From an uncultured Candidatus Saccharibacteria bacterium (GTDB lineage: Bacteria > Patescibacteriota > Minisyncoccia > Minisyncoccales > GWA2-38-27), in the NCBI GenBank assembly GCA_964387825.1, contig CAYLWZ010000004.1, forward strand, positions 1 through 56,731: a stretch of 56,731 nucleotides of DNA, written 5' to 3'. Shown here piece after piece: positions 1 through 56,731 of the stretch (positions within the stretch are counted from its first letter, which is position 1; each line of letters starts with the position of its first letter). The position numbers and the translations under genes are program-made. The notes beneath the pieces are model-generated. The model was not told the origin of the DNA. It made no database searches and saw only the letters and a list, made by a program, of their open reading frames with translations.

Positions 1-45
1 TCGTATGGGAGCAATCCCGTGTGGGTTCGAGCCCCACCCGCGGCA
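1..45 (+). tRNA. 3' part of a class II tRNA, most likely tRNA-Leu (5' half and anticodon outside window)
   Basis: Long variable arm GGGAGCAATCCC, T-arm GTGGG-TTCGAGC-CCCAC (21-37), acceptor strand CCGCGGC (38-44), discriminator A45; CCA not encoded. Confidence 0.8.
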
Positions 46-202
46 CAAATTTAGGGTTCGCCTGTTTTGTTAAATCTTACGAAATAAAAATCTTTTCATA
101 ATCTTTTTTGATTTTTTGTCCTTTACTAATCCCTCGAATTAGTTTATTTTATATCTAGTCAGTAGAACTACTAAAAATCATCAATCGTGAAGGAGGCGCA
201 AA

Positions 203-961
203 ATGATAAGGTATATCAAGGCTTTGCGATTACCGATTGTGGTTATGGCTAGTCTACTGGCTATAACCACATTCCGCATAAGCGTCTGGAGTGCGGACGC
301 ATATCTCGTAGCTCTTTTCATTGTTATCGCCGCTTCTGCGACGATAGCTCACAACGACTGGAGAGACAAAGAACACGACGCAAAGAAAGGGAAAACCTTT
401 GCCCTAAATCACAGCAAATCATTTGGAGCAATGGTCGTGCTTCTTTGGTTTGCAAGTTTAAGTGGCGCAGTCGGCCTCTGGATCCTTAACCCTTGGTATG
501 GAATTTTGTCGGGATTGATTGTCGTATCAGGGCTGATTTATTCAGAAACGAGACGGATCCCACTCTTGCCAGTATTGCTTGTCGCTCTGACTTCCGCTAG
601 TCCAACTCTTTATGTGAATTTAAGAAATGATAAGGTACTGGCGATATTCGTCGTTTCAGCCCTGTTGATTTTCGGACGGGAGATTCTCAAGGATTTGGAC
701 GACTGCTCGCATGATGCTGGCTATAAATGGACACTGCCGCTTGCTTTCGGAAGACATGCAGCCAAGATTTTAGCTGGCTCAATCGTGCTGATTTTGCCTC
801 TTGTGGCGACTTGGATTTCAATAAAGACATTAGCAGGAGCACCATTTTTCCTAATGTCTGCGTCATGTTTGATTCTCAACAAGAACCACAGACCAGCTAA
901 GACCTTACTTGATATTGGTATGGTCACAGTCATTGTGGTGCTTCTCGCCAGCGGACCATAG
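203..961 (+). CDS. UbiA-family prenyltransferase, DGGGP-synthase-like, multi-TM
   Basis: Asp-rich motifs NDWRDKEHD and GREILKDLDDCSHD; hydrophobic helices; AGGAGG SD upstream. Confidence 0.8.
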   Translation: MIRYIKALRLPIVVMASLLAITTFRISVWSADAYLVALFIVIAASATIAHNDWRDKEHDAKKGKTFALNHSKSFGAMVVLLWFASLSGAVGLWILNPWYGILSGLIVVSGLIYSETRRIPLLPVLLVALTSASPTLYVNLRNDKVLAIFVVSALLIFGREILKDLDDCSHDAGYKWTLPLAFGRHAAKILAGSIVLILPLVATWISIKTLAGAPFFLMSASCLILNKNHRPAKTLLDIGMVTVIVVLLASGP

Positions 962-1000
962 GAGGCAATTGCCTAAAAAACAATGCCTCCTTCTTTTTTT
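961..1000 (+). terminator. Probable intrinsic terminator of the UbiA-like gene
   Basis: GGAGGCA(A)TTG / CAATGCCTCC stem followed by T-tract. Confidence 0.55.
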
Positions 1001-1096
1001 AAAATTTCAAAAGAATTTGCCGCCAAGGGCAGGCATTTTTTATTCTTTGCCATTAAAGAAAATCAGAGGGAAAAACAGAGACCCGATCTCTGTCAG

Positions 1097-1636
1097 TTAT
1101 CGGTCGTTATGCGTTATTTTATTCGTCATTTTTTTGGAAAATACAAAAACCAGCCAGCCGGAAAGAATGCCGACTATCGCGCCGGCCAAGATATCTGAAG
1201 GCCAGTGGATACCAACAAAAATTCTTGCCAAACAAATTAAAAAACTGCCTATTAAAAATAAAATCCCCGCTTTTTTGTTATAAAAATAAACGATGATAGA
1301 AAAAGCAAAAAAGAAAGCGGCATGTCCGGAGGGAAAAGAATTATGGATATGCCCTACATTTTCTAAAAGCAGATTGACATTATTGTTTTCCAAAAAAGGC
1401 CTTGGCCTCGGTAAAATCCAACGAATAATTTCAACAAATACCAGTCTTGCCAAAATGGCAGAAATAACCGCTTGAACAGCCATTTTCCAATATTTCCTAA
1501 ATTTCACAACTAAAAATAAAAATAAAAAAAGAACTAAAACATATCCAATATATTGGGCGCAAAATTTGCCAAAAATATCCAGCCAAAAATATCGGAAAAC
1601 CCATTGATTAATTTGATGAAATAAATATAAGTCCAT
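1097..1636 (-). CDS. PAP2-family phosphatase (BcrC/undecaprenyl-diphosphatase-like)
   Basis: RPRP, SFPSGH and RIFVGIHWPSD motifs; TM segments. Confidence 0.9.
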   Translation of the reverse strand: MDLYLFHQINQWVFRYFWLDIFGKFCAQYIGYVLVLFLFLFLVVKFRKYWKMAVQAVISAILARLVFVEIIRWILPRPRPFLENNNVNLLLENVGHIHNSFPSGHAAFFFAFSIIVYFYNKKAGILFLIGSFLICLARIFVGIHWPSDILAGAIVGILSGWLVFVFSKKMTNKITHNDR

Positions 1637-1754
1637 AAATTAAATTGTTAGATTGTTGCGATATTATATGGCGTATACTGGACAGCGTTGAATTTTGTCT
1701 ATCCCATATTTTTTACGATCGTAGAAAACATGGTATATTGCTACCCCCTTAAGT

Positions 1755-1833
1755 AAATTGTTAGCAATTTAACAATGTAACAATGAGCGAGTTCGATAGC
1801 ACTGCGGGACAAGTAGCAGTAATTTAGCAATTT
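1755..1833. repeat. Dispersed AAATTGTT...AGCGAG...ATTTAGCA heptamer-based repeat, copy 1 of 3
   Basis: Similar to 40011-40091 and 45759-45845. Confidence 0.65.
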
Positions 1834-2657
1834 ATTTTCGTCGTCAGCTTTACCAAATTTTCCAGCAGACAGGCAACGGTCATAGGGCCAACTCCGCCGG
1901 GAACCGGGGTAATATAACTTGCTTTTTTGGAAACGCTTTTAAAATTGATATCGCCAGTCAATCCTTCTTCTTTTCGAGAAACACCGGCGTCAATTACCGC
2001 CGCTCCTCTTTTTACCATATCCCCGCTAATAAGATTCGGTTTGCCTACCCCTGAGATTATAATATCCGCTTTTTTGGTAAAACAGGAAATGTTTTTTGTG
2101 AATTCATCAACCACGGAAATAGTCGCTTTTTCTTTTAAAAGCCATAAAGCCAAAGGGCGCCCAACCAACCTGCCGGCTCCCACTAAAACTACGTTTTTTC
2201 CTTTAATTGATATCTTATATCTTGCTAAAAGATATCTTATGCCTTCGGCGATAGGAAAAGAGATAGGCGAATTTCCAGTATAAAATCTCCCTATGCTTGC
2301 CCCAGACAATACATCTATATCTTTTTCTGGAGGAATAATGTCCAAAAATTTTTGAGGGTTAAAATTTTTAGGCAATGGCAATTGAATAATAATTCCTTTT
2401 ATGCCAGCTTTCTTGGTAATTTTTTTTATTTCTCTTTCTAATTTTGCCGGCTTAATTTTTGACGGAAACTTAAACAGCTGAAAAATAATTCCTATTTTTC
2501 GGCAAGCTTTTTCCTTCTCCCGGACAAAAATTTTAGAAACCGGATTTTCTCCAACCAAAACCACGGCTAACTTTAATTTCAACCGTTTTCTTTTTATTTC
2601 TCTTCTAAGGCCTTCCAAAATTTCTTCAGACAACTTTTTACCGTCTAAAATTTTCAT
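1824..2657 (-). CDS. folD: Bifunctional methylene-THF dehydrogenase/cyclohydrolase
   Basis: KILDGK start, IIIQLPLP, KDID, VPGGVGPMTV motifs. Confidence 0.93.
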   Translation of the reverse strand: MKILDGKKLSEEILEGLRREIKRKRLKLKLAVVLVGENPVSKIFVREKEKACRKIGIIFQLFKFPSKIKPAKLEREIKKITKKAGIKGIIIQLPLPKNFNPQKFLDIIPPEKDIDVLSGASIGRFYTGNSPISFPIAEGIRYLLARYKISIKGKNVVLVGAGRLVGRPLALWLLKEKATISVVDEFTKNISCFTKKADIIISGVGKPNLISGDMVKRGAAVIDAGVSRKEEGLTGDINFKSVSKKASYITPVPGGVGPMTVACLLENLVKLTTKINC

Positions 2658-2734
2658 AATAAAATTTTACAGGGGGTCGCCCCCTGTTGGTTTTTCTCTT
2701 CAAAGAACACCTCGGAGGCATCGCTGGTATTTAA

Positions 2735-2924
2735 ATGTCATATGAAATCGGCGCTTTGACAAGCGAGGTAATAACTCTTGAAAGTAAACTTCGGAGGCAG
2801 TTTAGCATGGTTCCTGCCTTTAGCAGGATAAACTGCCGAGAAATTAGACCCCAAAATCCCGCTGGGATTTTGAGGGTCGGTACTTTCAAGAGTTGTTACC
2901 GAGCGCTACGATTTCATCTGACAT
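2735..2924 (+). ncRNA. Unidentified 190-nt highly structured element (candidate ncRNA or MITE)
   Basis: Outer stem 2735-2755/2902-2924, 20-bp stem 2767-2786/2881-2900 with one U-G pair, two inner hairpins. Identity not recognised. Confidence 0.5.
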
Positions 2925-2938
2925 ATAACCTCCAATTA

Positions 2939-4183
2939 TTATTTCGGCAGAGGAAATCTTTTACTAAATTTTTCGACTTGTTTCCTAACCATTAAATACG
3001 CTTTTGGATTAGATATTACTTCTGAAATCCAAAGAGCGATTTTCTTCATTTCGTTTTCTTTCATTCCTCTAGTGGTAATAGCCGGAGTTCCCATTCTTAT
3101 TCCCGAAGGGTTAAATGGAGGATTCGGGTCAAAAGGGATAGTGTTTTTATTAACAGTAATACCTGCTTTCTCTAATCTGTTCTGGGCTTCTTTGCCGGAA
3201 ATTCTCTTATTCCGCAAATCAATTAAAATTAGATGATTATCGGTGCCGCCACTCACTAAATTAAATTTGTATTTTAAAAGTTCCGCCGCAAGCGCTTTGC
3301 TGTTTTTTATTATCTGTTTGCCATATTTTTTAAAAGCCGGTTTAATGGCCTCTTTTAAACAAACGGCGATAGCGGCAATATTATTTTCGTGAGGACCGCC
3401 TTGCAATCCGGGAAAAACAGCTTTATCAATTTTTTTAGGAAGCTCCGGATCTTTTTTTAATCCTTTTCTGGTTGCCATTACCATTCCTCCGCGAGGCCCC
3501 CTTAATGTTTTATGGGTAGTGGTTGTCACAATATGAACATAAGGAACCGGGCTAGGGTGAACTCCGGCGACAATTAAGCCGGCAATATGGGCAATATCTG
3601 CCGCGAGATAAGCTCCGACCATATCAGCGATTCTTCCCAATTTTTTCCAATCAAAAACGCGCGGATAAGCGGTAGCCCCGACCCATATAATCTTTGGCTT
3701 TACTTTTTTTGCCAATTTTTCGATATCCTCATAATTAAGGAGGTTTGTTTTTTTATCCAAATCATATTGAACCGAATGATAATACTTGGCTGAAAAATTT
3801 ACTTTCCAGCCATGAGTCAAATGTCCTCCCTGAAGAAGAGACATTCCCATTACCGTATCTCCGGGTTCGCAAAGAGCGAAATAAACTGCTTGGTTCGCCG
3901 GCGAGCCGGAATAGGGCTGGACATTAACATAAGGAACTTTGAATAACTTTTTTGCCCTTTGCCGGCAAATTTCTTCAATTTTGTCATAAAATTCCAAACC
4001 GGCGTAATACCTCTTCTTTGGATATCCCTCGGCGTATTTATCGGTTAAAACCGAACCCAAGGCCTCGCGCACCGCCGGCGAAGAGTGATTCTCTGAAGGA
4101 ATCATTTCCAAAGTGGTCTTCTGCCTTTCTCTTTCTTGAGCAATAAGTTTTCTAATTTGAGGATCAGTTTTTTTAAGTTTCAT
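2939..4183 (-). CDS. glyA: Serine hydroxymethyltransferase
   Basis: EMIPSEN, KYAEGYP, NVQPYSGS, TTTTHKTLRGPRGG, FPGLQGGP. Start set at ATG 4183. Confidence 0.97.
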   Translation of the reverse strand: MKLKKTDPQIRKLIAQERERQKTTLEMIPSENHSSPAVREALGSVLTDKYAEGYPKKRYYAGLEFYDKIEEICRQRAKKLFKVPYVNVQPYSGSPANQAVYFALCEPGDTVMGMSLLQGGHLTHGWKVNFSAKYYHSVQYDLDKKTNLLNYEDIEKLAKKVKPKIIWVGATAYPRVFDWKKLGRIADMVGAYLAADIAHIAGLIVAGVHPSPVPYVHIVTTTTHKTLRGPRGGMVMATRKGLKKDPELPKKIDKAVFPGLQGGPHENNIAAIAVCLKEAIKPAFKKYGKQIIKNSKALAAELLKYKFNLVSGGTDNHLILIDLRNKRISGKEAQNRLEKAGITVNKNTIPFDPNPPFNPSGIRMGTPAITTRGMKENEMKKIALWISEVISNPKAYLMVRKQVEKFSKRFPLPK

Positions 4184-4256
4184 AATTAAATTATTTTGAA
4201 TCACGAAATGTATTGCTAATTTAGGATTGACTTTATATTTCAAAAAAAATTATTTA

Positions 4257-5636
4257 TTACTTTCCTTTTCTGACGATTTTCGGTTTTTTGCCGCTAAAAT
4301 CAATCACCGTTGAAGGAAAGCTCCGCGGTAAGTTTCCTGCGTCTAAAATTAAATCCGGCCTAATTTCCTGTTTTTCAAATTGTTCCAAAATTTCTTTGAT
4401 TTTTACCGAAGAAACCCTCCCGGAAATATTGGCAGAAGTAGCGGTCACCGGCTTGTTTATCTTCTTAATTATTCGGGCAATCAACTCATAATCGGGAATC
4501 CTCAAGCCAACCGTCTTTTTTCCGCCGGTTAATAGTTTTGACAAGCCGGATTTCTCTTTCTTTCTTAAAGCCACTGTTATTTTCCCGGGCCAAACTTCCT
4601 CTAAAAACCTTTCCATATTTTTATCCACATTAGCCACCTTTTTCGCCATTTCCATATCTTTTACAAAAATAGATATTGCTTTTTCTTTGTCTCTTTCTTT
4701 TATCTTAAAAACTTTCTCCACCGCCTTATCGTTAGTGGCATCCGCTAAAAGACCGTAAACAGTGTCTGTGGGGCAAACTACAACCTGTCCCCTTTCTAAA
4801 AACTTTACCGCCTCTTCCGCCGCGTCTCTCGCCCTGAAAGAAATAATTTTAAAATATCTTTCTTTCCAAAAAAGTTTTTTAAACTTCTGAAAAGATTTTA
4901 AAAAATAAGAAACTTTTATCACATCCGCAGGATTGCCAAAATCCAACCAATAATCTTTTATAATCTTAACTTTAACTTTCTTCTCTTTGGCTAAGAGATT
5001 TACAACATCGGTAATTTCATATTCGCCCCGGGGAGATTTAGAAATTTTTCCAAGTTTTTTAAACACTTCTGGAGTAAACTTATACAAGCCGGCGTTAATC
5101 AAATTTCCCAGAAAAATTTTCGGCTTTTCAACAATTTTTTTCAAAAATTCTTTATCAATCGCAAGAACGCCGTATTTTTCGGGATTTTTATCATAAACAG
5201 CGGACAGATAATTATATTTTCCATTGGCGTTCATCATCGCTTTCAGGTCTCTCGCCGAATAAAGATTGTCCCCGCAAAGATAAACAAACTGGCTTTTTTT
5301 AACAATATTTTCCAGGCACATTAAGGGACAAGCAGTGCCGTATATTTTATTTTTAGGCCCTAAAACATCATACTGGCTGACCATTCTAATTTTATACTGG
5401 CTTTTTCTCAAACTTTTAAGCGGTGGTTTGTATTTCGCCAAAAAATCTCTTATTAGCTCTTCTCTATATCCGACAACCAAAATTAAATCTCTATAGCCGG
5501 CCGAAAAAAGATTATCTAAAAGATAAGCCAAAAAGGGCCTTTTTTTAACATTAATAAGATGTTTTGATTTACCTTTTGTAAGATGAAGCATCCGCGTCCC
5601 CTGACCCGCGGCCGCTATAACCACTTTTTTAATCAT
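4257..5636 (-). CDS. Fusion: sugar-phosphate nucleotidyltransferase (N-term) + Sua5/YrdC threonylcarbamoyl-AMP synthase (C-term)
   Basis: AAAGQGTRM...K and SPRGEYEITD in N-half; CPTDTVYGL, KIKER, TSANISG, PSTVID in C-half; single open frame. Confidence 0.85.
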   Translation of the reverse strand: MIKKVVIAAAGQGTRMLHLTKGKSKHLINVKKRPFLAYLLDNLFSAGYRDLILVVGYREELIRDFLAKYKPPLKSLRKSQYKIRMVSQYDVLGPKNKIYGTACPLMCLENIVKKSQFVYLCGDNLYSARDLKAMMNANGKYNYLSAVYDKNPEKYGVLAIDKEFLKKIVEKPKIFLGNLINAGLYKFTPEVFKKLGKISKSPRGEYEITDVVNLLAKEKKVKVKIIKDYWLDFGNPADVIKVSYFLKSFQKFKKLFWKERYFKIISFRARDAAEEAVKFLERGQVVVCPTDTVYGLLADATNDKAVEKVFKIKERDKEKAISIFVKDMEMAKKVANVDKNMERFLEEVWPGKITVALRKKEKSGLSKLLTGGKKTVGLRIPDYELIARIIKKINKPVTATSANISGRVSSVKIKEILEQFEKQEIRPDLILDAGNLPRSFPSTVIDFSGKKPKIVRKGK

Positions 5637-5673
5637 AATATACTCGACACCAAAATGTATTGATGTCGTGGTT

Positions 5674-8178
5674 TTAAACAACGAAATTAATTAATCTTCC
5701 GGGAACAAATATCGTTCTTTTGATTTTTTTGCCATCTGTCCATTTTTTGATTTTTTCCAAGGACAAACCAATCTTTTCCGCCTCCTCTTTAGCGATATCA
5801 GTCCTTGTCTCTATTTTATCACGAATCCTGCCATTAATTTGAACTATTAAAATTATTGTTTCTCTCTCAATTAATTTTTGCTCATATTTCGGCCATTTTG
5901 CTTTAGAGCATATACTTTTAAAACCGGCTCTTATCCATACTTCCTCTGAAAAATGAGGAGCAAACGGTGATAAAATTTTCAGAAAGTTTTTAAAATCTTC
6001 TTTTTTCAAACTATCTTCATTCCTCGCCCAGTCATTTGAAAATTCCATCAAAGAACTTACAGCCGTATTAAATTTCAAGGAGTCAATATTCTCTGAAACT
6101 TTTTTTATTGTTTTTTGAAGAATCCTTTTCAGGTCTTGAGATTCCTTCTTTTTTTCTTCTCCAAGGGATTCTCGGCAATGAATTCTATTTTTTTGAAAAA
6201 CGATTGTCTTGTCGGCTAATTTCCAAACTTTTTCTAAAAATTTCTTTGCTCCTTTCAAGCCCTTGGTGTTCCAGGGAATTGCTTGTTTGAAAGGACCTAA
6301 AAACATTTCGTAAAGCCGCAAAATATCTGCTCCGTATTCTCTTACAATTTCATCGGGATTAATAATATTGCCTTTTGATTTTGACATTTTGATTCCGCCT
6401 TCGCCAAGAATCACGCCATGGCTGGTTCGTTTCCGGTACGGTTCCGGTCCAACTAATTTTGGGACAACGCCGATATCCCATAAAAATTTATAAATAAAAC
6501 GGGAATACAATAAATGCAAAGTGGTATGCTCCATTCCGCCGTTATACCAGTCAACCGGCATCCAGTATTTAAGCAATTCTGGGCTGGCTAACTTTTTATC
6601 ATTTTGAGGGTCGCAATAACGAAGATAATACCAATTGGAACCTGCCCAATTAGGCATCACGTCTGTTTCTCTCTTGGCCGGCCCCCCGCATTTGGGACAC
6701 TTGACATTCACCCAATTTTCAACTTTGGTTAAAGGCGATTCTCCCTCTTCAGTAGGTTTATATTCTTTAACCTTAGGCAACTTAATCGGCAAGTCCTTTT
6801 CCGGAACCGGAACCCAGCCGCATTTTTTACATTTAACCATTGGAATCGGTTCCCCCCAATATCTCTGCCGGGAAAAAACCCAATCTCTCAATTTATAATA
6901 AACCCCTCTCTTGGCAAGGCCTCTTTTAGAAAGCCTTTCGGTTATTTTTTCCCTTGCTCTTTCTGATTTTATTCCAGTGAATCTGCCAGAATTAATTAAA
7001 ATCCCTTCCCCCTCGTAGGCCTGACTAACACCCGCTTTCCCTTCAATTAACTGAGAACTGTTCTCCGTTGCTGTCTCTGTAGTTTCTGTTGGCTTTATGA
7101 CTTTGATAACCGCTAAATTGTATCTCTTGGCAAAATCAAAATCCCGCTGGTCATGGGCAGGCACCGCCATTATCGCCCCGGTTCCATAATGCATTAAGAC
7201 ATAATCCGCTATAAAAATAGGGATTTCCCTTCCATTGACCGGATTTATTGCTTTAATTCCTTTTAGTTCCACTCCTGTTTTTTCTTTGTCTTCCGAAATT
7301 CTCTCTCTTTCCACTTTTTTCTTTGATTTCTCAATATATTCCTCAATAAATTTATAGTTCACTATTTGATTTTTAATTTTTTCAATTAAAGGATGTTCCG
7401 GCGCCATTACCAGATAAGAGCAACCGAACAAAGTATCCGGCCTAGTGGTAAAAACAGGAATTTTGTTTTCTCCCGCCTTAAATTCTATCTCTATCCCTTC
7501 GCTCTTCCCTATCCACTCCTTCTGGGATATTTTAACTCGCCTTGGATAATCAACATAAGACAAATCATCAATCAATCTTTCGGCATATTTAGTAATTTTT
7601 AACATCCATTGCTCTTTTTCTTTTTTCGTCACCTCGGCTCCGCAACGCTCGCATTTTCCATCTACCACCTCTTCATTAGCCAAACCAATTTTACAGGACG
7701 GACACCAATTAATGGGCATTTTTGACTTATAGGCCAAGCCTTTCTTAAAAAGCTGTAAAAATATCCATTGAGTCCATTTATAATAATCAGGGTCTGTAGT
7801 ATTAATTTCCCTGCTCCAATCAAAAGAAAGCCCCAGATTTTTCTGCTGACGCTTAAAATTAACCGTGTTTTTTTTAGTCACTATCGCCGGATGAATTCCC
7901 GTTTTGACGGCATAGTTTTCCGTAGGCAAACCGAAAGCGTCCCAGCCCATAGGAAATAAAACATTAAATCCTTCCATTCTTTTTTTTCGCGCCACTATGT
8001 CCAGTCCAATATAGCTCCGACAGTGACCGATATGAAGTCCTTTTCCCGAGGGATAGGGAAATTCAACCATAAGGTAAAATTTCCTTTTCTTTGACCGGTC
8101 TTTCGCCTCAAAAAGCTTTTTTTCTCCCCAAATCCTCTGCCATTTTTTTTCTATTCCTTTTGGATTATATCTTCTCAT
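5674..8178 (-). CDS. leuS: Leucine--tRNA ligase
   Basis: FPYPSG-LHIGH, FTTRPDT, SRQRYWGEPIP, KMSKS. Confidence 0.97.
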   Translation of the reverse strand: MRRYNPKGIEKKWQRIWGEKKLFEAKDRSKKRKFYLMVEFPYPSGKGLHIGHCRSYIGLDIVARKKRMEGFNVLFPMGWDAFGLPTENYAVKTGIHPAIVTKKNTVNFKRQQKNLGLSFDWSREINTTDPDYYKWTQWIFLQLFKKGLAYKSKMPINWCPSCKIGLANEEVVDGKCERCGAEVTKKEKEQWMLKITKYAERLIDDLSYVDYPRRVKISQKEWIGKSEGIEIEFKAGENKIPVFTTRPDTLFGCSYLVMAPEHPLIEKIKNQIVNYKFIEEYIEKSKKKVERERISEDKEKTGVELKGIKAINPVNGREIPIFIADYVLMHYGTGAIMAVPAHDQRDFDFAKRYNLAVIKVIKPTETTETATENSSQLIEGKAGVSQAYEGEGILINSGRFTGIKSERAREKITERLSKRGLAKRGVYYKLRDWVFSRQRYWGEPIPMVKCKKCGWVPVPEKDLPIKLPKVKEYKPTEEGESPLTKVENWVNVKCPKCGGPAKRETDVMPNWAGSNWYYLRYCDPQNDKKLASPELLKYWMPVDWYNGGMEHTTLHLLYSRFIYKFLWDIGVVPKLVGPEPYRKRTSHGVILGEGGIKMSKSKGNIINPDEIVREYGADILRLYEMFLGPFKQAIPWNTKGLKGAKKFLEKVWKLADKTIVFQKNRIHCRESLGEEKKKESQDLKRILQKTIKKVSENIDSLKFNTAVSSLMEFSNDWARNEDSLKKEDFKNFLKILSPFAPHFSEEVWIRAGFKSICSKAKWPKYEQKLIERETIILIVQINGRIRDKIETRTDIAKEEAEKIGLSLEKIKKWTDGKKIKRTIFVPGRLINFVV

Positions 8179-8267
8179 TTTTTTATCTATTTATTAGACA
8201 ATATAACATAATAAATTTATTTTAAAAAGTTCCCAAGCAAAAAAAGGAGTTGAGCTCCTCCTTTTGC

Positions 8268-8305
8268 TTACTCTAATAATGTCCGATCGGACATTATTAG
8301 AGTAA
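8268..8305. repeat. Perfect 38-bp palindrome, TCTAATAATGTCCGATCGGACATTATTAGA family, copy 1 of 4
   Basis: TTACTCTAATAATGTCCGA|TCGGACATTATTAGAGTAA. Confidence 0.95.
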
Positions 8306-8320
8306 TATAAACGTTTGGTT

Positions 8321-9193
8321 TCAAATTTTAAATAATTTCTTCGCGTTTTGGGTAGTAGTTCTTGCTACCTCATCGTAGTCTATTTTTTTTATTTTAGCGA
8401 TATCTCGGACAATATATTTTACAAAAAGGGGTTCGTTACGCTCCTTTCCAGCCTGAGGCGGCGTCAGATAAGGAGAATCTGTTTCAATTAAAATCTTCTC
8501 AATCGGCGTTTTCTCAATGATTTTTTTTAGGTCCAACTTGTAAATTATCCCGTTGAAGCCCAGATAAAACCCCATATTTAAGTATTCTTTCGCTTGTTTC
8601 CATTTGCCGGTAAAACAATGAATTACTCCTTTTATTTTTTCAAATTCTTTTAATACTTCTATCAAATCGTCATGGGCTTTTCGGCAATGAAAAATTACCG
8701 GCAAATCCAATTCACTTGCTAATTTAAGTTGCTCTAAAAGCAATTCTTTTTGTTTTTTCTTAAACAATTCTAATTTCCCTTTTGCCTTTGGCTTATAATA
8801 ATAATCCAAACCAATTTCTCCAATCGCCACTACTTTTGACGATGATTGAGCCAAACTTTTATATTTTGAAGCGTGGAAATCCTCGCCTTCCGCCGTAAAA
8901 CCGCCTTCCTCCGGATCCGCTTTAATTTTAATCAATCCTGTCGCCAAATGAATGGGGTGAAGCCCGATTGCCGCGAAAACTCCTTTTTTATATTTTTCGG
9001 CAATTTCTACCGCTCTTTTGCTTGTTTCATATTTCGTGCCAACATTTATAAGCCAAAGATTTTCCGCCAGACATTGTTTGATAATCTCGCCTAAGTCAGA
9101 TTCAAACGCCTTAAAATTAAGATGGGCGTGGGTATCAACGCATTCAACTTTGCTCAGGGTTGACATTGAAATTGTCGAAGTGTCAATTAACAT
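8321..9193 (-). CDS. tatD: TatD-family DNase with N-terminal in-frame insertion
   Basis: DTHAHL, GLHP, GEIGLDY, FHCR, VIHCF, ETDSPYL; start overlaps metG stop. Confidence 0.92.
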   Translation of the reverse strand: MLIDTSTISMSTLSKVECVDTHAHLNFKAFESDLGEIIKQCLAENLWLINVGTKYETSKRAVEIAEKYKKGVFAAIGLHPIHLATGLIKIKADPEEGGFTAEGEDFHASKYKSLAQSSSKVVAIGEIGLDYYYKPKAKGKLELFKKKQKELLLEQLKLASELDLPVIFHCRKAHDDLIEVLKEFEKIKGVIHCFTGKWKQAKEYLNMGFYLGFNGIIYKLDLKKIIEKTPIEKILIETDSPYLTPPQAGKERNEPLFVKYIVRDIAKIKKIDYDEVARTTTQNAKKLFKI

Positions 9194-10658
9194 AAAGATT
9201 TAATCGAGGAAACAACGAGTTCCCTCTTTTTCTTTTTACAAACTTTCCCGTTCTTTTGTCTCTTTCTATTTCTTTTTTAATTCTTTCTGAAGTTTCGGGC
9301 AAAAACGGTTCCAGCATTTGAGCGATACTGTCTAAAGAAATCAGTAAATCATTAATGATTGACGGCTTATTTTTAACGTCTTCCCAAGGTCGGGTTTGTT
9401 CAATATATTTATCGCAAAAACTAATCAATCCCCAAATTGCTTTCAAAGATTCATTAAACTTAAATTCTTCTAAAGCTTTTTTATAATTCTCCAAAATTTT
9501 ATCAACCCTTTTTTGAAAATTGGGATTTGAAAATTTATTGAAAATTGAAAATTGAAAATTGAAAATTTTAGCAAGGGTTATTACTCTTGCCACCAAGTTT
9601 CCCAAACCATTTGCTAAATCGCTATTATATCTCTCCTCAAATTTTTTATAAGTAAAATCGCCGTCCTCGGCCGGAGGGATTTCTCTTAAGAGAAAATACC
9701 TTACAGCGTCTGTTCCATATTTTCCAACAAGCTCAAAAGGGTCAACAATATTTCCTAACGATTTTGATATTTTTTGCTTGTCAATATTGATAAATCCATG
9801 GACAAAAATTTTTTTTGGAAGTTCCAATCCAAGAGATAAAAGTATTGCCGGCCATATTAAAGCGTGAAATTTCAATATATCCTTGCCAACGCAATGGACA
9901 TCCGCCGGCCAATATTTTTTAAATTCTTTGCCATCGGGATACCCTAACGCTGAAACATAATTCAGAAGAGCGTCTGCCCAGACATAAATTGTTTGAGTTG
10001 AGTCGCCGGGAACCTCTATCCCCCATTTTAACCTTGACCTTGACCTTGAGAAACTAATATCTGTAAGTTTCCGTCTGATAAAACCCAGCGCTTCGTTTTT
10101 TCTTGTTTTAGGAATAATTTTTATTTTATCTTTTTCTAAAATTTTCTCTATTTTTCCCGCGTATTTTGAAAGACGAAAAAAATAATTTTCTTCCCTAACG
10201 ACTTCCGGCTTTTTTTTATGGATAGGACATTTGCCTTTAATTAACTCTCTTTCGGCAATAAAGGCCTCGCAGCCCGAACAATAAAGCCCCTCATATTTTT
10301 TTTTATAAATATCTCCTTTGTTTTCTATCTTCCTCCAAATCTTTTTCACTGTCGGCCAATGCCTCTTTTTATCAGTAGTTTTGATAAAATCGTCATTGGA
10401 GATATTTAAAATTTTCTCTAACTCTTTAAATCTGTTTGAAATTTTATCAACAAGCTCTTTCGGCGTTTTCCCTGCTTTCTTTGCCGCTTCGGCAATTTTT
10501 ATCCCGTGCTCATCAGTCCCGGTCAGAAAGAAAACATCATCGCCTATAATACGATGATAGCGGGCTAATACATCTGCCTGGACCGCTTCTAAAGCAAAGC
10601 CAATATGGGGGAAAGCATTAGCATAAGCTATGCTTGTTGTTATATAAAATTTCCTCAT
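9183..10658 (-). CDS. metG: Methionine--tRNA ligase (short form)
   Basis: YAN..PHIG, FLTGTDEHG, YVWADAL, GKDILKFH, KISKS. Confidence 0.96.
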   Translation of the reverse strand: MRKFYITTSIAYANAFPHIGFALEAVQADVLARYHRIIGDDVFFLTGTDEHGIKIAEAAKKAGKTPKELVDKISNRFKELEKILNISNDDFIKTTDKKRHWPTVKKIWRKIENKGDIYKKKYEGLYCSGCEAFIAERELIKGKCPIHKKKPEVVREENYFFRLSKYAGKIEKILEKDKIKIIPKTRKNEALGFIRRKLTDISFSRSRSRLKWGIEVPGDSTQTIYVWADALLNYVSALGYPDGKEFKKYWPADVHCVGKDILKFHALIWPAILLSLGLELPKKIFVHGFINIDKQKISKSLGNIVDPFELVGKYGTDAVRYFLLREIPPAEDGDFTYKKFEERYNSDLANGLGNLVARVITLAKIFNFQFSIFNKFSNPNFQKRVDKILENYKKALEEFKFNESLKAIWGLISFCDKYIEQTRPWEDVKNKPSIINDLLISLDSIAQMLEPFLPETSERIKKEIERDKRTGKFVKRKRGNSLFPRLNLYVN

Positions 10659-10660
10659 AG

Positions 10661-11689
10661 TTAGACAATATCCACTTTTTTATCTCTTCTTCTTTCTAAA
10701 AACTCTCTAAGAAATTCAAATAAAATCCCAAACAAAGGAATCGCCAATAATGCCCCTAAAATTCCCCAAATCTTTGCTCCTATAATTAAAGAAACCAGAA
10801 CTAAAACAGGAGGAACGCCAATAATCTTTTTCATTAGATAGGGAGATAAAATACTATTTTCAATTTGTTGAATTATTATAAAAACAACTACAACAAAAAC
10901 AGCTTTTAATATTTCGGCCGGGGCAATAATCACAAAAAACAAAAGCCCGGTAATAGCAGGTCCGATGTAGGGAATAAAATTAAAAACACCGGCGAATAAA
11001 GCTAAAAGAGCAGGATATTTTACATCAAAAACCAATAGAGAGGCATAAGAAGCAAAACCGACAAACAAGGAAGCTAGAATTCTTGCTCCGAACCAGCCGG
11101 CGATTTTCTTTTCGCATCTCCCCCATAAATCCAAGACGTAAGCCCCGTATTTTTTGGGAAAAAGAAGTATCAGGACTTTTTCAGTCGCTCTTTCTTCCAA
11201 CGAAAGAAAAAAAGCGGTAGTAATAATAAATAAAAAAGAAAAAAATCCTCCAAAAATAGCAAACAAGACATTAAAAATATTACCGGCCATATTTTGGAGA
11301 ATATCTCCAATTCCTTGTATAAAACTATTTATATTCTCAAACGCCTGAAAACCAAGTCCTTTTAAGGGAGGAGAGATTTTTTCAAAATATTGAGGGAAAG
11401 ATTCTAAAAACTGACGAATTTCAGAATTGAATAAAGGGACCATTGAATAAATTAAAAAACTAAAAAGACTAAAAATACTAAAATAAACAAGGAAACCGGC
11501 CAGAAAACGAGGAATTTTCCTTTTCTGTAAAAAATTAATAGCCGGATTAAAAAGAATGGAAATCGTCAAAGCAAAAACAAACCAGATTAAAATATCTCTG
11601 ATTAAATAAATTAAATAGAAACAAACTATGGCAATGGAAATTCTGAAAATTGTTCTCCAAGATATGTCTAATATTTTTTCGCTGTCCAT
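10661..11689 (-). CDS. AI-2E family transporter (PerM/YhhT-like)
   Basis: Multi-TM, FIPYIGP and IQQIEN..L.P motifs; start set at ATG 11689. Confidence 0.85.
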   Translation of the reverse strand: MDSEKILDISWRTIFRISIAIVCFYLIYLIRDILIWFVFALTISILFNPAINFLQKRKIPRFLAGFLVYFSIFSLFSFLIYSMVPLFNSEIRQFLESFPQYFEKISPPLKGLGFQAFENINSFIQGIGDILQNMAGNIFNVLFAIFGGFFSFLFIITTAFFLSLEERATEKVLILLFPKKYGAYVLDLWGRCEKKIAGWFGARILASLFVGFASYASLLVFDVKYPALLALFAGVFNFIPYIGPAITGLLFFVIIAPAEILKAVFVVVVFIIIQQIENSILSPYLMKKIIGVPPVLVLVSLIIGAKIWGILGALLAIPLFGILFEFLREFLERRRDKKVDIV

Positions 11690-11697
11690 GATAAATA

Positions 11698-11826
11698 AAT
11701 TTTCAATTATCAATTTTCAATTATCAATAAATTTTCCAATTAACCAATTTTCAAACAAAGTCATAAAATTTGAATATTGAAAAATTGAGATTTTATTGAA
11801 AATTGGTCATTGAAAATTGAAAATTA
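11698..11826. repeat. Two-armed (TTTTCAA)n/(TTGAAAA)n element; inverted copy at 39468-39613
   Basis: Left arm of TTTTCAA/TTATCAA units, right arm of TTGAAAA units; both arms match the reverse complement of 39468-39613. Confidence 0.85.
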
Positions 11827-11855
11827 AAAACAAAAATAAATAATCAACTAAACAC

Positions 11856-13184
11856 TTAAAACTTTAGCAATCTCTGAAACTTTTCTTTATTTTTAAAGGG
11901 TCCTATTAAAGCTAAATTTAATTTCTCGGGCCGGAAAATATCTTGAGCGGTTTTCAGAACATCGTTAGTGGTAACTTTATTAATTTTAGCACAAATTTCC
12001 TTCGGGGTTAAAATTTTTCTCTCCACGATTTCCTGTCCGCCATAAAAACTGGCATTGGCGTCAGAAGTTTCCAGAGCTAAACTTATTTTACCCTTAAAAT
12101 GGTCTTTCGCTTTCTCTAGTTCTTTTAAAGAAATCTTTTCTTGAGAAATATTTTTATATTCTTTCATGATAGCGGAAATCGCTTTTTCCGCTTTACTGTT
12201 ATCTACTCCGGAATAAGTAACTAAGGAGCCGACATCGGGGTCAGAAGAAATTCCGGTTCTTATATAATAAGCAAGTCCCAATTCTTCTCTAATTTTAATA
12301 AACAAACGAGAGCTCATCATACCTCCCAAAATCAAAGCCAAAATTTCCTGAGAATATCGTTGAGGATGAAATAAATTATATCCTCTTACTCCCAAGCAAA
12401 AATGGGTTTGGCCTGTCTTTTTTTCTTTCAAAAGAAATTTTGGTTTTCTTTGTTTTTCAATCCTTCGGTTATTACTCAGGATTGAGCTGAGCTCAGTAGA
12501 AGCTTTTACCGAAGCGTCAACGACAGGAGGTTTTTTAATACTTTTTTTATTTTTTATTCCGGAAAAATATTTCTTAATTTTATCAATCGCTCTTGAACTG
12601 TCAGGGATATTTCCAGCCACGCAAACAAGAGTGTTTGAAGCGTTATATTGGGTTTTCATATAATCAATCAACTGTTTGCGGGAAATACTTAAAACACCTT
12701 TCTTTGTTCCAGTTATATCCCGGCCGGCCGGCTGGTCGCCGTATAAAATTTTATCCCATAAACTCTGGACGTAAACGGCGGGCTGGTCATAATACATATT
12801 AATTTCTTCAATAACTACCATTTTTTCTCTCTCAAGTTCCTTCGGGTCTAATTTAGAATTTAGATAAATATCAGAAATTATATCTAAAGCCAAATCAAAA
12901 TGGCCGGAATCAACTTTGGCAAAATAGCCGGTATATTCTTCTCCGGTAAAAGCGTTATAATTTCCCCCTACCCTGTCCAAAGGTTCGGAAATGGCAATCT
13001 TATCCGGCCTCTTTTTTGTCCCTTTAAATAGCATATGCTCCAAAAGATGGGAAATGCCGTTAATTTTTTTTCTTTCGTATTTAGAACCGGTTGCCGCCAA
13101 AACCAAAACCGTCACTGCTTGGGTGCTTTTCTGGGGAACGGTAATGATTCTAAGACCGTTTTTTAAAATTGTTTTTTTGAACAT
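11856..13184 (-). CDS. M16 (pitrilysin) family zinc peptidase
   Basis: HLLEHMLFKGT inverted zinc motif, YNAFT, SSRLF..IREELGLAY. Confidence 0.92.
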   Translation of the reverse strand: MFKKTILKNGLRIITVPQKSTQAVTVLVLAATGSKYERKKINGISHLLEHMLFKGTKKRPDKIAISEPLDRVGGNYNAFTGEEYTGYFAKVDSGHFDLALDIISDIYLNSKLDPKELEREKMVVIEEINMYYDQPAVYVQSLWDKILYGDQPAGRDITGTKKGVLSISRKQLIDYMKTQYNASNTLVCVAGNIPDSSRAIDKIKKYFSGIKNKKSIKKPPVVDASVKASTELSSILSNNRRIEKQRKPKFLLKEKKTGQTHFCLGVRGYNLFHPQRYSQEILALILGGMMSSRLFIKIREELGLAYYIRTGISSDPDVGSLVTYSGVDNSKAEKAISAIMKEYKNISQEKISLKELEKAKDHFKGKISLALETSDANASFYGGQEIVERKILTPKEICAKINKVTTNDVLKTAQDIFRPEKLNLALIGPFKNKEKFQRLLKF

Positions 13185-13840
13185 ATTATTAAAAATCTGA
13201 TTTTGATTAGTTGCCAAATCATTTTTAGGCGATTTTTAAAACCTTTGACAAAACCCCATTTTTTTTCTTTTATTATTACGTCAAGACCTTTTAATTTAGA
13301 GTAAAACACCTTTAAATTTCTCTTTTGACAATAATAATTCAAAGCCGTTTCAACGGCGAAGCCCTGAATAAACCGTTCAGGTATGGCCTCAAATACAGAG
13401 CGATTCATCGCCCTTTCTCCTGCAATAGCCAAAAGAGGATCTATTTTAATAATAATTTCTGGCAATCCTTTATAGCGGTCCCTCACTCCTACAACCATTG
13501 ACGCCTTTCCATTTAAAATCGGCTGGACCAACCGAGAAATGTGTTCTGTTTTTAATCCAATCAAATCAGCGTCAAAGAAAACTATTATTTCGGCATCGGT
13601 GCTTTCAATTCCTTTCTTCATCGCGTTTCCTTTACCGCTTCCTCCTTTTTTCGGTAATCTGATAACTTTAGCCCCAATTTTTTCCCCAATTTCCGCTGTC
13701 TTGTCTATTGACCCGTCATCCACTAAAATAACTTCATCAAGGTTTTTTGATTCTAAAAGTACTTTTAAAACATTCCCAACATTTGCTTCCTCGTTTAAGG
13801 CTGAAATAACGGCAGCCACTTTTATTTTATGACTGTTCAT
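13163..13840 (-). CDS. Glycosyltransferase family 2
   Basis: VDDGSID, GKGNAM, FFDAD; resembles glucosyl-3-phosphoglycerate synthase-type GT2. Confidence 0.85.
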   Translation of the reverse strand: MNSHKIKVAAVISALNEEANVGNVLKVLLESKNLDEVILVDDGSIDKTAEIGEKIGAKVIRLPKKGGSGKGNAMKKGIESTDAEIIVFFDADLIGLKTEHISRLVQPILNGKASMVVGVRDRYKGLPEIIIKIDPLLAIAGERAMNRSVFEAIPERFIQGFAVETALNYYCQKRNLKVFYSKLKGLDVIIKEKKWGFVKGFKNRLKMIWQLIKIRFLIICSKKQF

Positions 13841-15200
13841 TTAGTTTTTCCCTTAAATAAGAAATTAAATTTTTGACTTTGACTCTTTCCTGCTTCATTG
13901 TGTCGCGGTCGCGGATAGTCAAATCATTATGCATTAAGGACTCAAAATCAATTGTCAAACAAATCGGAGTTCCTGTTTCATCTTGACGGCGATAACGCCG
14001 GCCAATTGAACTAATCTTATCATACTGGCACATAAAATAAGGTTTCAACGCCTGGTAAACTTCTCTGGCTTTTTTTACTATTTCCAGATTATTTTTCACT
14101 AAAGGCAAAACAGCTGCTTTTATTGGCGCTATTTTTTTATCTAATTTTAGAAAAATTTCCGCCTCTTTGGCTGATTTAGTAGTTTTTGTCCGGCCGCCTT
14201 TAATTTCTTGATAACTGTCGCATAATAAGGCGAGAAATGCCCTATCAACGCCGGCTGAAGTTTCTATAATATTAGGGATAAATTTCTTTTTTGAAAAAGG
14301 GTCAATATAATTAAAATCTTCTCCACTATATTTTGAATGGTTTGACAAATCCCAATCTCCCCTATCGTGTATTCCTTCTATTTCTCCCCATCCCCAAGGA
14401 AATTTATATTCTATATCTACAGCTCTTTTGGCATAATGAGCTAATTCATTTTTTTTGTGTTCTCTAAAACGTAAATTTTCTTTTTTTATCCCTAAACTAA
14501 GATACCAATTTATCCTTTTTTCTTTCCAAGAATTAAAGATTTTTTCCTTATTATTAGGACTGACAAAAAATTGCATCTCCATTTGCTCAAATTCTCTCAT
14601 TCTGAAAATAAAATTTCCAGGCGTAATTTCGTTGCGGAACGCTTTTCCTATCTGAGCAATGCCAAACGGAATATTTAACCTCATTGAATCTTTAACATTT
14701 TTATAATTTACATAAATTCCTTGGCAGGTTTCAGCCCTTAAATAAGAAACAGAAGCGTCGTCTTCAACCGGGCCGACAAAAGTTTTCATCATTAGATTAA
14801 ACTGTCGAGCTTTTGTAAATTCTTTCCCTCCGCAAAGAGGACACTGATTTTTTTCTTTTGTCTTACCTTCGCCAATAAATTTGCCTTCTTCCATATAGTC
14901 TGCCCTAAATCTTGAATGGCATTTTTTGCACTCAACCAGCAAATCGGCAAATCCCGCCGTTAAATGGCCAGAGGCCTGCCAAACTTTTGGCGACATCAAA
15001 ATTGAAGCGTCTAGTCCAACAATATTTTCATTTTCCTGAACCATAAATATCCACCATTGTTTTTTTATGTTGTTCTTTAATTCAACCCCTAACGGTCCAT
15101 AATCATAACAAGAGGCAAAACCGCCGTAAATTTCTGACGAAGGAAATATAAAACCCCTTCTTTTGCTCAATGAAATAATTTTTTGCATTAAATTTTCCAT
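13827..15200 (-). CDS. glyQS: Glycine--tRNA ligase (homodimeric GlyRS-1 type)
   Basis: KRRGFIFPSSEIYGG, YLRAETCQG, FRNEITP, FEQME, IGRRYRRQDE. Confidence 0.95.
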   Translation of the reverse strand: MENLMQKIISLSKRRGFIFPSSEIYGGFASCYDYGPLGVELKNNIKKQWWIFMVQENENIVGLDASILMSPKVWQASGHLTAGFADLLVECKKCHSRFRADYMEEGKFIGEGKTKEKNQCPLCGGKEFTKARQFNLMMKTFVGPVEDDASVSYLRAETCQGIYVNYKNVKDSMRLNIPFGIAQIGKAFRNEITPGNFIFRMREFEQMEMQFFVSPNNKEKIFNSWKEKRINWYLSLGIKKENLRFREHKKNELAHYAKRAVDIEYKFPWGWGEIEGIHDRGDWDLSNHSKYSGEDFNYIDPFSKKKFIPNIIETSAGVDRAFLALLCDSYQEIKGGRTKTTKSAKEAEIFLKLDKKIAPIKAAVLPLVKNNLEIVKKAREVYQALKPYFMCQYDKISSIGRRYRRQDETGTPICLTIDFESLMHNDLTIRDRDTMKQERVKVKNLISYLREKLNEQS

Positions 15201-15270
15201 TTAAGTTGAGAACAGGTCCCAAAAAAGGATATGTCCCTTTCTGGTTCCCGTCTTATGTCTTGTTTTCTTG

Positions 15271-16959
15271 TTATTTTACAATTCCATTCTCTCCGGAAAC
15301 TGTCGGGTCGTCGGGTAAATCGGTTCTTATCCCTGAAGCGCTTCCTTCAATATTTTTCTCTGTCCACTGGTCCTCTCCGCTAATTGTTGCCTTGCCAATA
15401 ATTAAAGCGGCCTCTCCTCTCTGTCCAGTAGTTGGCGTTAAAGCAACTTGAAAAGTAATATTGGGAGCCAGGTTTAAAATTCCCGCGCCTCCCTCCATGG
15501 CCTCGCCGTCTCCAACCGACCAAACAATTTCCCTGCTCTGGATATCAAAAGAAAAATTGGAGGATTCATTCTCAGGAAAAATCTTGCCGGTCAATTTAAC
15601 ATTAAAGGGCAAAACCGCTTTCACTTTCACATTATTTACGTCATTATAATAATTTTTTGCCTGCCAGGTTATACTATAAAAGGTTTTTTCTCCCACTTTG
15701 GGCGGAATAGGCCCGGAATTGCCAAAAAGATTTTCCTGATAATAACCTTTCTGGGAAATAAATAATTTTGAATTCAGTTTTACTTCAAATTCCCGCTTTG
15801 TCTGAGAAATTAAAACAATGTCTTTTAAAACAGAATTTTTTTCTTGGGGACTCTTTATTTCCCAATCCTTTGTTTTTATCCAAAACTCAACTTTTCCTTC
15901 TTCGCCCTGGTCTAAAAACTGAAGTTTCGGAATATCTCTCCAATCCCAAACAATAGAATTGTCTCCCTTGCCGAACTGGCCATTATCAACTTTTAAGCTG
16001 TCTAAATCAAACGCTTTACTATTAAGGGTTACTGCCAGAAACAAATCTTTGAAAGGGTCTACGCCGATATTTCTAAAATAAATTTCGTAATGAAGTAAAT
16101 CGCCGGGCTCGGCAACATATTCTCTCTGGCTATTTACTTCCTGGAAAATATAAAGATGAGGGTTGGAAATTTCCACTCCTTTTGTTATATTTTTCAGAGG
16201 AATAAATTTATTTTCTTGCCAAACCCCGAGAATTGCTCTAAAAATTTTCTGCTCTTTGGCTTCTCCCAATAATTTGCCCTCAATTTCAATTCTCCCTCCT
16301 TCCGCTTTATTCAAAATAGGAATATCCCACTCTGCTTTATCTAACGTTTTAGGGTCGCTTCCTATAAATTCAAAATTAGAGGGATATTCAACTTTTATCC
16401 CAAGATTAGTAAGAGGATAATCTAAATTAGAAAAATAATTTATATAAAACCTAAAATCTCTACTTGCTTCTATTTTTGAAGAAAGGTCAAAGTCAAGAGT
16501 CAAGGGAACGGATTTGATAGTGGCGCTTAAAGTAGTGGCCGATTCATAGCGAGCTTTAAGGTTTTTTGGACGATAATTAAGCCAGGCCTTGGATGTTTTT
16601 ACTTCACCTTCTTTTCCTAAAAGGTGTCCTTTAAATTTAAAACTCTTCTCTTCGCCGGGATAAATGTCTCCTAATTCTTCAGGTCCAATCTCTATTCGCT
16701 TTGAAAAACCGTTTTCTAATAAAGTATTATCCGGAAATTCAAAAATAAGCCGGGGCTCTTCCAATTTGACATCACCGTTATTTTTATATCTCACCGTATA
16801 TTCAATTTCCTGGGAAATTGACACTTGCTCCGGCCCTAAAATTTCCAGTTTGAGAATTTCTTTTGAATAAGAATTCCTGTTCCAATGCCAAAAACCGACC
16901 ATCCCTACGGCTAAACCTAAAATTATGACAATAAAAATAAACTTCTTCATAAAAATCAT
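15271..16959 (-). CDS. Membrane-anchored surface protein with repeated beta-rich (Ig/DUF11-like) modules
   Basis: N-terminal TM helix; repeated GDLLHYEIYFRN / KTFYSITW-type strands. Confidence 0.6.
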   Translation of the reverse strand: MIFMKKFIFIVIILGLAVGMVGFWHWNRNSYSKEILKLEILGPEQVSISQEIEYTVRYKNNGDVKLEEPRLIFEFPDNTLLENGFSKRIEIGPEELGDIYPGEEKSFKFKGHLLGKEGEVKTSKAWLNYRPKNLKARYESATTLSATIKSVPLTLDFDLSSKIEASRDFRFYINYFSNLDYPLTNLGIKVEYPSNFEFIGSDPKTLDKAEWDIPILNKAEGGRIEIEGKLLGEAKEQKIFRAILGVWQENKFIPLKNITKGVEISNPHLYIFQEVNSQREYVAEPGDLLHYEIYFRNIGVDPFKDLFLAVTLNSKAFDLDSLKVDNGQFGKGDNSIVWDWRDIPKLQFLDQGEEGKVEFWIKTKDWEIKSPQEKNSVLKDIVLISQTKREFEVKLNSKLFISQKGYYQENLFGNSGPIPPKVGEKTFYSITWQAKNYYNDVNNVKVKAVLPFNVKLTGKIFPENESSNFSFDIQSREIVWSVGDGEAMEGGAGILNLAPNITFQVALTPTTGQRGEAALIIGKATISGEDQWTEKNIEGSASGIRTDLPDDPTVSGENGIVK

Positions 16960-17016
16960 CTTCTACTCCCTAAAATTAATTCATTCTAACAAATAATCCA
17001 AAAATTTAACAGGGGC

Positions 17017-17230
17017 CGTATAATGCAATCCAATTTTGGACTCTTGAGGTATTTAAAAAATAGATTATAACTCTTGCCGATTCACTATGAATTGTATCGG
17101 AGAAAATTTGTTTTGGAAAACGCAATAAACCCTCTCTGTGTTGTAGAAAATTAGGCAGTCAATCAGCCCATGGATAAACTCTTCCGGATTAATAAGATAG
17201 AGGTATGATAAAAAAAATCAGAAATGTCTC
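17017..17230 (-). pseudogene. Remnant of an integrase-core (IS481/IS3-like) transposase C-terminus
   Basis: 17199-17065 translates as YLINPEEFIHGLIDCLIFYNTERVYCVFQNKFSPIQF, resembling the YNxxRPH...SP end of rve transposases; no start, frameshifted upstream. Confidence 0.45.
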
Positions 17231-17283
17231 TATTTTCCCCAGCTTTCTAATATTAGTTAATGCCTTACTTCCTTTGATATCAA

Positions 17284-17320
17284 TAAAAAAGCACCGACTG
17301 TCATTTTTCGACAGCGGTGC
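17284..17320 (-). terminator. Intrinsic terminator of ORF 17334-18269
   Basis: GCACCG-a-CTGTC / GACAG-CGGTGC stem; A-tract on plus strand gives a U-tract on minus. Confidence 0.65.
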
Positions 17321-17333
17321 TCTTAGGGTGATA

Positions 17334-18269
17334 TTATCCCTGGACATTCCACGTCTTATTGACAAGAAATGAAACAAAGGATGGATCCTTGGAAATGTGC
17401 TTATAGAAGGTTATAATGACAAGATTTTCAAATTGCTTATGACCTATGGGATTCTTAGATTGGTCAAAAAAAGGAAGACTCCGGAGAAATTTCTCGTTTA
17501 AATCAGTCGTCAGTTTTTGCAGTTGAGTAAAATCTTTGACATTGCTTAGAACAATCAACTGCAAGGCGCGCAGGATTATCTCTGGATATTCTGTCAAGTC
17601 ATTAAGAATCTGACCATATCCTTGGTAACCAGTGGACTTAATTTTCTTAAAGAGTCCCCGCATGGTCTTTTCGTCAAGAGTAAATTCTTTTTTGACTCTT
17701 ATCCAACCGGCTTGATATCTAGGTAAAATAAACATATTCCAGGATGGATGAGCGGCAACTGGTTGGGCAATCTTACTGGTTGGAACGGAAAAGATTAAGC
17801 TTCTTTTAATAATCGAATACCTTAAAACAACAATTGCCATTAGAAAGACCACTATTAAAATAGACACGTGGAGGGCTAATCTCTTTCTTCTCTCTTTCGA
17901 TTTTGATAAGACAGCACTAATGGGTAAAAATTTATCAAAATCTATAAAGAACTCTAGGATAGTGCCTTTTTCCTCCTGCTCTCCATAACTCAAGAGAGCT
18001 TTACTCTTTAAAATTTTCAGCTGCTTGTCCAATTCTTGGACATCACCGCTGAATTGGCAATAGGCAAAACAATCTTTCTTATTTTTACGGAATATTTTAA
18101 ACCCACCGAAAGACTGTTCTTTGAGTAATTCAAGAATTAATTCCTCCCGAGCCCGATCAAACTTGATAATAATCTCATGAGTAGTGATTTGAGATTCAGC
18201 TCTTTTTTCCAACTTAGTGGACTCCCGTAACAAAACAGCAAATTCTTTCTTTTTGACGCTTGCTTTCAT
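17334..18269 (-). CDS. Hypothetical protein with a single central TM helix (unrecognised)
   Basis: 311-aa ORF, G-rich SD (AAGGGGGG), own terminator, hydrophobic segment near aa 131-150. Confidence 0.75.
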   Translation of the reverse strand: MKASVKKKEFAVLLRESTKLEKRAESQITTHEIIIKFDRAREELILELLKEQSFGGFKIFRKNKKDCFAYCQFSGDVQELDKQLKILKSKALLSYGEQEEKGTILEFFIDFDKFLPISAVLSKSKERRKRLALHVSILIVVFLMAIVVLRYSIIKRSLIFSVPTSKIAQPVAAHPSWNMFILPRYQAGWIRVKKEFTLDEKTMRGLFKKIKSTGYQGYGQILNDLTEYPEIILRALQLIVLSNVKDFTQLQKLTTDLNEKFLRSLPFFDQSKNPIGHKQFENLVIITFYKHISKDPSFVSFLVNKTWNVQG

Positions 18270-18374
18270 GTTTCCCCCCTTTTACCTTCATTGGTTTTTT
18301 AGGTTTTTTATTTTGTTTTGAAGAACTATTTTAATAATAAATGATTTTTCTTATTTTGTCAACCCAATATAGGC

Positions 18375-18466
18375 TGAATTCAACCCTGAAGCGCAACACT
18401 AAAAACTTTTAAAGGAATTTTACAGCCAAGCTGTTTGTACGGCCTGTTGTTGAGAGCGTCCTCAAC
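18375..18466 (-). mobile_element. IS30-family right-end remnant (transposase C-terminus + terminal inverted repeat)
   Basis: Minus strand reads VEDALNNRPYKQLGCKIPLKVFSVALQG*, matching the IS30 LNNRPRKxLGxKTP...VAL end; terminus TGAATTCAACCCTGAAGCGCAACAC resembles the IS30 IR. Confidence 0.75.
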
Positions 18467-18513
18467 CTATTGTATTTCTTTATTGGATATTTTAGTAAAA
18501 TCTGTTTTCTTTA

Positions 18514-18540
18514 ATTTTCGGAGATACGACCTCCGAAAAT
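18514..18540. repeat. ATTTTCGGAG-N7-CTCCGAAAAT hairpin; related copy at 24921-24947
   Basis: 10-bp perfect stem; CGACCTCCGAAAATC shared exactly with 24933-24947. Confidence 0.7.
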
Positions 18541-18547
18541 CAACTAA

Positions 18548-19255
18548 TCAAACTTTCAAATATTCTTCAGAGATTGACCTCAATAATTTTTCATAATTAT
18601 TGGTTATTTTTAATTTTAAAATAGTCTGCCAGTCCTTTTTTAGAAAAAGACGGATAATTTTAATAATTTCCGGAGAAATCTTACTTCCTTTTTTGACCCT
18701 ACCAAAACAATTAAAACAAATTATTCCTCCTCCCGGCTCAAGATAAATTTGTTGAGGAATTAACTTTTTTCCACAGAAAGCGCATTTATAGAGATTAATT
18801 TGATATCCCAAAATTGAGAGCAGGTTCCAAAAAAAATAATAGTAAATTAACGAACAGCGAGCAGCGAGCAGCGAACAATCGTTTAACCTTCCAAAAACAT
18901 CCCTCAGTAAATCCCATATCTCTTTATCTTTTTCCTCACGCTTAATTAAATCGTCCGTAATCTTAATAATCTGACAAGCAATCTCAAATTTTTCTAAATT
19001 CTCTCTTGTATTCTTAAAGTTTTTAATCACAACCGCATCGGTTAAAGTTTTATAAATCTTTCCTTGAATAAATTCAATATCAGATAAAGAAAAAAGTTTT
19101 ATTCCTCCTTTTAATTTTGATTTGATTTTTCTGATAGATTTTCCTAAAATTTTTATCTTCCCGAAATCCTCGGTATAAAAAGTAAAAATTTGGTCTGCCT
19201 CTCCCCGAACTTCTTTTTTGAGCGCCAAACCTCTGGTTTGATAACGAACAGCCAT
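18548..19255 (-). CDS. recO: DNA repair protein RecO
   Basis: GEADQIF..YTEDFGKI, KSKLKG, CAFC..C..C zinc motif. Confidence 0.9.
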   Translation of the reverse strand: MAVRYQTRGLALKKEVRGEADQIFTFYTEDFGKIKILGKSIRKIKSKLKGGIKLFSLSDIEFIQGKIYKTLTDAVVIKNFKNTRENLEKFEIACQIIKITDDLIKREEKDKEIWDLLRDVFGRLNDCSLLAARCSLIYYYFFWNLLSILGYQINLYKCAFCGKKLIPQQIYLEPGGGIICFNCFGRVKKGSKISPEIIKIIRLFLKKDWQTILKLKITNNYEKLLRSISEEYLKV

Positions 19256-19260
19256 AAAAT

Positions 19261-27399: not shown

Positions 27400-27921
27400 T
27401 TACAATGAAAGAAAATCATTGGCTTTTTTAAGGATTTCTTTCACTTTTTTAAATGATAACTGTTTAAGGGCTTCTTCGTAAGGCAGCCATTTAAAGTCCG
27501 TATGTTCAAAAGAAATTTTTACTTCTTTGGTTCTCGTTTCAGCCAATAAAAAAGTGACTATTTTAAAAACCCAAGGAGCTTTTTCTTCTTGCCCGCCTCG
27601 GCTATGCCGAAGGCGTTGCGGGCGGGCCTGCCCGCCGCGTTTTCCGTTGGAAGCGGAAGGCAAGCGAGGATTTTTTTTTAATCCATAAATATCTCGAAAA
27701 GCGTATTTTGTATACTCTTTAAACCCTTTGAGCACTCTGATGTTCTCAAGCCCGGTTTCTTCTTTAACCTCTCTTCTTGCCGTATCTTCCTCTTTTTCCC
27801 CTCCTTCAATATGCCCTTTGGGAAAACCCCAATGCCCTGCCCCATAATGAAGAAGCAGATAATAAGTTTTATTATTCTCTTTTCTGAAAATAACGGCCCC
27901 AGCCGATGTTTCTCTTGGCAT
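27400..27921 (-). CDS. NUDIX hydrolase (Ap4A hydrolase-like) with in-frame palindrome insertion
   Basis: SAGAV, WGFPKGHIE.GE...TARREVKEETG Nudix box, EH..FKWL. Confidence 0.9.
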   Translation of the reverse strand: MPRETSAGAVIFRKENNKTYYLLLHYGAGHWGFPKGHIEGGEKEEDTARREVKEETGLENIRVLKGFKEYTKYAFRDIYGLKKNPRLPSASNGKRGGQARPQRLRHSRGGQEEKAPWVFKIVTFLLAETRTKEVKISFEHTDFKWLPYEEALKQLSFKKVKEILKKANDFLSL

Positions 27922-27992
27922 ACTTACAAACCTCTTATTATTCTTAATAATATATTAAAATAACACAAAATTTTCCTAAAGACAATAAAATA

Positions 27993-28036
27993 GCCTTCTT
28001 CTAATAATGTCCGATCGGACATCATTAGAAGAAGGC
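27993..28036. repeat. 44-bp palindrome (one mismatch), TCTAATAATGTCCGATCGGACATTATTAGA family, copy 2 of 4
   Basis: GCCTTCTTCTAATAATGTCCGA|TCGGACATCATTAGAAGAAGGC. Confidence 0.95.
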
Positions 28037-28094
28037 AAAAAATCCCTTGTCGGGGTTAGACCCCGACAACCCCGGTAATCTCCCTTAAAAATAA

Positions 28095-30545
28095 TTATTC
28101 AGAAAAATTAGAAACCCATTCAGGCGCTTGTGGCGGTTCAGAGCTTAACACATCCCGCCATTTTTCATCGGTTAACCGGTCTGACATCGGCTGCTTGAAT
28201 TCGTAATAAGTCATCACCGGACCTGCTCCGATTAAAATTCTGCCATCGGGAACCTTGTAAGCAACAATGATTAAATTAACATAGCCAACTCCTTCTTCCA
28301 AAACCTGCTCGGTGTTGCCATCGGTATGAACATCGGCGATAATAGTGGTTTTTTTTGCTTTCTCGTCAACATCGGCAATCACTCCGCTTAAATTGTCGCC
28401 AAAATCCTTAATAAAATTATAGTCATCCTTAGTTAATTCTTCGTTTTTCAATTCTTTTGTTGACAAGTCAATTAATCTTTTCAGTATTTCTTCTAAATTC
28501 TCCAATCTTGATTTTGAGGCCTCGTCCAAAACATTCATCTCGTCTAAACCCTTAGTAGTCATTTTAGTTAAGGCAAGCAACCGGTTATAAAATTCTGGAA
28601 CCGGTTCAATATATCCGACAACCGGTTTTTCAGGAGGAGGCACGCACTCTAGTACCATTGTATAACTCTGTTTGGCATAGAGTATGGTATCGTGCCTTAA
28701 TTCAGCCCAGGAGGCCAAAGCAGTAGTCAATTCCTTGTCTAACCAGGCCTTATTCTGCATAAAAGTCGGATAACCAACGCCAAAATCTTTTAAGAGGGCC
28801 TTTAAAGAAAACAGCCAGCTCCAATAAAGATTTTTGTTCCAATCCGCTTCGTCAAATTTAGCAAATTCCTCTTTTAATTTATCAAAAGCGGTTTCATAAG
28901 TAATTTTATTTCCGCTTGCGTCTGTCCCTGCGTATTCAGTGTCGCCTAATTCTTTCAAAAGTTCTTTTGCTCTTTGAGAACCCAATAAAGACATTACATC
29001 CAAACCGCGAGGGAAAACCCTGGCCGGTCCCCCGTTTGTCATCTCGCAGGTAAATGCTTCACTACAATCTTGACCTGAATATTGCCCCACGTAAGGAGAA
29101 ACCATATTGGAAAACATATAAGAATCGGGAATAAATCTCTGCCCCATCAATCTAAATCCCTTGGTGTTTTCCAAACATTCATCGGCCTGCTCCGGAGTAA
29201 ATGGAGGCCAAAGCTTGGCTTTTCCTGTCCCTCCATATATTTTAGGCGACATAAATTCTGCTAATTTTGCTTTTAATTTTCCCATATTTTCTTCGCTCAA
29301 ATCATTTGGGTCAAATTTTCCCTCAAAAACCGAATCCAGGGCCTCAATATATTCATAAGGGCCTAAATCATCAGACAATCCGACATAAAAAGCGGTTACC
29401 GAATAAATCCTATCCCATTTATCTTTTAATGCTTCGCTTTCCGCAAACCTGGAAGATATTAAACTGGCCCCCATTGTTTGAATCTTGGCGTCGTAATCAG
29501 AGATAAGGGCTTTACAGGGAGGAAAGTCATTACAAGCTTCTCCCTGTCCCACCTGGTCGGTTCCTTTCAAAAGCATGCTTATCCTGCCATACCACATAAA
29601 CGCCTTGAAATAATTTTTTAATTTCTCGCTTCTCGTATAATGCCCTCTGGGAACATATTGGGAATAATCTTCTTTGTAAATAAAGAGGGGAGAATTTGAA
29701 AATTCCTGATGCTTTTCTATCAAACTTAACTCTTTTTCTACATCGTTTTTTGCAAAATCAGGAACAGCAAAAGTATATTCGTTTAATTCCTCTTTCGTGA
29801 AGAAAGCGGTTTTGTCTTGACCCTGACATTCCCAGTCGTCTTTTTTGCATTCTTCTGCAACCTGCTCAGATTTTGGCTGAAGCAAACTTAAACCAACCGC
29901 GAAATAAGCGGCATTCCTCCTTGAGGCCTCTTTTAAATCTCCCGTAGCGTTATTGTATTTTTCAACTGAGTCGTCTAAAAGTCCTTTGCTAATTTGCCAT
30001 ATTTTATCGTAAAATTCTCTTTCTTCAACCTGTCTCAAGGTTTCGTCAAACTGGATATGATACAAATGCAATAGAGAATCAGAAGTGATGAATATGGGAA
30101 TTTTCTCATCTTTTAAAACTTCATATGGATAGGTAATACTTTCTTCCTTTGAATTAAAAATATTATTTACTACAACAAAACCGTTTTTCTCCAAAAGATT
30201 TAAGGTATCATTGCTTAAAGAAATTTTTTGGGAAAAATCTGAAAAATTATTTATATGGCTAGTCTTTAAAGGCAAACTATACCGGGAAACCTGAAGGGGA
30301 ATATCCAGGGAAGGCAGAGAATAATATTTTGCTAAACTTATCTTTTCGGTTTTAACCCCGGACAAATCAATTGGTTCTGTCTTGAGAGTTGACTTTTCCG
30401 AGGGAGGTTTCGGCTGAATTGGCAAAAACGGTTTCAACCAACATTGATAGACAAGAATTCCTCCAACCAAAACGGCGCAAACTGTAATAATGCTTATCGC
30501 TACTGGAAAAGATACTTTTTTATTCACCCCGTTAGAAATTTTCAT
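28095..30545 (-). CDS. DUF3160-family membrane-anchored protein
   Basis: N-terminal TM; FITSDSLLH.YH, PRGHYT, YFKAFMWYGR, MGQRFIPDS, SWAELRHDTILYAKQ motifs. Confidence 0.85.
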   Translation of the reverse strand: MKISNGVNKKVSFPVAISIITVCAVLVGGILVYQCWLKPFLPIQPKPPSEKSTLKTEPIDLSGVKTEKISLAKYYSLPSLDIPLQVSRYSLPLKTSHINNFSDFSQKISLSNDTLNLLEKNGFVVVNNIFNSKEESITYPYEVLKDEKIPIFITSDSLLHLYHIQFDETLRQVEEREFYDKIWQISKGLLDDSVEKYNNATGDLKEASRRNAAYFAVGLSLLQPKSEQVAEECKKDDWECQGQDKTAFFTKEELNEYTFAVPDFAKNDVEKELSLIEKHQEFSNSPLFIYKEDYSQYVPRGHYTRSEKLKNYFKAFMWYGRISMLLKGTDQVGQGEACNDFPPCKALISDYDAKIQTMGASLISSRFAESEALKDKWDRIYSVTAFYVGLSDDLGPYEYIEALDSVFEGKFDPNDLSEENMGKLKAKLAEFMSPKIYGGTGKAKLWPPFTPEQADECLENTKGFRLMGQRFIPDSYMFSNMVSPYVGQYSGQDCSEAFTCEMTNGGPARVFPRGLDVMSLLGSQRAKELLKELGDTEYAGTDASGNKITYETAFDKLKEEFAKFDEADWNKNLYWSWLFSLKALLKDFGVGYPTFMQNKAWLDKELTTALASWAELRHDTILYAKQSYTMVLECVPPPEKPVVGYIEPVPEFYNRLLALTKMTTKGLDEMNVLDEASKSRLENLEEILKRLIDLSTKELKNEELTKDDYNFIKDFGDNLSGVIADVDEKAKKTTIIADVHTDGNTEQVLEEGVGYVNLIIVAYKVPDGRILIGAGPVMTYYEFKQPMSDRLTDEKWRDVLSSEPPQAPEWVSNFSE

Positions 30546-30741
30546 AAGTTTTTTTCTCCCCCGTTAGAATACCATAAAATTTCTAACAGGGTTCATATTT
30601 TTAGCTTGAACTAAACCAGTAAATAATTTGCTTACAAAAAATACAAGATTTAGTTTAACCCGGTAAATTGATAATCCTTTATTATTTTATTATTTTACCA
30701 TAGATTTGCTTCAACTAAAAGGCTCTCTCTATGATCCGATA

Positions 30742-30777
30742 TCCTCTAATAATGTCCGATCGGACATTATTAGAGGA
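30742..30777. repeat. Perfect 36-bp palindrome, copy 3 of 4 (3' of the PaaX-like gene)
   Basis: TCCTCTAATAATGTCCGA|TCGGACATTATTAGAGGA. Confidence 0.95.
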
Positions 30778-30802
30778 AGACGAAAAAAACAAAAAAATAA
30801 GA

Positions 30803-31360
30803 TTACTCTAAGTCAAAACATTTCCTCATGTCTTGGTCGTCATTTATTTTTTCTATTCTCAAAAATCTAATATCCCCTTTAAAATCTATTCTCCAAAGTT
30901 TCAATAACAGAAACAATTCTTTTTCTATATCATAGGGAAAAATCCAGATGCTTTTTTGAAGTTCTTGAAATCCCATCCACTTAAGCTCGTTCCTTAAAAA
31001 TGCTCTTTCTCTTCTGTTTAATTCTGGAATATCAAAAATAATTGCCCTCCACCTTCCATCCCATTTTATTTTTTTATTTTTTTTCTCTTTAATAATGGTT
31101 CTAATAATTTCTATCCGTCCTTTGTGAGTTAGATAAAATGTATTATTTTGAAAATTAAAATATGGACTCTTTTTTAAATTAGAAACGTTTCTTGAAAAAT
31201 GGGGGAAACTAGATATCTTGTCATTATAAATACCCATCCCTTTAGTTATCTCATAGGGATTAAAAATTATCTTAATGCCTACGTCGAAGAGATCTTTTGA
31301 GGTTTCGCTCAAATAATTTAAAATTCCCTTGCTTAATGAATTTTTTCCTGGTTTTTTCAT
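30803..31360 (-). CDS. PaaX-like protein with Cas2-like C-terminal domain
   Basis: YLT.KG wing motif, then WDGRWRAIIFDIPE.R.ER..LR..L...GF..LQKSIWIFPY. Confidence 0.82.
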   Translation of the reverse strand: MKKPGKNSLSKGILNYLSETSKDLFDVGIKIIFNPYEITKGMGIYNDKISSFPHFSRNVSNLKKSPYFNFQNNTFYLTHKGRIEIIRTIIKEKKNKKIKWDGRWRAIIFDIPELNRRERAFLRNELKWMGFQELQKSIWIFPYDIEKELFLLLKLWRIDFKGDIRFLRIEKINDDQDMRKCFDLE

Positions 31361-31378
31361 AAAAATAAAAATGTTATT

Positions 31379-31414
31379 TCTTCTAATAATGTCCGATCGG
31401 ACATTATTAGAAGA
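31379..31414. repeat. Perfect 36-bp palindrome, copy 4 of 4 (18 nt upstream of the PaaX-like ATG)
   Basis: TCTTCTAATAATGTCCGA|TCGGACATTATTAGAAGA. Confidence 0.95.
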
Positions 31415-31465
31415 TTGATCTTATTCGTTGAAAACAATTTATTCCCAAAATACTTGTTCTCAAAA

Positions 31466-33238
31466 TTATCTAAAGAATTTTAAAAGTTGATTTAAAGACC
31501 AGGTATTAATAATATCTTTTTTTTCTGCCCAGCCGCGGCGCGCTTGAGATATTCCGTATTTAATATTCGCCAACTGGTCTTTATGATGAGAATCTGTATT
31601 GATGGCCATTTTCACTCCCACCTCCTTTGCTCTTCTGATATAAGAATCTTTCAGGTCTAATCTTCCCGGATAGGAATTTATTTCCAAAGCCACCCTGAAT
31701 TCTTTGGCTGCTCTTAAAACTTTATCAAAATCAATTTGATACGCCTCCCTGCGTTTAATTATCCTTCCAAAGGGATGAGCAATGATATTGATATTCGGAT
31801 TTTTAATCGCTTTAATTATTCTTTCGGTCATTTTGTCCTTCTTCATTTTAAGATTAGAATGAATTCCGGCAATAGCATAATCTAATTTCGCAAGCGCCTC
31901 GTTTTTTATATCAATTGAACCGTCTTTCAAGATATTAGTTTCCGCTCCCTGTAATACTTGAAACTTAAAACCTGAGACTTGAAACTTTTTATTCAATATA
32001 TTAATTTCCTTGCGTTGCCGGGCTAATTGTTTTTCATTCAACCCGCGCTCAATTCTCAAAAATTTTGTATGGTCGGTAATCCCCAGATATTGGTAGCCCA
32101 TTTTTTGGGCAACTTCCGCCATCTGGGTAATTGAATTTTTCCCGCCGTTCCAATCTGAATGGCAATGGAGGTCTCCCATTATGTCGTCATAGTCAATAAT
32201 CTTTGGTAATCCAGGGAGCTTGCCCTGAGCTTGTCGAAGGGCGGCTTCAATCTCTCCTCTGTTTGTTCTCATTTCCGGAGGAATCCAAGAGAGCCCGATT
32301 GCGTTATAAACTTCTTCTTCGGTTTTCCCGGCTATCATCTTTTTACCCTGAAACACTCCATATTCATTAAGTTTTAACCCCTTTTCTATGGCAATTTTTC
32401 TGGTAACAATATTATGCTCTTTTGAGCCGGTGAAATATTGAAGAGCAGAGCCGTAACTTTTTTCCGGGACCACTCTTAAGTCTATATCAAAACCGTTTCT
32501 CATTCTGACAGACGACCTTGTTAAACCTTTTCCCCAAATTTTAATAACCCCTGGTTGGGAAACAAAAAAATCCATTATTTCAGCCGCCGACTTTTCAGAT
32601 TCATCAGGTCTTTTGGATTCTTTAACAGTTATCAAAATATCAACATCGCCGACTGTCTCATTCATTCTTCTTACCGAACCGGCAACGCTTATTTTCTCAA
32701 CCTCCTTTAAGCTTTTTAATTTTCCCAAAATTTCTTCTGCCGCCGGCATTATATCGCCTAAAAGAAATCTTCCCTTGCTCTTCTTTAAAAATTTAATCGC
32801 TTCTAAAATATTCTTTTCCGTTTTCTCTCCAAAACCAAATAAAGGAGCGATTTTACGCTCCCCGGCCGCTTTTTCTAAATCTTTTAAATTTCTAATTCCC
32901 AATTTCTGATAAAGAACTTTTGCCTGTTTAGGGCCCATTCCTTCAACGCCAATTATTTCCTCTAAATTAATTGGTGTTTTCTTTTTTAATTTTTCGTAAT
33001 ATCCAATCTTTCCCGTCTTAATGTATTCTTCAATTTTTGAAGCAATGCTCTTGCCCACTCCAGGAATATTTTCCAACGCCTCTATTCCTCCTTTTTTATA
33101 AATTTTTCCAATGTCTTCTTCTAAATTTTCTACCATAATAGCCGCCTTTCTGTAAGCAGATGGTTTAAAAGCGATTTCCTCCATTTTTAGATAATCGGCA
33201 GTTGCGTAAAAAATCTTTGATAACTCCTTGTTTATCAT
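31466..33238 (-). CDS. polX: DNA polymerase X / PHP 3'-5' exonuclease
   Basis: HhH IPGVGKSIA, AGSVRR..ETVGDVD, YFTGSKEHN, DLHCHSDW, ITDH, EINS.P.RLD, TDSH. Confidence 0.93.
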   Translation of the reverse strand: MINKELSKIFYATADYLKMEEIAFKPSAYRKAAIMVENLEEDIGKIYKKGGIEALENIPGVGKSIASKIEEYIKTGKIGYYEKLKKKTPINLEEIIGVEGMGPKQAKVLYQKLGIRNLKDLEKAAGERKIAPLFGFGEKTEKNILEAIKFLKKSKGRFLLGDIMPAAEEILGKLKSLKEVEKISVAGSVRRMNETVGDVDILITVKESKRPDESEKSAAEIMDFFVSQPGVIKIWGKGLTRSSVRMRNGFDIDLRVVPEKSYGSALQYFTGSKEHNIVTRKIAIEKGLKLNEYGVFQGKKMIAGKTEEEVYNAIGLSWIPPEMRTNRGEIEAALRQAQGKLPGLPKIIDYDDIMGDLHCHSDWNGGKNSITQMAEVAQKMGYQYLGITDHTKFLRIERGLNEKQLARQRKEINILNKKFQVSGFKFQVLQGAETNILKDGSIDIKNEALAKLDYAIAGIHSNLKMKKDKMTERIIKAIKNPNINIIAHPFGRIIKRREAYQIDFDKVLRAAKEFRVALEINSYPGRLDLKDSYIRRAKEVGVKMAINTDSHHKDQLANIKYGISQARRGWAEKKDIINTWSLNQLLKFFR

Positions 33239-33241
33239 AAT

Positions 33242-33316
33242 CCCGTTTTCAGAGATGCCCCGTTGGATCAAGGGACAGTCAAGGGACAGTCAAGGGACAG
33301 TCCCTCCCCTGTCCCT
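33242..33316. repeat. (AGGGACAGTCA)x3-CCTCCCCTGT repeat, copy 2 of 2
   Basis: 42 bp identical to 24836-24877; AGGGACAG/CTGTCCCT hairpin at 33293-33316. Confidence 0.9.
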
Positions 33317-33345
33317 CTGAAACCTCTGAGGCCTTCGAAAACCTC

Positions 33346-33969
33346 TTAGTGATATTTCGGCATAGGAAATACTCCATCCTTTGAAGTTCTCGGCAGCATA
33401 TCTTTTTTAATCAGGAAAAACAAAAGAGTGGCTAATAACCCAAAAACGCTTACTCCGACAAAGAGAGGTATAAAGCCAAAAACTTTTGCTATTGTTCCTC
33501 CTAAAACACCGGCCGCTCCGGCGCCCAATCCAACAGAAGAGCTGTCCAAGCTCCAGGAAAAGGCCTCTTTCCCTTTTCCAATATGACGGGTAAAAATAGC
33601 TGACCAGGAAGGAACGGCCATAGCCATACCCAAAGCATGAATCCCTTGAAGGACGTAAATATGCCAGGGCAGAACAGCAAAAATAAAACCAATAGGCGTC
33701 AAAGACGCCAAAAGAGTTCCCCCGATTAAAGCGTAATAATCGTCTTTCTCTCCGTGGTTCCTGTCTAAATAACGGGCAATTGGTATTTGAAGAATAGATT
33801 TAAACAACCAATAAACCCCCATGGCGATTCCAGCCACTTCAACGTCTCCGCCTTTGATATTTTTTATAATATAAATAGCCAAAATAGGAGCGATAAGACC
33901 CCAGCCGGAAGCTAAAAACAAATCAGAAAAAACCATTATTTTAATAACCTTGTTGATTGATTTAAGCAT
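33346..33969 (-). CDS. Half-size MFS-type membrane protein
   Basis: About six TM segments; motif A-like PIARYLDR..G; 207 aa. Confidence 0.7.
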   Translation of the reverse strand: MLKSINKVIKIMVFSDLFLASGWGLIAPILAIYIIKNIKGGDVEVAGIAMGVYWLFKSILQIPIARYLDRNHGEKDDYYALIGGTLLASLTPIGFIFAVLPWHIYVLQGIHALGMAMAVPSWSAIFTRHIGKGKEAFSWSLDSSSVGLGAGAAGVLGGTIAKVFGFIPLFVGVSVFGLLATLLFFLIKKDMLPRTSKDGVFPMPKYH

Positions 33970-34095
33970 AAATAGTTATTGGTTGTTATTTTCTCTTTCT
34001 ATTCTATCAAAGTTTCCATCTCAACTCAAATTTTCGCAATCTCGCAGACAGAAATGCCGATGTGTAATTTTGAATTTACTTTTTTTCATCTTATA

Positions 34096-34139
34096 ATAAA
34101 AAGAGGGACGACTAAGGTTATTTCCCTTAAGTCGTCCCT
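34096..34139 (-). terminator. Intrinsic terminator after cdd
   Basis: AGGGACGACT-AAGG / CCTT-a-AGTCGTCCCT stem, adjacent A-tract on plus strand. Confidence 0.6.
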
Positions 34140-34161
34140 TGAAAAGAAATTCCCTGCCGGA

Positions 34162-34662
34162 CTAATTGCCATTTTTTATCTCCTTTGTCTCTTGAGAATT
34201 TTCTTCTAAATCTTCAGGCCCAAAAGCAGATGGAAGAAGCGCTCCAATGGTAGAGGCTTCTACTTTGTCAAATTTGGTAGTGGCCATAATAATTTTAAAG
34301 GCTCTCCTAATTCTTGACCTCTGAGCCGCTTCCAGAATCAGTTGGCGACAACTCCCGCAAGGAGAAGAAACCTCTTTGGTAGGAGAATTTTTGTTCCTAG
34401 TGACAATCGCAATCGCTACACACTCATCTCCATGGCCTTGGGAATTAGCTCTAAGCAAAGCGGCTCTTTCCGCGCAGATAGAATCTCCGTAAGAAGCGCT
34501 CTCAAAATTCGTGCCAGTGATTATCTTATTGTCTTCGGTTAGGACCGCAGCCCCGACTTGAAAGCCGGAGTAGGGAGAATAAGATCTTCTTAATACAGCC
34601 TTCGCAGCTTTCAATAATTTTTGTTCAATCTCAGAAAGAGATTCAAAAGATGTTTTAGCCAT
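34162..34662 (-). CDS. cdd: Cytidine deaminase (homotetrameric type)
   Basis: SYSPYSGFQVGAA, G.N.ESASYG..ICAER, SPCGSCRQ; SD AAAGGAGGTGAT. Confidence 0.92.
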   Translation of the reverse strand: MAKTSFESLSEIEQKLLKAAKAVLRRSYSPYSGFQVGAAVLTEDNKIITGTNFESASYGDSICAERAALLRANSQGHGDECVAIAIVTRNKNSPTKEVSSPCGSCRQLILEAAQRSRIRRAFKIIMATTKFDKVEASTIGALLPSAFGPEDLEENSQETKEIKNGN

Positions 34663-34772
34663 TGTTATCACCTCCTTTCATTTTTTCAACGACCTAACAT
34701 CGTCTTAATCTGTCCAGCTTTTAAAAGAACTATATATCTTGCAAAAGGACTCGTATTACTTATACTATAATT

Positions 34773-35609
34773 ATGATGAAACGCAAGCCCCAACGCCAAA
34801 AAACTAAAGTCAATCCCAAAAGAAAAAACTGGCGACGCCAATTTCGGTCGTTAGTTACGGGCAAACAAAAAAATTGGAATAAAGAAAAGGGAAGGGAATG
34901 GGGGAAAAATGCCGATTTTTGGATTAAAATCATTAGAGAGAAACTGGACCCTTTTCGGGAGATAATAACCAATCAAGCAATTTTGGAATCATTAAAAAGA
35001 GAAAAAAATCTTAAAATTTTTGATGCCGGATGCGGAGAAGGATATTTGTGCAGAAAATTGGCTAAAAAGGGACATCGGGTCTTCGGGATTGACTTTTCCA
35101 AAAAACTTATTGAAGCGGCTAGAAACTTGGAAAGAAAAAAACCGTTAGGGATTAAATATTTCCGGGGAGATTTTAGGAAAACAAATTTTCCTTCTTCTTG
35201 TTTTGATGTAATCTTGTCCCACCAAACCATCAATGAAATTAAAAACCCTGAAAAAGCGCTTAAGGAATTTTTCAGGGTTTTAAAAAGAAAGGGAAAGTTA
35301 GTTTGTCTTTTTTTACATCCTTGTTTTGATTCTAAAAAACCGAATTCTTTAAATTATTTTCAAGAAAAGAAGATACAAAAAGGATATTATCTGGTAAGCG
35401 GAATTAAATCGCCCTGGCCTTACTTTTATCTCCATTTGTCTCTTTCTAAATGGACAGAACTTTTAATCAAGTCTGGTTTTTCAATTTCAAATATCAAAGA
35501 ACCTCATCCTCCTCTGAAATTTTTTCAAAAGAAATGGTGGAAAGAAAATTTTAATCGGCCCCGATTTATTTTAATTGAAGCCGAAAAGACTGTGCCTAAA
35601 AAGGATTAA
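34773..35609 (+). CDS. Class I SAM-dependent methyltransferase
   Basis: IFDAGCGEG, GIDFS, FDVIL, VLKRKGKL motifs. Confidence 0.88.
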   Translation: MMKRKPQRQKTKVNPKRKNWRRQFRSLVTGKQKNWNKEKGREWGKNADFWIKIIREKLDPFREIITNQAILESLKREKNLKIFDAGCGEGYLCRKLAKKGHRVFGIDFSKKLIEAARNLERKKPLGIKYFRGDFRKTNFPSSCFDVILSHQTINEIKNPEKALKEFFRVLKRKGKLVCLFLHPCFDSKKPNSLNYFQEKKIQKGYYLVSGIKSPWPYFYLHLSLSKWTELLIKSGFSISNIKEPHPPLKFFQKKWWKENFNRPRFILIEAEKTVPKKD

Positions 35610-35650
35610 GAGTGTGGGATTCAAACCAGAATCCCGCGCTCTAATCTTTC

Positions 35651-36913
35651 TTAAATTTTTTCTACCAGCCGATATTTTTTATAAAGAATATTAAGAAAAT
35701 CGAGAGCAATAGGGTCGTCTATAAATTCTGCCATTTGCTCTATCCAACCCAGTATAGGAAAATCATTATTTTTCTTCCAGTACTCAAGGGCCTGCATCGT
35801 CATTGTGACCCAGTAAATTTGATTAACAAAATTTCCTTCAGGACTCTTTCTTTTCTTGCAATTATCCCATAAATAAATTATCTCCTCTCTTAAGTTTTTA
35901 GAAAGTCCCGAAGTAAGCAAAGACAAAGATTTCTTTTCTTCTTTGTAATCTTTAGCGAATCGTTTTATTTTTACGTTCTTTGAAAATCTGGGCCATCTTT
36001 CTAATATTTTTTTTCGCTCTGATTTTTTATTTGGAAGGATTTCCTCATAAGGGGTTTTATCTTCGGCGTAAACTTCACAAATTTCATAGACTAGGCTCAT
36101 TTTGAGCATTTTTTCTAAATTTAATTTTTTTCTCTTATTTAAAATCCAGACGGTTATAGCCAGAAAAAAGGCATCCTCAGCAACAGTACTGCCGTTTTTC
36201 ACTTCTCTCAAAGTCCAACCTTTTCTCACCATTCCTTTCAACTTTCCTATTTTTAAAAGAAAATCAATGTCTCCATTGATTTTTTTGTTATTCCTATAAA
36301 ATCTTTGCTCAATTCTTCCCAGAAAAGCGCTCAGTGCCGGGTTATCAACTGCCTCTTCTATTTCTTCCCACCATCCGACAACCGGAGAATCTGGAACTGT
36401 TCCCCAATATTCTATTGCTTGAATCAGAGTTTCTACTTTATCGCCCTGTTTAACAAAAACCCCCTCCCGAGATTTCATTCCTTCATAATCAAACCAACAA
36501 CCCATTATTTCGCTTTTTAATTCAGGAGAAAGGTGTTTAACTAACTTTTGAAGCGCTTCTTTCTCTTTTTTGAATTTTATTTTTGCTCTTTTCTCTTTTA
36601 TCTTTTGAGGCAATCTAATCCATCTTTTTAAAATTTCTTTTCTTTTCTTTTTGTTTTTGGGCAATAATCCCCAATAAGGGCTCATGTCGCCGGCATAAAC
36701 TTCGCAGAGGTCATGAACAAGGCTTATTTTAATAATCTTCTCCAAATTTAAAGAAGGCTTATTTTTCAGGGCTAAAATCCAATTTAATACAGCCACTCGA
36801 AAAATATGCTGAGCGATTGTTTCTGGATTTTTAACTCCTAACCAAAGAAAACCGCTTCTTAATATTTTTTTAAGTTTCCCGGCTTCGATAAGAAAGTTAA
36901 TATTTTTTTCCAT
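35651..36913 (-). CDS. Tandem HD-domain protein (YfbR/HDDC2-like); second domain degenerate
   Basis: Domain 1: ETIAQHIFR, VHDLCEV.AGD, DKVE. Domain 2 is an internal duplicate: STVAEDAF, VYEICEV.AED. Confidence 0.85.
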   Translation of the reverse strand: MEKNINFLIEAGKLKKILRSGFLWLGVKNPETIAQHIFRVAVLNWILALKNKPSLNLEKIIKISLVHDLCEVYAGDMSPYWGLLPKNKKKRKEILKRWIRLPQKIKEKRAKIKFKKEKEALQKLVKHLSPELKSEIMGCWFDYEGMKSREGVFVKQGDKVETLIQAIEYWGTVPDSPVVGWWEEIEEAVDNPALSAFLGRIEQRFYRNNKKINGDIDFLLKIGKLKGMVRKGWTLREVKNGSTVAEDAFFLAITVWILNKRKKLNLEKMLKMSLVYEICEVYAEDKTPYEEILPNKKSERKKILERWPRFSKNVKIKRFAKDYKEEKKSLSLLTSGLSKNLREEIIYLWDNCKKRKSPEGNFVNQIYWVTMTMQALEYWKKNNDFPILGWIEQMAEFIDDPIALDFLNILYKKYRLVEKI

Positions 36914-36990
36914 AATATTTATTTTTATCATCTTAAGAGAATAAATACACGGGTCGGACCCGTGTATTCATTAATTTTCCAGGATGATAG

Positions 36991-37464
36991 TTAACTTTCA
37001 TATCTTATTTTTTTAATCTTGTAAATTACTTCTATAGGAGAAGAAATGACAGCCTCATCTCCAACTCGACGACCCAAAAGAGCCCTTCCTACCGGAGATT
37101 CATTGCTAATTTTTCCCAAAGAAGGATTTGCTTCTAATGTCCCAACAATCTTAAATTCGTCCTTGTTTCCGCCTACGTCCACCACCACATCAGCTCCCAA
37201 GCGTATAATATTTCTTTTTTCTTTTGAAGGAAATTTTATTAACTTTACATTTTTCAAGATATTTTCAAGCTCGGCTATTCTTTGGTCAAGCAAACCCACA
37301 TCTTCACGAAAAGAAACAAATTCGGGATTTAAATCCTCCGACTCCAAAACTCGCGGGGCTTCCCCGTCTATCTTGACCGCTCTAAGCGCCCTCAATACTT
37401 TATATTCCTTCTTTATATTCTCCAATCCTTTCGCGGTTAAATAAAATTTTTTCTCAATATTCAT
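36991..37464 (-). CDS. greA: GreA/GreB-family transcription factor
   Basis: YLT..G...IKKE, RI.ELE.IL, IVGT.EANP..GKISNESPVGRALLG. Confidence 0.85.
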   Translation of the reverse strand: MNIEKKFYLTAKGLENIKKEYKVLRALRAVKIDGEAPRVLESEDLNPEFVSFREDVGLLDQRIAELENILKNVKLIKFPSKEKRNIIRLGADVVVDVGGNKDEFKIVGTLEANPSLGKISNESPVGRALLGRRVGDEAVISSPIEVIYKIKKIRYES

Positions 37465-37831
37465 ATGCTTAAGACCTGATAAATTTAAGATTAAAAGTCC
37501 CCTTTTATTGAAGGGGATAAGATTAAGCTTTTAAATTATATGTCTTATCCCTTTCAATAAATTTTTTTAATTAACAAATAACTGGCAAAATCAAAAGCCG
37601 GAATAGCTTTTGTCTTGATGTTATATTTTTTAATATTTTTACTCTTTGTTAACATTAAAATCATCATTTTGTTTTTAGTTATCCCCGCGCCCTAAATGTA
37701 ACTGTCTCCTAATTTATTATTATATTTTATTTCATTAAAATAATTTGTCAATAGCTTGGCGCAACCCTAGACCTCCAAATAGAGACCCGCTCTCTCCCGC
37801 TCGCAACGGGACATAGCGGGTCTCCCGCAAT

Positions 37832-39613
<1,782 letters not shown>

Positions 39614-39618
39614 GGCGA

Positions 39619-39909
39619 TTATTCTATAATCGCTAAAATATCTTCTTGTTTTGCTATTAAATATTCTTTATCTCCGACTTTTATTTCGTTTGGACCGTAT
39701 TTGGTAAAAAGAACCTTTTCTCCTCTCCTTATGTCAATAGGGATAATTTTTCCAGAAGAGGTTTTGCGGCCCGGGCCTACGGCAATCACCCTGCCCTGCT
39801 CAGGCCTTTCTTTTTCAATCGTTTGGGGAAGAAAAATACCTGTTTTTGTTTTTTCTTCCTCTTTTATCGGCTCAATTAAAATATAATCTGATAATGGTTT
39901 AATGTTCAT
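39619..39909 (-). CDS. groS: Co-chaperonin GroES
   Basis: IKPL.DYILI, KTKTGIFLP, G.VIAVGPG, KYG..EIK, DILAII. Confidence 0.97.
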   Translation of the reverse strand: MNIKPLSDYILIEPIKEEEKTKTGIFLPQTIEKERPEQGRVIAVGPGRKTSSGKIIPIDIRRGEKVLFTKYGPNEIKVGDKEYLIAKQEDILAIIE

Positions 39910-39972
39910 TTCTCTTTTTTAAGATTAAAAATTATTTCATTGCGACCTTTGTTTGCTAATTTATATATCCTT

Positions 39973-40000
39973 ATTCTAATCGCAAAGAAAAAAAAGTCAA
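39973..40000 (-). promoter_or_regulatory. Candidate sigma70 promoter of groES-groEL
   Basis: TTGACT-16 nt-TAGAAT on the minus strand. Confidence 0.5.
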
Positions 40001-40010
40001 GCCCAAAATT

Positions 40011-40091
40011 AAATTGTTAAATTGTTTCTATTAATCTAGCAATTCAGCAATAAGCGAACAAAGCGAGCGATAGCAATTTAGCAATTTAACA
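40011..40091. repeat. AAATTGTT...AGCGAG...ATTTAGCA repeat, copy 2 of 3
   Basis: Similar to 1755-1833 and 45759-45845. Confidence 0.7.
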
Positions 40092-40151
40092 GATGGTTGA
40101 CCTAAAATTAAAACTCTGATATCATAATAATATAGCAGGCACAATAAAAGT

Positions 40152-40529
40152 ATGATAGGAAGATTATTCTTCAATATTATCGCCGGGATGCTGGGTCTTT
40201 TCTTGTCAATCAAGCTGAGTCAAATCCAGGCAATAAGTTTTATTTACGGAATAGAATATAGCGGTCCTGTCAGAACGGTACTGATAACGGGAGGATTTTT
40301 AGGATTAATTAATTTCTTTGTTAAGCCGATATTGGATAAAATCTCACTTCCTTTAAAAATTATCACTCTTGGATTATCCGGCTTAATTATAAATATGTTT
40401 ATGATATGGGTGGTAGTTGATATTTTCTCTCCGATAGAAATTAAAGGAATTATTCCCCTTTTCTGGACAACAATTATAGTTTGGCTGTTAAGTTTAATCT
40501 TTGGGCTTTCCCGCTCTTCTGCTAAATGA
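40152..40529 (+). CDS. YvlD-like 4-TM 'phage holin family' membrane protein
   Basis: GLINFFVKPIL..ISLPL.IITLGL..LIIN motif. Confidence 0.85.
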   Translation: MIGRLFFNIIAGMLGLFLSIKLSQIQAISFIYGIEYSGPVRTVLITGGFLGLINFFVKPILDKISLPLKIITLGLSGLIINMFMIWVVVDIFSPIEIKGIIPLFWTTIIVWLLSLIFGLSRSSAK

Positions 40530-40699
40530 ATAAACCTAATGCGTAATAATCTTTTCTACTCAACTTTGAAATTTTGGCTGCAAATCATTCAGAACTCGTC
40601 AATGTATATTCTACCATATACATTTCCTCGTCCTTTATAATTTTCGCTCAAAATTTCTGCGTTTCCCTACGAAAAATTATTACGTATTAGGTTTAATAT

Positions 40700-40921
40700 A
40701 TGAAAAATATTTTAATAATCGCCCAACTTATAATTTCCGCTCTCCTGATTATTTTTATCCTTCTCCAACAAAGAGGGACTGCTTTGGGCTCCGCTTTCGG
40801 GGGCGGCGGAGAAGGATTTTACGCCACTAGACGGGGAATTGAGAAAAAAATCTATTGGGCAGCAATAATTTGCGGCGTCCTCTTTATCGTCTTAGCTATG
40901 GTGAATCTTTTTACATCTTAA
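40700..40921 (+). CDS. secG: Preprotein translocase subunit SecG
   Basis: ILLQQRG.ALGSAFGG, TRRGIEK, two TM helices. Confidence 0.92.
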   Translation: MKNILIIAQLIISALLIIFILLQQRGTALGSAFGGGGEGFYATRRGIEKKIYWAAIICGVLFIVLAMVNLFTS

Positions 40922-42996
40922 TGTCATTGTCAACAAAAATTAATCCCCTCAAATTTTTTCCAAAACGGGGTATCCCGCTAAAAACGGGGCAACCTAACAG
41001 GATAAAAAAATGGCCTGTCAAGTCCCAATGGAAGTATTTTTTCAGGGTCTTTTCAAAAAAAGAAAAAATTTTTTTTCTCATTTTTTTTATTTTGGCTTTT
41101 TGCTCCTTTATTTTTTTAACAAATAATTTTTATCTAAAAAACACCGAAGTCAAAGCCGCTTCCGGAGGAACTTATAAAGAAGGGGTAATCGGACAGCCAA
41201 GGTTCATCAATCCCATTTACGCCAATTCCGACATTGACAGAGATTTAGTCCAGCTTATATTCTCCGGTTTAATGAAATACGACGAGAATATGGAAATAGT
41301 ACCCGATTTGGCTGAAAAATACGAAGTAAGCCCGGACGGTAAGGATTATATATTTTCTTTAAGAAAAAATATTCTCTGGCAGGATAAGCAACCAATAGAA
41401 GCCGACGATATAATTTTCACTATAAAGACAATTCAGAACGCGGATACCAAAAGTCCTTTGCGGGCGAACTGGGTAGGAGTAGAAATTGAGAAAATTGACG
41501 ACCGGACAATAAAATTTAAATTACAAAAACCTTACAGCGCTTTTCTTGAAAATTGTGTTTTGAAAATCCTGCCAAAACATATTTGGAAAGATATCCCGGC
41601 TAAAAATCTTCCCCTGGAAAACGATTACAATCTAAATCCCGTCGGTTCCGGACTCTACAAACTTAAAGAATTGAAGCGCGATAGTTCTGGCAACGTAAAA
41701 TCCATACTTTTATCCCAAAACAAGCTCTATTTTGGGAAAAAGCCGAATATCTCCAAAATTGAATTTCTGTTTTTCAATAATGAAGAAGAATTGAGCAAAG
41801 CGGCAAAATACGAAAAAATTGAAGGGCTGTCTTTAAATTCTCTTAATCAGCTCGGCGACGGATGGCAAAATTATTCCCTTTCCTTTCCACGATATTTCGC
41901 TGTTTTCTTTAACCAGAGTAAATCAAAGGTTTTGGCTGAAAAAAACGTCCGTTTGGCTTTGAACTACGCAACCGACAAAAAAGAAATAGCCAAAAAAGTT
42001 CTTGGTCTTCAGGAGAATTCTCCCAATATTGACAAAGCAATTTCCCAGTCGCCTGTTCTGCCAAAAGTTTATGGATTTAATCCTCCGTCGAAAATTTACG
42101 GTTTTGACCTTCAAAACGCCAAAGAAATTTTAGAAAAAGCGGGGTTTAAAGAAAATGAAAACAGTTTAAGGGAAAAACATATTCAAAAAGAAAGAACTTT
42201 TACTTTTAAAAAACGGCTCCAAAAAGATTCTCAGGGAGAAGAAGTAAAAGAGCTTCAAAAATGCCTGGCTAATCCCGCTTTAGCGGGACCGGAAATTTAT
42301 CCCTTTGGAGAAGCAACGGGATATTTTGGCGAAAAAACAAAACAGGCGGTTATCAATTTCCAGGAAAAATACAAAAAAGATATTTTAGATCCCTGGAATT
42401 TTACCAATGGAACAGGGATAGTAGGTAAAACCACTCAGGAGAAACTAAATGAAATTTGTTTCCCGGCTCCAGAAGAAACCCTGCCTTTAAAATTTTCTTT
42501 AATTACCGTTGACCAACCTCAATTACTAAAAGTTGCCGAAATCTTGAAGGAACAATGGAAGACGGCGGGAGTGGAAGTGGAAATTAAAAAATTTCCTCTT
42601 TCTCAACTTGAACAGGATTTTATTAAACCAAGAAATTACGAAAGTTTGCTTTTAGGAGAAGTTTTGGGGGCTATCCCAGACCCCCTTCCCTTTTGGCATT
42701 CTTCTCAAAAAAACGACCCCGGATTAAATCTTTCGTTATACGAAAACGAAAAAGCCGATGAATTATTGGAGAAAAATCGAGAAGCGTCCGACCCAAAAAC
42801 AAGAAGAGAGAAATTAGAACTTTTCCAAAATATGGTGATTGAAGATGCTCCGGCAATATTTTTATACAGTCCTGATTATATTTATACCATTTCAAAAGAA
42901 GTAAAAGGGGTAGAAGTCAGAAAAATCGTTGAGCCCTCAAACCGCTTTTCCGGGATTGAAAACTGGTACCTCAAAACTAAAAGACAGTGGAAATAA
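40921..42996 (+). CDS. Family 5 (OppA-like) substrate-binding protein with an inserted peptidoglycan-binding-like domain
   Basis: G.PRFINP, IFSGL.KYD, PDLAE, W.D..PI.ADD..FT, GSGLYK; internal L..DSQGEEVKELQ..L...TGYFG..T..AV..FQ. Confidence 0.85.
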   Translation: MSLSTKINPLKFFPKRGIPLKTGQPNRIKKWPVKSQWKYFFRVFSKKEKIFFLIFFILAFCSFIFLTNNFYLKNTEVKAASGGTYKEGVIGQPRFINPIYANSDIDRDLVQLIFSGLMKYDENMEIVPDLAEKYEVSPDGKDYIFSLRKNILWQDKQPIEADDIIFTIKTIQNADTKSPLRANWVGVEIEKIDDRTIKFKLQKPYSAFLENCVLKILPKHIWKDIPAKNLPLENDYNLNPVGSGLYKLKELKRDSSGNVKSILLSQNKLYFGKKPNISKIEFLFFNNEEELSKAAKYEKIEGLSLNSLNQLGDGWQNYSLSFPRYFAVFFNQSKSKVLAEKNVRLALNYATDKKEIAKKVLGLQENSPNIDKAISQSPVLPKVYGFNPPSKIYGFDLQNAKEILEKAGFKENENSLREKHIQKERTFTFKKRLQKDSQGEEVKELQKCLANPALAGPEIYPFGEATGYFGEKTKQAVINFQEKYKKDILDPWNFTNGTGIVGKTTQEKLNEICFPAPEETLPLKFSLITVDQPQLLKVAEILKEQWKTAGVEVEIKKFPLSQLEQDFIKPRNYESLLLGEVLGAIPDPLPFWHSSQKNDPGLNLSLYENEKADELLEKNREASDPKTRREKLELFQNMVIEDAPAIFLYSPDYIYTISKEVKGVEVRKIVEPSNRFSGIENWYLKTKRQWK

Positions 42997-43035
42997 GATA
43001 ACAGAGAGCGACCCTCTGTCAAAAATTATTAGAAT

Positions 43036-43686
43036 ATGGCAATCCCCTTAGCTAAAAAATTAAAAATGAAAATAAACCTAAAAGGTAAAATTCCCGACAT
43101 TCGCCACTTAGACGATATGCGCGATGTTCTTTACGACCAAAAATGGTTAAAAACGGCTCCTGACGCAGAACTTTATTATATGTATAGAGGGATTAAACCC
43201 CCGCACCTGTTCATAGGTGGCGGGGATAAAAAGAATAATGATTTAAGATACGATATTACTATTATTCCAGCAAAAACGCTGGGCAAAGAATTTGTAAAAA
43301 CAAAAGGCCACCAGCATATCGGAAATTACGGTGAACTCTATATTGTTCTCAACGGAAAGGCAATTTACTTAGCGCAAAAAAGAGAAAACAAAGAAATTAC
43401 AGATATTTTCGCCATAAAAGCTAAAAAGGACGATATCGCAATTATTCCTCCGGGATATGAGCATATCACCATTAATCCTTCAAAAAAAGAAACTCTAAAA
43501 ATGGCGAATTGGGTTTCTGAAAACTGCCGGAACAACTACCAGCCAATTCAAAAAATGGGTGGCGCCTGTTATTTTTATACTGAAGACGGCTGGCTCAAAA
43601 ATAAAAACTATAAAAAAATTCCGAAACTTCGCTTTAAGAAACCGCGAAAAACAATGCCGATAGACCTTGACTTCCTTCGCGGATAA
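43036..43686 (+). CDS. Cupin-type (archaeal-type) glucose-6-phosphate isomerase family protein
   Basis: YYMYRG, LRYDITII, EFVKTKGH.H, ELY.VL.G, IPPGYEH.TINP, YQPI..MGGACY. Confidence 0.85.
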   Translation: MAIPLAKKLKMKINLKGKIPDIRHLDDMRDVLYDQKWLKTAPDAELYYMYRGIKPPHLFIGGGDKKNNDLRYDITIIPAKTLGKEFVKTKGHQHIGNYGELYIVLNGKAIYLAQKRENKEITDIFAIKAKKDDIAIIPPGYEHITINPSKKETLKMANWVSENCRNNYQPIQKMGGACYFYTEDGWLKNKNYKKIPKLRFKKPRKTMPIDLDFLRG

Positions 43687-43697
43687 TAATAATAAAT

Positions 43698-43849
43698 AAT
43701 TTTGAATTTTGAATTTTGAATCAATTTTGAATGATTTAATGATTTAATTTTTAGACAAAAAAGAATTAACTCCAAAAAAAACTTTTTTGTTTATTTCATT
43801 AAAAAATTCAAAAATTAAATCATTTATTCAAAATTCAAAATTCAAAATT
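43698..43849. repeat. Two-armed (TTTTGAA)n/(TTCAAAA)n element; copy at 53215-53352
   Basis: Both copies share the arms ATTTTGAATTTTGAATTT..AATCAATTT.GAATGAT and TTTATTCAAAATTCAAAATTCAAAATT. Confidence 0.85.
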
Positions 43850-43866
43850 ATTTATTATTAGGGAGG

Positions 43867-43950
43867 GCGGACGTGGCGGAACAGGTATACGCCCTGGCCT
43901 CAGAAGCCAGGGGGCGCAAGCCCATGAGAGTTCAATTCTCTCCGTCCGCA
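43867..43950 (+). tRNA. tRNA-Leu(CAG)
   Basis: Acceptor GCGGACG/CGTCCGC, anticodon stem CTGGC/GCCAG with loop CTCAGAA, long variable arm, T-loop TTCAATT, discriminator A; CCA not encoded. Confidence 0.95.
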
Positions 43951-44028
43951 CAAAATTAAGCGCGCCAGAAATACCGGGAAATGTCGGGGGAATGTCGGGG
44001 TAAGACCCCAACAGTTCTTCTTATTTTT

Positions 44029-45753
44029 ATGGATAAAAAAAATAAAACAAAAAAATATAGAAACTATGTCCAAGAGGAAAAGAACAATAATAGTCTTCGG
44101 ATTATTCCTTTGGGCGGATGCGAAGAAGTGGGAAGAAATATGACCGTTTTTGAATACAAGAAAGATATCGTGATTTTAGATATGGGACTGCAGTTTCCCG
44201 AAGAAGATATGCCCGGCATAGATTATGTTATTCCAAATACTGAATATCTAAAAGGAAAAGAACGGAACATCCAGGGCGTCATCTTTTCTCATGGCCATTT
44301 AGACCATATTGGAGCCGCTCCAATATTGTTAAAAAAGCTCGGCAATCCCCTTGCCATAGGAAGGCCTCTTACAATAGAAATGATAAAACACCTTCTTGAA
44401 GATTTCAGCAAAGGAAGCTCAAAGACGCTTAAAACTATTTATGTAAAAAACCTTCAAGACAAGATACACCTCGGGTCTTTTACTATTTCTTTTTTCAGGG
44501 TAGACCACGCTATTATGGACGCTGTGGGCACAATCATAGAAACCCCAGTGGCAACAGTCATCCATCCCGGCGATTGGATGATTGAACATAACCCTGCAGG
44601 AAGAGCTCAAATAAACTACTCCTATTTGGAAAAATTAAAAAAACCAACTATTTTAATGCTTGAAAGTTTAGGCGCCATCAATTACAAAAAACCGGTCACA
44701 GAAGAACAAATGCTTAATAATCTCTATAATTTAATCAGCGCCGCCCCGGGGAGAATAATTATCGCCACTTTCTCCTCGCAGCTTCAAAGAATAAAACAGA
44801 TATTAGAATACGCTTCAAAAATCGGGAAAAAAGTGGTTCTTGATGGCTTTTCTATGAAGATAAACGTAGAAATCGCCAAAAAATTGGGCTATATTAAACC
44901 AATAAAAGGGACCGCAATTTTGGTAGATAAAATAAAAAATTATCCCGATAACAAGATAATTGTAATCTGCACCGGCTCCCAAGGAGAAGAAATGTCTGCT
45001 CTCTCAAGAATTGTTACTGGAAACCACCGCTTTATAACCCTTAAAAAAAGCGATACCGTTATTTTTTCTTCATCGGTAATTCCGGGAAACGAAAGAACAA
45101 TCCAGCGCCTCAAGGATAATATTTACCGCCTTTCCGATAACGTGTATCACAGTGAAATAATGGCTGTCCACACTTCTGGACACAGCAATAGAATTGATAT
45201 CCAAGAAGTTATAAAGCAAATCAAGCCGACTTATTTTATCCCGGTTTATGCTAATTATTTTATATTAAAAGAAGCGGCTAAAATAGCCTATAATGCGGGA
45301 TTTCCAAAAGATAAAGTATTTGTTCCTGACAACGGTTCAATTATCCAGTTTAATAAAGAAGGCATCAAAATACTTAAAGGAAAAGTGCCCACAAATTATG
45401 TTTTTGTTGACGGGCTCGGAGTGGGAGATGTTGGAGAAATTGTTTTGAGGGACCGTCAGATGTTATCCAAAGACGGAATGTTTGTCATTGTGGCCATTAT
45501 GGACAGCCAAACTGGAAAAGTTAAAGGTTCTCCTGATATAATATCAAGAGGATTTGTTTATCTCCGAGAATCAAAAGACCTGCTCCGCCAGACCAGGCAT
45601 AAAGTAGTTTCTATTATCAACGAAGCCGCCGGAAACAAAGAAAATATCAACCAGAGCTATCTTAAGAACGAAGTTAGAAATAAAATCGGCCAGTTTCTAT
45701 TCTCAAAAACCGAACGAAGACCTATTGTCCTACCTGTAATAATTGAAGTATAG
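44029..45753 (+). CDS. rnj: Ribonuclease J
   Basis: IIPLGG.EEVGRNM, SHGHLDHIGA, TGSQGE.MSAL, HTSGH, SRGFVY. Confidence 0.96.
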   Translation: MDKKNKTKKYRNYVQEEKNNNSLRIIPLGGCEEVGRNMTVFEYKKDIVILDMGLQFPEEDMPGIDYVIPNTEYLKGKERNIQGVIFSHGHLDHIGAAPILLKKLGNPLAIGRPLTIEMIKHLLEDFSKGSSKTLKTIYVKNLQDKIHLGSFTISFFRVDHAIMDAVGTIIETPVATVIHPGDWMIEHNPAGRAQINYSYLEKLKKPTILMLESLGAINYKKPVTEEQMLNNLYNLISAAPGRIIIATFSSQLQRIKQILEYASKIGKKVVLDGFSMKINVEIAKKLGYIKPIKGTAILVDKIKNYPDNKIIVICTGSQGEEMSALSRIVTGNHRFITLKKSDTVIFSSSVIPGNERTIQRLKDNIYRLSDNVYHSEIMAVHTSGHSNRIDIQEVIKQIKPTYFIPVYANYFILKEAAKIAYNAGFPKDKVFVPDNGSIIQFNKEGIKILKGKVPTNYVFVDGLGVGDVGEIVLRDRQMLSKDGMFVIVAIMDSQTGKVKGSPDIISRGFVYLRESKDLLRQTRHKVVSIINEAAGNKENINQSYLKNEVRNKIGQFLFSKTERRPIVLPVIIEV

Positions 45754-45758
45754 ACAAC

Positions 45759-45845
45759 ATTGTTAAATTGTTAAACTAATGCAAATAATTTAACAATGAG
45801 CGAGCGTAGCAAGCAATAGCAATTTAGCAATTTAGCAATTTAATT
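45759..45845. repeat. AAATTGTT...AGCGAG...ATTTAGCA repeat, copy 3 of 3
   Basis: Similar to 1755-1833 and 40011-40091. Confidence 0.7.
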
Positions 45846-45852
45846 TATTTTT

Positions 45853-46833
45853 ATGAAAATATTCAGCGGTATCAGGCCAACGGGAGAATTACATATTGGC
45901 AATTATTTAGGCGCGATTAAGCAATGGTTTGCGCTTCAGGAAAATAATGAATGCATTTTTTGTATTGTTGACTTACACGCAATAACCACTCCTTATAGTC
46001 CGAAAGAATTGCAGAGAACTATTCTTGAAACTGCCGCAATTTATCTTGCCGCCGGCCTTGACCCCGAAAAATCAATCATCTTTATTCAGTCCAATATAAA
46101 GGAACATACTGAATTGGCATGGCTGTTGGGAACAATCACTCCCTTAGGCGAACTGAAAAGAATGACTCAGTTTAAAGAAAAAACGAAAAAACATCCGGAA
46201 TACATTAACGCCGGCCTTCTAAATTATCCTATTTTAATGGCAGCCGATATTCTGCTTTACAAAACAGAAGCCGTCCCCGTAGGCAAAGACCAGAAACAGC
46301 ATGTTGAGATAACGAGAGATATCGCTCGCCGTTTTAATAAAAAATTCGGGAAAACCTTTGAAGAACCGCAAGTATTACTGTCAAAGTTTGGCCAAAAAAT
46401 TATGTCGTTGCAGGAACCGAGGAAAAAAATGTCAAAAAGCGACAATCCCAAAAATTACATTTCTCTTTTTGAGGAACCTAAAAAAATCAAAGAAAAAATT
46501 ATGGCGGCGATTACCGACCCGGGAAAAAAAATAGAATACAACCGAAAAAGAAAACCTGGGATATCTAATCTCCTCACTATTTATTCTCTGTTTTCCGGCC
46601 AATCTATAAAGGAAATAGAAAAAGAATTCAAAGAGAAAAACTACGAAATGTTTAAAAAATCTTTAACCGCGCTTCTGACAAATTCTCTCTTTCCTTTTAG
46701 GCGGAAAAGAAAAGAACTTCTCTCACGAGAAGTTTACGTCCGGGAAACCCTGAAAAAGGGAGCGAAAAAAGCGGAAATTGCCGCTCAATTTACTATGCAG
46801 GAAGTCCGCAAAAAAATGGGCTTAATTTCGTAA
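45853..46833 (+). CDS. trpS: Tryptophan--tRNA ligase
   Basis: SGIRPTGELHIGNYLGA, YPILMAADIL, VPVGKDQ.QH, KMSKS. Confidence 0.97.
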   Translation: MKIFSGIRPTGELHIGNYLGAIKQWFALQENNECIFCIVDLHAITTPYSPKELQRTILETAAIYLAAGLDPEKSIIFIQSNIKEHTELAWLLGTITPLGELKRMTQFKEKTKKHPEYINAGLLNYPILMAADILLYKTEAVPVGKDQKQHVEITRDIARRFNKKFGKTFEEPQVLLSKFGQKIMSLQEPRKKMSKSDNPKNYISLFEEPKKIKEKIMAAITDPGKKIEYNRKRKPGISNLLTIYSLFSGQSIKEIEKEFKEKNYEMFKKSLTALLTNSLFPFRRKRKELLSREVYVRETLKKGAKKAEIAAQFTMQEVRKKMGLIS

Positions 46834-46863
46834 TTGCTTAACCTGATTAAGCAACGCCCGGAT

Positions 46864-48234
46864 TTATCTGCTGACGGATTCAATAAAATTAACTAGTTCT
46901 TTTTTCTTTTCCTCTAAAAGTTTTTTGTTGTCGGCTTCAATTGTCAACCGTAATAATGGTTCTGTTTGAGAAGAACGGACGTTAAACCACCAATTATTAT
47001 ATTCTACGGTGATCCCGTCTAAAAAATCCTGCTTTCCCCCGATTACAGTCCCGCTTACAGCGGGAGAGAACTGTTCTCCGATTTTTTTTAATACGGTTTT
47101 TTTATTTTCAACCTTAAAGTTAATCTCCGGCGGTTTAAAGTAAGGAGATAATTCTTTCGCAAGCTCGGAAACATTTCTTTCTGTCTCGGAGATTATTTGT
47201 AATAAAATTAAAAAAGCGATAAAGCCGGAATCACAATAAAAATTATCCCTAAAACTGAAATGTCCTGATACTTCTCCGCCCATTATACCGTTATTTTCCA
47301 TCATTCCTTCTCTGATATTAACAAATCCAACCTTAGTCCTAACTGACCTGCCTCCCCATTTTTCAATAAACTCGGGCACGGCCCGGGAGCAAATTAAATT
47401 ATAAGCAATCCCTTTTCCGGGATTATTTTTTAAGAAGTATTTAGCCAAAATTAGAAGAGTAATATCTCCTCTCACAAGACTGCCTAATTCATCAATGAGA
47501 AAAATTCTATCAGCGTCACCGTCAAATATAAATCCAAAATCGGCGTTGTTTTTCCTCACAGTTTGGCTGATTTGGTCAGCCGCCCCCTCAATTAAAGGAT
47601 TTGAAGGATGAGCGGGAAAATTTCCATCCAGATTAAAATTTAAAGGAATAATCTCAACCGGTAATTTTTTTGCCACAAGAGGAATAACCTTTCCGGCCAT
47701 ACCGTTTCCAGTATCTACTACTATTTTAAACGGTTTTATCTTCTCTACAGCAACGAAAGAAAAAACATGCTTTAAATAGTCAGCCCAAATATCTATGTCT
47801 TTAATCTCTTTATTCTCTTTGGATTCTAAAAAATCAGCCGCCTCAATTATTTTAATCAGAGATTTCCCCCGAACCGCCTCAATTCTTCCGGCAACTTTTC
47901 TTACCATTTTAAAACCATTGTATTCTTTTGGATTATGGCTTGCCGTTATCATAATCCCGGTGTCATAATTATAACTTCCGACCGCAAAATATATACATTC
48001 AGTCGCCACCTGTCCTAAATTGTAAACATTTGCTCCTTGAGACATAATGCCATTGGCCAGCCATTTAAAAAGAACGGGAGAAGAAATTCTCATATCACGA
48101 CCAATAACCACTTTTTTTGCTTTTGTATGTTTAACAAAAGCGCGGCCAATTTGATAGACAACCTCTTTGTTTAAATCCGTTGGATAAATTCCTCTAATAT
48201 CGTAAGATTTAAAAATTGATGGATTAATAATCAT
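46864..48234 (-). CDS. Phosphomannomutase/phosphoglucomutase
   Basis: FKSYDIRG, ITASHNP, FDGDADR, GGEVSGH, NVRSSQTEP. Confidence 0.95.
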   Translation of the reverse strand: MIINPSIFKSYDIRGIYPTDLNKEVVYQIGRAFVKHTKAKKVVIGRDMRISSPVLFKWLANGIMSQGANVYNLGQVATECIYFAVGSYNYDTGIMITASHNPKEYNGFKMVRKVAGRIEAVRGKSLIKIIEAADFLESKENKEIKDIDIWADYLKHVFSFVAVEKIKPFKIVVDTGNGMAGKVIPLVAKKLPVEIIPLNFNLDGNFPAHPSNPLIEGAADQISQTVRKNNADFGFIFDGDADRIFLIDELGSLVRGDITLLILAKYFLKNNPGKGIAYNLICSRAVPEFIEKWGGRSVRTKVGFVNIREGMMENNGIMGGEVSGHFSFRDNFYCDSGFIAFLILLQIISETERNVSELAKELSPYFKPPEINFKVENKKTVLKKIGEQFSPAVSGTVIGGKQDFLDGITVEYNNWWFNVRSSQTEPLLRLTIEADNKKLLEEKKKELVNFIESVSR

Positions 48235-48280
48235 AAGTAAAAAATCTATTGATTTTTATTCAAATATATTATATCATAAA

Positions 48281-48342
48281 ATATCTAATATCCACTATCT
48301 AATATTCAATATCCAATAAATATCTAATATCTAATATCTAAT
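48281..48342. repeat. Degenerate (ATCTAAT)n heptamer array directly before rpsF
   Basis: Units ATCTAAT/ATCCAAT up to the ATG. Confidence 0.75.
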
Positions 48343-48343
48343 T

Positions 48344-48772
48344 ATGAATTATTATGAAATCACTTGCCTGACGGCGCCTTCTCTCTCCGGGGAAGAAATT
48401 CGGGAAATTTCCGAGAAAATAAAAAATTTCATCAAAGAAGAATCCGGCACTTTAGAAAAAACCGCTTTTCCCTCAGAAGACAATTCGGTTTCTTTTGCAA
48501 GGATAGCTAAAAGAACTCCTTTAATCGTTTTAAGTTTTTTCTTGGAACCGAAAAATATAGAAAATATAGAAAAGAAAATTAAATCTGAAAATCAAATTCT
48601 TCGCCATATGCTTTTAAGTAAGAAAATTTATAAAGAAAATCCGGCAAGAAAAAATTTACTCAAAAAAACCGGAGACAAGCGCGAACGCGCCGCCTCCCCG
48701 GGAAAAAACAAAAAGGTTGAATTAGAAGAAATTGATAAAAAAATAGAAGAAATTTTAAAAATTAACGAATAA
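48344..48772 (+). CDS. rpsF: 30S ribosomal protein S6
   Basis: YE...L..P.LS, ILRHML; rpsF-ssb-rpsR order. Confidence 0.88.
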   Translation: MNYYEITCLTAPSLSGEEIREISEKIKNFIKEESGTLEKTAFPSEDNSVSFARIAKRTPLIVLSFFLEPKNIENIEKKIKSENQILRHMLLSKKIYKENPARKNLLKKTGDKRERAASPGKNKKVELEEIDKKIEEILKINE

Positions 48773-48830
48773 CGAATCTTATACGAATAAACGAATTTGA
48801 TTATTCGCAAATTCGTAACGAATTCGTTAT
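48764..48830. repeat. (AACGAAT)n/(ATTCGT)n two-armed heptamer repeat between rpsF and ssb
   Basis: AACGAATAACGAAT...ATTCGTAACGAATTCGTTAT. Confidence 0.65.
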
Positions 48831-48833
48831 TAG

Positions 48834-49367
<534 letters not shown>

Positions 49368-49387
49368 AATTTCTAATTTCTAATTTC

Positions 49388-49439
49388 CCCGCCCGCAACG
49401 CTTCGCAAACGAGCTTGCTCGCGTAGCGATGCGGGCGGG
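49388..49439. repeat. GC-rich branched palindromic element (family A), embedded in a (TTTCTAA)n run
   Basis: CCCGCCCGCAACGCTTCGCAAACGAGCTTGCTCGCGTAGCGATGCGGGCGGG. Confidence 0.92.
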
Positions 49440-49452
49440 TAATTTCTAAACT

Positions 49453-49650
49453 ATGGACTGTTATTTTTGCCAGAGGAACATAAAAGAAATTGATTTCAAA
49501 AACATAACGACTCTCCAAAGGTTTATTTCTGGTCTGGCTAAAATCAAACCCAGAAAGAAAACCGGGCTTTGCGCCAAACACCAAAGACAACTGGCAAAAG
49601 CGATTAAAAGAGCCCGGCATTTTGGTTTGCTTCCTTATACAACAAAGTAG
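49453..49650 (+). CDS. rpsR: 30S ribosomal protein S18 (zinc-binding type)
   Basis: CYFC, IDFKN...L.RFIS..AKI, TG.CAKHQR.LA.AIKRAR..GLLPY. Confidence 0.95.
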   Translation: MDCYFCQRNIKEIDFKNITTLQRFISGLAKIKPRKKTGLCAKHQRQLAKAIKRARHFGLLPYTTK

Positions 49651-49768
49651 ATGATAGATATTGGATATTAGATCTTAGTCTAAAAAACAAAAAAAACAGC
49701 TTAAAGCTGTTTTTTTATCATCTAATATCTAATATCTAATATCTAATATCTAATATCTAATATCTAAT
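49648..49768. repeat. TTAGATA-type left arm / (ATCTAAT)x7 right arm enclosing a bidirectional terminator
   Basis: Seven perfect units at 49720-49768; AAAAAAAACAGC-TTAAA-GCTGTTTTTTT hairpin in the middle, between convergent rpsR and recA. Confidence 0.85.
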
Positions 49769-50811
49769 TAGGACTGTTCAAGAATAGTTTTTTCAATCTT
49801 TTTCGTTACCTCGGGATTCTCTCCCAAAAATTTTTTAGCGCCCTCCATTCCTTGTCCTAATCTCGTATTTTCGTATTGAAACCAGCTTCCTGATTTTTTG
49901 ACAATCCCTTCTTTTAATCCGGCATTCAAAATGTCGGCCAGATAAGAAATCCCCTCATTATAATAAATATCAAATTCAGTAACTTTAAAAGGAGCGGCTA
50001 CTTTATTTTTAACTATTTTAGCCTTAATCCGGCTACCGATAATTTCATCGCCGTGTTTTATCTGAGCAATTCTTCTCAAGTTAATTCTCACCGAAGCGTA
50101 AAATTTTAAAGCCAAGCCGCCGGAAGTCACTTCGGGATTGCCAAAAATAACTCCGATTTTCATTCTGGTCTGGTTCAAAAATATCACAGCCGTTTTGGTT
50201 TTAGCGATAACCCCGGACAATTTTCTCAAAGCTGAAGACATCAACCTTGCCTGAAGTCCTATCCGAAAATCACCCATATCTCCGGTAATTTCCGCTTTTG
50301 GAGCCAAGGCGGCCACTGAATCAACCACTACAACATCAACATCTCCTGAATGCACCAACGTTTCTACGATTTGCAGCGCCTCTTCTCCTGAATCCGGTTG
50401 AGAGATTAAAAGGTCGTTAACATTAACCCCTATTCTTTTTGCGTAATCCGGGTCCAAAGCATGCTCAACGTCAATAAAAGCGGCTACGCCATTTTGTTTT
50501 TGGGCTTCGGCGCAAATATGCAGAGCCAAAGTGCTTTTTCCCGTGGATTCCGGGCCATAAATTTCAACCACTCGTCCGCGAGGAATTCCGCCCACTCCTA
50601 AAATTTTATCCAAAGAAATAGAGCCGGTTGGAATGACATCAACATCAACAGCGCCGATTTCGTCAAGTTTCATAATCGCCCCCTCTCCAAAACGCTGTTT
50701 AATTTCATCTATCGCTTCAGCTAAATCTTTTTTCTCCCCGCCTGCATCGCTATGCGAAGCATTGCGGGCAGGCCCGCCTGCTGGCGAATTTTTATCTTTT
50801 TTCTTAGCCAT
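49768..50811 (-). CDS. recA: Recombinase A
   Basis: [46 protein letters not shown]. Confidence 0.98.
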
Positions 50812-50903
50812 AACCTCATTTTAACATTATTGAGTAAATTTGATAGGGCGGGCGACCCACGGGTCGCCCCTAAGATTTTTCCATAACAATGTAACAATAT
50901 TTT

Positions 50904-53141
50904 TTATACCTTCTGCCAGCCATCGTTATTTTTTTCTTGGTTTTCTGGACGGTCTTCTTTGTTTTCAATATTCCCATACACTTCTCTCGGTTTCGCTCCG
51001 TCAGCTGGTCCAACCACGCCTTTTTCTTCCAGCATATCAATCAACCGAGCCGCCCGGGCATAGCCAATCCGCAATCTCCGCTGCAACAAAGAAGCAGAGG
51101 CCTTTTTTGATTCAACGACCAATTGTTTTGCTTCTTCGTAGAGAGAATCTTCCCCGTTAAAAAAACTTGTTGACCTTTCTTCTAAATTTCCCATGCTTCT
51201 TTCTAATTCCTGAGTTAATTCGTCATCCATTTTTATTACCTCGCCAGACTCCTCGCTCCTTGAAACAATATATCTAATTACCCCTTTAACCTCTTTATCG
51301 GAAATATAAGAGCCCTGAATTCTTTTTGGCTTTGGCGTTTGAGCCGAGATATAAAGCATATCTCCTGAACCAAGAAGTTTTTCCGCTCCTGCTGCGTCCA
51401 AAACCGTTCTTGAGTCAATTTGAGACGCAACCTGAAAAGTAACCCGCGAAGTTATATTTGCTTTAATCAAACCGGTAATAACTTCTACCGAGGGCCGTTG
51501 AGTAGCCACCACTAAATGAATGCCTACTGCCCTGGACATCTGGGCTAATCTAACAATCCCTGCCTCAACCTCTCTCCCTTTAGCGGCCATTAAATCGGCT
51601 AATTCGTCAATAATAACTATTATAAAAGGCAAAGGCTCTGCCCTGCTCTTCAAAGCCATTTCGTTATAGCTTTTAATATCTCTAGCTCGAACTTCAGACA
51701 AAACATCAAACCTCCTTTCCATCTCTCCGGTAAGCCATTTCAAAGCACCTATTGTTTTAACGGCATCGTAAATCACCGGACATAAAAGATGAGGAAGATT
51801 ATTATAAACAGGAAACTCAACCCTTTTCGGGTCCACTAAAACAAGCCGCAAACTTTCCGGACCAGCGCTTTTGGTAAATGTGCTGGGCTGATAAAGAAGA
51901 CTTAAAATCAAAGAATTAAGAAAAATCGTCTTGCCAGAACCCGTGCTTCCGGCCACTAAAAGGTGAGGCATCTTAGTTAAATCGGTATAAACAGGAACGC
52001 CGGAAACGTCCCTGCCTAAAACAATCAGGAGACCCGACAAAGATTTTTGAAAATTAGAATTTTCAATCAAATTTCTTAAGCGAACGCTGGCTCTAACTTT
52101 ATTAGGAATTTCAATTCCGACCAAAGACCTCCCGGGAACAGGGGCTTCTATTCTGATTGGATGGCTGGCCAGGGCGAGAGATAAATTACTGGAAAGATTG
52201 GTTATTTTAGACAATTTTATTCCTTCAGCCGGCTTTAAGGTATATTGAGTAACGGTCGGACCGATGTTCACTTCTGACATCGCCACATCAATGCCAAAAT
52301 CATGAAGAGTTTTTTTAATAACGGCTGAATTCATTTTGGTATTTCCGCTGGTAGGAACTTCTCTTTCCGGCTCTAAAAGTTTAAACGGAGGATGCTGGTA
52401 AGAGAAAAGCTTGGTTCCGTTTATCGGTTTAGTTTCTAATTTTAAAGGAACTGCATCACCCGCTTCGCGAGTACCCGCTTCCGGCAATATATCTTCTTTT
52501 TCAAGAAGAGTTTTTGCTTTAAATTTAGGCCTGAAAATTCTTTTAATAATAGAAGGCCTATTTAAAACGGGCTCTTTAATTTCTTCTTCTTCGCCGCGTT
52601 CCTCTTCTGATTTCTTCCCAGAGGGGGCTAAAAACTGCCAAAGAATCAAAGAACCGATAACAAGCAGGGATAAAAATGTAATTCGCGCCGCCAAAGAACC
52701 AAAATATTTTAAAAGAGGCAAGCATAAGGCATAACCAAGCCATCCCCCTCTTTTTATTTGAGGACTGAAAGTTCCCAAGATTCCGCTAATTCCGGAAATT
52801 AAAATTAAAATTCCTAAAATTATCGGCCAGAAAACTTCTTTCCTGCCTCCAAAAAAAATTCTCTCCCCTTTAATTTTTAAAAAAGCTAATCCCCCCAAGA
52901 AAAGGACCAAAGGAATTGTAAAAACCGACTCTCCAATTAAAAAACGGGCGCTATTTATAAAAAATTCGCCCGCTCTTCCCGCTTTTTCAAAAAAACTCAA
53001 GGCAATAAGAATTGCCGATAAAATCATTAGAACGCCTAATATTATCTGCTTAGTTTCCCCGGGTAAAGCAAAACGCCCTGGCTTTCCTTCCCGATAAGAA
53101 CGGGACCTATCTTTAAATTTTCGCTTTTTCTTTTTAGACAT
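50904..53141 (-). CDS. ftsK: FtsK/SpoIIIE DNA translocase
   Basis: N-terminal 4-TM region, GPTVTQY, PHLLVAGSTGSGKT, IIDELADLM, ATQRPSV, gamma domain QRRLRIGYARAARLID. Confidence 0.96.
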   Translation of the reverse strand: MSKKKKRKFKDRSRSYREGKPGRFALPGETKQIILGVLMILSAILIALSFFEKAGRAGEFFINSARFLIGESVFTIPLVLFLGGLAFLKIKGERIFFGGRKEVFWPIILGILILISGISGILGTFSPQIKRGGWLGYALCLPLLKYFGSLAARITFLSLLVIGSLILWQFLAPSGKKSEEERGEEEEIKEPVLNRPSIIKRIFRPKFKAKTLLEKEDILPEAGTREAGDAVPLKLETKPINGTKLFSYQHPPFKLLEPEREVPTSGNTKMNSAVIKKTLHDFGIDVAMSEVNIGPTVTQYTLKPAEGIKLSKITNLSSNLSLALASHPIRIEAPVPGRSLVGIEIPNKVRASVRLRNLIENSNFQKSLSGLLIVLGRDVSGVPVYTDLTKMPHLLVAGSTGSGKTIFLNSLILSLLYQPSTFTKSAGPESLRLVLVDPKRVEFPVYNNLPHLLCPVIYDAVKTIGALKWLTGEMERRFDVLSEVRARDIKSYNEMALKSRAEPLPFIIVIIDELADLMAAKGREVEAGIVRLAQMSRAVGIHLVVATQRPSVEVITGLIKANITSRVTFQVASQIDSRTVLDAAGAEKLLGSGDMLYISAQTPKPKRIQGSYISDKEVKGVIRYIVSRSEESGEVIKMDDELTQELERSMGNLEERSTSFFNGEDSLYEEAKQLVVESKKASASLLQRRLRIGYARAARLIDMLEEKGVVGPADGAKPREVYGNIENKEDRPENQEKNNDGWQKV

Positions 53142-53147
53142 ACCTCT

Positions 53148-53176
53148 ATTATAAAAAAGATATCCAAAACATTCAA
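53148..53176 (-). promoter_or_regulatory. Sigma70 promoter 6 nt before ftsK ATG; likely leaderless transcript
   Basis: TTGAAT-17 nt-TATAAT-6 nt-ATG. Confidence 0.6.
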
Positions 53177-53214
53177 GATATAAAAAAAGAATCACGCCCT
53201 GGAGAACGTGATTC

Positions 53215-53352
53215 AATTTTGAATTTTGAATTTCTAATCAATTTAGAATGATAGAATTTTGAATGAATTAATAAACGGAATAAATCTGTTTCAAAATTGA
53301 GTTATTAGATTATTCAAAATTTATTCAAAATTCAAAATTCAAAATTCAAAAT
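53215..53352. repeat. Two-armed (TTTTGAA)n/(TTCAAAA)n element; copy of 43698-43849
   Basis: Shared arms, different centre. Confidence 0.85.
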
Positions 53353-56300
53353 TATTTTCTAAACCCTGTTCCCGCCGGTATTAACTTTCCAATAATAACG
53401 TTCTCTTTTAGTCCTCTTAATTTGTCTTCCTTGCCTTCAAGGCAGGTTTTAATCAAGACCCGAGAAGTTTCTTGAAAAGAAGCAGACGATAAAAATGAAT
53501 CTGTTGTAAGGGCAACCCGCGATATGCCCAATAAAATAATAGCGGCTTTTGCCGGATTTTTTTTCTCCTTCTTCAACTTCTCGTTTTCTTCAAGAAACCT
53601 TGCCTTCTCAATAACCTCTCCGATTATAAAAGGGCTATCTCCCGGTTCCTTTATTTTAACCCGCGAAAACATCTGACGAATTATTGTCTCAATATGCTTA
53701 TCGTGAATAAAGGCGCCCTGGGAAACATAAATTTTTTGAATCTCATTTAAAATATATTTTTGCGTTTCTTCTCTACGCCCTGTTTTAAAAATTTCTTTTA
53801 GGTCCAAACTCCCTTCGCAAAGCTGTTCTCCTTTTTTAACATCCTGCCCTTTTTTCACTAAAATTGCCGACTTGGAAGATATTTTATATTCAATAATGTC
53901 TCTTTTCTTCTTTGTTTTGGATTTTGACGCTTTGTTGTAAGCGTTTTCCCAGGATTGAGAATCTAAAATTTTCGGCTCTATTGTAATTATCCTTTCCTTT
54001 ACCGTTCCGTTTGATAGTCTCGTTTCTATAATGTCTAAAACTTTTCCTTCAACAAAAGAAATTTCTGCTTTCCCGCCAGGCGTTCTCGCCTCAAAAACTT
54101 CCTGCACCCTCGGAAGGCCGAGAGTAATATCTCCTCCGCCCACTACTCCGCCAGTATGAAAGGTTCTTAACGTAAGCTGGGTGCCCGGCTCGCCGATTGC
54201 CTGAGCAGCAACAATTCCCACCGCTTCTCCCAACTTAACTAATCTGTCATGGCCAAGGTCCCAGCCGTAACATTTTCGGCAAACACCTCGAACAGATTTA
54301 CAGGAGAGAGGAGACCTGGCGACAATCCTGTCAACCTCCTCTGCTTTTATCTTTCGCGCCACCGCCCAATCAATTATTTCGCCCTTTTTGACAATCACCT
54401 TATTTTTTGTTTTTTTTGATTTGACGTCCTCCAATACTATCCTGCCAATGGTCTTATAAATAAACTTTTGGCCTAATTCATCAGCGTCCTTTTTTAATAA
54501 CTCAACTCCTTTTTGGTCTCCGCAATCCTCTTCCGACACCACTACGTCATGAGCGACGTCAACAAGACGCCTGGTTAAATAACCAGCCGTTGAAGTGCGA
54601 AGAGCAGTATCCGCCGTTCCTTTCCGCGCCCCGTGAGTAGAAATAAAATATTCCAAGACATCAAACCCTTCTTTAAAAGAATGCTTTACCGGCATCTCAA
54701 TAATCTGGCCGGACGGATTGATAACCAGCCCTTTCATTCCGGTCATTTGGATTGGCTGGGTCCAAGAACCTCTGGCGCCGGAATCAATCATTGAAAATAC
54801 CGATCCCGTATCAGACAAAGTTTTCGGAACAAGTTTTTCTAATTTTGTCTTCGCTCTTGTCCAAACCTCAACCACCTTACTGCTTTTTTCCTCTTTAGAA
54901 AGAAGTCCTTTCTTGAGATAACTATTAATAGAATCAATTTCTCGCTCGGCGTTCTTCATAATTTCTTTTTTTTCTGGAGGAACTATCAAATCATCCATAC
55001 CCCAGGTTATGCCGGAAATGGTAGCCGATTCAAAACCTAAATCCTTAATTCTGTCCAATGTCTCTTCCGCTTCTTTCTGGCTATATTTATTAATAAACAA
55101 ACTAACTATCTTTTTTATTTTTTTCCCGTTAACCGTCTCGTTAAAAAATGGATAGCCGAGAGGTAAGGTTTCGTTAAACAAAATTCTTCCAACCGATGTT
55201 TCTATCACGCTTTGCATTCGCACCCGGATGCGGGCTCTCAAATTTATAAAACCGGATTCGTAGGCTAAAATCGCTTCTTCGGGACCGGAAAATACTCTTT
55301 TCCCGTTAATGTCCTGGCCAATAATTCTAGTTAGCCAATAACAACCAAGAACAATATCTTGAGTCGGGACGATAACCGGAGTGCCGCTCGCCGGTTTTAA
55401 TAAATTAAGAGAAGAGAGCATAAGTGTTTTTGCCTCTTCTTGCGCTTTCTCACTCAAAGGAAGATGGACTGCCATTTGGTCGCCGTCAAAATCGGCGTTG
55501 AACGCCTTACAAACCATCGGGTGTAAATGAATTGATTCCCCTTCCACTAAAAGCGGCTGAAAGGCCTGGATTCCCAAACGGTGAAGAGTCGGAGCCCTGT
55601 TTAAAAGAACAGCTTTATCTTTCACCACTTCTTCTAAAATCGCCCAAACATCGTCTGTCTGCCGCTCTATCAGCCTGCCAGCTCCTCGAACATTATAGGA
55701 AAGCTCTTTTTCTAAAATCTTTCTAATAACAAAAGGTTTAAATAATTCCAAAGCCATTTTTTTGGGAAGCCCACATTGGTGAAGCTTCAGTTTCGGCCCT
55801 ACGACAATTACCGACCTCCCTGAATAATCAACTCTCTTTCCTAAAAGATTTTGGCGAAATCTGCCTCGTTTTCCTTTAATAATATCGGCTAAAGATTTTA
55901 AGAGCCTCCTCCCGCCGGTAGTAGCAGTCGTTAAAATTCCTTTCCTCATACTGTTGTCAATTAAAGCGTCCACTGCCTCTTGAAGCATTCTTTTTTCATT
56001 TCTGACAATAACTTCCGGCGCCGCGATTTCCAGCAGATATTTCAGACGATTATTCCTATTAATTACTCTCCGATAAAGGTCGTTTAAATCAGAAGAAGCG
56101 TAACGGCCGCCGTCTAATTGAACCATCGGCCTTAAATCAGGAGGCAGAATCGGCAGGACTGTTAAAAACATCCATTCGGGCTTAATTCCAACGGCAAGCA
56201 TACCTTCTAACAACCTTAACCGCCTTAAAAGCTTCCGCCGAGTCATCGCTGTTTCTTTTTCCGCTTTTTTCTTTAGCGCCTTGATTTCTTTTTTTAAATC

Positions 56301-56731
56301 AAGTTGCTCAAAAATTTTCCTTAAAATTTCGGAACCGGTTCCCGCTTCAAAAGTTTCTCCATATTTTAAAGAATAATTATAATATTCCACTTCGGAGAGA
56401 ACCGCCAAGGGTTTAATTTTTAAAACATCTTCCTTTGCCCCGTCCCTTGCCTTTTTCAATTCGTCTAAACATGTTTTGAGCTTCTTTTTATCTTTAATTC
56501 CTGCCCGCAATGCTTTGCTATGCGAGGCAGGCGGGTTTAATCTTAAATCTTTAATCTTTATGTTATATTCTTTTTCAATCTCATCTCCAACTTTTTTCCT
56601 TGCGTCTTCGTCCACGGAAGTCACAATATAAGCGGCGAAATAAATAACTTTTTCCAACTGCTGCATGGGAATATCCAAAACCATTCCTATTCTTGAAGGA
56701 AGCCCTCGCAAAAACCAGATATGAGAAACAG
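53352..56731 (-). CDS. rpoC: RNA polymerase beta' subunit (5' end outside window)
   Basis: PVSHIWFLRG at the window edge, LLGKRVDYSGRSVI, NADFDGDQMAVH, AAQAIGEPGTQLT, GLKENVIIG. Confidence 0.99.
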   Translation of the reverse strand, partial: VSHIWFLRGLPSRIGMVLDIPMQQLEKVIYFAAYIVTSVDEDARKKVGDEIEKEYNIKIKDLRLNPPASHSKALRAGIKDKKKLKTCLDELKKARDGAKEDVLKIKPLAVLSEVEYYNYSLKYGETFEAGTGSEILRKIFEQLDLKKEIKALKKKAEKETAMTRRKLLRRLRLLEGMLAVGIKPEWMFLTVLPILPPDLRPMVQLDGGRYASSDLNDLYRRVINRNNRLKYLLEIAAPEVIVRNEKRMLQEAVDALIDNSMRKGILTTATTGGRRLLKSLADIIKGKRGRFRQNLLGKRVDYSGRSVIVVGPKLKLHQCGLPKKMALELFKPFVIRKILEKELSYNVRGAGRLIERQTDDVWAILEEVVKDKAVLLNRAPTLHRLGIQAFQPLLVEGESIHLHPMVCKAFNADFDGDQMAVHLPLSEKAQEEAKTLMLSSLNLLKPASGTPVIVPTQDIVLGCYWLTRIIGQDINGKRVFSGPEEAILAYESGFINLRARIRVRMQSVIETSVGRILFNETLPLGYPFFNETVNGKKIKKIVSLFINKYSQKEAEETLDRIKDLGFESATISGITWGMDDLIVPPEKKEIMKNAEREIDSINSYLKKGLLSKEEKSSKVVEVWTRAKTKLEKLVPKTLSDTGSVFSMIDSGARGSWTQPIQMTGMKGLVINPSGQIIEMPVKHSFKEGFDVLEYFISTHGARKGTADTALRTSTAGYLTRRLVDVAHDVVVSEEDCGDQKGVELLKKDADELGQKFIYKTIGRIVLEDVKSKKTKNKVIVKKGEIIDWAVARKIKAEEVDRIVARSPLSCKSVRGVCRKCYGWDLGHDRLVKLGEAVGIVAAQAIGEPGTQLTLRTFHTGGVVGGGDITLGLPRVQEVFEARTPGGKAEISFVEGKVLDIIETRLSNGTVKERIITIEPKILDSQSWENAYNKASKSKTKKKRDIIEYKISSKSAILVKKGQDVKKGEQLCEGSLDLKEIFKTGRREETQKYILNEIQKIYVSQGAFIHDKHIETIIRQMFSRVKIKEPGDSPFIIGEVIEKARFLEENEKLKKEKKNPAKAAIILLGISRVALTTDSFLSSASFQETSRVLIKTCLEGKEDKLRGLKENVIIGKLIPAGTGFRK

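What the first reader, a model, noticed from the sequence alone, without database searches (positions are those of the whole stretch)
11698..11826. Apparent microsatellites are dispersed two-armed elements with conserved arms
Seen: 11698-11826 and 39468-39613 are inverted copies. For example CAATTTTCAATTATCAATAAATTTTC(C/T)AATTAACCAATTTTCAAACAA and AAAAATTGAGATTTTATTGAAAATTG occur in both, with different centres. A second pair (43698-43849, 53215-53352) has the same design with TTTTGAA/TTCAAAA units. Inference: shared irregularities imply copying of a whole 130-150 bp unit rather than local slippage, i.e. a MITE-like element built from heptamers.
Basis: partly seen in the sequence, partly recalled or inferred. 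Interest (0 to 1): 0.7.

Follow-up and report, generated by a model that had tools for sequence, protein, structure and literature searches.

The report
Gene-less hairpin cassettes between housekeeping genes
The apparent microsatellites are copies that have lost their gene of a hairpin-shaped cassette which elsewhere carries a small four-helix-bundle gene, the same kind of element as the intervening sequences of 23S rRNA, here lodged between ordinary genes of an ultra-small (CPR) bacterium.

Summary
11697-11830 (A1) and 39466-39615 (A2) are inverted copies. Both quoted strings occur exactly twice, and the centres differ. Their similarity exceeds that of arrays rebuilt from the same units (0 of 2000 shuffles). 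The second pair (B1, B2) shares unit and design only; a copy relation is not shown.

Each element folds into a stem of about 60 bp and lies between housekeeping genes. A2 lies between groES and groEL.

Both A copies are collinear with the two arms that flank a PF05635/TIGR02436 ("23S rRNA intervening-sequence protein") gene in a metagenome contig, L118. The 375-nt ORF is replaced by 34-49 nt. Across 76 such genes the flanks are inverted, have a 7-base period and abut the ATG.

Orthologous spacers in relatives hold the A family, another family, or nothing (27 nt). Near-identical arms occur in many CPR classes.

Best reading: non-autonomous derivatives of an IVS-type cassette, copied as units while their arms also change by slippage. 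Cleavage of the stem by RNase III is inferred from rRNA IVSs. How the DNA moves is unknown. This is not a classical MITE: no target duplication and no transposase.

The parts
11692..11755 (-). A1, arm homologous to the 3' (post-stop) arm of the IVP cassette. Its inner end, ...CAATTTTCAAAC, corresponds to the stop-codon region of the cassette ORF.
   Evidence: rc(A1) positions 80-144 match the L118 3' arm at 54 of 65 positions, collinear with the other arm. Holds the 48-mer shared with A2.
11756..11789 (-). A1 centre (34 nt), at the place where the 375-nt IVP ORF sits in L118. On the minus strand it keeps ATGAC, a possible remnant of the ORF start.
   Evidence: Gap between the two arm alignments. 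Unrelated to the A2 centre.
11790..11828 (-). A1, arm homologous to the 5' (pre-ATG) arm of the IVP cassette.
   Evidence: rc(A1) positions 7-46 match the L118 5' arm at 36 of 39 positions. 40 of 42 identical to an arm in a Saccharibacteria MAG, L016. Holds the 26-mer shared with A2.
39465..39504 (+). A2, 5'-arm homologue. The cassette sense is the plus strand, antisense to groES-groEL.
   Evidence: 35 of 40 identical to the L118 5' arm.
39505..39553 (+). A2 centre (49 nt), unrelated to the A1 centre.
39554..39613 (+). A2, 3'-arm homologue.
   Evidence: 49 of 60 identical to the L118 3' arm. Lies between groEL (37832-39460, -) and groES (39619-39909, -).
43687..43860 (.). B1: two-armed AATTTTG/CAAAATT hairpin between the stop of the glucose-6-phosphate isomerase gene (43686) and tRNA-Leu (43867). 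Its centre holds a small A/T hairpin.
   Evidence: Inverted arms of 39 nt at 97% and 58 nt at 76%. Fold -40 kcal/mol, z -6.8. The orthologous spacer in L064 is 12 nt.
53212..53357 (.). B2: two-armed AATTTTG/CAAAATT hairpin in the 3' region of gene 53352-56711 (-). On the minus strand it is followed by a canonical terminator (53214-53189) and a promoter-like site (53176-53148).
49655..49768 (.). Same design with another unit: a TAGATAT arm, a terminator-like centre (49690-49716), and a perfect (ATCTAAT)7 arm.
9509..9570 (-). A single A-family arm inside the MetRS reading frame, translated as AKIFNFQFSIFNKFSNPNFQ.
   Evidence: 51 of 61 identical to the L118 3' arm, including GAAAATTGGGATTTGAAAATT. 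93% complementary to 11697-11740. Absent from the MetRS of relatives L150-L153.

Best explanation
A1 and A2, and probably B1, B2 and the other two-armed heptamer spacers, are non-autonomous, gene-less derivatives of an IVS-type hairpin cassette.

Shown here:
- The window copies keep both arms in order and have 34-49 nt in place of the ORF.
- Such elements come and go at orthologous spacers.
- One family can sit in different spacers in different genomes.
- Gene-bearing cassettes are almost always in the sense orientation of the host operon.

Inferred:
- The cassette is a selfish insert that is transcribed by read-through from the host operon.
- Its arms pair into a stem of about 60 bp, which host RNase III can cut, as it does for IVSs in 23S rRNA. 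The insert therefore does little harm between cistrons.
- After loss of the ORF the hairpin persists, and its arms keep changing by slippage of the 7-base unit.

Unknown: how the DNA is copied to new sites. No transposase, integrase or target duplication was found.
For: Identity of the element:
- Copy relation of A1 and A2.
- Collinearity of both with the arms of the IVP gene in L118: 36/39 and 54/65 for A1, 35/40 and 49/60 for A2.
- That gene matches TIGR02436 at E 2e-20.
- A second gene-bearing cassette with A-type outer arms is in L012 (PF05635, E 3e-17; 69-nt arm alignment that includes the inner end CAATTTTCAAACAAA).

Generality across IVP genes:
- In 76 IVP genes from metagenomes, the flanks are complementary in inverted but not in direct orientation (median score 15 vs 7.5, Wilcoxon p 4e-10).
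- Self-identity is 0.41-0.48 at period 7, against 0.28-0.33 at periods 5, 9 and 10.
- The arm ends a median of 4 nt before the ATG.

Deletion derivatives:
- The groES-groEL spacer of L064 and the M16-AI-2E spacer of L152 keep the junction ...AAACAAATTCAA|ATGACC... plus a few IVP codons.
- These two are 111/132 identical, centre included, although they lie in different spacers.

Turnover at orthologous sites:
- M16|AI-2E spacer: window 166 nt (A1), L150 167 nt (A-like), L152 203 nt (another family), L151 57 nt, L153 27 nt.
- tRNA-Leu|GPI: window 174 nt, L064 12 nt. TrpRS|RNase J: 99, 11 and 109 nt.

Spread:
- The 24-nt arm pattern hits 63 places in 62 stretches of species-representative genomes.
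- At least 51 of these are embedded in further units, in hosts of 31-51% G+C from many CPR classes.

Orientation:
- IVP genes have both neighbours on their own strand in 41 cases and both on the opposite strand in 2.

Link to true IVSs:
- The Coxiella 23S rRNA IVS has terminal inverted repeats and 2-3 tandem heptamers (GACAGAT) just before the ORF start, variable in number between strains.
- RNase III cuts it at the first repeat (PMC4990558).

Host signals:
- The window has only housekeeping genes.
- The host's own terminator and promoter lie next to B2, so the element is not needed for those roles there.
Against: - No transcript data exist, so RNase III cutting rests on analogy only. No rnc gene lies in the window.
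- All five relatives carry a two-armed element at the groES-groEL spacer. That could mean selection for a hairpin there rather than selfish persistence.
- Within the A family, an element's own arms pair no better than chimeric arm pairs (-25.0 vs -25.3 kcal/mol; 3175 of 5000 permutations do as well). There is thus no copy-by-copy compensatory signal for a selected stem.
- The excess stability of the sense strand in IVP cassettes is weak (45 vs 29, p 0.03).
- None of 40 IVP loci checked lies in an rRNA gene, so identity with rRNA IVSs is by design and gene family, not by location.
- For the B pair, and for the other unit families in the window, no gene-bearing counterpart was found.
Confidence: 0.62

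Rival explanations
1. Host-selected intercistronic hairpins. The stems are kept because they terminate, process or stabilise operon transcripts (for example, to uncouple groES from groEL). Their arms are homogenised within a genome by gene conversion. The link with IVP genes is secondary.
For: - All five related genomes have a 135-184-nt two-armed element at the groES-groEL spacer, although the unit family differs.
- Elements begin right at stop codons and end 10-20 nt before start codons.
- The outward-facing arms read TTGAAA-N17/18-GAAAAT, a weak sigma-70-like match.
- This rival can coexist with the main explanation, as domestication.
Against: - Other orthologous spacers are empty in some relatives (11, 12 and 27 nt) with the same flanking genes.
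- A1 and A2 lie in opposite orientation to transcription.
- B2 sits beside a canonical terminator and promoter of the host.
- The same arms flank a gene in other genomes.
- Near-identical arms occur across CPR classes with 31-51% G+C.
- There is no copy-specific compensation between arms.
Confidence: 0.2
2. A classical MITE: a deletion derivative of an insertion sequence, moved in trans by a transposase that recognises the terminal inverted repeats.
For: Inverted arms, small size, no coding capacity, many dispersed copies, and presence/absence at orthologous sites.
Against: - No direct repeat flanks A1, A2, B1 or B2 (read directly).
- The related gene-bearing element encodes a four-helix-bundle protein, not a transposase.
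- No transposase lies in the window.
- The arms are 45-70 nt of tandem units rather than short terminal repeats.
Confidence: 0.08
3. Independent local microsatellites. Each spacer grew its own heptamer array by slippage, and the two-armed form is a by-product of palindromic expansion.
For: - Unit numbers vary between copies.
- There is a perfect (ATCTAAT)7 run.
- The B pair is no more alike than idealised arrays of its unit.
- Heptamer number varies between Coxiella strains.
Against: - A1 and A2 share irregular units in the same order (0 of 2000 unit shuffles).
- A 42-47-nt irregular arm segment recurs nearly unchanged in distant genomes.
- The L064 and L152 elements match through their non-repetitive centre.
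Confidence: 0.05
4. Arrays of binding sites for a DNA-binding regulator. AATTTTC is half of the CodY box AATTTTCWGAAAATT.
For: The literature search turned up the CodY motif resemblance.
Against: - The half-sites are 30-50 nt apart, not juxtaposed.
- The same architecture is built from unrelated units (AAATCCG, ACAAATT, ATATCTA) in the same spacer of relatives.
- The arms also occur inside reading frames.
Confidence: 0.03

Closest known systems
Intervening sequences (IVS) of 23S rRNA with an S23p / 23S_rRNA_IVP ORF (Leptospira, Coxiella burnetii) and their ORF-less forms (Salmonella)
   Same: - Terminal inverted repeats form a long stem around a loop that may hold a PF05635 four-helix-bundle ORF.
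- Tandem heptamers lie directly upstream of the ORF start, and their number varies between strains.
- The ORF decays or is lost.
- Distribution is sporadic and suggests horizontal spread.
- The ORF is in the sense orientation of the host transcript (PMC4990558).
   Different: - The elements lie between, and as single arms within, protein-coding genes, not in helix 25 or 45 of 23S rRNA. None of 40 IVP loci checked is in rRNA.
- There are many copies per genome region.
- The arms are 45-70 nt built almost wholly of 7-base units, against a 28-bp stem in Coxiella.
- RNase III excision was not tested.
[quoted passage not shown]
   Same: Short, non-coding, with inverted ends, dispersed, variable in presence at orthologous sites, and related to a larger gene-bearing element by internal deletion.
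   Different: No target-site duplication. The partner element encodes no known transposase. The arms are tandem arrays.
REPINs (REP doublets forming hairpins) moved by RAYT transposases
   Same: Two inverted repeat arms with a less conserved spacer form a long hairpin in intergenic DNA. No target duplication.
   Different: No RAYT gene was found in the window. An HUH-like fragment beside an arm in L009 gave no Pfam match. REPIN families are confined to one lineage, whereas these arms recur across classes.
Tandem heptamer repeats of other bacteria: TAACTGA repeats of Beggiatoaceae, Cyanobacteria and Bacteroidetes (PMC4679880), and the STRR heptamers of heterocystous cyanobacteria (own knowledge)
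   Same: 7-base units, mostly intergenic, ending a few bases before start codons that lack a Shine-Dalgarno site, sometimes inside ORFs, and a phylogenetic spread that suggests transfer.
   Different: Those are direct arrays (one indirect case among 170). They are not paired inverted arms, and no link to an IVP gene has been reported.
Rickettsia palindromic elements (own knowledge)
   Same: Palindromic repeats that are also found in frame inside essential genes.
   Different: Here only one arm lies in the ORF. It replaces a variable loop of MetRS with almost no change in length.

Membership tests
IVS-type cassette (23S rRNA intervening sequence kind) | Terminal inverted repeats that pair into a long stem | tested here: met
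   Stems of about 50-60 pairs, -29 to -40 kcal/mol, z -3.2 to -6.8. Arm duplexes of IVP cassettes average -36 kcal/mol.
IVS-type cassette (23S rRNA intervening sequence kind) | The loop can carry a PF05635 / TIGR02436 four-helix-bundle ORF | tested here: met
   Not in the window copies. But L118 and L012 carry the ORF between homologous arms.
IVS-type cassette (23S rRNA intervening sequence kind) | Tandem heptamers next to the ORF start (as in Coxiella) | tested here: met
   Period-7 signal, and the arm ends a median of 4 nt before the ATG in 76 loci. Coxiella data.
IVS-type cassette (23S rRNA intervening sequence kind) | Inserted in a 23S rRNA helix | tested here: not met
   The window copies lie between protein-coding or tRNA genes. 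No rRNA was found in 40 IVP loci.
IVS-type cassette (23S rRNA intervening sequence kind) | Excised from the transcript by RNase III | not testable with these tools
   Needs RNA end-mapping or an in vitro cleavage assay.
MITE | Target-site duplication flanking the element | tested here: not met
   The flanks of A1 (AATAA / AAAAA), A2 (TCGCC / TAATT), B1 and B2 show no direct repeat.
MITE | A cognate autonomous element that encodes a transposase | tested here: not met
   The gene-bearing relative encodes IVP only. No transposase in the window.
MITE | Dispersed copies, with presence or absence varying at orthologous sites | tested here: met
REPIN / RAYT | A RAYT (Y1 HUH transposase) gene flanked by the same repeats in the genome | tested here: inconclusive
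   None in the 56.7-kb window. The rest of the genome was not available. The L009 fragment with PNHIHG gave no Pfam match.
Slippage microsatellite | Copies no more alike than arrays of the same unit | tested here: not met
   Not met for the A pair: 0 of 2000 unit shuffles reach the observed score. The feature is met for the B pair.

The most novel reading that the evidence does not exclude
Intervening sequences are not a peculiarity of rRNA. On this reading they are one face of a widespread class of selfish cassette: heptamer-built inverted arms around an Avd-like four-helix-bundle gene. The cassette inserts into any transcribed spacer, is neutralised at the RNA level by RNase III, and leaves gene-less hairpins that fill the spacers of streamlined CPR genomes. 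It would move by a route that needs no transposase. Possible routes are hairpin-directed recombination, or RNA-templated copying with a host reverse transcriptase, by analogy with Avd in diversity-generating retroelements.
Probability: 0.3. Interest if true: 0.85.

Novelty: new variant of a known kind. Interest (0 to 1): 0.66.

Why it matters
The function of the 23S rRNA IVS protein family, and the origin of IVSs, have been open since the early 1990s. Hypotheses of transposition or mobility are cited in PMC4990558.

Here the same design (inverted arms, heptamers at the ORF start, a PF05635 gene, and gene-less decay products) is found in bulk outside rRNA. Orthologous sites are occupied, differently occupied or empty.

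That gives many natural insertion events to compare. It also makes several questions directly testable: what the arms are for, whether the protein binds them, and how the element moves.

On the practical side, these hairpins:
- account for much of the non-coding DNA in this genome stretch;
- break assemblies (a JGI contig ends inside A2);
- can be mistaken for microsatellites or regulatory sites;
- sit inside conserved operons such as groES-groEL, where they may affect expression.

No paper in the searchable library pairs heptamer repeats with CPR taxa or quotes these arm strings.

Tried and rejected
- Rfam at gathering threshold finds only tmRNA and tRNA-Leu in the window. No family covers the elements.
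- Literature string searches for the arm sequences found nothing relevant. The CodY half-site resemblance was set aside because the same architecture is built from unrelated units.
- A terminator role was considered. No terminator-like site lies in A1. B2 lies next to a separate canonical terminator and promoter. Only the ATATCTA element has a terminator-like centre.
- A promoter role was considered. The arms give weak TTGAAA-N17/18-GAAAAT matches. These follow automatically from the unit sequence and cannot be judged without transcript data.
- I tested for compensatory co-evolution of the two arms within the A family, comparing own-arm with chimeric duplex energies. There was no signal.
- The strand asymmetry test (G-U vs A-C) on IVP cassettes gave only a weak preference for the sense strand. 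In the window it is confounded by GC skew.
- My first score for inverted arms around IVP genes did not beat a cross-locus control, because arms of different loci are homologous to one another. I replaced it with an inverted-versus-direct comparison.
- I tried to link B1 and B2 to elements of relatives or to an IVP-bearing cassette. The similarity was only at the level of the unit.
- The MetRS tract was first taken for an insertion. Alignment to Aquifex MetRS shows it replaces a variable loop with a difference of about 2 residues.
- A RAYT-like fragment beside an arm in L009 gave no Pfam match.

Full report
**What is in the sequence**

The window is 56.7 kb of a low-G+C (about 36%) genome with tightly packed genes. 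Its GroEL is 81-89% identical to proteins from Parcubacteria / Nealsonbacteria-type CPR bacteria. Every ORF I scanned is a housekeeping gene: aminoacyl-tRNA synthetases, GroES/GroEL, SmpB, IF3, L20, S6, SSB, FtsK, RNase J and others. There is no transposase, reverse transcriptase or four-helix-bundle gene.

- A1 (11697-11830) lies between the stop of an M16 peptidase gene and the start (11689) of an AI-2E transporter gene, both on the minus strand.
- A2 (39466-39615) lies between groES and groEL, also on the minus strand.
- B1 (43687-43860) lies between a glucose-6-phosphate isomerase gene and tRNA-Leu.
- B2 (53212-53357) lies after gene 53352-56711 and before FtsK.

**The observation**

A1 aligned with the reverse complement of A2 scores 145, against 70 in direct orientation. 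Both arms are near-identical, including their irregular units, and the centres are unrelated.

Rebuilding A2 from its own units in random order gives 80.8 +/- 14.5, and none of 2000 trials reaches 145. Arm by arm, 12 and 6 of 3000 trials reach the observed score. So the A pair is related by copying.

The B pair is different. B1 vs B2 (87) is no better than B1 vs an idealised (AATTTTG)n two-armed array (86), and unit shuffles often do as well. B1 and B2 share unit and design, but a copy relation is not shown.

All four fold into imperfect stems of 50-60 pairs on either strand, with z from -3.2 to -6.8.

The same design with other units occurs elsewhere in the window. One example has a TAGATAT arm and an (ATCTAAT)7 arm around a terminator-like centre, at 49655-49768.

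**Spread beyond the window**

I searched a 24-nt degenerate pattern from the irregular part of the arm against one genome per species. It hit 63 places in 62 stretches. At least 51 of these are embedded in further AATTnnC units. Five look like chance hits inside Bacteroidota genes.

The hosts are MAGs labelled Saccharibacteria, Shapiro-, Ames-, Woese-, Moran-, Sung-, Azam-, Nealson-, Staskawicz-, Yanofsky-, Kerfeld- and Dojkabacteria, plus some with non-CPR labels. Their G+C is 31-51%. Some of the non-CPR labels are doubtful: L017 is nearly identical to a Shapirobacteria locus, and a 31% G+C contig is labelled Lysobacteraceae.

The window's arm is 40/42 identical to one in a Saccharibacteria MAG. 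About half of the hits have a second, inverted arm 10-160 nt away.

Several single arms lie inside reading frames, always with the AATTTTC strand as sense. That is the only strand without stop codons, and it reads ...IFNFQFSIFNKFS....

**The link to a gene-bearing cassette**

In L012 (a Moranbacteria MAG) an A-type arm leads into a 120-codon ORF that matches PF05635, 23S_rRNA_IVP (E 3e-17). It is followed by the complementary arm and then a bAvd-like gene. The window's arm aligns to the L012 arm over 69 nt, including the inner end CAATTTTCAAACAAA. Two more IVP genes among the fetched loci also sit between heptamer-built inverted arms of other unit types.

I then fetched 80 metagenome loci that encode relatives of this protein. 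For 76 with enough flank:
- Upstream and downstream flanks are complementary in inverted orientation far more than in direct orientation (median 15 vs 7.5; 39 vs 3 loci at score 15 or above; Wilcoxon p 4e-10).
- Self-identity peaks at period 7 (0.41-0.48, against 0.28-0.33 at periods 5, 9 and 10).
- The arm ends a median of 4 nt before the ATG.

One of these loci, L118, has A-family arms. The reverse complement of A1 matches its 5' arm at 36/39 and its 3' arm at 54/65, in order. A2 matches at 35/40 and 49/60. The L118 ORF matches TIGR02436, 'four helix bundle protein' (E 2e-20).

Hence A1 and A2 have the structure of this cassette with the 375-nt ORF replaced by 34 and 49 nt. By this alignment A1 is in the sense orientation of its host genes and A2 is antisense.

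**Deletion derivatives and turnover**

Relatives with conserved gene order were fetched.

The groES-groEL spacer holds a two-armed element of 135-184 nt in all five genomes, but the unit family differs:
- AATTTTC in the window.
- ACAAATT/CAAATGA in L064.
- AAATCCG in L066.
- AATTTTC opposite GGATATT in L067.
- AAATTCC in L069.

The L066 arms are those that flank IVP genes in L079 and L090. The L064 element keeps the junction ...AAACAAATTCAA|ATGACCAAAAT..., that is, the arm, the start codon and the first codons of an IVP gene.

At the finding's own site, the M16|AI-2E spacer, the lengths are:
- 166 nt in the window (A1).
- 167 nt in L150 (A-like).
- 203 nt in L152 (another family, again with an ATGACC remnant and a nested G+C-rich insert).
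- 57 nt in L151 (no hairpin).
- 27 nt in L153.

tRNA-Leu|GPI is 174 nt in the window and 12 nt in L064. TrpRS|RNase J is 99, 11 and 109 nt in the window, L064 and L069.

The L064 groES|groEL element and the L152 M16|AI-2E element are 111/132 identical through the non-repetitive centre. So one element family occupies different spacers in different genomes.

**How it probably works**

Shown: the anatomy, the relation to a gene-bearing form, turnover at orthologous sites, and a strong orientation rule. IVP genes have both neighbours on their own strand in 41 cases and on the opposite strand in 2. That fits a promoter-less insert expressed by read-through.

Known from the literature:
- IVSs of 23S rRNA are stem-loops with terminal inverted repeats that are cut out by RNase III.
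- The Coxiella IVS carries an S23p ORF of this family.
- It has two or three tandem GACAGAT heptamers just before the start codon, and RNase III cuts at the first repeat.
- Its ORF is decaying (PMC4990558).
- IVP ORFs occur in CPR rRNA insertions (PMC11270868), and between genes of cas operons (PMC3936711).

Inferred: the window's elements are transcribed within host operons and fold into stems long enough for RNase III, which makes an insert between cistrons nearly harmless. Gene-less copies persist as relics.

Slippage acts on top of this, as shown by varying unit numbers and a perfect (ATCTAAT)7 run.

The way the DNA is copied is unknown. I saw no target duplication and no recombinase.

**Tests that did not help the functional reading**

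- Within the A family an element's own arms pair no better than arms swapped between elements. The complementarity is therefore a family property, as expected for copies of a master.
- Sense-strand stems of IVP cassettes are only slightly more stable than antisense ones (p 0.03).
- None of 40 IVP loci checked lies in rRNA.
- B2 is followed by a canonical terminator and a TTGAAT-17-TATAAT site, so the host does not rely on the element for those signals there.

**Rivals**

A host-selected intercistronic hairpin is the main rival, and it is compatible with domestication. Its best support is the universal occupancy of the groES-groEL spacer. Against it stand the empty orthologous sites, the opposite orientations of A1 and A2, and the gene-bearing relatives.

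A classical MITE fails on target duplication and transposase. Pure slippage is refuted for A and remains possible for the B pair's mutual similarity. A CodY-like operator array is unlikely, because unrelated units build the same architecture.

**Comparison and novelty**

The closest known system is the 23S rRNA IVS. Shared features are the stem, the heptamers at the ORF start, the PF05635 ORF, ORF decay and the sense orientation. The defining location in rRNA is not met, and RNase III excision is untested.

I therefore file this as a new variant of a known kind, not as a member. It is an IVS-type cassette family living in mRNA spacers of CPR and other bacteria, with abundant gene-less derivatives.

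Searches of the held library found no paper that describes it. That library lacks most subscription journals.

**Verdict**

It is right about copying and about the enclosed gene. It is not right about a whole-unit copy, the B pair, or MITE status in the strict sense.
- Interest is 0.66.

Noticed in passing
window 9509-9570 (inside MetRS ORF 9183-10658, minus strand): A single A-family arm lies in frame in MetRS (AKIFNFQFSIFNKFSNPNFQ). It replaces a variable loop of the anticodon-binding domain with about 2 residues' change in length relative to Aquifex MetRS. It is absent from the MetRS of four syntenic relatives and present in L035. ArgRS in L037 and several membrane proteins (L034, L058) carry similar in-frame arms.
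   Followed up: partly
window 8272-8301, 28000-28029, 30745-30774, 31382-31411: Four intergenic copies of a near-perfect 30-nt palindrome, TCTAATAATGTCCGATCGGACATTATTAGA. This is a separate REP-like family.
   Followed up: no
window 25749-25801, 49387-49439; related 50737-50772, 56500-56535: A G+C-rich repeat of about 52 nt that forms a hairpin (CCCGCCCGCAACGCTTCGCAAGCGAGCTTGCTCGCGTAGCGATGCGGGCGGG). One copy abuts the 5' end of tmRNA (25799-26206). Another follows an (AATTTCT)3 run. Similar G+C-rich mini-inserts are nested inside heptamer arms in L018, L043, L052 and L152.
   Followed up: no
window 1765-1834, 40009-40091, 45759-45845; L064 6539-6664: An octamer-based family (AATTGTTA opposite TAGCAATT, pairing through G-U on the plus strand) with a conserved core, AACAATGAGCGAGCG. 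It occupies a different spacer in relative L064.
   Followed up: partly
window 24831-24891 and 33266-33323: Two 96%-identical copies of (GGGACAGTCAA)3 followed by CCCTCCCCTGT. This is a G+C-rich element with an 11-base unit that is partly self-complementary.
   Followed up: no
window 53142-53216: The listed TTG start of the FtsK ORF (53216) overlaps a strong terminator (53214-53189) and a promoter-like site (53176-53148). The real start is probably the ATG near 53142.
   Followed up: partly
L001 (JGI 3300031351 contig Ga0307427_1005376), position 1-35: A public contig that carries the identical groEL ends 35 nt upstream of the gene, inside element A2. The repeats break short-read assemblies.
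   Followed up: no
window 25471-25719: An 82-residue stand-alone GIY-YIG protein gene lies between smpB and the tmRNA gene.
   Followed up: no
L107 1450-2000; L086 1160-1500: Gene-bearing and gene-less units occur in tandem. In L107 an IVP gene is followed by a second left arm, an ATGACCAAAAT... ORF remnant and then the right arm. In L086 a gene-less two-armed unit sits directly upstream of an IVP gene.
   Followed up: partly
L081 1960-2053, L087 1956-2049: Two IVP cassettes lie about 100 nt upstream of a tRNA-Sec gene in G+C-richer contigs. This suggests the cassette family is not confined to CPR bacteria.
   Followed up: no

What the first reader, a model, noticed from the sequence alone, without database searches (positions are those of the whole stretch)
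30742..31414. PaaX-like/Cas2-like gene bracketed by two copies of a perfect 36-bp palindrome that also occurs solo
Seen: the 185-aa gene has the same 30-bp core (TCTAATAATGTCCGATCGGACATTATTAGA) 25 nt after its stop and 18 nt before its ATG; two more copies lie alone at 8268-8305 and 27993-28036. Established: the PaaX central domain is Cas2/VapD-like, and this protein keeps the FD acidic position and the QxS motif. REP/RAYT loci set a precedent for a gene flanked by the palindromes it disperses. Inference: either (a) a mobile cassette whose product binds, cuts or spreads these palindromes, or (b) a repressor with long operator sites forming a regulon that includes itself. No paa catabolic genes, cas1 or CRISPR array are in the window.
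Basis: partly seen in the sequence, partly recalled or inferred. Interest (0 to 1): 0.85.

Follow-up and report, generated by a model that had tools for sequence, protein, structure and literature searches.

The report
Cas2-like regulator gene bracketed by palindromes
A small DNA-binding protein with a Cas2/VapD-like domain, in an uncultured Parcubacteria genome, has the same perfect 36-bp palindrome just before and just after its gene; 10 of the 13 relatives examined have the same layout, each with its own palindrome, so protein and palindrome form an undescribed cognate pair, most likely a self-regulating repressor and its operators.

Summary
The 30-mer occurs four times (one copy with 1 mismatch; 0 expected): 18 nt before the ATG and 25 nt after the stop of gene 30803-31360(-), and alone at 8268-8305 and 27993-28036.

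The protein is a winged helix plus a Cas2-like domain (PF20803, E 2e-19; best fold matches E. coli PaaX, Rv0674 and Cas2). It lacks PaaX's C-terminal effector domain. Unlike PaaX, it keeps the Cas2/VapD catalytic Asp and Ser.

The main new result concerns relatives. In 11 of 14 family genes with usable context, the gene is bracketed by two copies of its own zero-loop palindrome. Such palindromes are 90-fold enriched at the gene ends (p ~1e-23). The dyad centre is CGATCG or CGGCCG in 12 of the 13 genes that have a palindrome.

The gene is syntenic (MFS-PolX-...-NUDIX-L20), so it is not a freely mobile cassette.

Best reading (~0.5): a minimal PaaX-type dimeric autorepressor with long operators and a small regulon.

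Three findings do not fit a plain operator. Copies within one genome are near-identical, the two arms covary, and an identical 39-nt copy lies inside a miaB gene of a relative; the same 22-bp core also sits in an RPE-like insert in other Patescibacteria. These keep a nuclease or REP/RAYT-like reading alive (~0.25).

Genome-wide copy number could not be measured.

The parts
30803..31360 (-). 185-aa gene: N-terminal winged helix (about residues 9-77), linker helix, Cas2/VapD-like ferredoxin domain (about 100-170) with invariant FDIPE (D110) and QKSIW (S137)
   Evidence: ORF. PF20803 E 2.3e-19. AF2 model pLDDT 82. Foldseek top hits PaaX 8A39, Rv0674 3KFW and SpCas2 5ZYF. Conserved motifs.
31379..31414 (.). 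Upstream copy of the palindrome (arms 18, perfect), 18 nt before the ATG and 51 nt after the PolX stop
   Evidence: A promoter-like site at 31463-31436(-) lies just upstream of it.
30742..30777 (.). Downstream copy (arms 18, perfect), 25 nt after the stop and about 200 nt before the DUF3160 ATG
27993..28036 (.). Solo copy (arms 22, 1 mismatch) between DUF3160 and NUDIX. It follows a separate terminator-like hairpin (28069-28047) and lies 71 nt before the NUDIX ATG. The orthologous position is also occupied in L023, L028 and L039.
8268..8305 (.). Solo copy (arms 19, perfect) between the TatD stop and the LeuRS start, followed on the minus strand by a separate terminator-like hairpin (8270-8234)
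1700..1737 (.). Imperfect palindrome of a different sequence but with the same CGATCG dyad centre, between the PAP2 and FolD genes. It may be a site for another paralogue; membership is uncertain.
   Evidence: Weak hairpin, z -2.2.
31466..33271 (-). PolX (pol-beta-like plus PHP) gene, the conserved upstream neighbour
   Evidence: synteny
28095..30545 (-). DUF3160 gene, itself flanked by two palindrome copies. It occupies a slot that holds other genes, or none, in relatives.
27400..27921 (-). NUDIX hydrolase gene, preceded by a palindrome in 4 of the 5 syntenic genomes that reach it

Best explanation
The 185-aa protein is a minimal PaaX-type DNA-binding protein. Two variable winged-helix domains are held together by a conserved Cas2-like dimerisation core, and the perfect palindrome is its cognate duplex-DNA site.

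Inferred geometry: the two winged helices read the outer arms (CTAATAA/TTATTAG in this lineage), and the conserved Cas2-like dimer lies over the dyad centre CGRYCG.

Inferred function: the copy 18 nt upstream of the ATG gives autorepression. The copy at the 3' end either cooperates with it through a ~600-bp loop or acts as a protein roadblock that gates read-through into the next gene. The two solo copies extend control to NUDIX and perhaps LeuRS/DUF3160, a small regulon.

Shown here: the pairing of gene and palindrome across the family, the fold, and the site anatomy. Inferred: binding, repression and looping.

The symmetry of the variable arm positions is attributed to template-switch 'quasipalindrome correction' during replication rather than to function. 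No inducer can be named, because the PaaX effector domain is absent.
For: 1. The four copies are far beyond chance.

2. In 11 of 14 family genes the same palindrome lies just upstream of the ATG and at or just after the stop, and each gene has its own sequence. Complete brackets: window, L023, L028 (two paralogues), L030, L031, L032, L001, L038. Imperfect brackets: L033, L039.

3. Zero-loop palindromes matching at 12 or more of 14 positions are 90-fold enriched within 70 bp of the gene ends (16 of 35 lie in 0.9% of 199 kb; binomial p 1e-23).

4. The fold is a winged helix plus a Cas2-like domain. The best structural match is E. coli PaaX.

5. PaaX autorepresses and binds a long inverted repeat, TGATTC-N27-GAATCA (PMC9493321). 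That matches the unusual 30-36 bp site length here.

6. The N-terminal domain is hypervariable and the Cas2-like domain is conserved across 150 diverse representatives. In parallel, the arms vary while the CGRYCG centre is conserved.

7. P0017 and P0020 have identical recognition-helix regions and share the outer arm ATCTAATAA.

8. The dyad is perfectly symmetric through the centre in nearly every site (zero loop). This is expected for a twofold-symmetric dimer on duplex DNA, not for hairpin selection alone.

9. In L030 and L038 a consensus TATAAT lies between the palindrome and the ATG, so the site overlaps the core promoter.

10. A palindrome precedes NUDIX in 4 of 5 syntenic genomes although its sequence has changed.

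11. The gene is vertically inherited in a conserved framework.
Against: 1. Copies within a genome are identical over 30 or more bp, far more than a transcription factor needs. All copies have changed together between genomes that are 70% identical in the protein. This suggests copying or gene conversion rather than selection on individual sites.

2. The inner 3-5 bp differ between P0017 and P0020 although their winged helices are the same, yet these positions stay palindromic and are shared by both copies.

3. Eleven independent differences between copies of one genome are compensated on the other arm. A plain operator does not predict this.

4. In two cases (L031, L001) the downstream copy lies between convergent genes, so it cannot be a promoter operator.

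5. The family keeps the Cas2/VapD catalytic Asp and Ser, which true PaaX proteins have lost (PMC11980593).

6. An identical 39-nt copy lies inside a miaB coding region in a relative. The same 22-bp core sits in a MITE-like insert in genomes where no second copy exists.

7. Proteins that share the ATGTCCGA|TCGGACAT core (window, L032, L001) have dissimilar recognition helices.
Confidence: 0.5

Rival explanations
1. Site-specific nuclease or nickase module, functionally like REP/RAYT. The winged helices target the Cas2/VapD-like catalytic dimer to the dyad (CGRYCG) of its own palindromes. Cutting followed by repair from another copy, or hairpin formation, keeps all copies of a genome identical. 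It occasionally seeds new copies, including in coding sequence and in MITE-like elements, and makes the flanks a hot spot for gene gain and loss.
For: D110 and S137 are invariant and correspond to the Cas2/VapD catalytic Asp and Ser (PMC11980593). E. coli PaaX and Rv0674 lack the Asp. Weak but direct sequence matches to Cas2 models exist. Copies evolve in concert within each genome. The arms covary, including in the MITE-like element. A 39-nt identical copy lies inside miaB in L020. The same core is present in an 86-113-nt insert that interrupts glmS-like and MazG-like ORFs. Variable genes sit exactly at the two palindrome positions: DUF3160, a glycosyltransferase, a Galaxin-repeat protein and unknowns. 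The closest protein pair (75% identity) lies in different loci.
Against: Cas2-like domains have no known recombinase or transposase chemistry, and Cas2 catalysis is dispensable in CRISPR adaptation. Copy number is low where it can be judged: 4 copies in 57 kb here, no solo copies in several 20-kb loci, and one exact 22-mer in the complete 1.19-Mb genome OY970181. The gene is syntenic in seven genomes. The miaB copy does not change the length of the linker relative to homologues, so a simple insertion is not shown. Variable genes upstream of the gene are not flanked by a second palindrome on the PolX side. No relatives and no palindrome were found in IMG/VR viral contigs.
Confidence: 0.25
2. 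RNA-level autoregulation. Both palindromes are transcribed as identical 5' and 3' hairpins of the gene's mRNA, and the protein (a VapD/Cas2-type RNase with an RNA-binding winged helix) binds or cleaves them. Solo hairpins bring other mRNAs under the same control.
For: The palindromes hug the ORF, 6-32 nt before the ATG and often containing the stop codon. They fold as very stable hairpins (-14.5 to -18.7 kcal/mol as DNA, z -8 to -11). The arms covary. VapD and some Cas2 proteins are RNases in vitro (PMC11980593). A promoter-like site lies upstream of the 5' copy.
Against: Mismatches in the arms show no bias towards G.U on the sense strand (11 G.U versus 9 A.C). The would-be 4-nt loop is itself always self-complementary, which an RNA hairpin does not need. 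No Rfam family matches. In L030 and L038 a TATAAT lies downstream of the 5' palindrome, so the palindrome would not be transcribed from that promoter.
Confidence: 0.1
3. No functional link. The palindromes are generic terminators or insulators, or an independent selfish palindromic repeat that merely accumulates next to this gene.
For: All four window copies are intergenic and downstream of a gene. The same core occurs in other Patescibacteria with no family gene nearby.
Against: None of the copies has a U-tract of its own, and two of them sit beside separate canonical terminator-like hairpins. Enrichment at family gene ends is 90-fold. Every gene has its own palindrome sequence at the same two positions, across non-syntenic loci and down to 27% protein identity.
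Confidence: 0.05

Closest known systems
PaaX (GntR-like phenylacetyl-CoA-responsive repressor; PDB 8A39, 3L09; PaaX-like Rv0674, 3KFW)
   Same: It has an N-terminal winged helix plus a central Cas2-like dimerisation domain (PF20803), and PaaX is the best fold match. PaaX represses its own promoter and binds a long inverted repeat, TGATTC-N27-GAATCA. The window likewise has a long inverted repeat directly upstream of the gene.
   Different: It has no C-terminal PaaX_C effector domain and no paa genes. It scores 30 bits against TIGR02277, whose cut-off is 264. It keeps the Cas2/VapD Asp and Ser that PaaX and Rv0674 lack. The site is a perfect palindrome through the spacer. A second copy always sits at the 3' end of the gene.
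Cas2 / VapD nuclease superfamily
   Same: [quoted passage not shown] Foldseek probability is 0.97-1.0 and TM about 0.6 on the Cas2 chains. Cas2 dimers lie along duplex DNA in Cas1-Cas2 (established knowledge).
   Different: It is fused to a winged helix. There is no cas1, CRISPR array or VapX/Y/W antitoxin nearby. It scores below the Cas2 family cut-off (18.6 versus 24.5 bits). Nuclease activity is untested.
REP elements with their RAYT gene (REPtron)
   Same: A single-copy, vertically inherited gene is flanked on both sides by the palindromes that also occur elsewhere in the genome. The palindromes are genome-specific and evolve in concert.
   Different: The protein is not an IS200/IS605-type HUH Y1 transposase. 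The palindromes are perfect, have zero loop and lack the GTAG-type 5' tetranucleotide. Only a handful of copies are seen, not tens to hundreds.
Rickettsia palindromic elements (RPE) and other in-frame MITEs
   Same: In other Patescibacteria the same palindrome core sits in an 86-113-nt element that interrupts coding genes. The element is often 87 nt long, which leaves the reading frame open. A 39-nt copy lies inside miaB in L020.
   Different: This applies to the related loci, not to the window's four intergenic copies. No mobilising enzyme has been identified.
ParB-parS type centromere sites
   Same: These are short, perfect, zero-loop palindromes present in a few near-identical copies, with one in or next to the gene of the protein that binds them.
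   Different: The protein family is different. The sites here differ between close relatives instead of being universally conserved. No parA partner is present.

Membership tests
PaaX repressor family (TIGR02277; PF07848 + PF20803 + PF08223) | Central Cas2-like domain PF20803 | tested here: met
   E 2.3e-19, 69.7 bits against a cut-off of 24
PaaX repressor family (TIGR02277; PF07848 + PF20803 + PF08223) | N-terminal winged-helix DNA-binding domain | tested here: met
   The AF2 model shows H9-20, H35-39, H53-64 and a wing at 68-77. The Foldseek top hit is PaaX 8A39. PADLOC WH_III-A matches at E 1.6e-4. PF07848 itself does not hit.
PaaX repressor family (TIGR02277; PF07848 + PF20803 + PF08223) | C-terminal helical effector (phenylacetyl-CoA) domain, with a full-length match above the equivalog cut-off | tested here: not met
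   The protein ends at residue 185. There is no PF08223 hit. TIGR02277 scores 30.1 bits against a cut-off of 264.55.
PaaX repressor family (TIGR02277; PF07848 + PF20803 + PF08223) | Linked paa catabolic genes | tested here: not met
   None was found among about 46 annotated window ORFs, nor in the related loci.
PaaX repressor family (TIGR02277; PF07848 + PF20803 + PF08223) | Binds a long inverted-repeat operator at its own promoter and represses it | not testable with these tools
   The sequence is compatible: a palindrome lies 18 nt upstream of the ATG, and in L030/L038 it overlaps a TATAAT promoter. Binding is untested.
Cas2 (CRISPR adaptation) | Cas2 fold with a conserved Asp at the end of beta-1 | tested here: met
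   Foldseek probability 0.97-1.0 to the SpCas2 chains. FDIPE is conserved across the family.
Cas2 (CRISPR adaptation) | Score above the family cut-off; adjacent cas1 and CRISPR array | tested here: not met
   TIGR01573 scores 18.6 against a cut-off of 24.5. There is no cas1 and no array in the window.
VapD toxin (type II TA) | Catalytic Asp and Ser | tested here: met
   D110 and S137 are conserved. The catalytic roles are as described in PMC11980593. The correspondence rests on motif alignment, not on a structure-based alignment.
VapD toxin (type II TA) | Adjacent VapX/VapY/VapW antitoxin gene | tested here: not met
   The neighbours are PolX and DUF3160, with only 105 and 257 nt of intergenic space.
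REP/RAYT | HUH Y1 (IS200/IS605 TnpA-like) protein | tested here: not met
   Pfam, NCBIfam and fold searches give only PaaX and Cas2 matches.
REP/RAYT | Gene flanked by the genome's own repeated palindromes | tested here: met
REP/RAYT | Tens to hundreds of dispersed copies per genome | tested here: inconclusive
   There are 4 copies in 57 kb. The complete genome OY970181 holds one exact 22-mer. The metagenome scan is incomplete: L034-L037 carry the palindromes but were not returned. The source genome is not available.
Intrinsic terminator | GC-rich hairpin followed by a U-tract | tested here: not met
   The tails after the stems are TATTTTATTG and TTGATCTTAT or have no T-run, and separate canonical terminator-like hairpins lie next to two copies.

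The most novel reading that the evidence does not exclude
A large, undescribed family of winged-helix-guided Cas2/VapD-type nucleases. Each is encoded between two copies of the perfect palindrome it recognises. It would cut or nick at the CGRYCG dyad, which would keep its palindromes identical and occasionally spread them (into genes and into RPE-like MITEs), and would make its flanks a gene-exchange hot spot. Such a system would be a REP/RAYT-like or proto-CRISPR-repeat-like repeat-plus-Cas2 module that works without an HUH transposase or Cas1.
Probability: 0.22. Interest if true: 0.9.

Novelty: new variant of a known kind. Interest (0 to 1): 0.62.

Why it matters
Candidate Phyla Radiation bacteria have few recognisable regulators. 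This family (at least 2,276 clusters at 50% identity) may be one of their main DNA-binding families, and the paper library searched here holds no description of it.

The rule 'each gene is bracketed by its own palindrome' gives a ready-made table of protein-site pairs. That table can be used to work out a winged-helix recognition code and to predict regulons in organisms that cannot be grown.

If the retained Cas2/VapD catalytic residues are active, the family would be the first Cas2-like enzyme with a defined sequence-specific target. It would also be a free-standing association of a Cas2 homologue with palindromic repeats, which bears on where Cas2 and CRISPR repeats came from.

Tried and rejected
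- **Rfam.** Nothing matched at any palindrome in the window (gathering threshold) or in seven related loci (E up to 0.1).
- **Genome-wide copy number.** One scan each of genome contigs and metagenome contigs with a 22-mer core gave 3 and 19 loci. The source genome is not among the species representatives. The metagenome scan is demonstrably incomplete: contigs L034-L037 carry both palindromes but were not returned. Abundance therefore remains unknown.
- **Viral contigs.** No relatives of the protein and no palindrome were found, and there was no PHROG hit.
- **Empty-site test for the miaB copy.** Homologues have a linker of the same length, so a clean insertion could not be shown.
- **Recognition code.** No visible correspondence between recognition-helix residues and the palindrome core was found across 12 pairs.
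- **Sense-strand G.U bias as a test for an RNA hairpin.** None was found (11 versus 9).
- **Link between the centre type (GATC or GGCC) and local GATC depletion.** None was found.
- **PaaX-like genes near the MITE-like elements (L005, L012).** These genes have unrelated flanks.
- **'Cassette insertion at palindromes' as a general rule.** Only DUF3160 is flanked on both sides; variable genes on the PolX side are not.
- **Literature.** No paper was found on PaaX with Cas2, on PaaX in Patescibacteria, or on a Cas2-like winged-helix fusion of this kind.
Full report
**Observation**

The 30-mer TCTAATAATGTCCGATCGGACATTATTAGA occurs exactly at 8272, 30745 and 31382, and with one mismatch at 28000. 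None of 100 shuffles gave a match. The full palindromes are 36-44 bp: 31379-31414, 30742-30777, 8268-8305 and 27993-28036.

Beyond the shared 30 bp, the arms differ between copies but stay complementary (TCT/AGA, TCC/GGA, TTAC/GTAA, GCCTTCT/AGAAGGC).

The gene 30803-31360(-) encodes 185 aa. The palindromes lie 18 nt before its ATG and 25 nt after its stop.

All four copies are intergenic. On the minus strand each lies upstream of a gene:
- the PaaX-like gene, 18 nt;
- DUF3160, about 200 nt;
- NUDIX, 71 nt;
- LeuRS, 89 nt.

The window is ordinary core chromosome of a Parcubacteria-type genome. It carries many aminoacyl-tRNA synthetases, SHMT, FolD, GroES/EL, RecA, SSB, RecO, FtsK, RpoC, and tmRNA with SmpB. 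It has no cas1, paa genes, transposase or CRISPR array.

**The protein**

Pfam gives PF20803 (PaaX central Cas2-like domain) at E 2.3e-19 and nothing else. NCBIfam gives sub-threshold PaaX and Cas2 matches. PADLOC gives weak Cas2 models and a winged-helix model.

[quoted passage not shown] The Foldseek top hits are E. coli PaaX (8A39), Rv0674 (3KFW) and many Cas2 chains.

The protein lacks PaaX's C-terminal effector domain.

FDIPE (D110) and QKSIW (S137) are conserved in close homologues and in 150 diverse cluster representatives. The N-terminal domain, by contrast, is hypervariable.

In E. coli PaaX and Rv0674 the Asp is replaced (LSE-G, VTSIG). Asp and Ser are the catalytic pair of VapD (PMC11980593). 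S. pyogenes Cas2 shows the same FDMP...QFSVY pattern (my knowledge of that sequence; the match to Cas2 models is).

The family is large. It has 2,276 clusters at 50% identity with E<1e-10, mostly 175-200 aa. Named members come from Ca. Staskawiczbacteria, Parcubacteria and Patescibacteria.

**Relatives: the decisive result**

I fetched the context of 13 further family genes. In 11 of the 14 genes, one and the same palindrome lies 6-32 nt upstream of the ATG and at or just after the stop, often containing the stop codon. Each gene has its own sequence.

| Locus | Half-sites (left arm / right arm) |
|---|---|
| L023 | CCCAATAATTGACGG / CCGTCAATTATTGGG |
| L028 | ATCTAATAAAGAACGG / CCGTTCTTTATTAGAT |
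| L030 | ATCTAATAATCGACGG / CCGTCGATTATTAGAT |
| L031 | GCAAAAGTTGACGA / TCGTCAACTTTTGC |
| L032 | ACTTGTAAAATGTCCGA / TCGGACATTTTACAAGT |
| L038 | CTCCAAAAGTAGACGG / CCGTCTACTTTTGGAG |

- L001 and the second L028 paralogue, each only 27% identical to the window protein, are also bracketed.
- L033 and L039 have decayed brackets.
- L025 (the contig ends 34 nt after the stop) and L040 have only the upstream copy.
- L026 has none.

Zero-loop palindromes matching at 12 or more of 14 positions are 90-fold enriched within 70 bp of these gene ends (16 of 35 in 0.9% of 199 kb; p 1e-23). The pairing of gene and palindrome is therefore a property of the family, not an accident of this window.

**Anatomy of the sites**

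- **Centre.** The dyad centre is CGATCG or CGGCCG in 12 of the 13 genes that have a palindrome; the exception is the second L028 paralogue, whose centre is TATC. In the window all five CGATCG are palindrome centres.
- **Outer arm.** CTAATAA is shared by the PolX-locus orthologues and by L030. P0017 and P0020 have identical recognition-helix regions and the same outer arm, but differ at three inner positions.
- **Inner positions.** They differ between genomes, yet they are identical between the copies of one genome and are always symmetric.
- **Covariation.** Between copies of one genome I count 11 independent differences that are compensated on the other arm, against about 15 that are not. The MITE-like element described below shows the same.
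- **Not terminators.** The sites have no U-tract, and separate canonical terminator-like hairpins sit next to the copies at 28047-28069 and 8234-8270.
- **No known RNA family.** There is no Rfam hit.
- **No sense-strand G.U bias.** The count is 11 versus 9.

The perfect symmetry through the centre argues for a twofold-symmetric protein on duplex DNA. The compensated arm changes argue for intrastrand pairing, either as a selected hairpin or cruciform, or as the known mutational effect of template switching at quasipalindromes (established knowledge; not tested here).

**Context**

Seven genomes share the framework MFS-PolX-[0-2 variable genes]-PaaX-like-[0-1 variable gene]-NUDIX-(MGMT)-L20/L35/IF3-SmpB (window). 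The gene is therefore inherited vertically.

The variable genes sit at the two palindrome positions. They are DUF3160 here and in L023, a glycosyltransferase in L040, a Galaxin-repeat protein in L039, and unknowns in L025 and L028. Only DUF3160 is flanked by palindromes on both sides.

A palindrome precedes NUDIX in 4 of 5 genomes.

The closest protein pair, P0017 and P0020 (75% identity), lies in different loci: the PolX locus and the KsgA/type-IV-secretion locus. P0020 and P0047 share a locus at only 49% identity. There has therefore been some relocation or replacement.

**The same core elsewhere**

A 22-mer core scan found 22 loci in other Patescibacteria.

- **L020.** It shares this window's unusual GATC depletion and a 130-bp repeat, so it is probably a close relative. 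It carries a 39-nt copy, 100% identical to the window's downstream copy, inside the variable linker of miaB. The linker has the same length in homologues.
- **Eight GC-rich contigs.** Here the core is the central hairpin of a conserved 86-113-nt element with unrelated flanks. The element interrupts a glmS-like ORF (87 nt, frame kept) and a MazG-like ORF (86 nt, frame broken). This resembles RPE-type in-frame MITEs.
- **Other copies.** They are solo and intergenic.
- **Copy number.** Three species-representative genomes each hold a single exact copy. One of them, OY970181 (1.19 Mb chromosome), has it at the 3' end of a family gene.

**Mechanism**

The best-supported account (about 0.5) is a minimal PaaX-type dimeric DNA-binding protein with long palindromic operators. 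It would repress itself from the upstream site. It would use the 3' site for looping or as a roadblock, and control a few more genes from solo sites.

This account is supported by the fold, by PaaX's known autorepression and TGATTC-N27-GAATCA operator, by the variable-domain/variable-arm and conserved-domain/conserved-centre parallel, by the zero-loop symmetry, and by TATAAT boxes abutting the site in L030 and L038.

It does not explain the 30-bp identity and concerted change of the copies, the intragenic and MITE-borne copies, or why the catalytic Asp and Ser are kept.

Those points sustain the rival that the Cas2/VapD-like dimer cuts or nicks at the dyad (about 0.25). An RNA-level version has no positive support (about 0.1). 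An unrelated-repeat or terminator reading is essentially excluded (about 0.05).

**Comparison and novelty**

The protein works most like PaaX, but it fails PaaX membership on the effector domain, the equivalog score and the gene neighbourhood.

It resembles Cas2 and VapD in fold and catalytic motif, but it fails their context criteria.

It resembles REP/RAYT in layout, but not in enzyme class or, as far as can be seen, in copy number.

I found no description of this family or of the bracket rule in the paper library. I rate it a new variant of a known kind, with a real chance of being something more unusual.

**Limits**

- No binding, cleavage or transcript data exist.
- The genome-wide copy number is unknown.
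- Only 14 gene contexts were examined.
- Promoter positions are consensus guesses.

Noticed in passing
L002:2914-2999, L004:10332-10418, L005:5550-5662, L009:817-903, L010:~1148-1234, L011:3119-3230 and ~5519-5605, L013 (minus strand), L016:1244-1329: A conserved 86-113-nt element: TGCGAGACGAAGCGAGA-[32-bp palindrome with the same core]-CGAGCGAGGCGAAGCAAACAAGGGT-loop-ACCCTTGAT, bordered by (TT)GAT on both sides. Its flanks are unrelated between loci. It interrupts a glmS-like ORF (87 nt, frame kept) and a MazG-like ORF (86 nt, frame broken; the joined flanks give one continuous ORF). It resembles an RPE-like in-frame MITE. There is no Rfam hit.
   Followed up: partly
L020:1542-1580: A 39-nt palindrome, 100% identical to window 30742-30780, lies inside the miaB coding sequence and encodes ...PLPLIMSDRTLLEE... 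in the variable linker. Homologues have a linker of the same length but a different sequence, and some lack the linker altogether. In L008 the related palindrome abuts the 3' end of miaA in a miaB-miaA operon.
   Followed up: partly
window, whole: GATC (25 observed, about 188 expected) and TCGA (35, about 188) are strongly depleted, while CCGG (251, about 63) and GGCC (150, about 63) are in excess. Five of the 25 GATC are palindrome centres, and no CGATCG exists outside palindromes. L020 shows the same bias. This suggests restriction-modification pressure on GATC and TCGA.
   Followed up: partly
window:1700-1737: An imperfect palindrome, CCCATATTTTTTACGA|TCGTAGAAAACATGG, has the same CGATCG centre and lies between the PAP2 and FolD genes. 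It may be a site for another family member encoded outside the window. Similar 'foreign' CGATCG-centred palindromes occur at L032:47-88 and L032:~7575-7603.
   Followed up: no
window:39467-39597 and 11712-11825; L020:6987-7119: A roughly 115-130-bp AT-rich repeat with internal inverted repeats (TTGAAAATTG motifs) is present twice in the window: in the groES-groEL spacer and upstream of the AI-2E transporter gene. It is 91% and 83% identical to a copy in L020.
   Followed up: no
window:19255-19340, 49720-49768, 48280-48342, 53323-53353, 33268-33302, 24836-24867; L026:~9900-10000: Short tandem repeats (7-mers such as TTACAAC x11 and ATCTAAT x7, and 11-mers AGGGACAGTCA / TCAAGGGACAG x3) sit in many intergenic regions directly upstream of genes (IleRS, recA, S6, rpoC, PolX, ArgRS). 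In L026 a CTAA/CTTA microsatellite replaces the upstream palindrome of the family gene.
   Followed up: no
window:27400-33969 and L023, L025, L028, L039, L040: The framework MFS-PolX-...-NUDIX-(MGMT)-L20/L35/IF3-SmpB is conserved. The slots immediately before and after the PaaX-like gene hold different genes in different genomes: DUF3160, a TreT-like glycosyltransferase, an 829-aa Galaxin-repeat protein, and 269/287-aa unknowns.
   Followed up: partly
L028:19260-19844: A second, distant family paralogue (27% identity) lies 9 kb from the first in the same genome. It is bracketed by its own imperfect palindrome (..CTACTnCTGCTA|TCGCAnAAGTAG..) whose centre is not CGRYCG.
   Followed up: partly
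window:25799-26206 and 43867-43950; L001:742-857: There is a tmRNA gene next to smpB, and one tRNA gene. A LOOT RNA (RF03000, 77 bits) lies in the unrelated locus L001.
   Followed up: no
L030, L032, L038: Three family genes sit between ksgA (RrnaAD) and a type-IV-secretion-like cluster (TrbL, PrgI, TraC-like, VirB4-like). A fourth (L031) follows four T4SS-pilin genes. This is a possible regulatory link to that apparatus.
   Followed up: no

Follow-up and report, generated by a model that had tools for sequence, protein, structure and literature searches.

How does one short GC-rich palindrome come to lie in the spacers of a bacterial genome and, in frame, within its core genes? The genomes of Patescibacteria are very small and leave selfish DNA little space. 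The window (the whole stretch of 56,731 nucleotides analysed here, from a Patescibacteria contig of Candidatus Nealsonbacteria type) was found to contain five copies of a GC-rich imperfect palindrome, namely two long forms in spacers and three short forms within genes:

50737..50772, minus strand: short form in recA, 36 nt; in the coding sense it is read in forward frame 0 and encodes RecA residues 14–25
56500..56535, plus strand: short form in rpoC, 36 nt; rpoC is on the minus strand and the copy is read in reverse frame 1 as PPASHSKALRAG
27588..27626, minus strand: diverged copy in a NUDIX gene, 38–39 nt with indels, within ..ARPQRLRHSRGGQ..
25749..25801, plus strand: long form, 53 nt, the short form plus the inner hairpin GCGAGCTTGCTCGC, between a GIY-YIG gene and tmRNA
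49387..49439, plus strand: long form, 53 nt, in the ssb-rpsR spacer of the rpsF-ssb-rpsR operon

The original prediction had placed copies at these five positions, and all five were present, with the recA copy starting at 50737 rather than 50736. Two of the copies had been called intergenic; both are in spacers, and more specifically one is located at the 5′ end of tmRNA and the other within an operon, 14 nt 5′ of the rpsR start, where it is 96% identical to the copy at 25749. The host genes were assigned by Pfam to RecA, RNA polymerase beta′ and NUDIX. The translations agreed with the expectation that the in-gene copies are in frame and stop-free, and that they are read on both strands and in different frames: forward 0 in recA, reverse 1 in rpoC (protein context ..LN-PPASHSKALRAG-IKD..) and the equivalent of forward 2 in NUDIX, where indels eliminate a TAG. 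The GC content of the window is 31–43%. The core GCCCGCAAYGC was matched seven times against 0.56 expected (0 of 100 shuffles reached seven), and GCGGGCRGG seven times against 0.45 expected. Within the window, a profile built from 33 distinct 36-mers matched only these five places.

Across public genomes, metagenomes and viral contigs, the matches listed included at least ~150 full copies. Among these matches, 125 of 147 copies were exactly 36 nt long, with sharp ends (CC(T/C)G... and ...GGCGGG). The other form has 52–54 nt and an extra inner hairpin, with 54 nt in the in-frame long forms and 52–53 nt in those of spacers. A 16-mer scan of genome contigs gave 119 stretches, of which about 85 came from GC-rich genomes and matched by chance; its full-palindrome matches were the informative ones. 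The element had been attributed to this lineage, a restriction that did not hold: many Patescibacteria classes have the same sequence, as do Verrucomicrobiota/Kiritimatiellia MAGs and some viral contigs, with near-identical copies across hosts of 31–63% GC. The stem is imperfect, with conserved A.A and T.T mismatches, and the 52-nt long-form consensus folded as single-stranded DNA had an energy of −24.8 kcal/mol (z −5.6). An intrinsic terminator was considered and rejected, as no T-run follows the hairpin and no terminator-like site was seen at the 49387 or 50737 copies; the right flanks of the copies are not T-rich.

At recA, the empty site in relatives reads AAT TCG CCG GCG GGC GGA|GAG, and the window has a clean 36-nt addition at this point. 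The copy matches the commonest worldwide variant, CCTGCCCGCAATGCTTCGCATAGCGATGCAGGCGGG, at 36 of 36 positions and is absent from the nearest RecA relatives (86–87% identity), which together indicate a recent insertion, in agreement with the recent activity that the original prediction had proposed. The insert is located in the N-terminal tail (residues 1–27), which is disordered in the AlphaFold model (pLDDT < 50). A further short stretch adjoins it:

50773..50784, minus strand: CCAGCAGGCGGG (PAGG), directly upstream of the recA copy in the coding sense, repeating the element's 3′ end

This PAGG stretch, possibly left over from an earlier copy, marks an insertion hot spot in recA. Many relatives have P(A/T)GG at this position; the closest (P0006 and P0009) do not. 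At one locus (L246) the PAGG equivalent is encoded by a GC-rich mini-palindrome, and another (L244) has an insertion of a different hairpin element at exactly this point of recA. A target duplication at recA was considered on account of the 9-nt repeat GCAGGCGGG and rejected, since this repeat is present because the target already had PAGG.

The rpoC copy has four mismatches to the commonest variant and sits in a Lys-rich region of beta′ that varies in length; the closest homologues (P0241 and P0286) are without the insert. The NUDIX copy is part of a 26-residue insert that was not found in 59 relatives, and the insert also includes a neighbouring hairpin:

27627..27669, minus strand: a further GC-rich hairpin, distinct from the element and directly adjoining the NUDIX copy; it makes up the NPRLPSASNGKRGGQ portion of the insert (read from sequence)

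The outer stem of this second hairpin resembles that of the element, and its inner hairpin is TTCCG..CGGAA. In the NUDIX model, residues 84–111, located between two strands, had pLDDT < 50 and the rest of the fold > 90. The same NUDIX protein, insert included, was seen again on another contig (P0121). Identical sequences have been inserted independently; the NUDIX gene of another organism (L245) carries the identical 36-mer at a different codon. The comparison with relatives thus revealed the clean insertions that had been anticipated, with empty sites for recA at both the protein and the DNA level and for NUDIX. When mapped onto the AlphaFold models, pLDDT < 50 was restricted to the inserts, and those of the window occupy disordered surface segments, either loops or tails.

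Palindromes are able to cause chimeric joins, and the inserts could on that general ground be assembly or sequencing artefacts, a concern already voiced in the original prediction; nothing specific favours this. Contigs from three other JGI samples (L001–L003) are 99.99–100% identical over 2.1–10.4 kb, the recA copy included. Moreover, copies in their in-frame context come from JGI, ENA, NCBI and Logan assemblies, and the variants track host composition. We regard an artefact as having a negligible probability.

In-frame copies were further identified in UvrC, UvrD, RNR, DnaK, ClpB, IF2, several aminoacyl-tRNA synthetases, IscS and TrxR. In hosts below 45% GC, 38% of the copies lay within long ORFs as compared with 62% of random positions, and 19 of the 27 long-ORF copies used frame F0. 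The commonest frame is P-A-R-N-A-S-H/R/Q-S-D-A-G-G, a hydrophilic peptide with Pro first and Gly-Gly last. As the element's length is divisible by three and five frames out of six are open, in-gene insertions can survive where they reach a tolerant loop or tail in a benign frame, and such tolerated insertion accounts for the copies seen in recA, rpoC and NUDIX. The in-gene copies might alternatively remain untranslated, through excision from the mRNA or bypass by the ribosome. A stable GC-rich hairpin within an AT-rich message would suit this explanation, and the ‘byp’ elements, GC clusters of Magnusiomyces mitochondria, provide a precedent (PMC8811140). It would nevertheless leave unexplained the multiple-of-three length, the in-frame long forms of 54 nt instead of 52–53 nt, the marked preference for a single hydrophilic frame without stops, and the NUDIX indels that delete a TAG, which collectively indicate selection on a translated product, and we consider it very improbable. 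We are highly confident that the palindrome is an insertional element, predicted to be translated as loops in its host proteins.

The insertion sites were compared across 139 distinct copies, which have unrelated flanks and, in 138 cases, a C at position 1. Target duplications, which the original prediction had thought worth looking for, did not appear: direct repeats of ≥3 nt in the copy flanks were no commoner than the shuffled expectation. No conserved flanking tetranucleotide was found in these flanks, and microhomology at the insertion sites, also considered, does not hold generally. Nested and tandem copies occur (L024, L148, L200/L201 and L241, tandem in L148 and L241). Striking insertions into hairpin loops were observed at six loci (L125, L172, L228, L234, L235 and L240) as well as in nested copies. 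As a general rule, insertion into hairpin loops was rejected (stems ≥5, 14.4% vs 8.9%, Fisher p = 0.06); with stems ≥7 the values were 6.5% vs 2.2%, the enrichment being modest overall, and reconstructed empty sites folded somewhat better than controls (p = 0.013).

The mobilising enzyme, which the original prediction had left unnamed, can be narrowed to a candidate, a GIY-YIG nuclease whose gene is physically linked to copies of the element, including one in the window:

24998..25459, plus strand: upstream neighbour, smpB by eye from the translation; the GIY-YIG gene starts 12 nt past its stop
25471..25719, plus strand: stand-alone GIY-YIG nuclease gene, 82 aa, candidate partner or mobiliser (Pfam PF01541, E 1.2e-14)
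25799..26206, plus strand: tmRNA gene, ssrA (Rfam RF00023, 100.8 bits)

The GIY-YIG gene is followed by 30 nt, the element copy and tmRNA, and the last GGG of the 25749..25801 copy is the first GGG of tmRNA. The order smpB, GIY-YIG, element, tmRNA recurs at a second locus (L216). PF01541 spans residues 1–71 of the 82, which is the catalytic domain only; the alignment shows conservation of the motif residues Y..Y.G, R and E, and the subfamily has the signature ..YYEAC..LKTGFGRAYLKRRL. Representative clusters of GIY-YIG proteins number about 490. No sequence match to the 82-aa protein was found in NCBIfam or PDB. Within 811 kb of element loci there were 15 GIY-YIG matches, 12 of which lie 13–89 nt from a copy. 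The genes near copies were always located at tRNA/tmRNA genes or fragments, in at least seven independent contexts (tRNA-Val, Glu, Gln, Lys and, twice, tmRNA), and the ~85 chance-match loci without the element contained zero GIY-YIG genes. Between Patescibacteria and Verrucomicrobiota hosts, the homologues are 47–71% identical, a sequence comparison which suggests that the nuclease and the element spread horizontally together. A protein-side search of viral contigs returned nothing with a single sequence and one locus with the alignment; in this locus (L261, the only homologue from that search), an element-like 45-nt hairpin near the gene is fused to the 5′ GGG of tRNA-Lys. In the loci from Verrucomicrobiota, GGTTCGA..CCA comes after the copy, and a role as part of a working tRNA or tmRNA was considered and rejected: an intact tRNA-Val lies upstream and only a 3′ tRNA fragment follows the copy (ARAGORN, Rfam), which places the copy in a duplicated fragment and not in a working tRNA.

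The overall explanation that we favour, and consider reasonably probable, is a small non-autonomous hairpin insertion element that has a GIY-YIG cassette as its partner. The partnership itself, proposed from adjacency, is plausible, if somewhat doubtful. The whole element is inserted in one piece, its ends exact and the target not duplicated. For its movement we infer an autonomous partner, which would be a mobile cassette, composed of the 82-aa stand-alone GIY-YIG nuclease with one hairpin copy beside it, that resides in or beside tRNA/tmRNA genes. The nuclease has no DNA-binding domain; it would be guided to the hairpin or cruciform by both structure and sequence, and would nick the element ends and the targets, much as is proposed for RAYT transposases and REP hairpins. 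The near-invariance of the element across phyla would then arise because a conserved enzyme that moves horizontally has to go on recognising it.

In its most far-reaching form, which we offer tentatively and think rather unlikely, the GIY-YIG protein would act as a structure-guided ‘transposase’ for the 36-nt hairpin, in a partnership like that of REP and RAYT but with an entirely different catalytic fold. Such an enzyme would home to tRNA/tmRNA genes, spread across phyla (perhaps by way of phages) and write a 12-residue linker into essential proteins, and the near-invariance of the hairpin, the RNR copy included, would stem from enzyme-dependent renewal or conversion instead of simple decay. 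Against the partnership in either form, no GIY-YIG enzyme is known to serve as a hairpin transposase, and a mechanism by which a nicking enzyme would produce exact ends without target duplication is not obvious. Partial tRNA duplications surround the GIY-YIG cassette and fall outside the account given by the proposed mechanism.

The hairpin might instead be moved by an unlinked HUH/Y1 transposase (RAYT or IS200-like) or by host replication or repair; the GIY-YIG gene would then be an independent selfish gene, brought next to copies by its homing to tRNA genes and hairpins. The nuclease gene could merely favour the same targets as the element, as exemplified by a locus (L145) where it lies in the loop of an unrelated inverted repeat without an element copy. 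Most copies have no nuclease gene nearby, and the element is enriched near tRNA genes even where that gene is missing (L044, L194, L202 and L208); in size, in its imperfect stem (A.A, T.T) and in the absence of target duplication it is similar to REP and IS200/IS605 ends. The element and the GIY-YIG gene also have no fixed relative orientation, and viral contigs with several copies had no GIY-YIG gene in the stretches examined. However, no Y1 transposase adjoins the copies. The sole Y1 protein (L203) merely hosts an in-frame copy, and a Y1/RAYT partner was rejected after a tblastn search with this protein showed no association in the parts of genomes visible. The copies are without the GTAG or CGTC end tag of REPs (PMC3733652), and their 5′ side has no conserved target tetranucleotide. 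The 57-kb window contains no transposase, integrase or reverse transcriptase. Furthermore, the 13–89 nt that separate 12 of the 15 GIY-YIG genes from a copy are a tighter spacing than a shared regional preference would give. We judge a mover unlinked to the nuclease to be unlikely.

The sequence might also be kept for a host or exchange function (binding, recognition, uptake, or an RNA or DNA structural signal), with its invariance due to selection or gene conversion. The near-identity of copies across the whole GC range of the hosts is compatible with this, as is the defined placement of copies relative to tRNA/tmRNA 5′ ends in four loci. The RNR copy points the same way: two organisms have it at an identical codon, with 36/36 identity, while their flanks are 73–77% identical, a divergence of 23–27%. 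This copy needs a hot spot, conversion or selection on DNA, and an ‘insert and decay’ model does not predict it. Conversely, clean 36-nt insertions at unrelated places, presence or absence between close relatives, and depletion in coding DNA with frame filtering, as for a burden, speak against a retained signal. The element matches no Rfam family, has no T-run for a terminator, and its variant changes are not compensatory. We consider a function of this kind improbable.

The insertion element with its candidate GIY-YIG partner bears on several further questions. RecA, RNA polymerase, DnaK, ClpB, IF2, RNR and several aminoacyl-tRNA synthetases all have these 36 bases inserted in their genes, which amounts to a natural, repeated linker-insertion experiment and can provide a map of tolerant sites in essential proteins. 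Such lineage-specific indels may mislead alignments, phylogenies and gene calls, and the sequence offers a clear-cut marker with which to trace horizontal transfer between uncultured phyla. The mobilising activity of RPEs and REPs has been hard to pin down; here, one small candidate gene adjoins the element and, if its role is true, would represent a new enzyme class among the agents that move DNA hairpins.

Among the papers searched, none contained the DNA core or the peptide. Searches of the literature on Patescibacteria palindromes, on GIY-YIG proteins with tRNA or hairpins and on in-frame palindromes returned only papers on Rickettsia palindromic elements (RPEs), REPs, MITEs, mitochondrial GC clusters and T4 Seg proteins. 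RPEs are palindromic elements inserted in frame into unrelated and often essential genes, where the peptide fits the fold (PMC10969869). The RPE-like behaviour that had been predicted was borne out by the clean 36-nt recA insertion, the NUDIX empty sites and the disordered segments; like RPEs, the element has no transposase of its own, adds peptides in frame at tolerant places and has copies in spacers too. RPEs, however, are ~100–150 bp long, form ten families and are confined to Rickettsia, whereas the present element has 36 nt (52–54 in the long form), is almost invariant, occurs in several phyla and is linked to GIY-YIG and tRNA/tmRNA genes. We regard it as an analogue of RPEs and probably not a homologue, set apart by length and hosts.

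The GC clusters of yeast mitochondria are mostly found in spacers, and also in frame in var1, as single copies and as tandem arrays that merge (PMC8811140). Like the element, they are short palindromes of high GC content within an AT-rich genome, with tandem arrays and copies in frame; their terminal AG/TAG repeats are taken as target duplications and they evolve fast, whereas the element shows no target duplication, is extremely conserved and is bacterial rather than organellar. We do not count it among the GC clusters. In REP/RAYT systems, a small nuclease gene flanked by copies is thought to act in trans (PMC2817692, PMC3733652). The element shares with REPs an imperfect GC-rich palindrome of 20–40 nt in many copies. 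It differs in having no GTAG/CGTC end tag (GTAG occurs only inside the loop of some variants), in its linked gene being GIY-YIG with no Y1 transposase nearby in the parts of genomes visible, and in that about a third of its copies are inside genes, REPs being extragenic. Phage T4 SegB is encoded by a GIY-YIG gene among tRNA genes and promotes its own inheritance together with its flanks (PMC2330249). The present gene is similarly located at tRNA/tmRNA genes, and the partial tRNA duplications are compatible with Seg-type co-conversion; Seg proteins, however, have ~200+ aa with a DNA-binding domain, whereas the present protein consists of an 82-aa catalytic domain alone and its gene, found in cellular genomes, accompanies a specific hairpin and partial duplications of tRNA. 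MITEs (Correia, ERIC, QMITE and others) are also non-autonomous small repeats with occasional in-frame fusions. They have IS-derived terminal inverted repeats and target duplications, while the element has no target duplication and is palindromic throughout; a copy lies on one side only of the GIY-YIG gene, the sole linked gene, and no parent IS was found.

The representative GIY-YIG proteins P0366, P0434 and P0461 contain element-derived peptides within their ORF calls, and several GIY-YIG and tRNA-adjacent ORF calls read through copies.

The window (GC 31–43%) covers an unremarkable part of the core genome in an AT-rich member of the Patescibacteria, and the nearest relatives named by the RecA homologues are Candidatus Nealsonbacteria. 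It encodes aminoacyl-tRNA synthetases, SHMT, FolD, GroES/EL, GreA, RecO, PolX, RNase J, FtsK, RecA, beta', rpsF-ssb-rpsR, infC-rplT, smpB and ssrA, and no transposase, integrase or reverse transcriptase was found among its genes. Pattern and profile searches recovered the five palindrome copies of the original prediction and none beyond these, and the element core occurred at ~12 times the frequency that shuffles allow.

Element copies in the window (the long form carries an extra inner hairpin)
25749-25801: long form, 53 nt, its last GGG being the first GGG of the tmRNA
49387-49439: long form, 53 nt, inside the rpsF-ssb-rpsR operon
50737-50772: short form, 36 nt, in recA
56500-56535: short form, 36 nt, in rpoC
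27588-27626: diverged copy, 38-39 nt, in the NUDIX gene

The 103-aa minus-strand ORF at 49309-49620 is spurious; the true gene, located at 49453-49650 on the plus strand, is rpsR (S18; 65 aa), and the copy at 49387 therefore lies inside the operon.

Alignment with relatives confirmed the predicted clean, in-frame insertions in recA and NUDIX. The window RecA reads ..NSPAGG, then 12 element residues, then EKKDL, and many relatives do not carry these 12 residues. At the empty-site junction (marked by a slash) in the DNA of loci L243 (AAT TCG CCG GCG GGC GGA/GAG) and L246 (..CCA GCT GGC GGA/GAA), the window gains exactly 36 nt; an apparent 9-nt direct repeat is explained by a target that had GCAGGCGGG at its end before the insertion. 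In NUDIX, 59 relatives show GLKKE..EKKKAPWVFKIV without an insert, and the window has 26 additional residues at that place, encoded by the element and a second, different hairpin (27627-27669). In another organism (P0126/L245, 64% identical protein), an identical 36-mer is shifted three residues downstream, with GCG CCT before it and TGG after it. The rpoC copy is present within a length-variable Lys-rich region and the closest homologues do not have it, but as these are only ~70% identical, this insertion is the weaker case. The copies are not an assembly artefact, since contigs 99.99–100% identical to the window were obtained from three further JGI samples. The AlphaFold models agreed with the proposed peptide loops: the NUDIX insert forms a loop of pLDDT<50 (residues 84–111; rest of the fold >90), and the RecA insert is placed in a disordered tail ahead of the first helix.

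The second NUDIX hairpin is GC-rich and adjoins the copy, with an element-like outer stem and an inner hairpin TTCCG..CGGAA. Related 'CCTGCCCGCCATCGC...GGCGAGGCGGGC' hairpins were seen beside many copies of variant B, one sequence variant of the element (L133, L135, L157, L168, L190, L222, L226). The RecA tails of five homologues (P0028, P0029, P0041, P0056, P0099) carry different 10–25-residue inserts at the same point as the element. The N(P/S)P(A/T)GGE motif, widespread in RecA, has a GC-rich mini-palindrome as its coding sequence (in L246, CCGCCAGCTGGCGG), which may be what is left of an older hairpin. Between ftsK and recA, just upstream of the latter, the spacer contains the GC-rich hairpin GGGCGACCCACGGGTCGCCC (50848-50870); in L136, the GIY-YIG gene is preceded by a similar one, GGGGTCGCC..GGCGACCC.

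Copies were gathered in two scans, a permissive one of genomes and a stringent, gapped one of metagenomes, which together gave at least 147 full copies, at least 139 of them with distinct flanks. Among the matches listed, 125 of the 147 are exactly 36 nt long and four variants make up half of these; the most frequent, with 29 copies, matches the window recA copy exactly, and host GC spans 31–63%. The ends are sharp, with C at position 1 in 138/139 of the copies listed; among the same 139, the flanks are unrelated to one another and the suggested search for target duplications found none of 3 nt or more. The element reaches beyond the lineage to which the original prediction referred: hosts are labelled Moranii-, Sacchari-, Paceibacterota, Davies-, Nomura-, Kuenen-, Giovannonibacteria, other Parcubacteria and Verrucomicrobiota/Kiritimatiellia, and it also occurs in fourteen stretches of IMG/VR viral contigs, some of which have at least three copies. 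The copies show that one small palindromic sequence has entered many unrelated sites across many lineages, each time as an exact unit. Copies were also nested within the loops of other copies (L024, L200, L201) or arranged head-to-tail (L148, L241). Some lie at the tip of other inverted repeats, although as a general rule this enrichment is only modest. As single-stranded DNA, the GC-rich variant folds at -18.5 kcal/mol (z about -5) and the AT-shifted variant at -12.5 kcal/mol. Changes between variants are not compensatory. The A.A/T.T mismatches are conserved in the hairpin, and therefore the two strands are not equivalent.

The in-frame hosts identified by Pfam were UvrC (twice), UvrD, class I/II ribonucleotide reductase (RNR; twice), Asp/Lys-type, Leu and Ile/Val-type aminoacyl-tRNA synthetases, PheT, IscS-like desulfurase, ClpB, DnaK, IF2, GDP-mannose dehydratase, aminotransferase, thioredoxin reductase and Y1 transposase. 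In hosts of <45% GC, 27/71 copies were well inside long ORFs, compared with 62% of random positions, and 19 of these 27 used forward frame 0, PARNAS(H/R/Q)SDAGG. Forward frame 2 of the main variants contains TAG, and the window NUDIX copy is readable in that frame only because indels removed it. The long form, usually 52–53 nt, has 54 nt when in frame. The ORF depletion, frame-0 bias, stop-removing indels and 54-nt forms point to frame-blind insertion followed by selection on the translated product; copies inside genes persist only at places, and in reading frames, where they do no harm. The RNR genes of two organisms (L079, L180) carry it at the same codon (..YVK/element/..) with 36/36 identity, whereas their 300-nt flanks are 77% and 73% identical. 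This pattern implies an insertion hot spot, gene conversion or selection acting at the DNA level; if drift equalled that of the flanks, the identity would arise by chance at ~3e-5. At L203 2681-2716, an in-frame copy separates the two domains of a C-terminally extended, IS200-like Y1 transposase.

The original prediction left the mobilising enzyme unknown, and a candidate was found beside the tmRNA copy. The ORF at 25471-25719 (+) encodes an 82-aa GIY-YIG catalytic domain and nothing else, in the order smpB, GIY-YIG, long-form copy, tmRNA. Across 811 kb of loci that bear the element, a tblastn search with this protein found 15 homologues, of which 12 lay 13–89 nt from a copy; the chance-hit loci without the element had none. 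Element-derived peptides occur within the ORF calls of 3/150 representative homologues, and a diverged one in a fourth. Copies were found ≤400 nt from a tRNA/tmRNA gene in 18 cases (5 expected).

Arrangements at tRNA/tmRNA genes
(a) GIY-YIG, element, 5' end of tmRNA/tRNA, common GGG: window, L216, L261; without the GIY-YIG gene, L208
(b) 5' tRNA fragment with element in the D-arm, GIY-YIG, intact tRNA: Glu L108, Gln L143, Lys L220, Gln L024; without the GIY-YIG gene, L044, L194, L202
(c) intact tRNA-Val, GIY-YIG, 3' tRNA fragment, element just before the T-arm: several Verrucomicrobiota loci

Partial tRNA duplications thus surround the cassette in types (b) and (c). L261 was reached by the protein-side search, independently of the element pattern. 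The nuclease is 47–71% identical between phyla, as expected for a moving gene. We tentatively infer that the element acts as non-autonomous partner to a GIY-YIG cassette living at tRNA/tmRNA genes; recognition by the conserved enzyme would keep its sequence constant. In the main alternative, the hairpin would be mobilised by a different activity and the GIY-YIG gene would only share its targets. It is favoured by L145 (656-895): upstream of groES, an unrelated 24-nt inverted repeat (CCCCGTAGTAGAATTTCCAATT / AATTGGAAATTTCACTACGGGG) holds a GIY-YIG gene of this family in its loop, and no element copy adjoins the gene; the 12 homologues adjacent to copies fit the partnership. At L195 13702-13737, the element lies between halves of two different tRNAs: on one side is the 5' part of a tRNA-Glu-like gene, up to and including its anticodon arm, and on the other are the T-arm and acceptor of the second tRNA; ARAGORN called no tRNA across these halves and the acceptor halves do not pair.

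In its in-frame insertion behaviour the element matches the Rickettsia palindromic elements (RPEs), as predicted, but not in length or host range. It also behaves like the yeast mitochondrial GC clusters, without their terminal target repeats and fast evolution. It has the size and shape of REPs, but not the GTAG/CGTC tag, Y1 partner or extragenic location, and differs from MITEs in having no target duplication. For the linked gene, the closest known counterparts are the free-standing GIY-YIG endonucleases (Seg) in T4 tRNA regions; however, Seg proteins carry a DNA-binding domain, whereas the 82-aa window protein is the catalytic domain alone. Neither the element sequence nor its peptide was found in the literature searched. 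A new kind of nuclease-hairpin mobility system is a tentative reading, which we consider possible but less likely than not.

Other repeats were also observed. In the window, an unrelated perfect 30-nt palindrome, TCTAATAATGTCCGATCGGACATTATTAGA, has four intergenic copies (8269-8314, 27997-28042, 30742-30787, 31379-31424), and a repeat of GGGACAGTCAA units ending in GGGACAGTCCCTCCCCTGT has two (24831-24888, 33266-33323). AT-rich heptamer arrays (AATATCT, AACTTAC, AAAATTG/TTTTCAA) occupy most spacers, often as long inverted pairs around genes.

AT-rich heptamer arrays
48280-48360
49724-49770
19257-19347
9516-9565
11698-11823
39461-39609
43688-43860
53212-53356

The IMG/VR contigs L247-L260, from a few related samples, carry several variant-B copies with the direct repeat TCTGTGTCC on both sides of each, which suggests that variant B is here the core of a larger composite repeat; similar flanks occur in L173, L198 and L232. 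In the GC-rich hosts of L125, L228, L234, L235 and L240, the element is the centre of a larger common palindrome, CCTGCATCGCTCA.AAAT..[element]..ATTT.TGAGCGATGCAGG, which is a composite element family.
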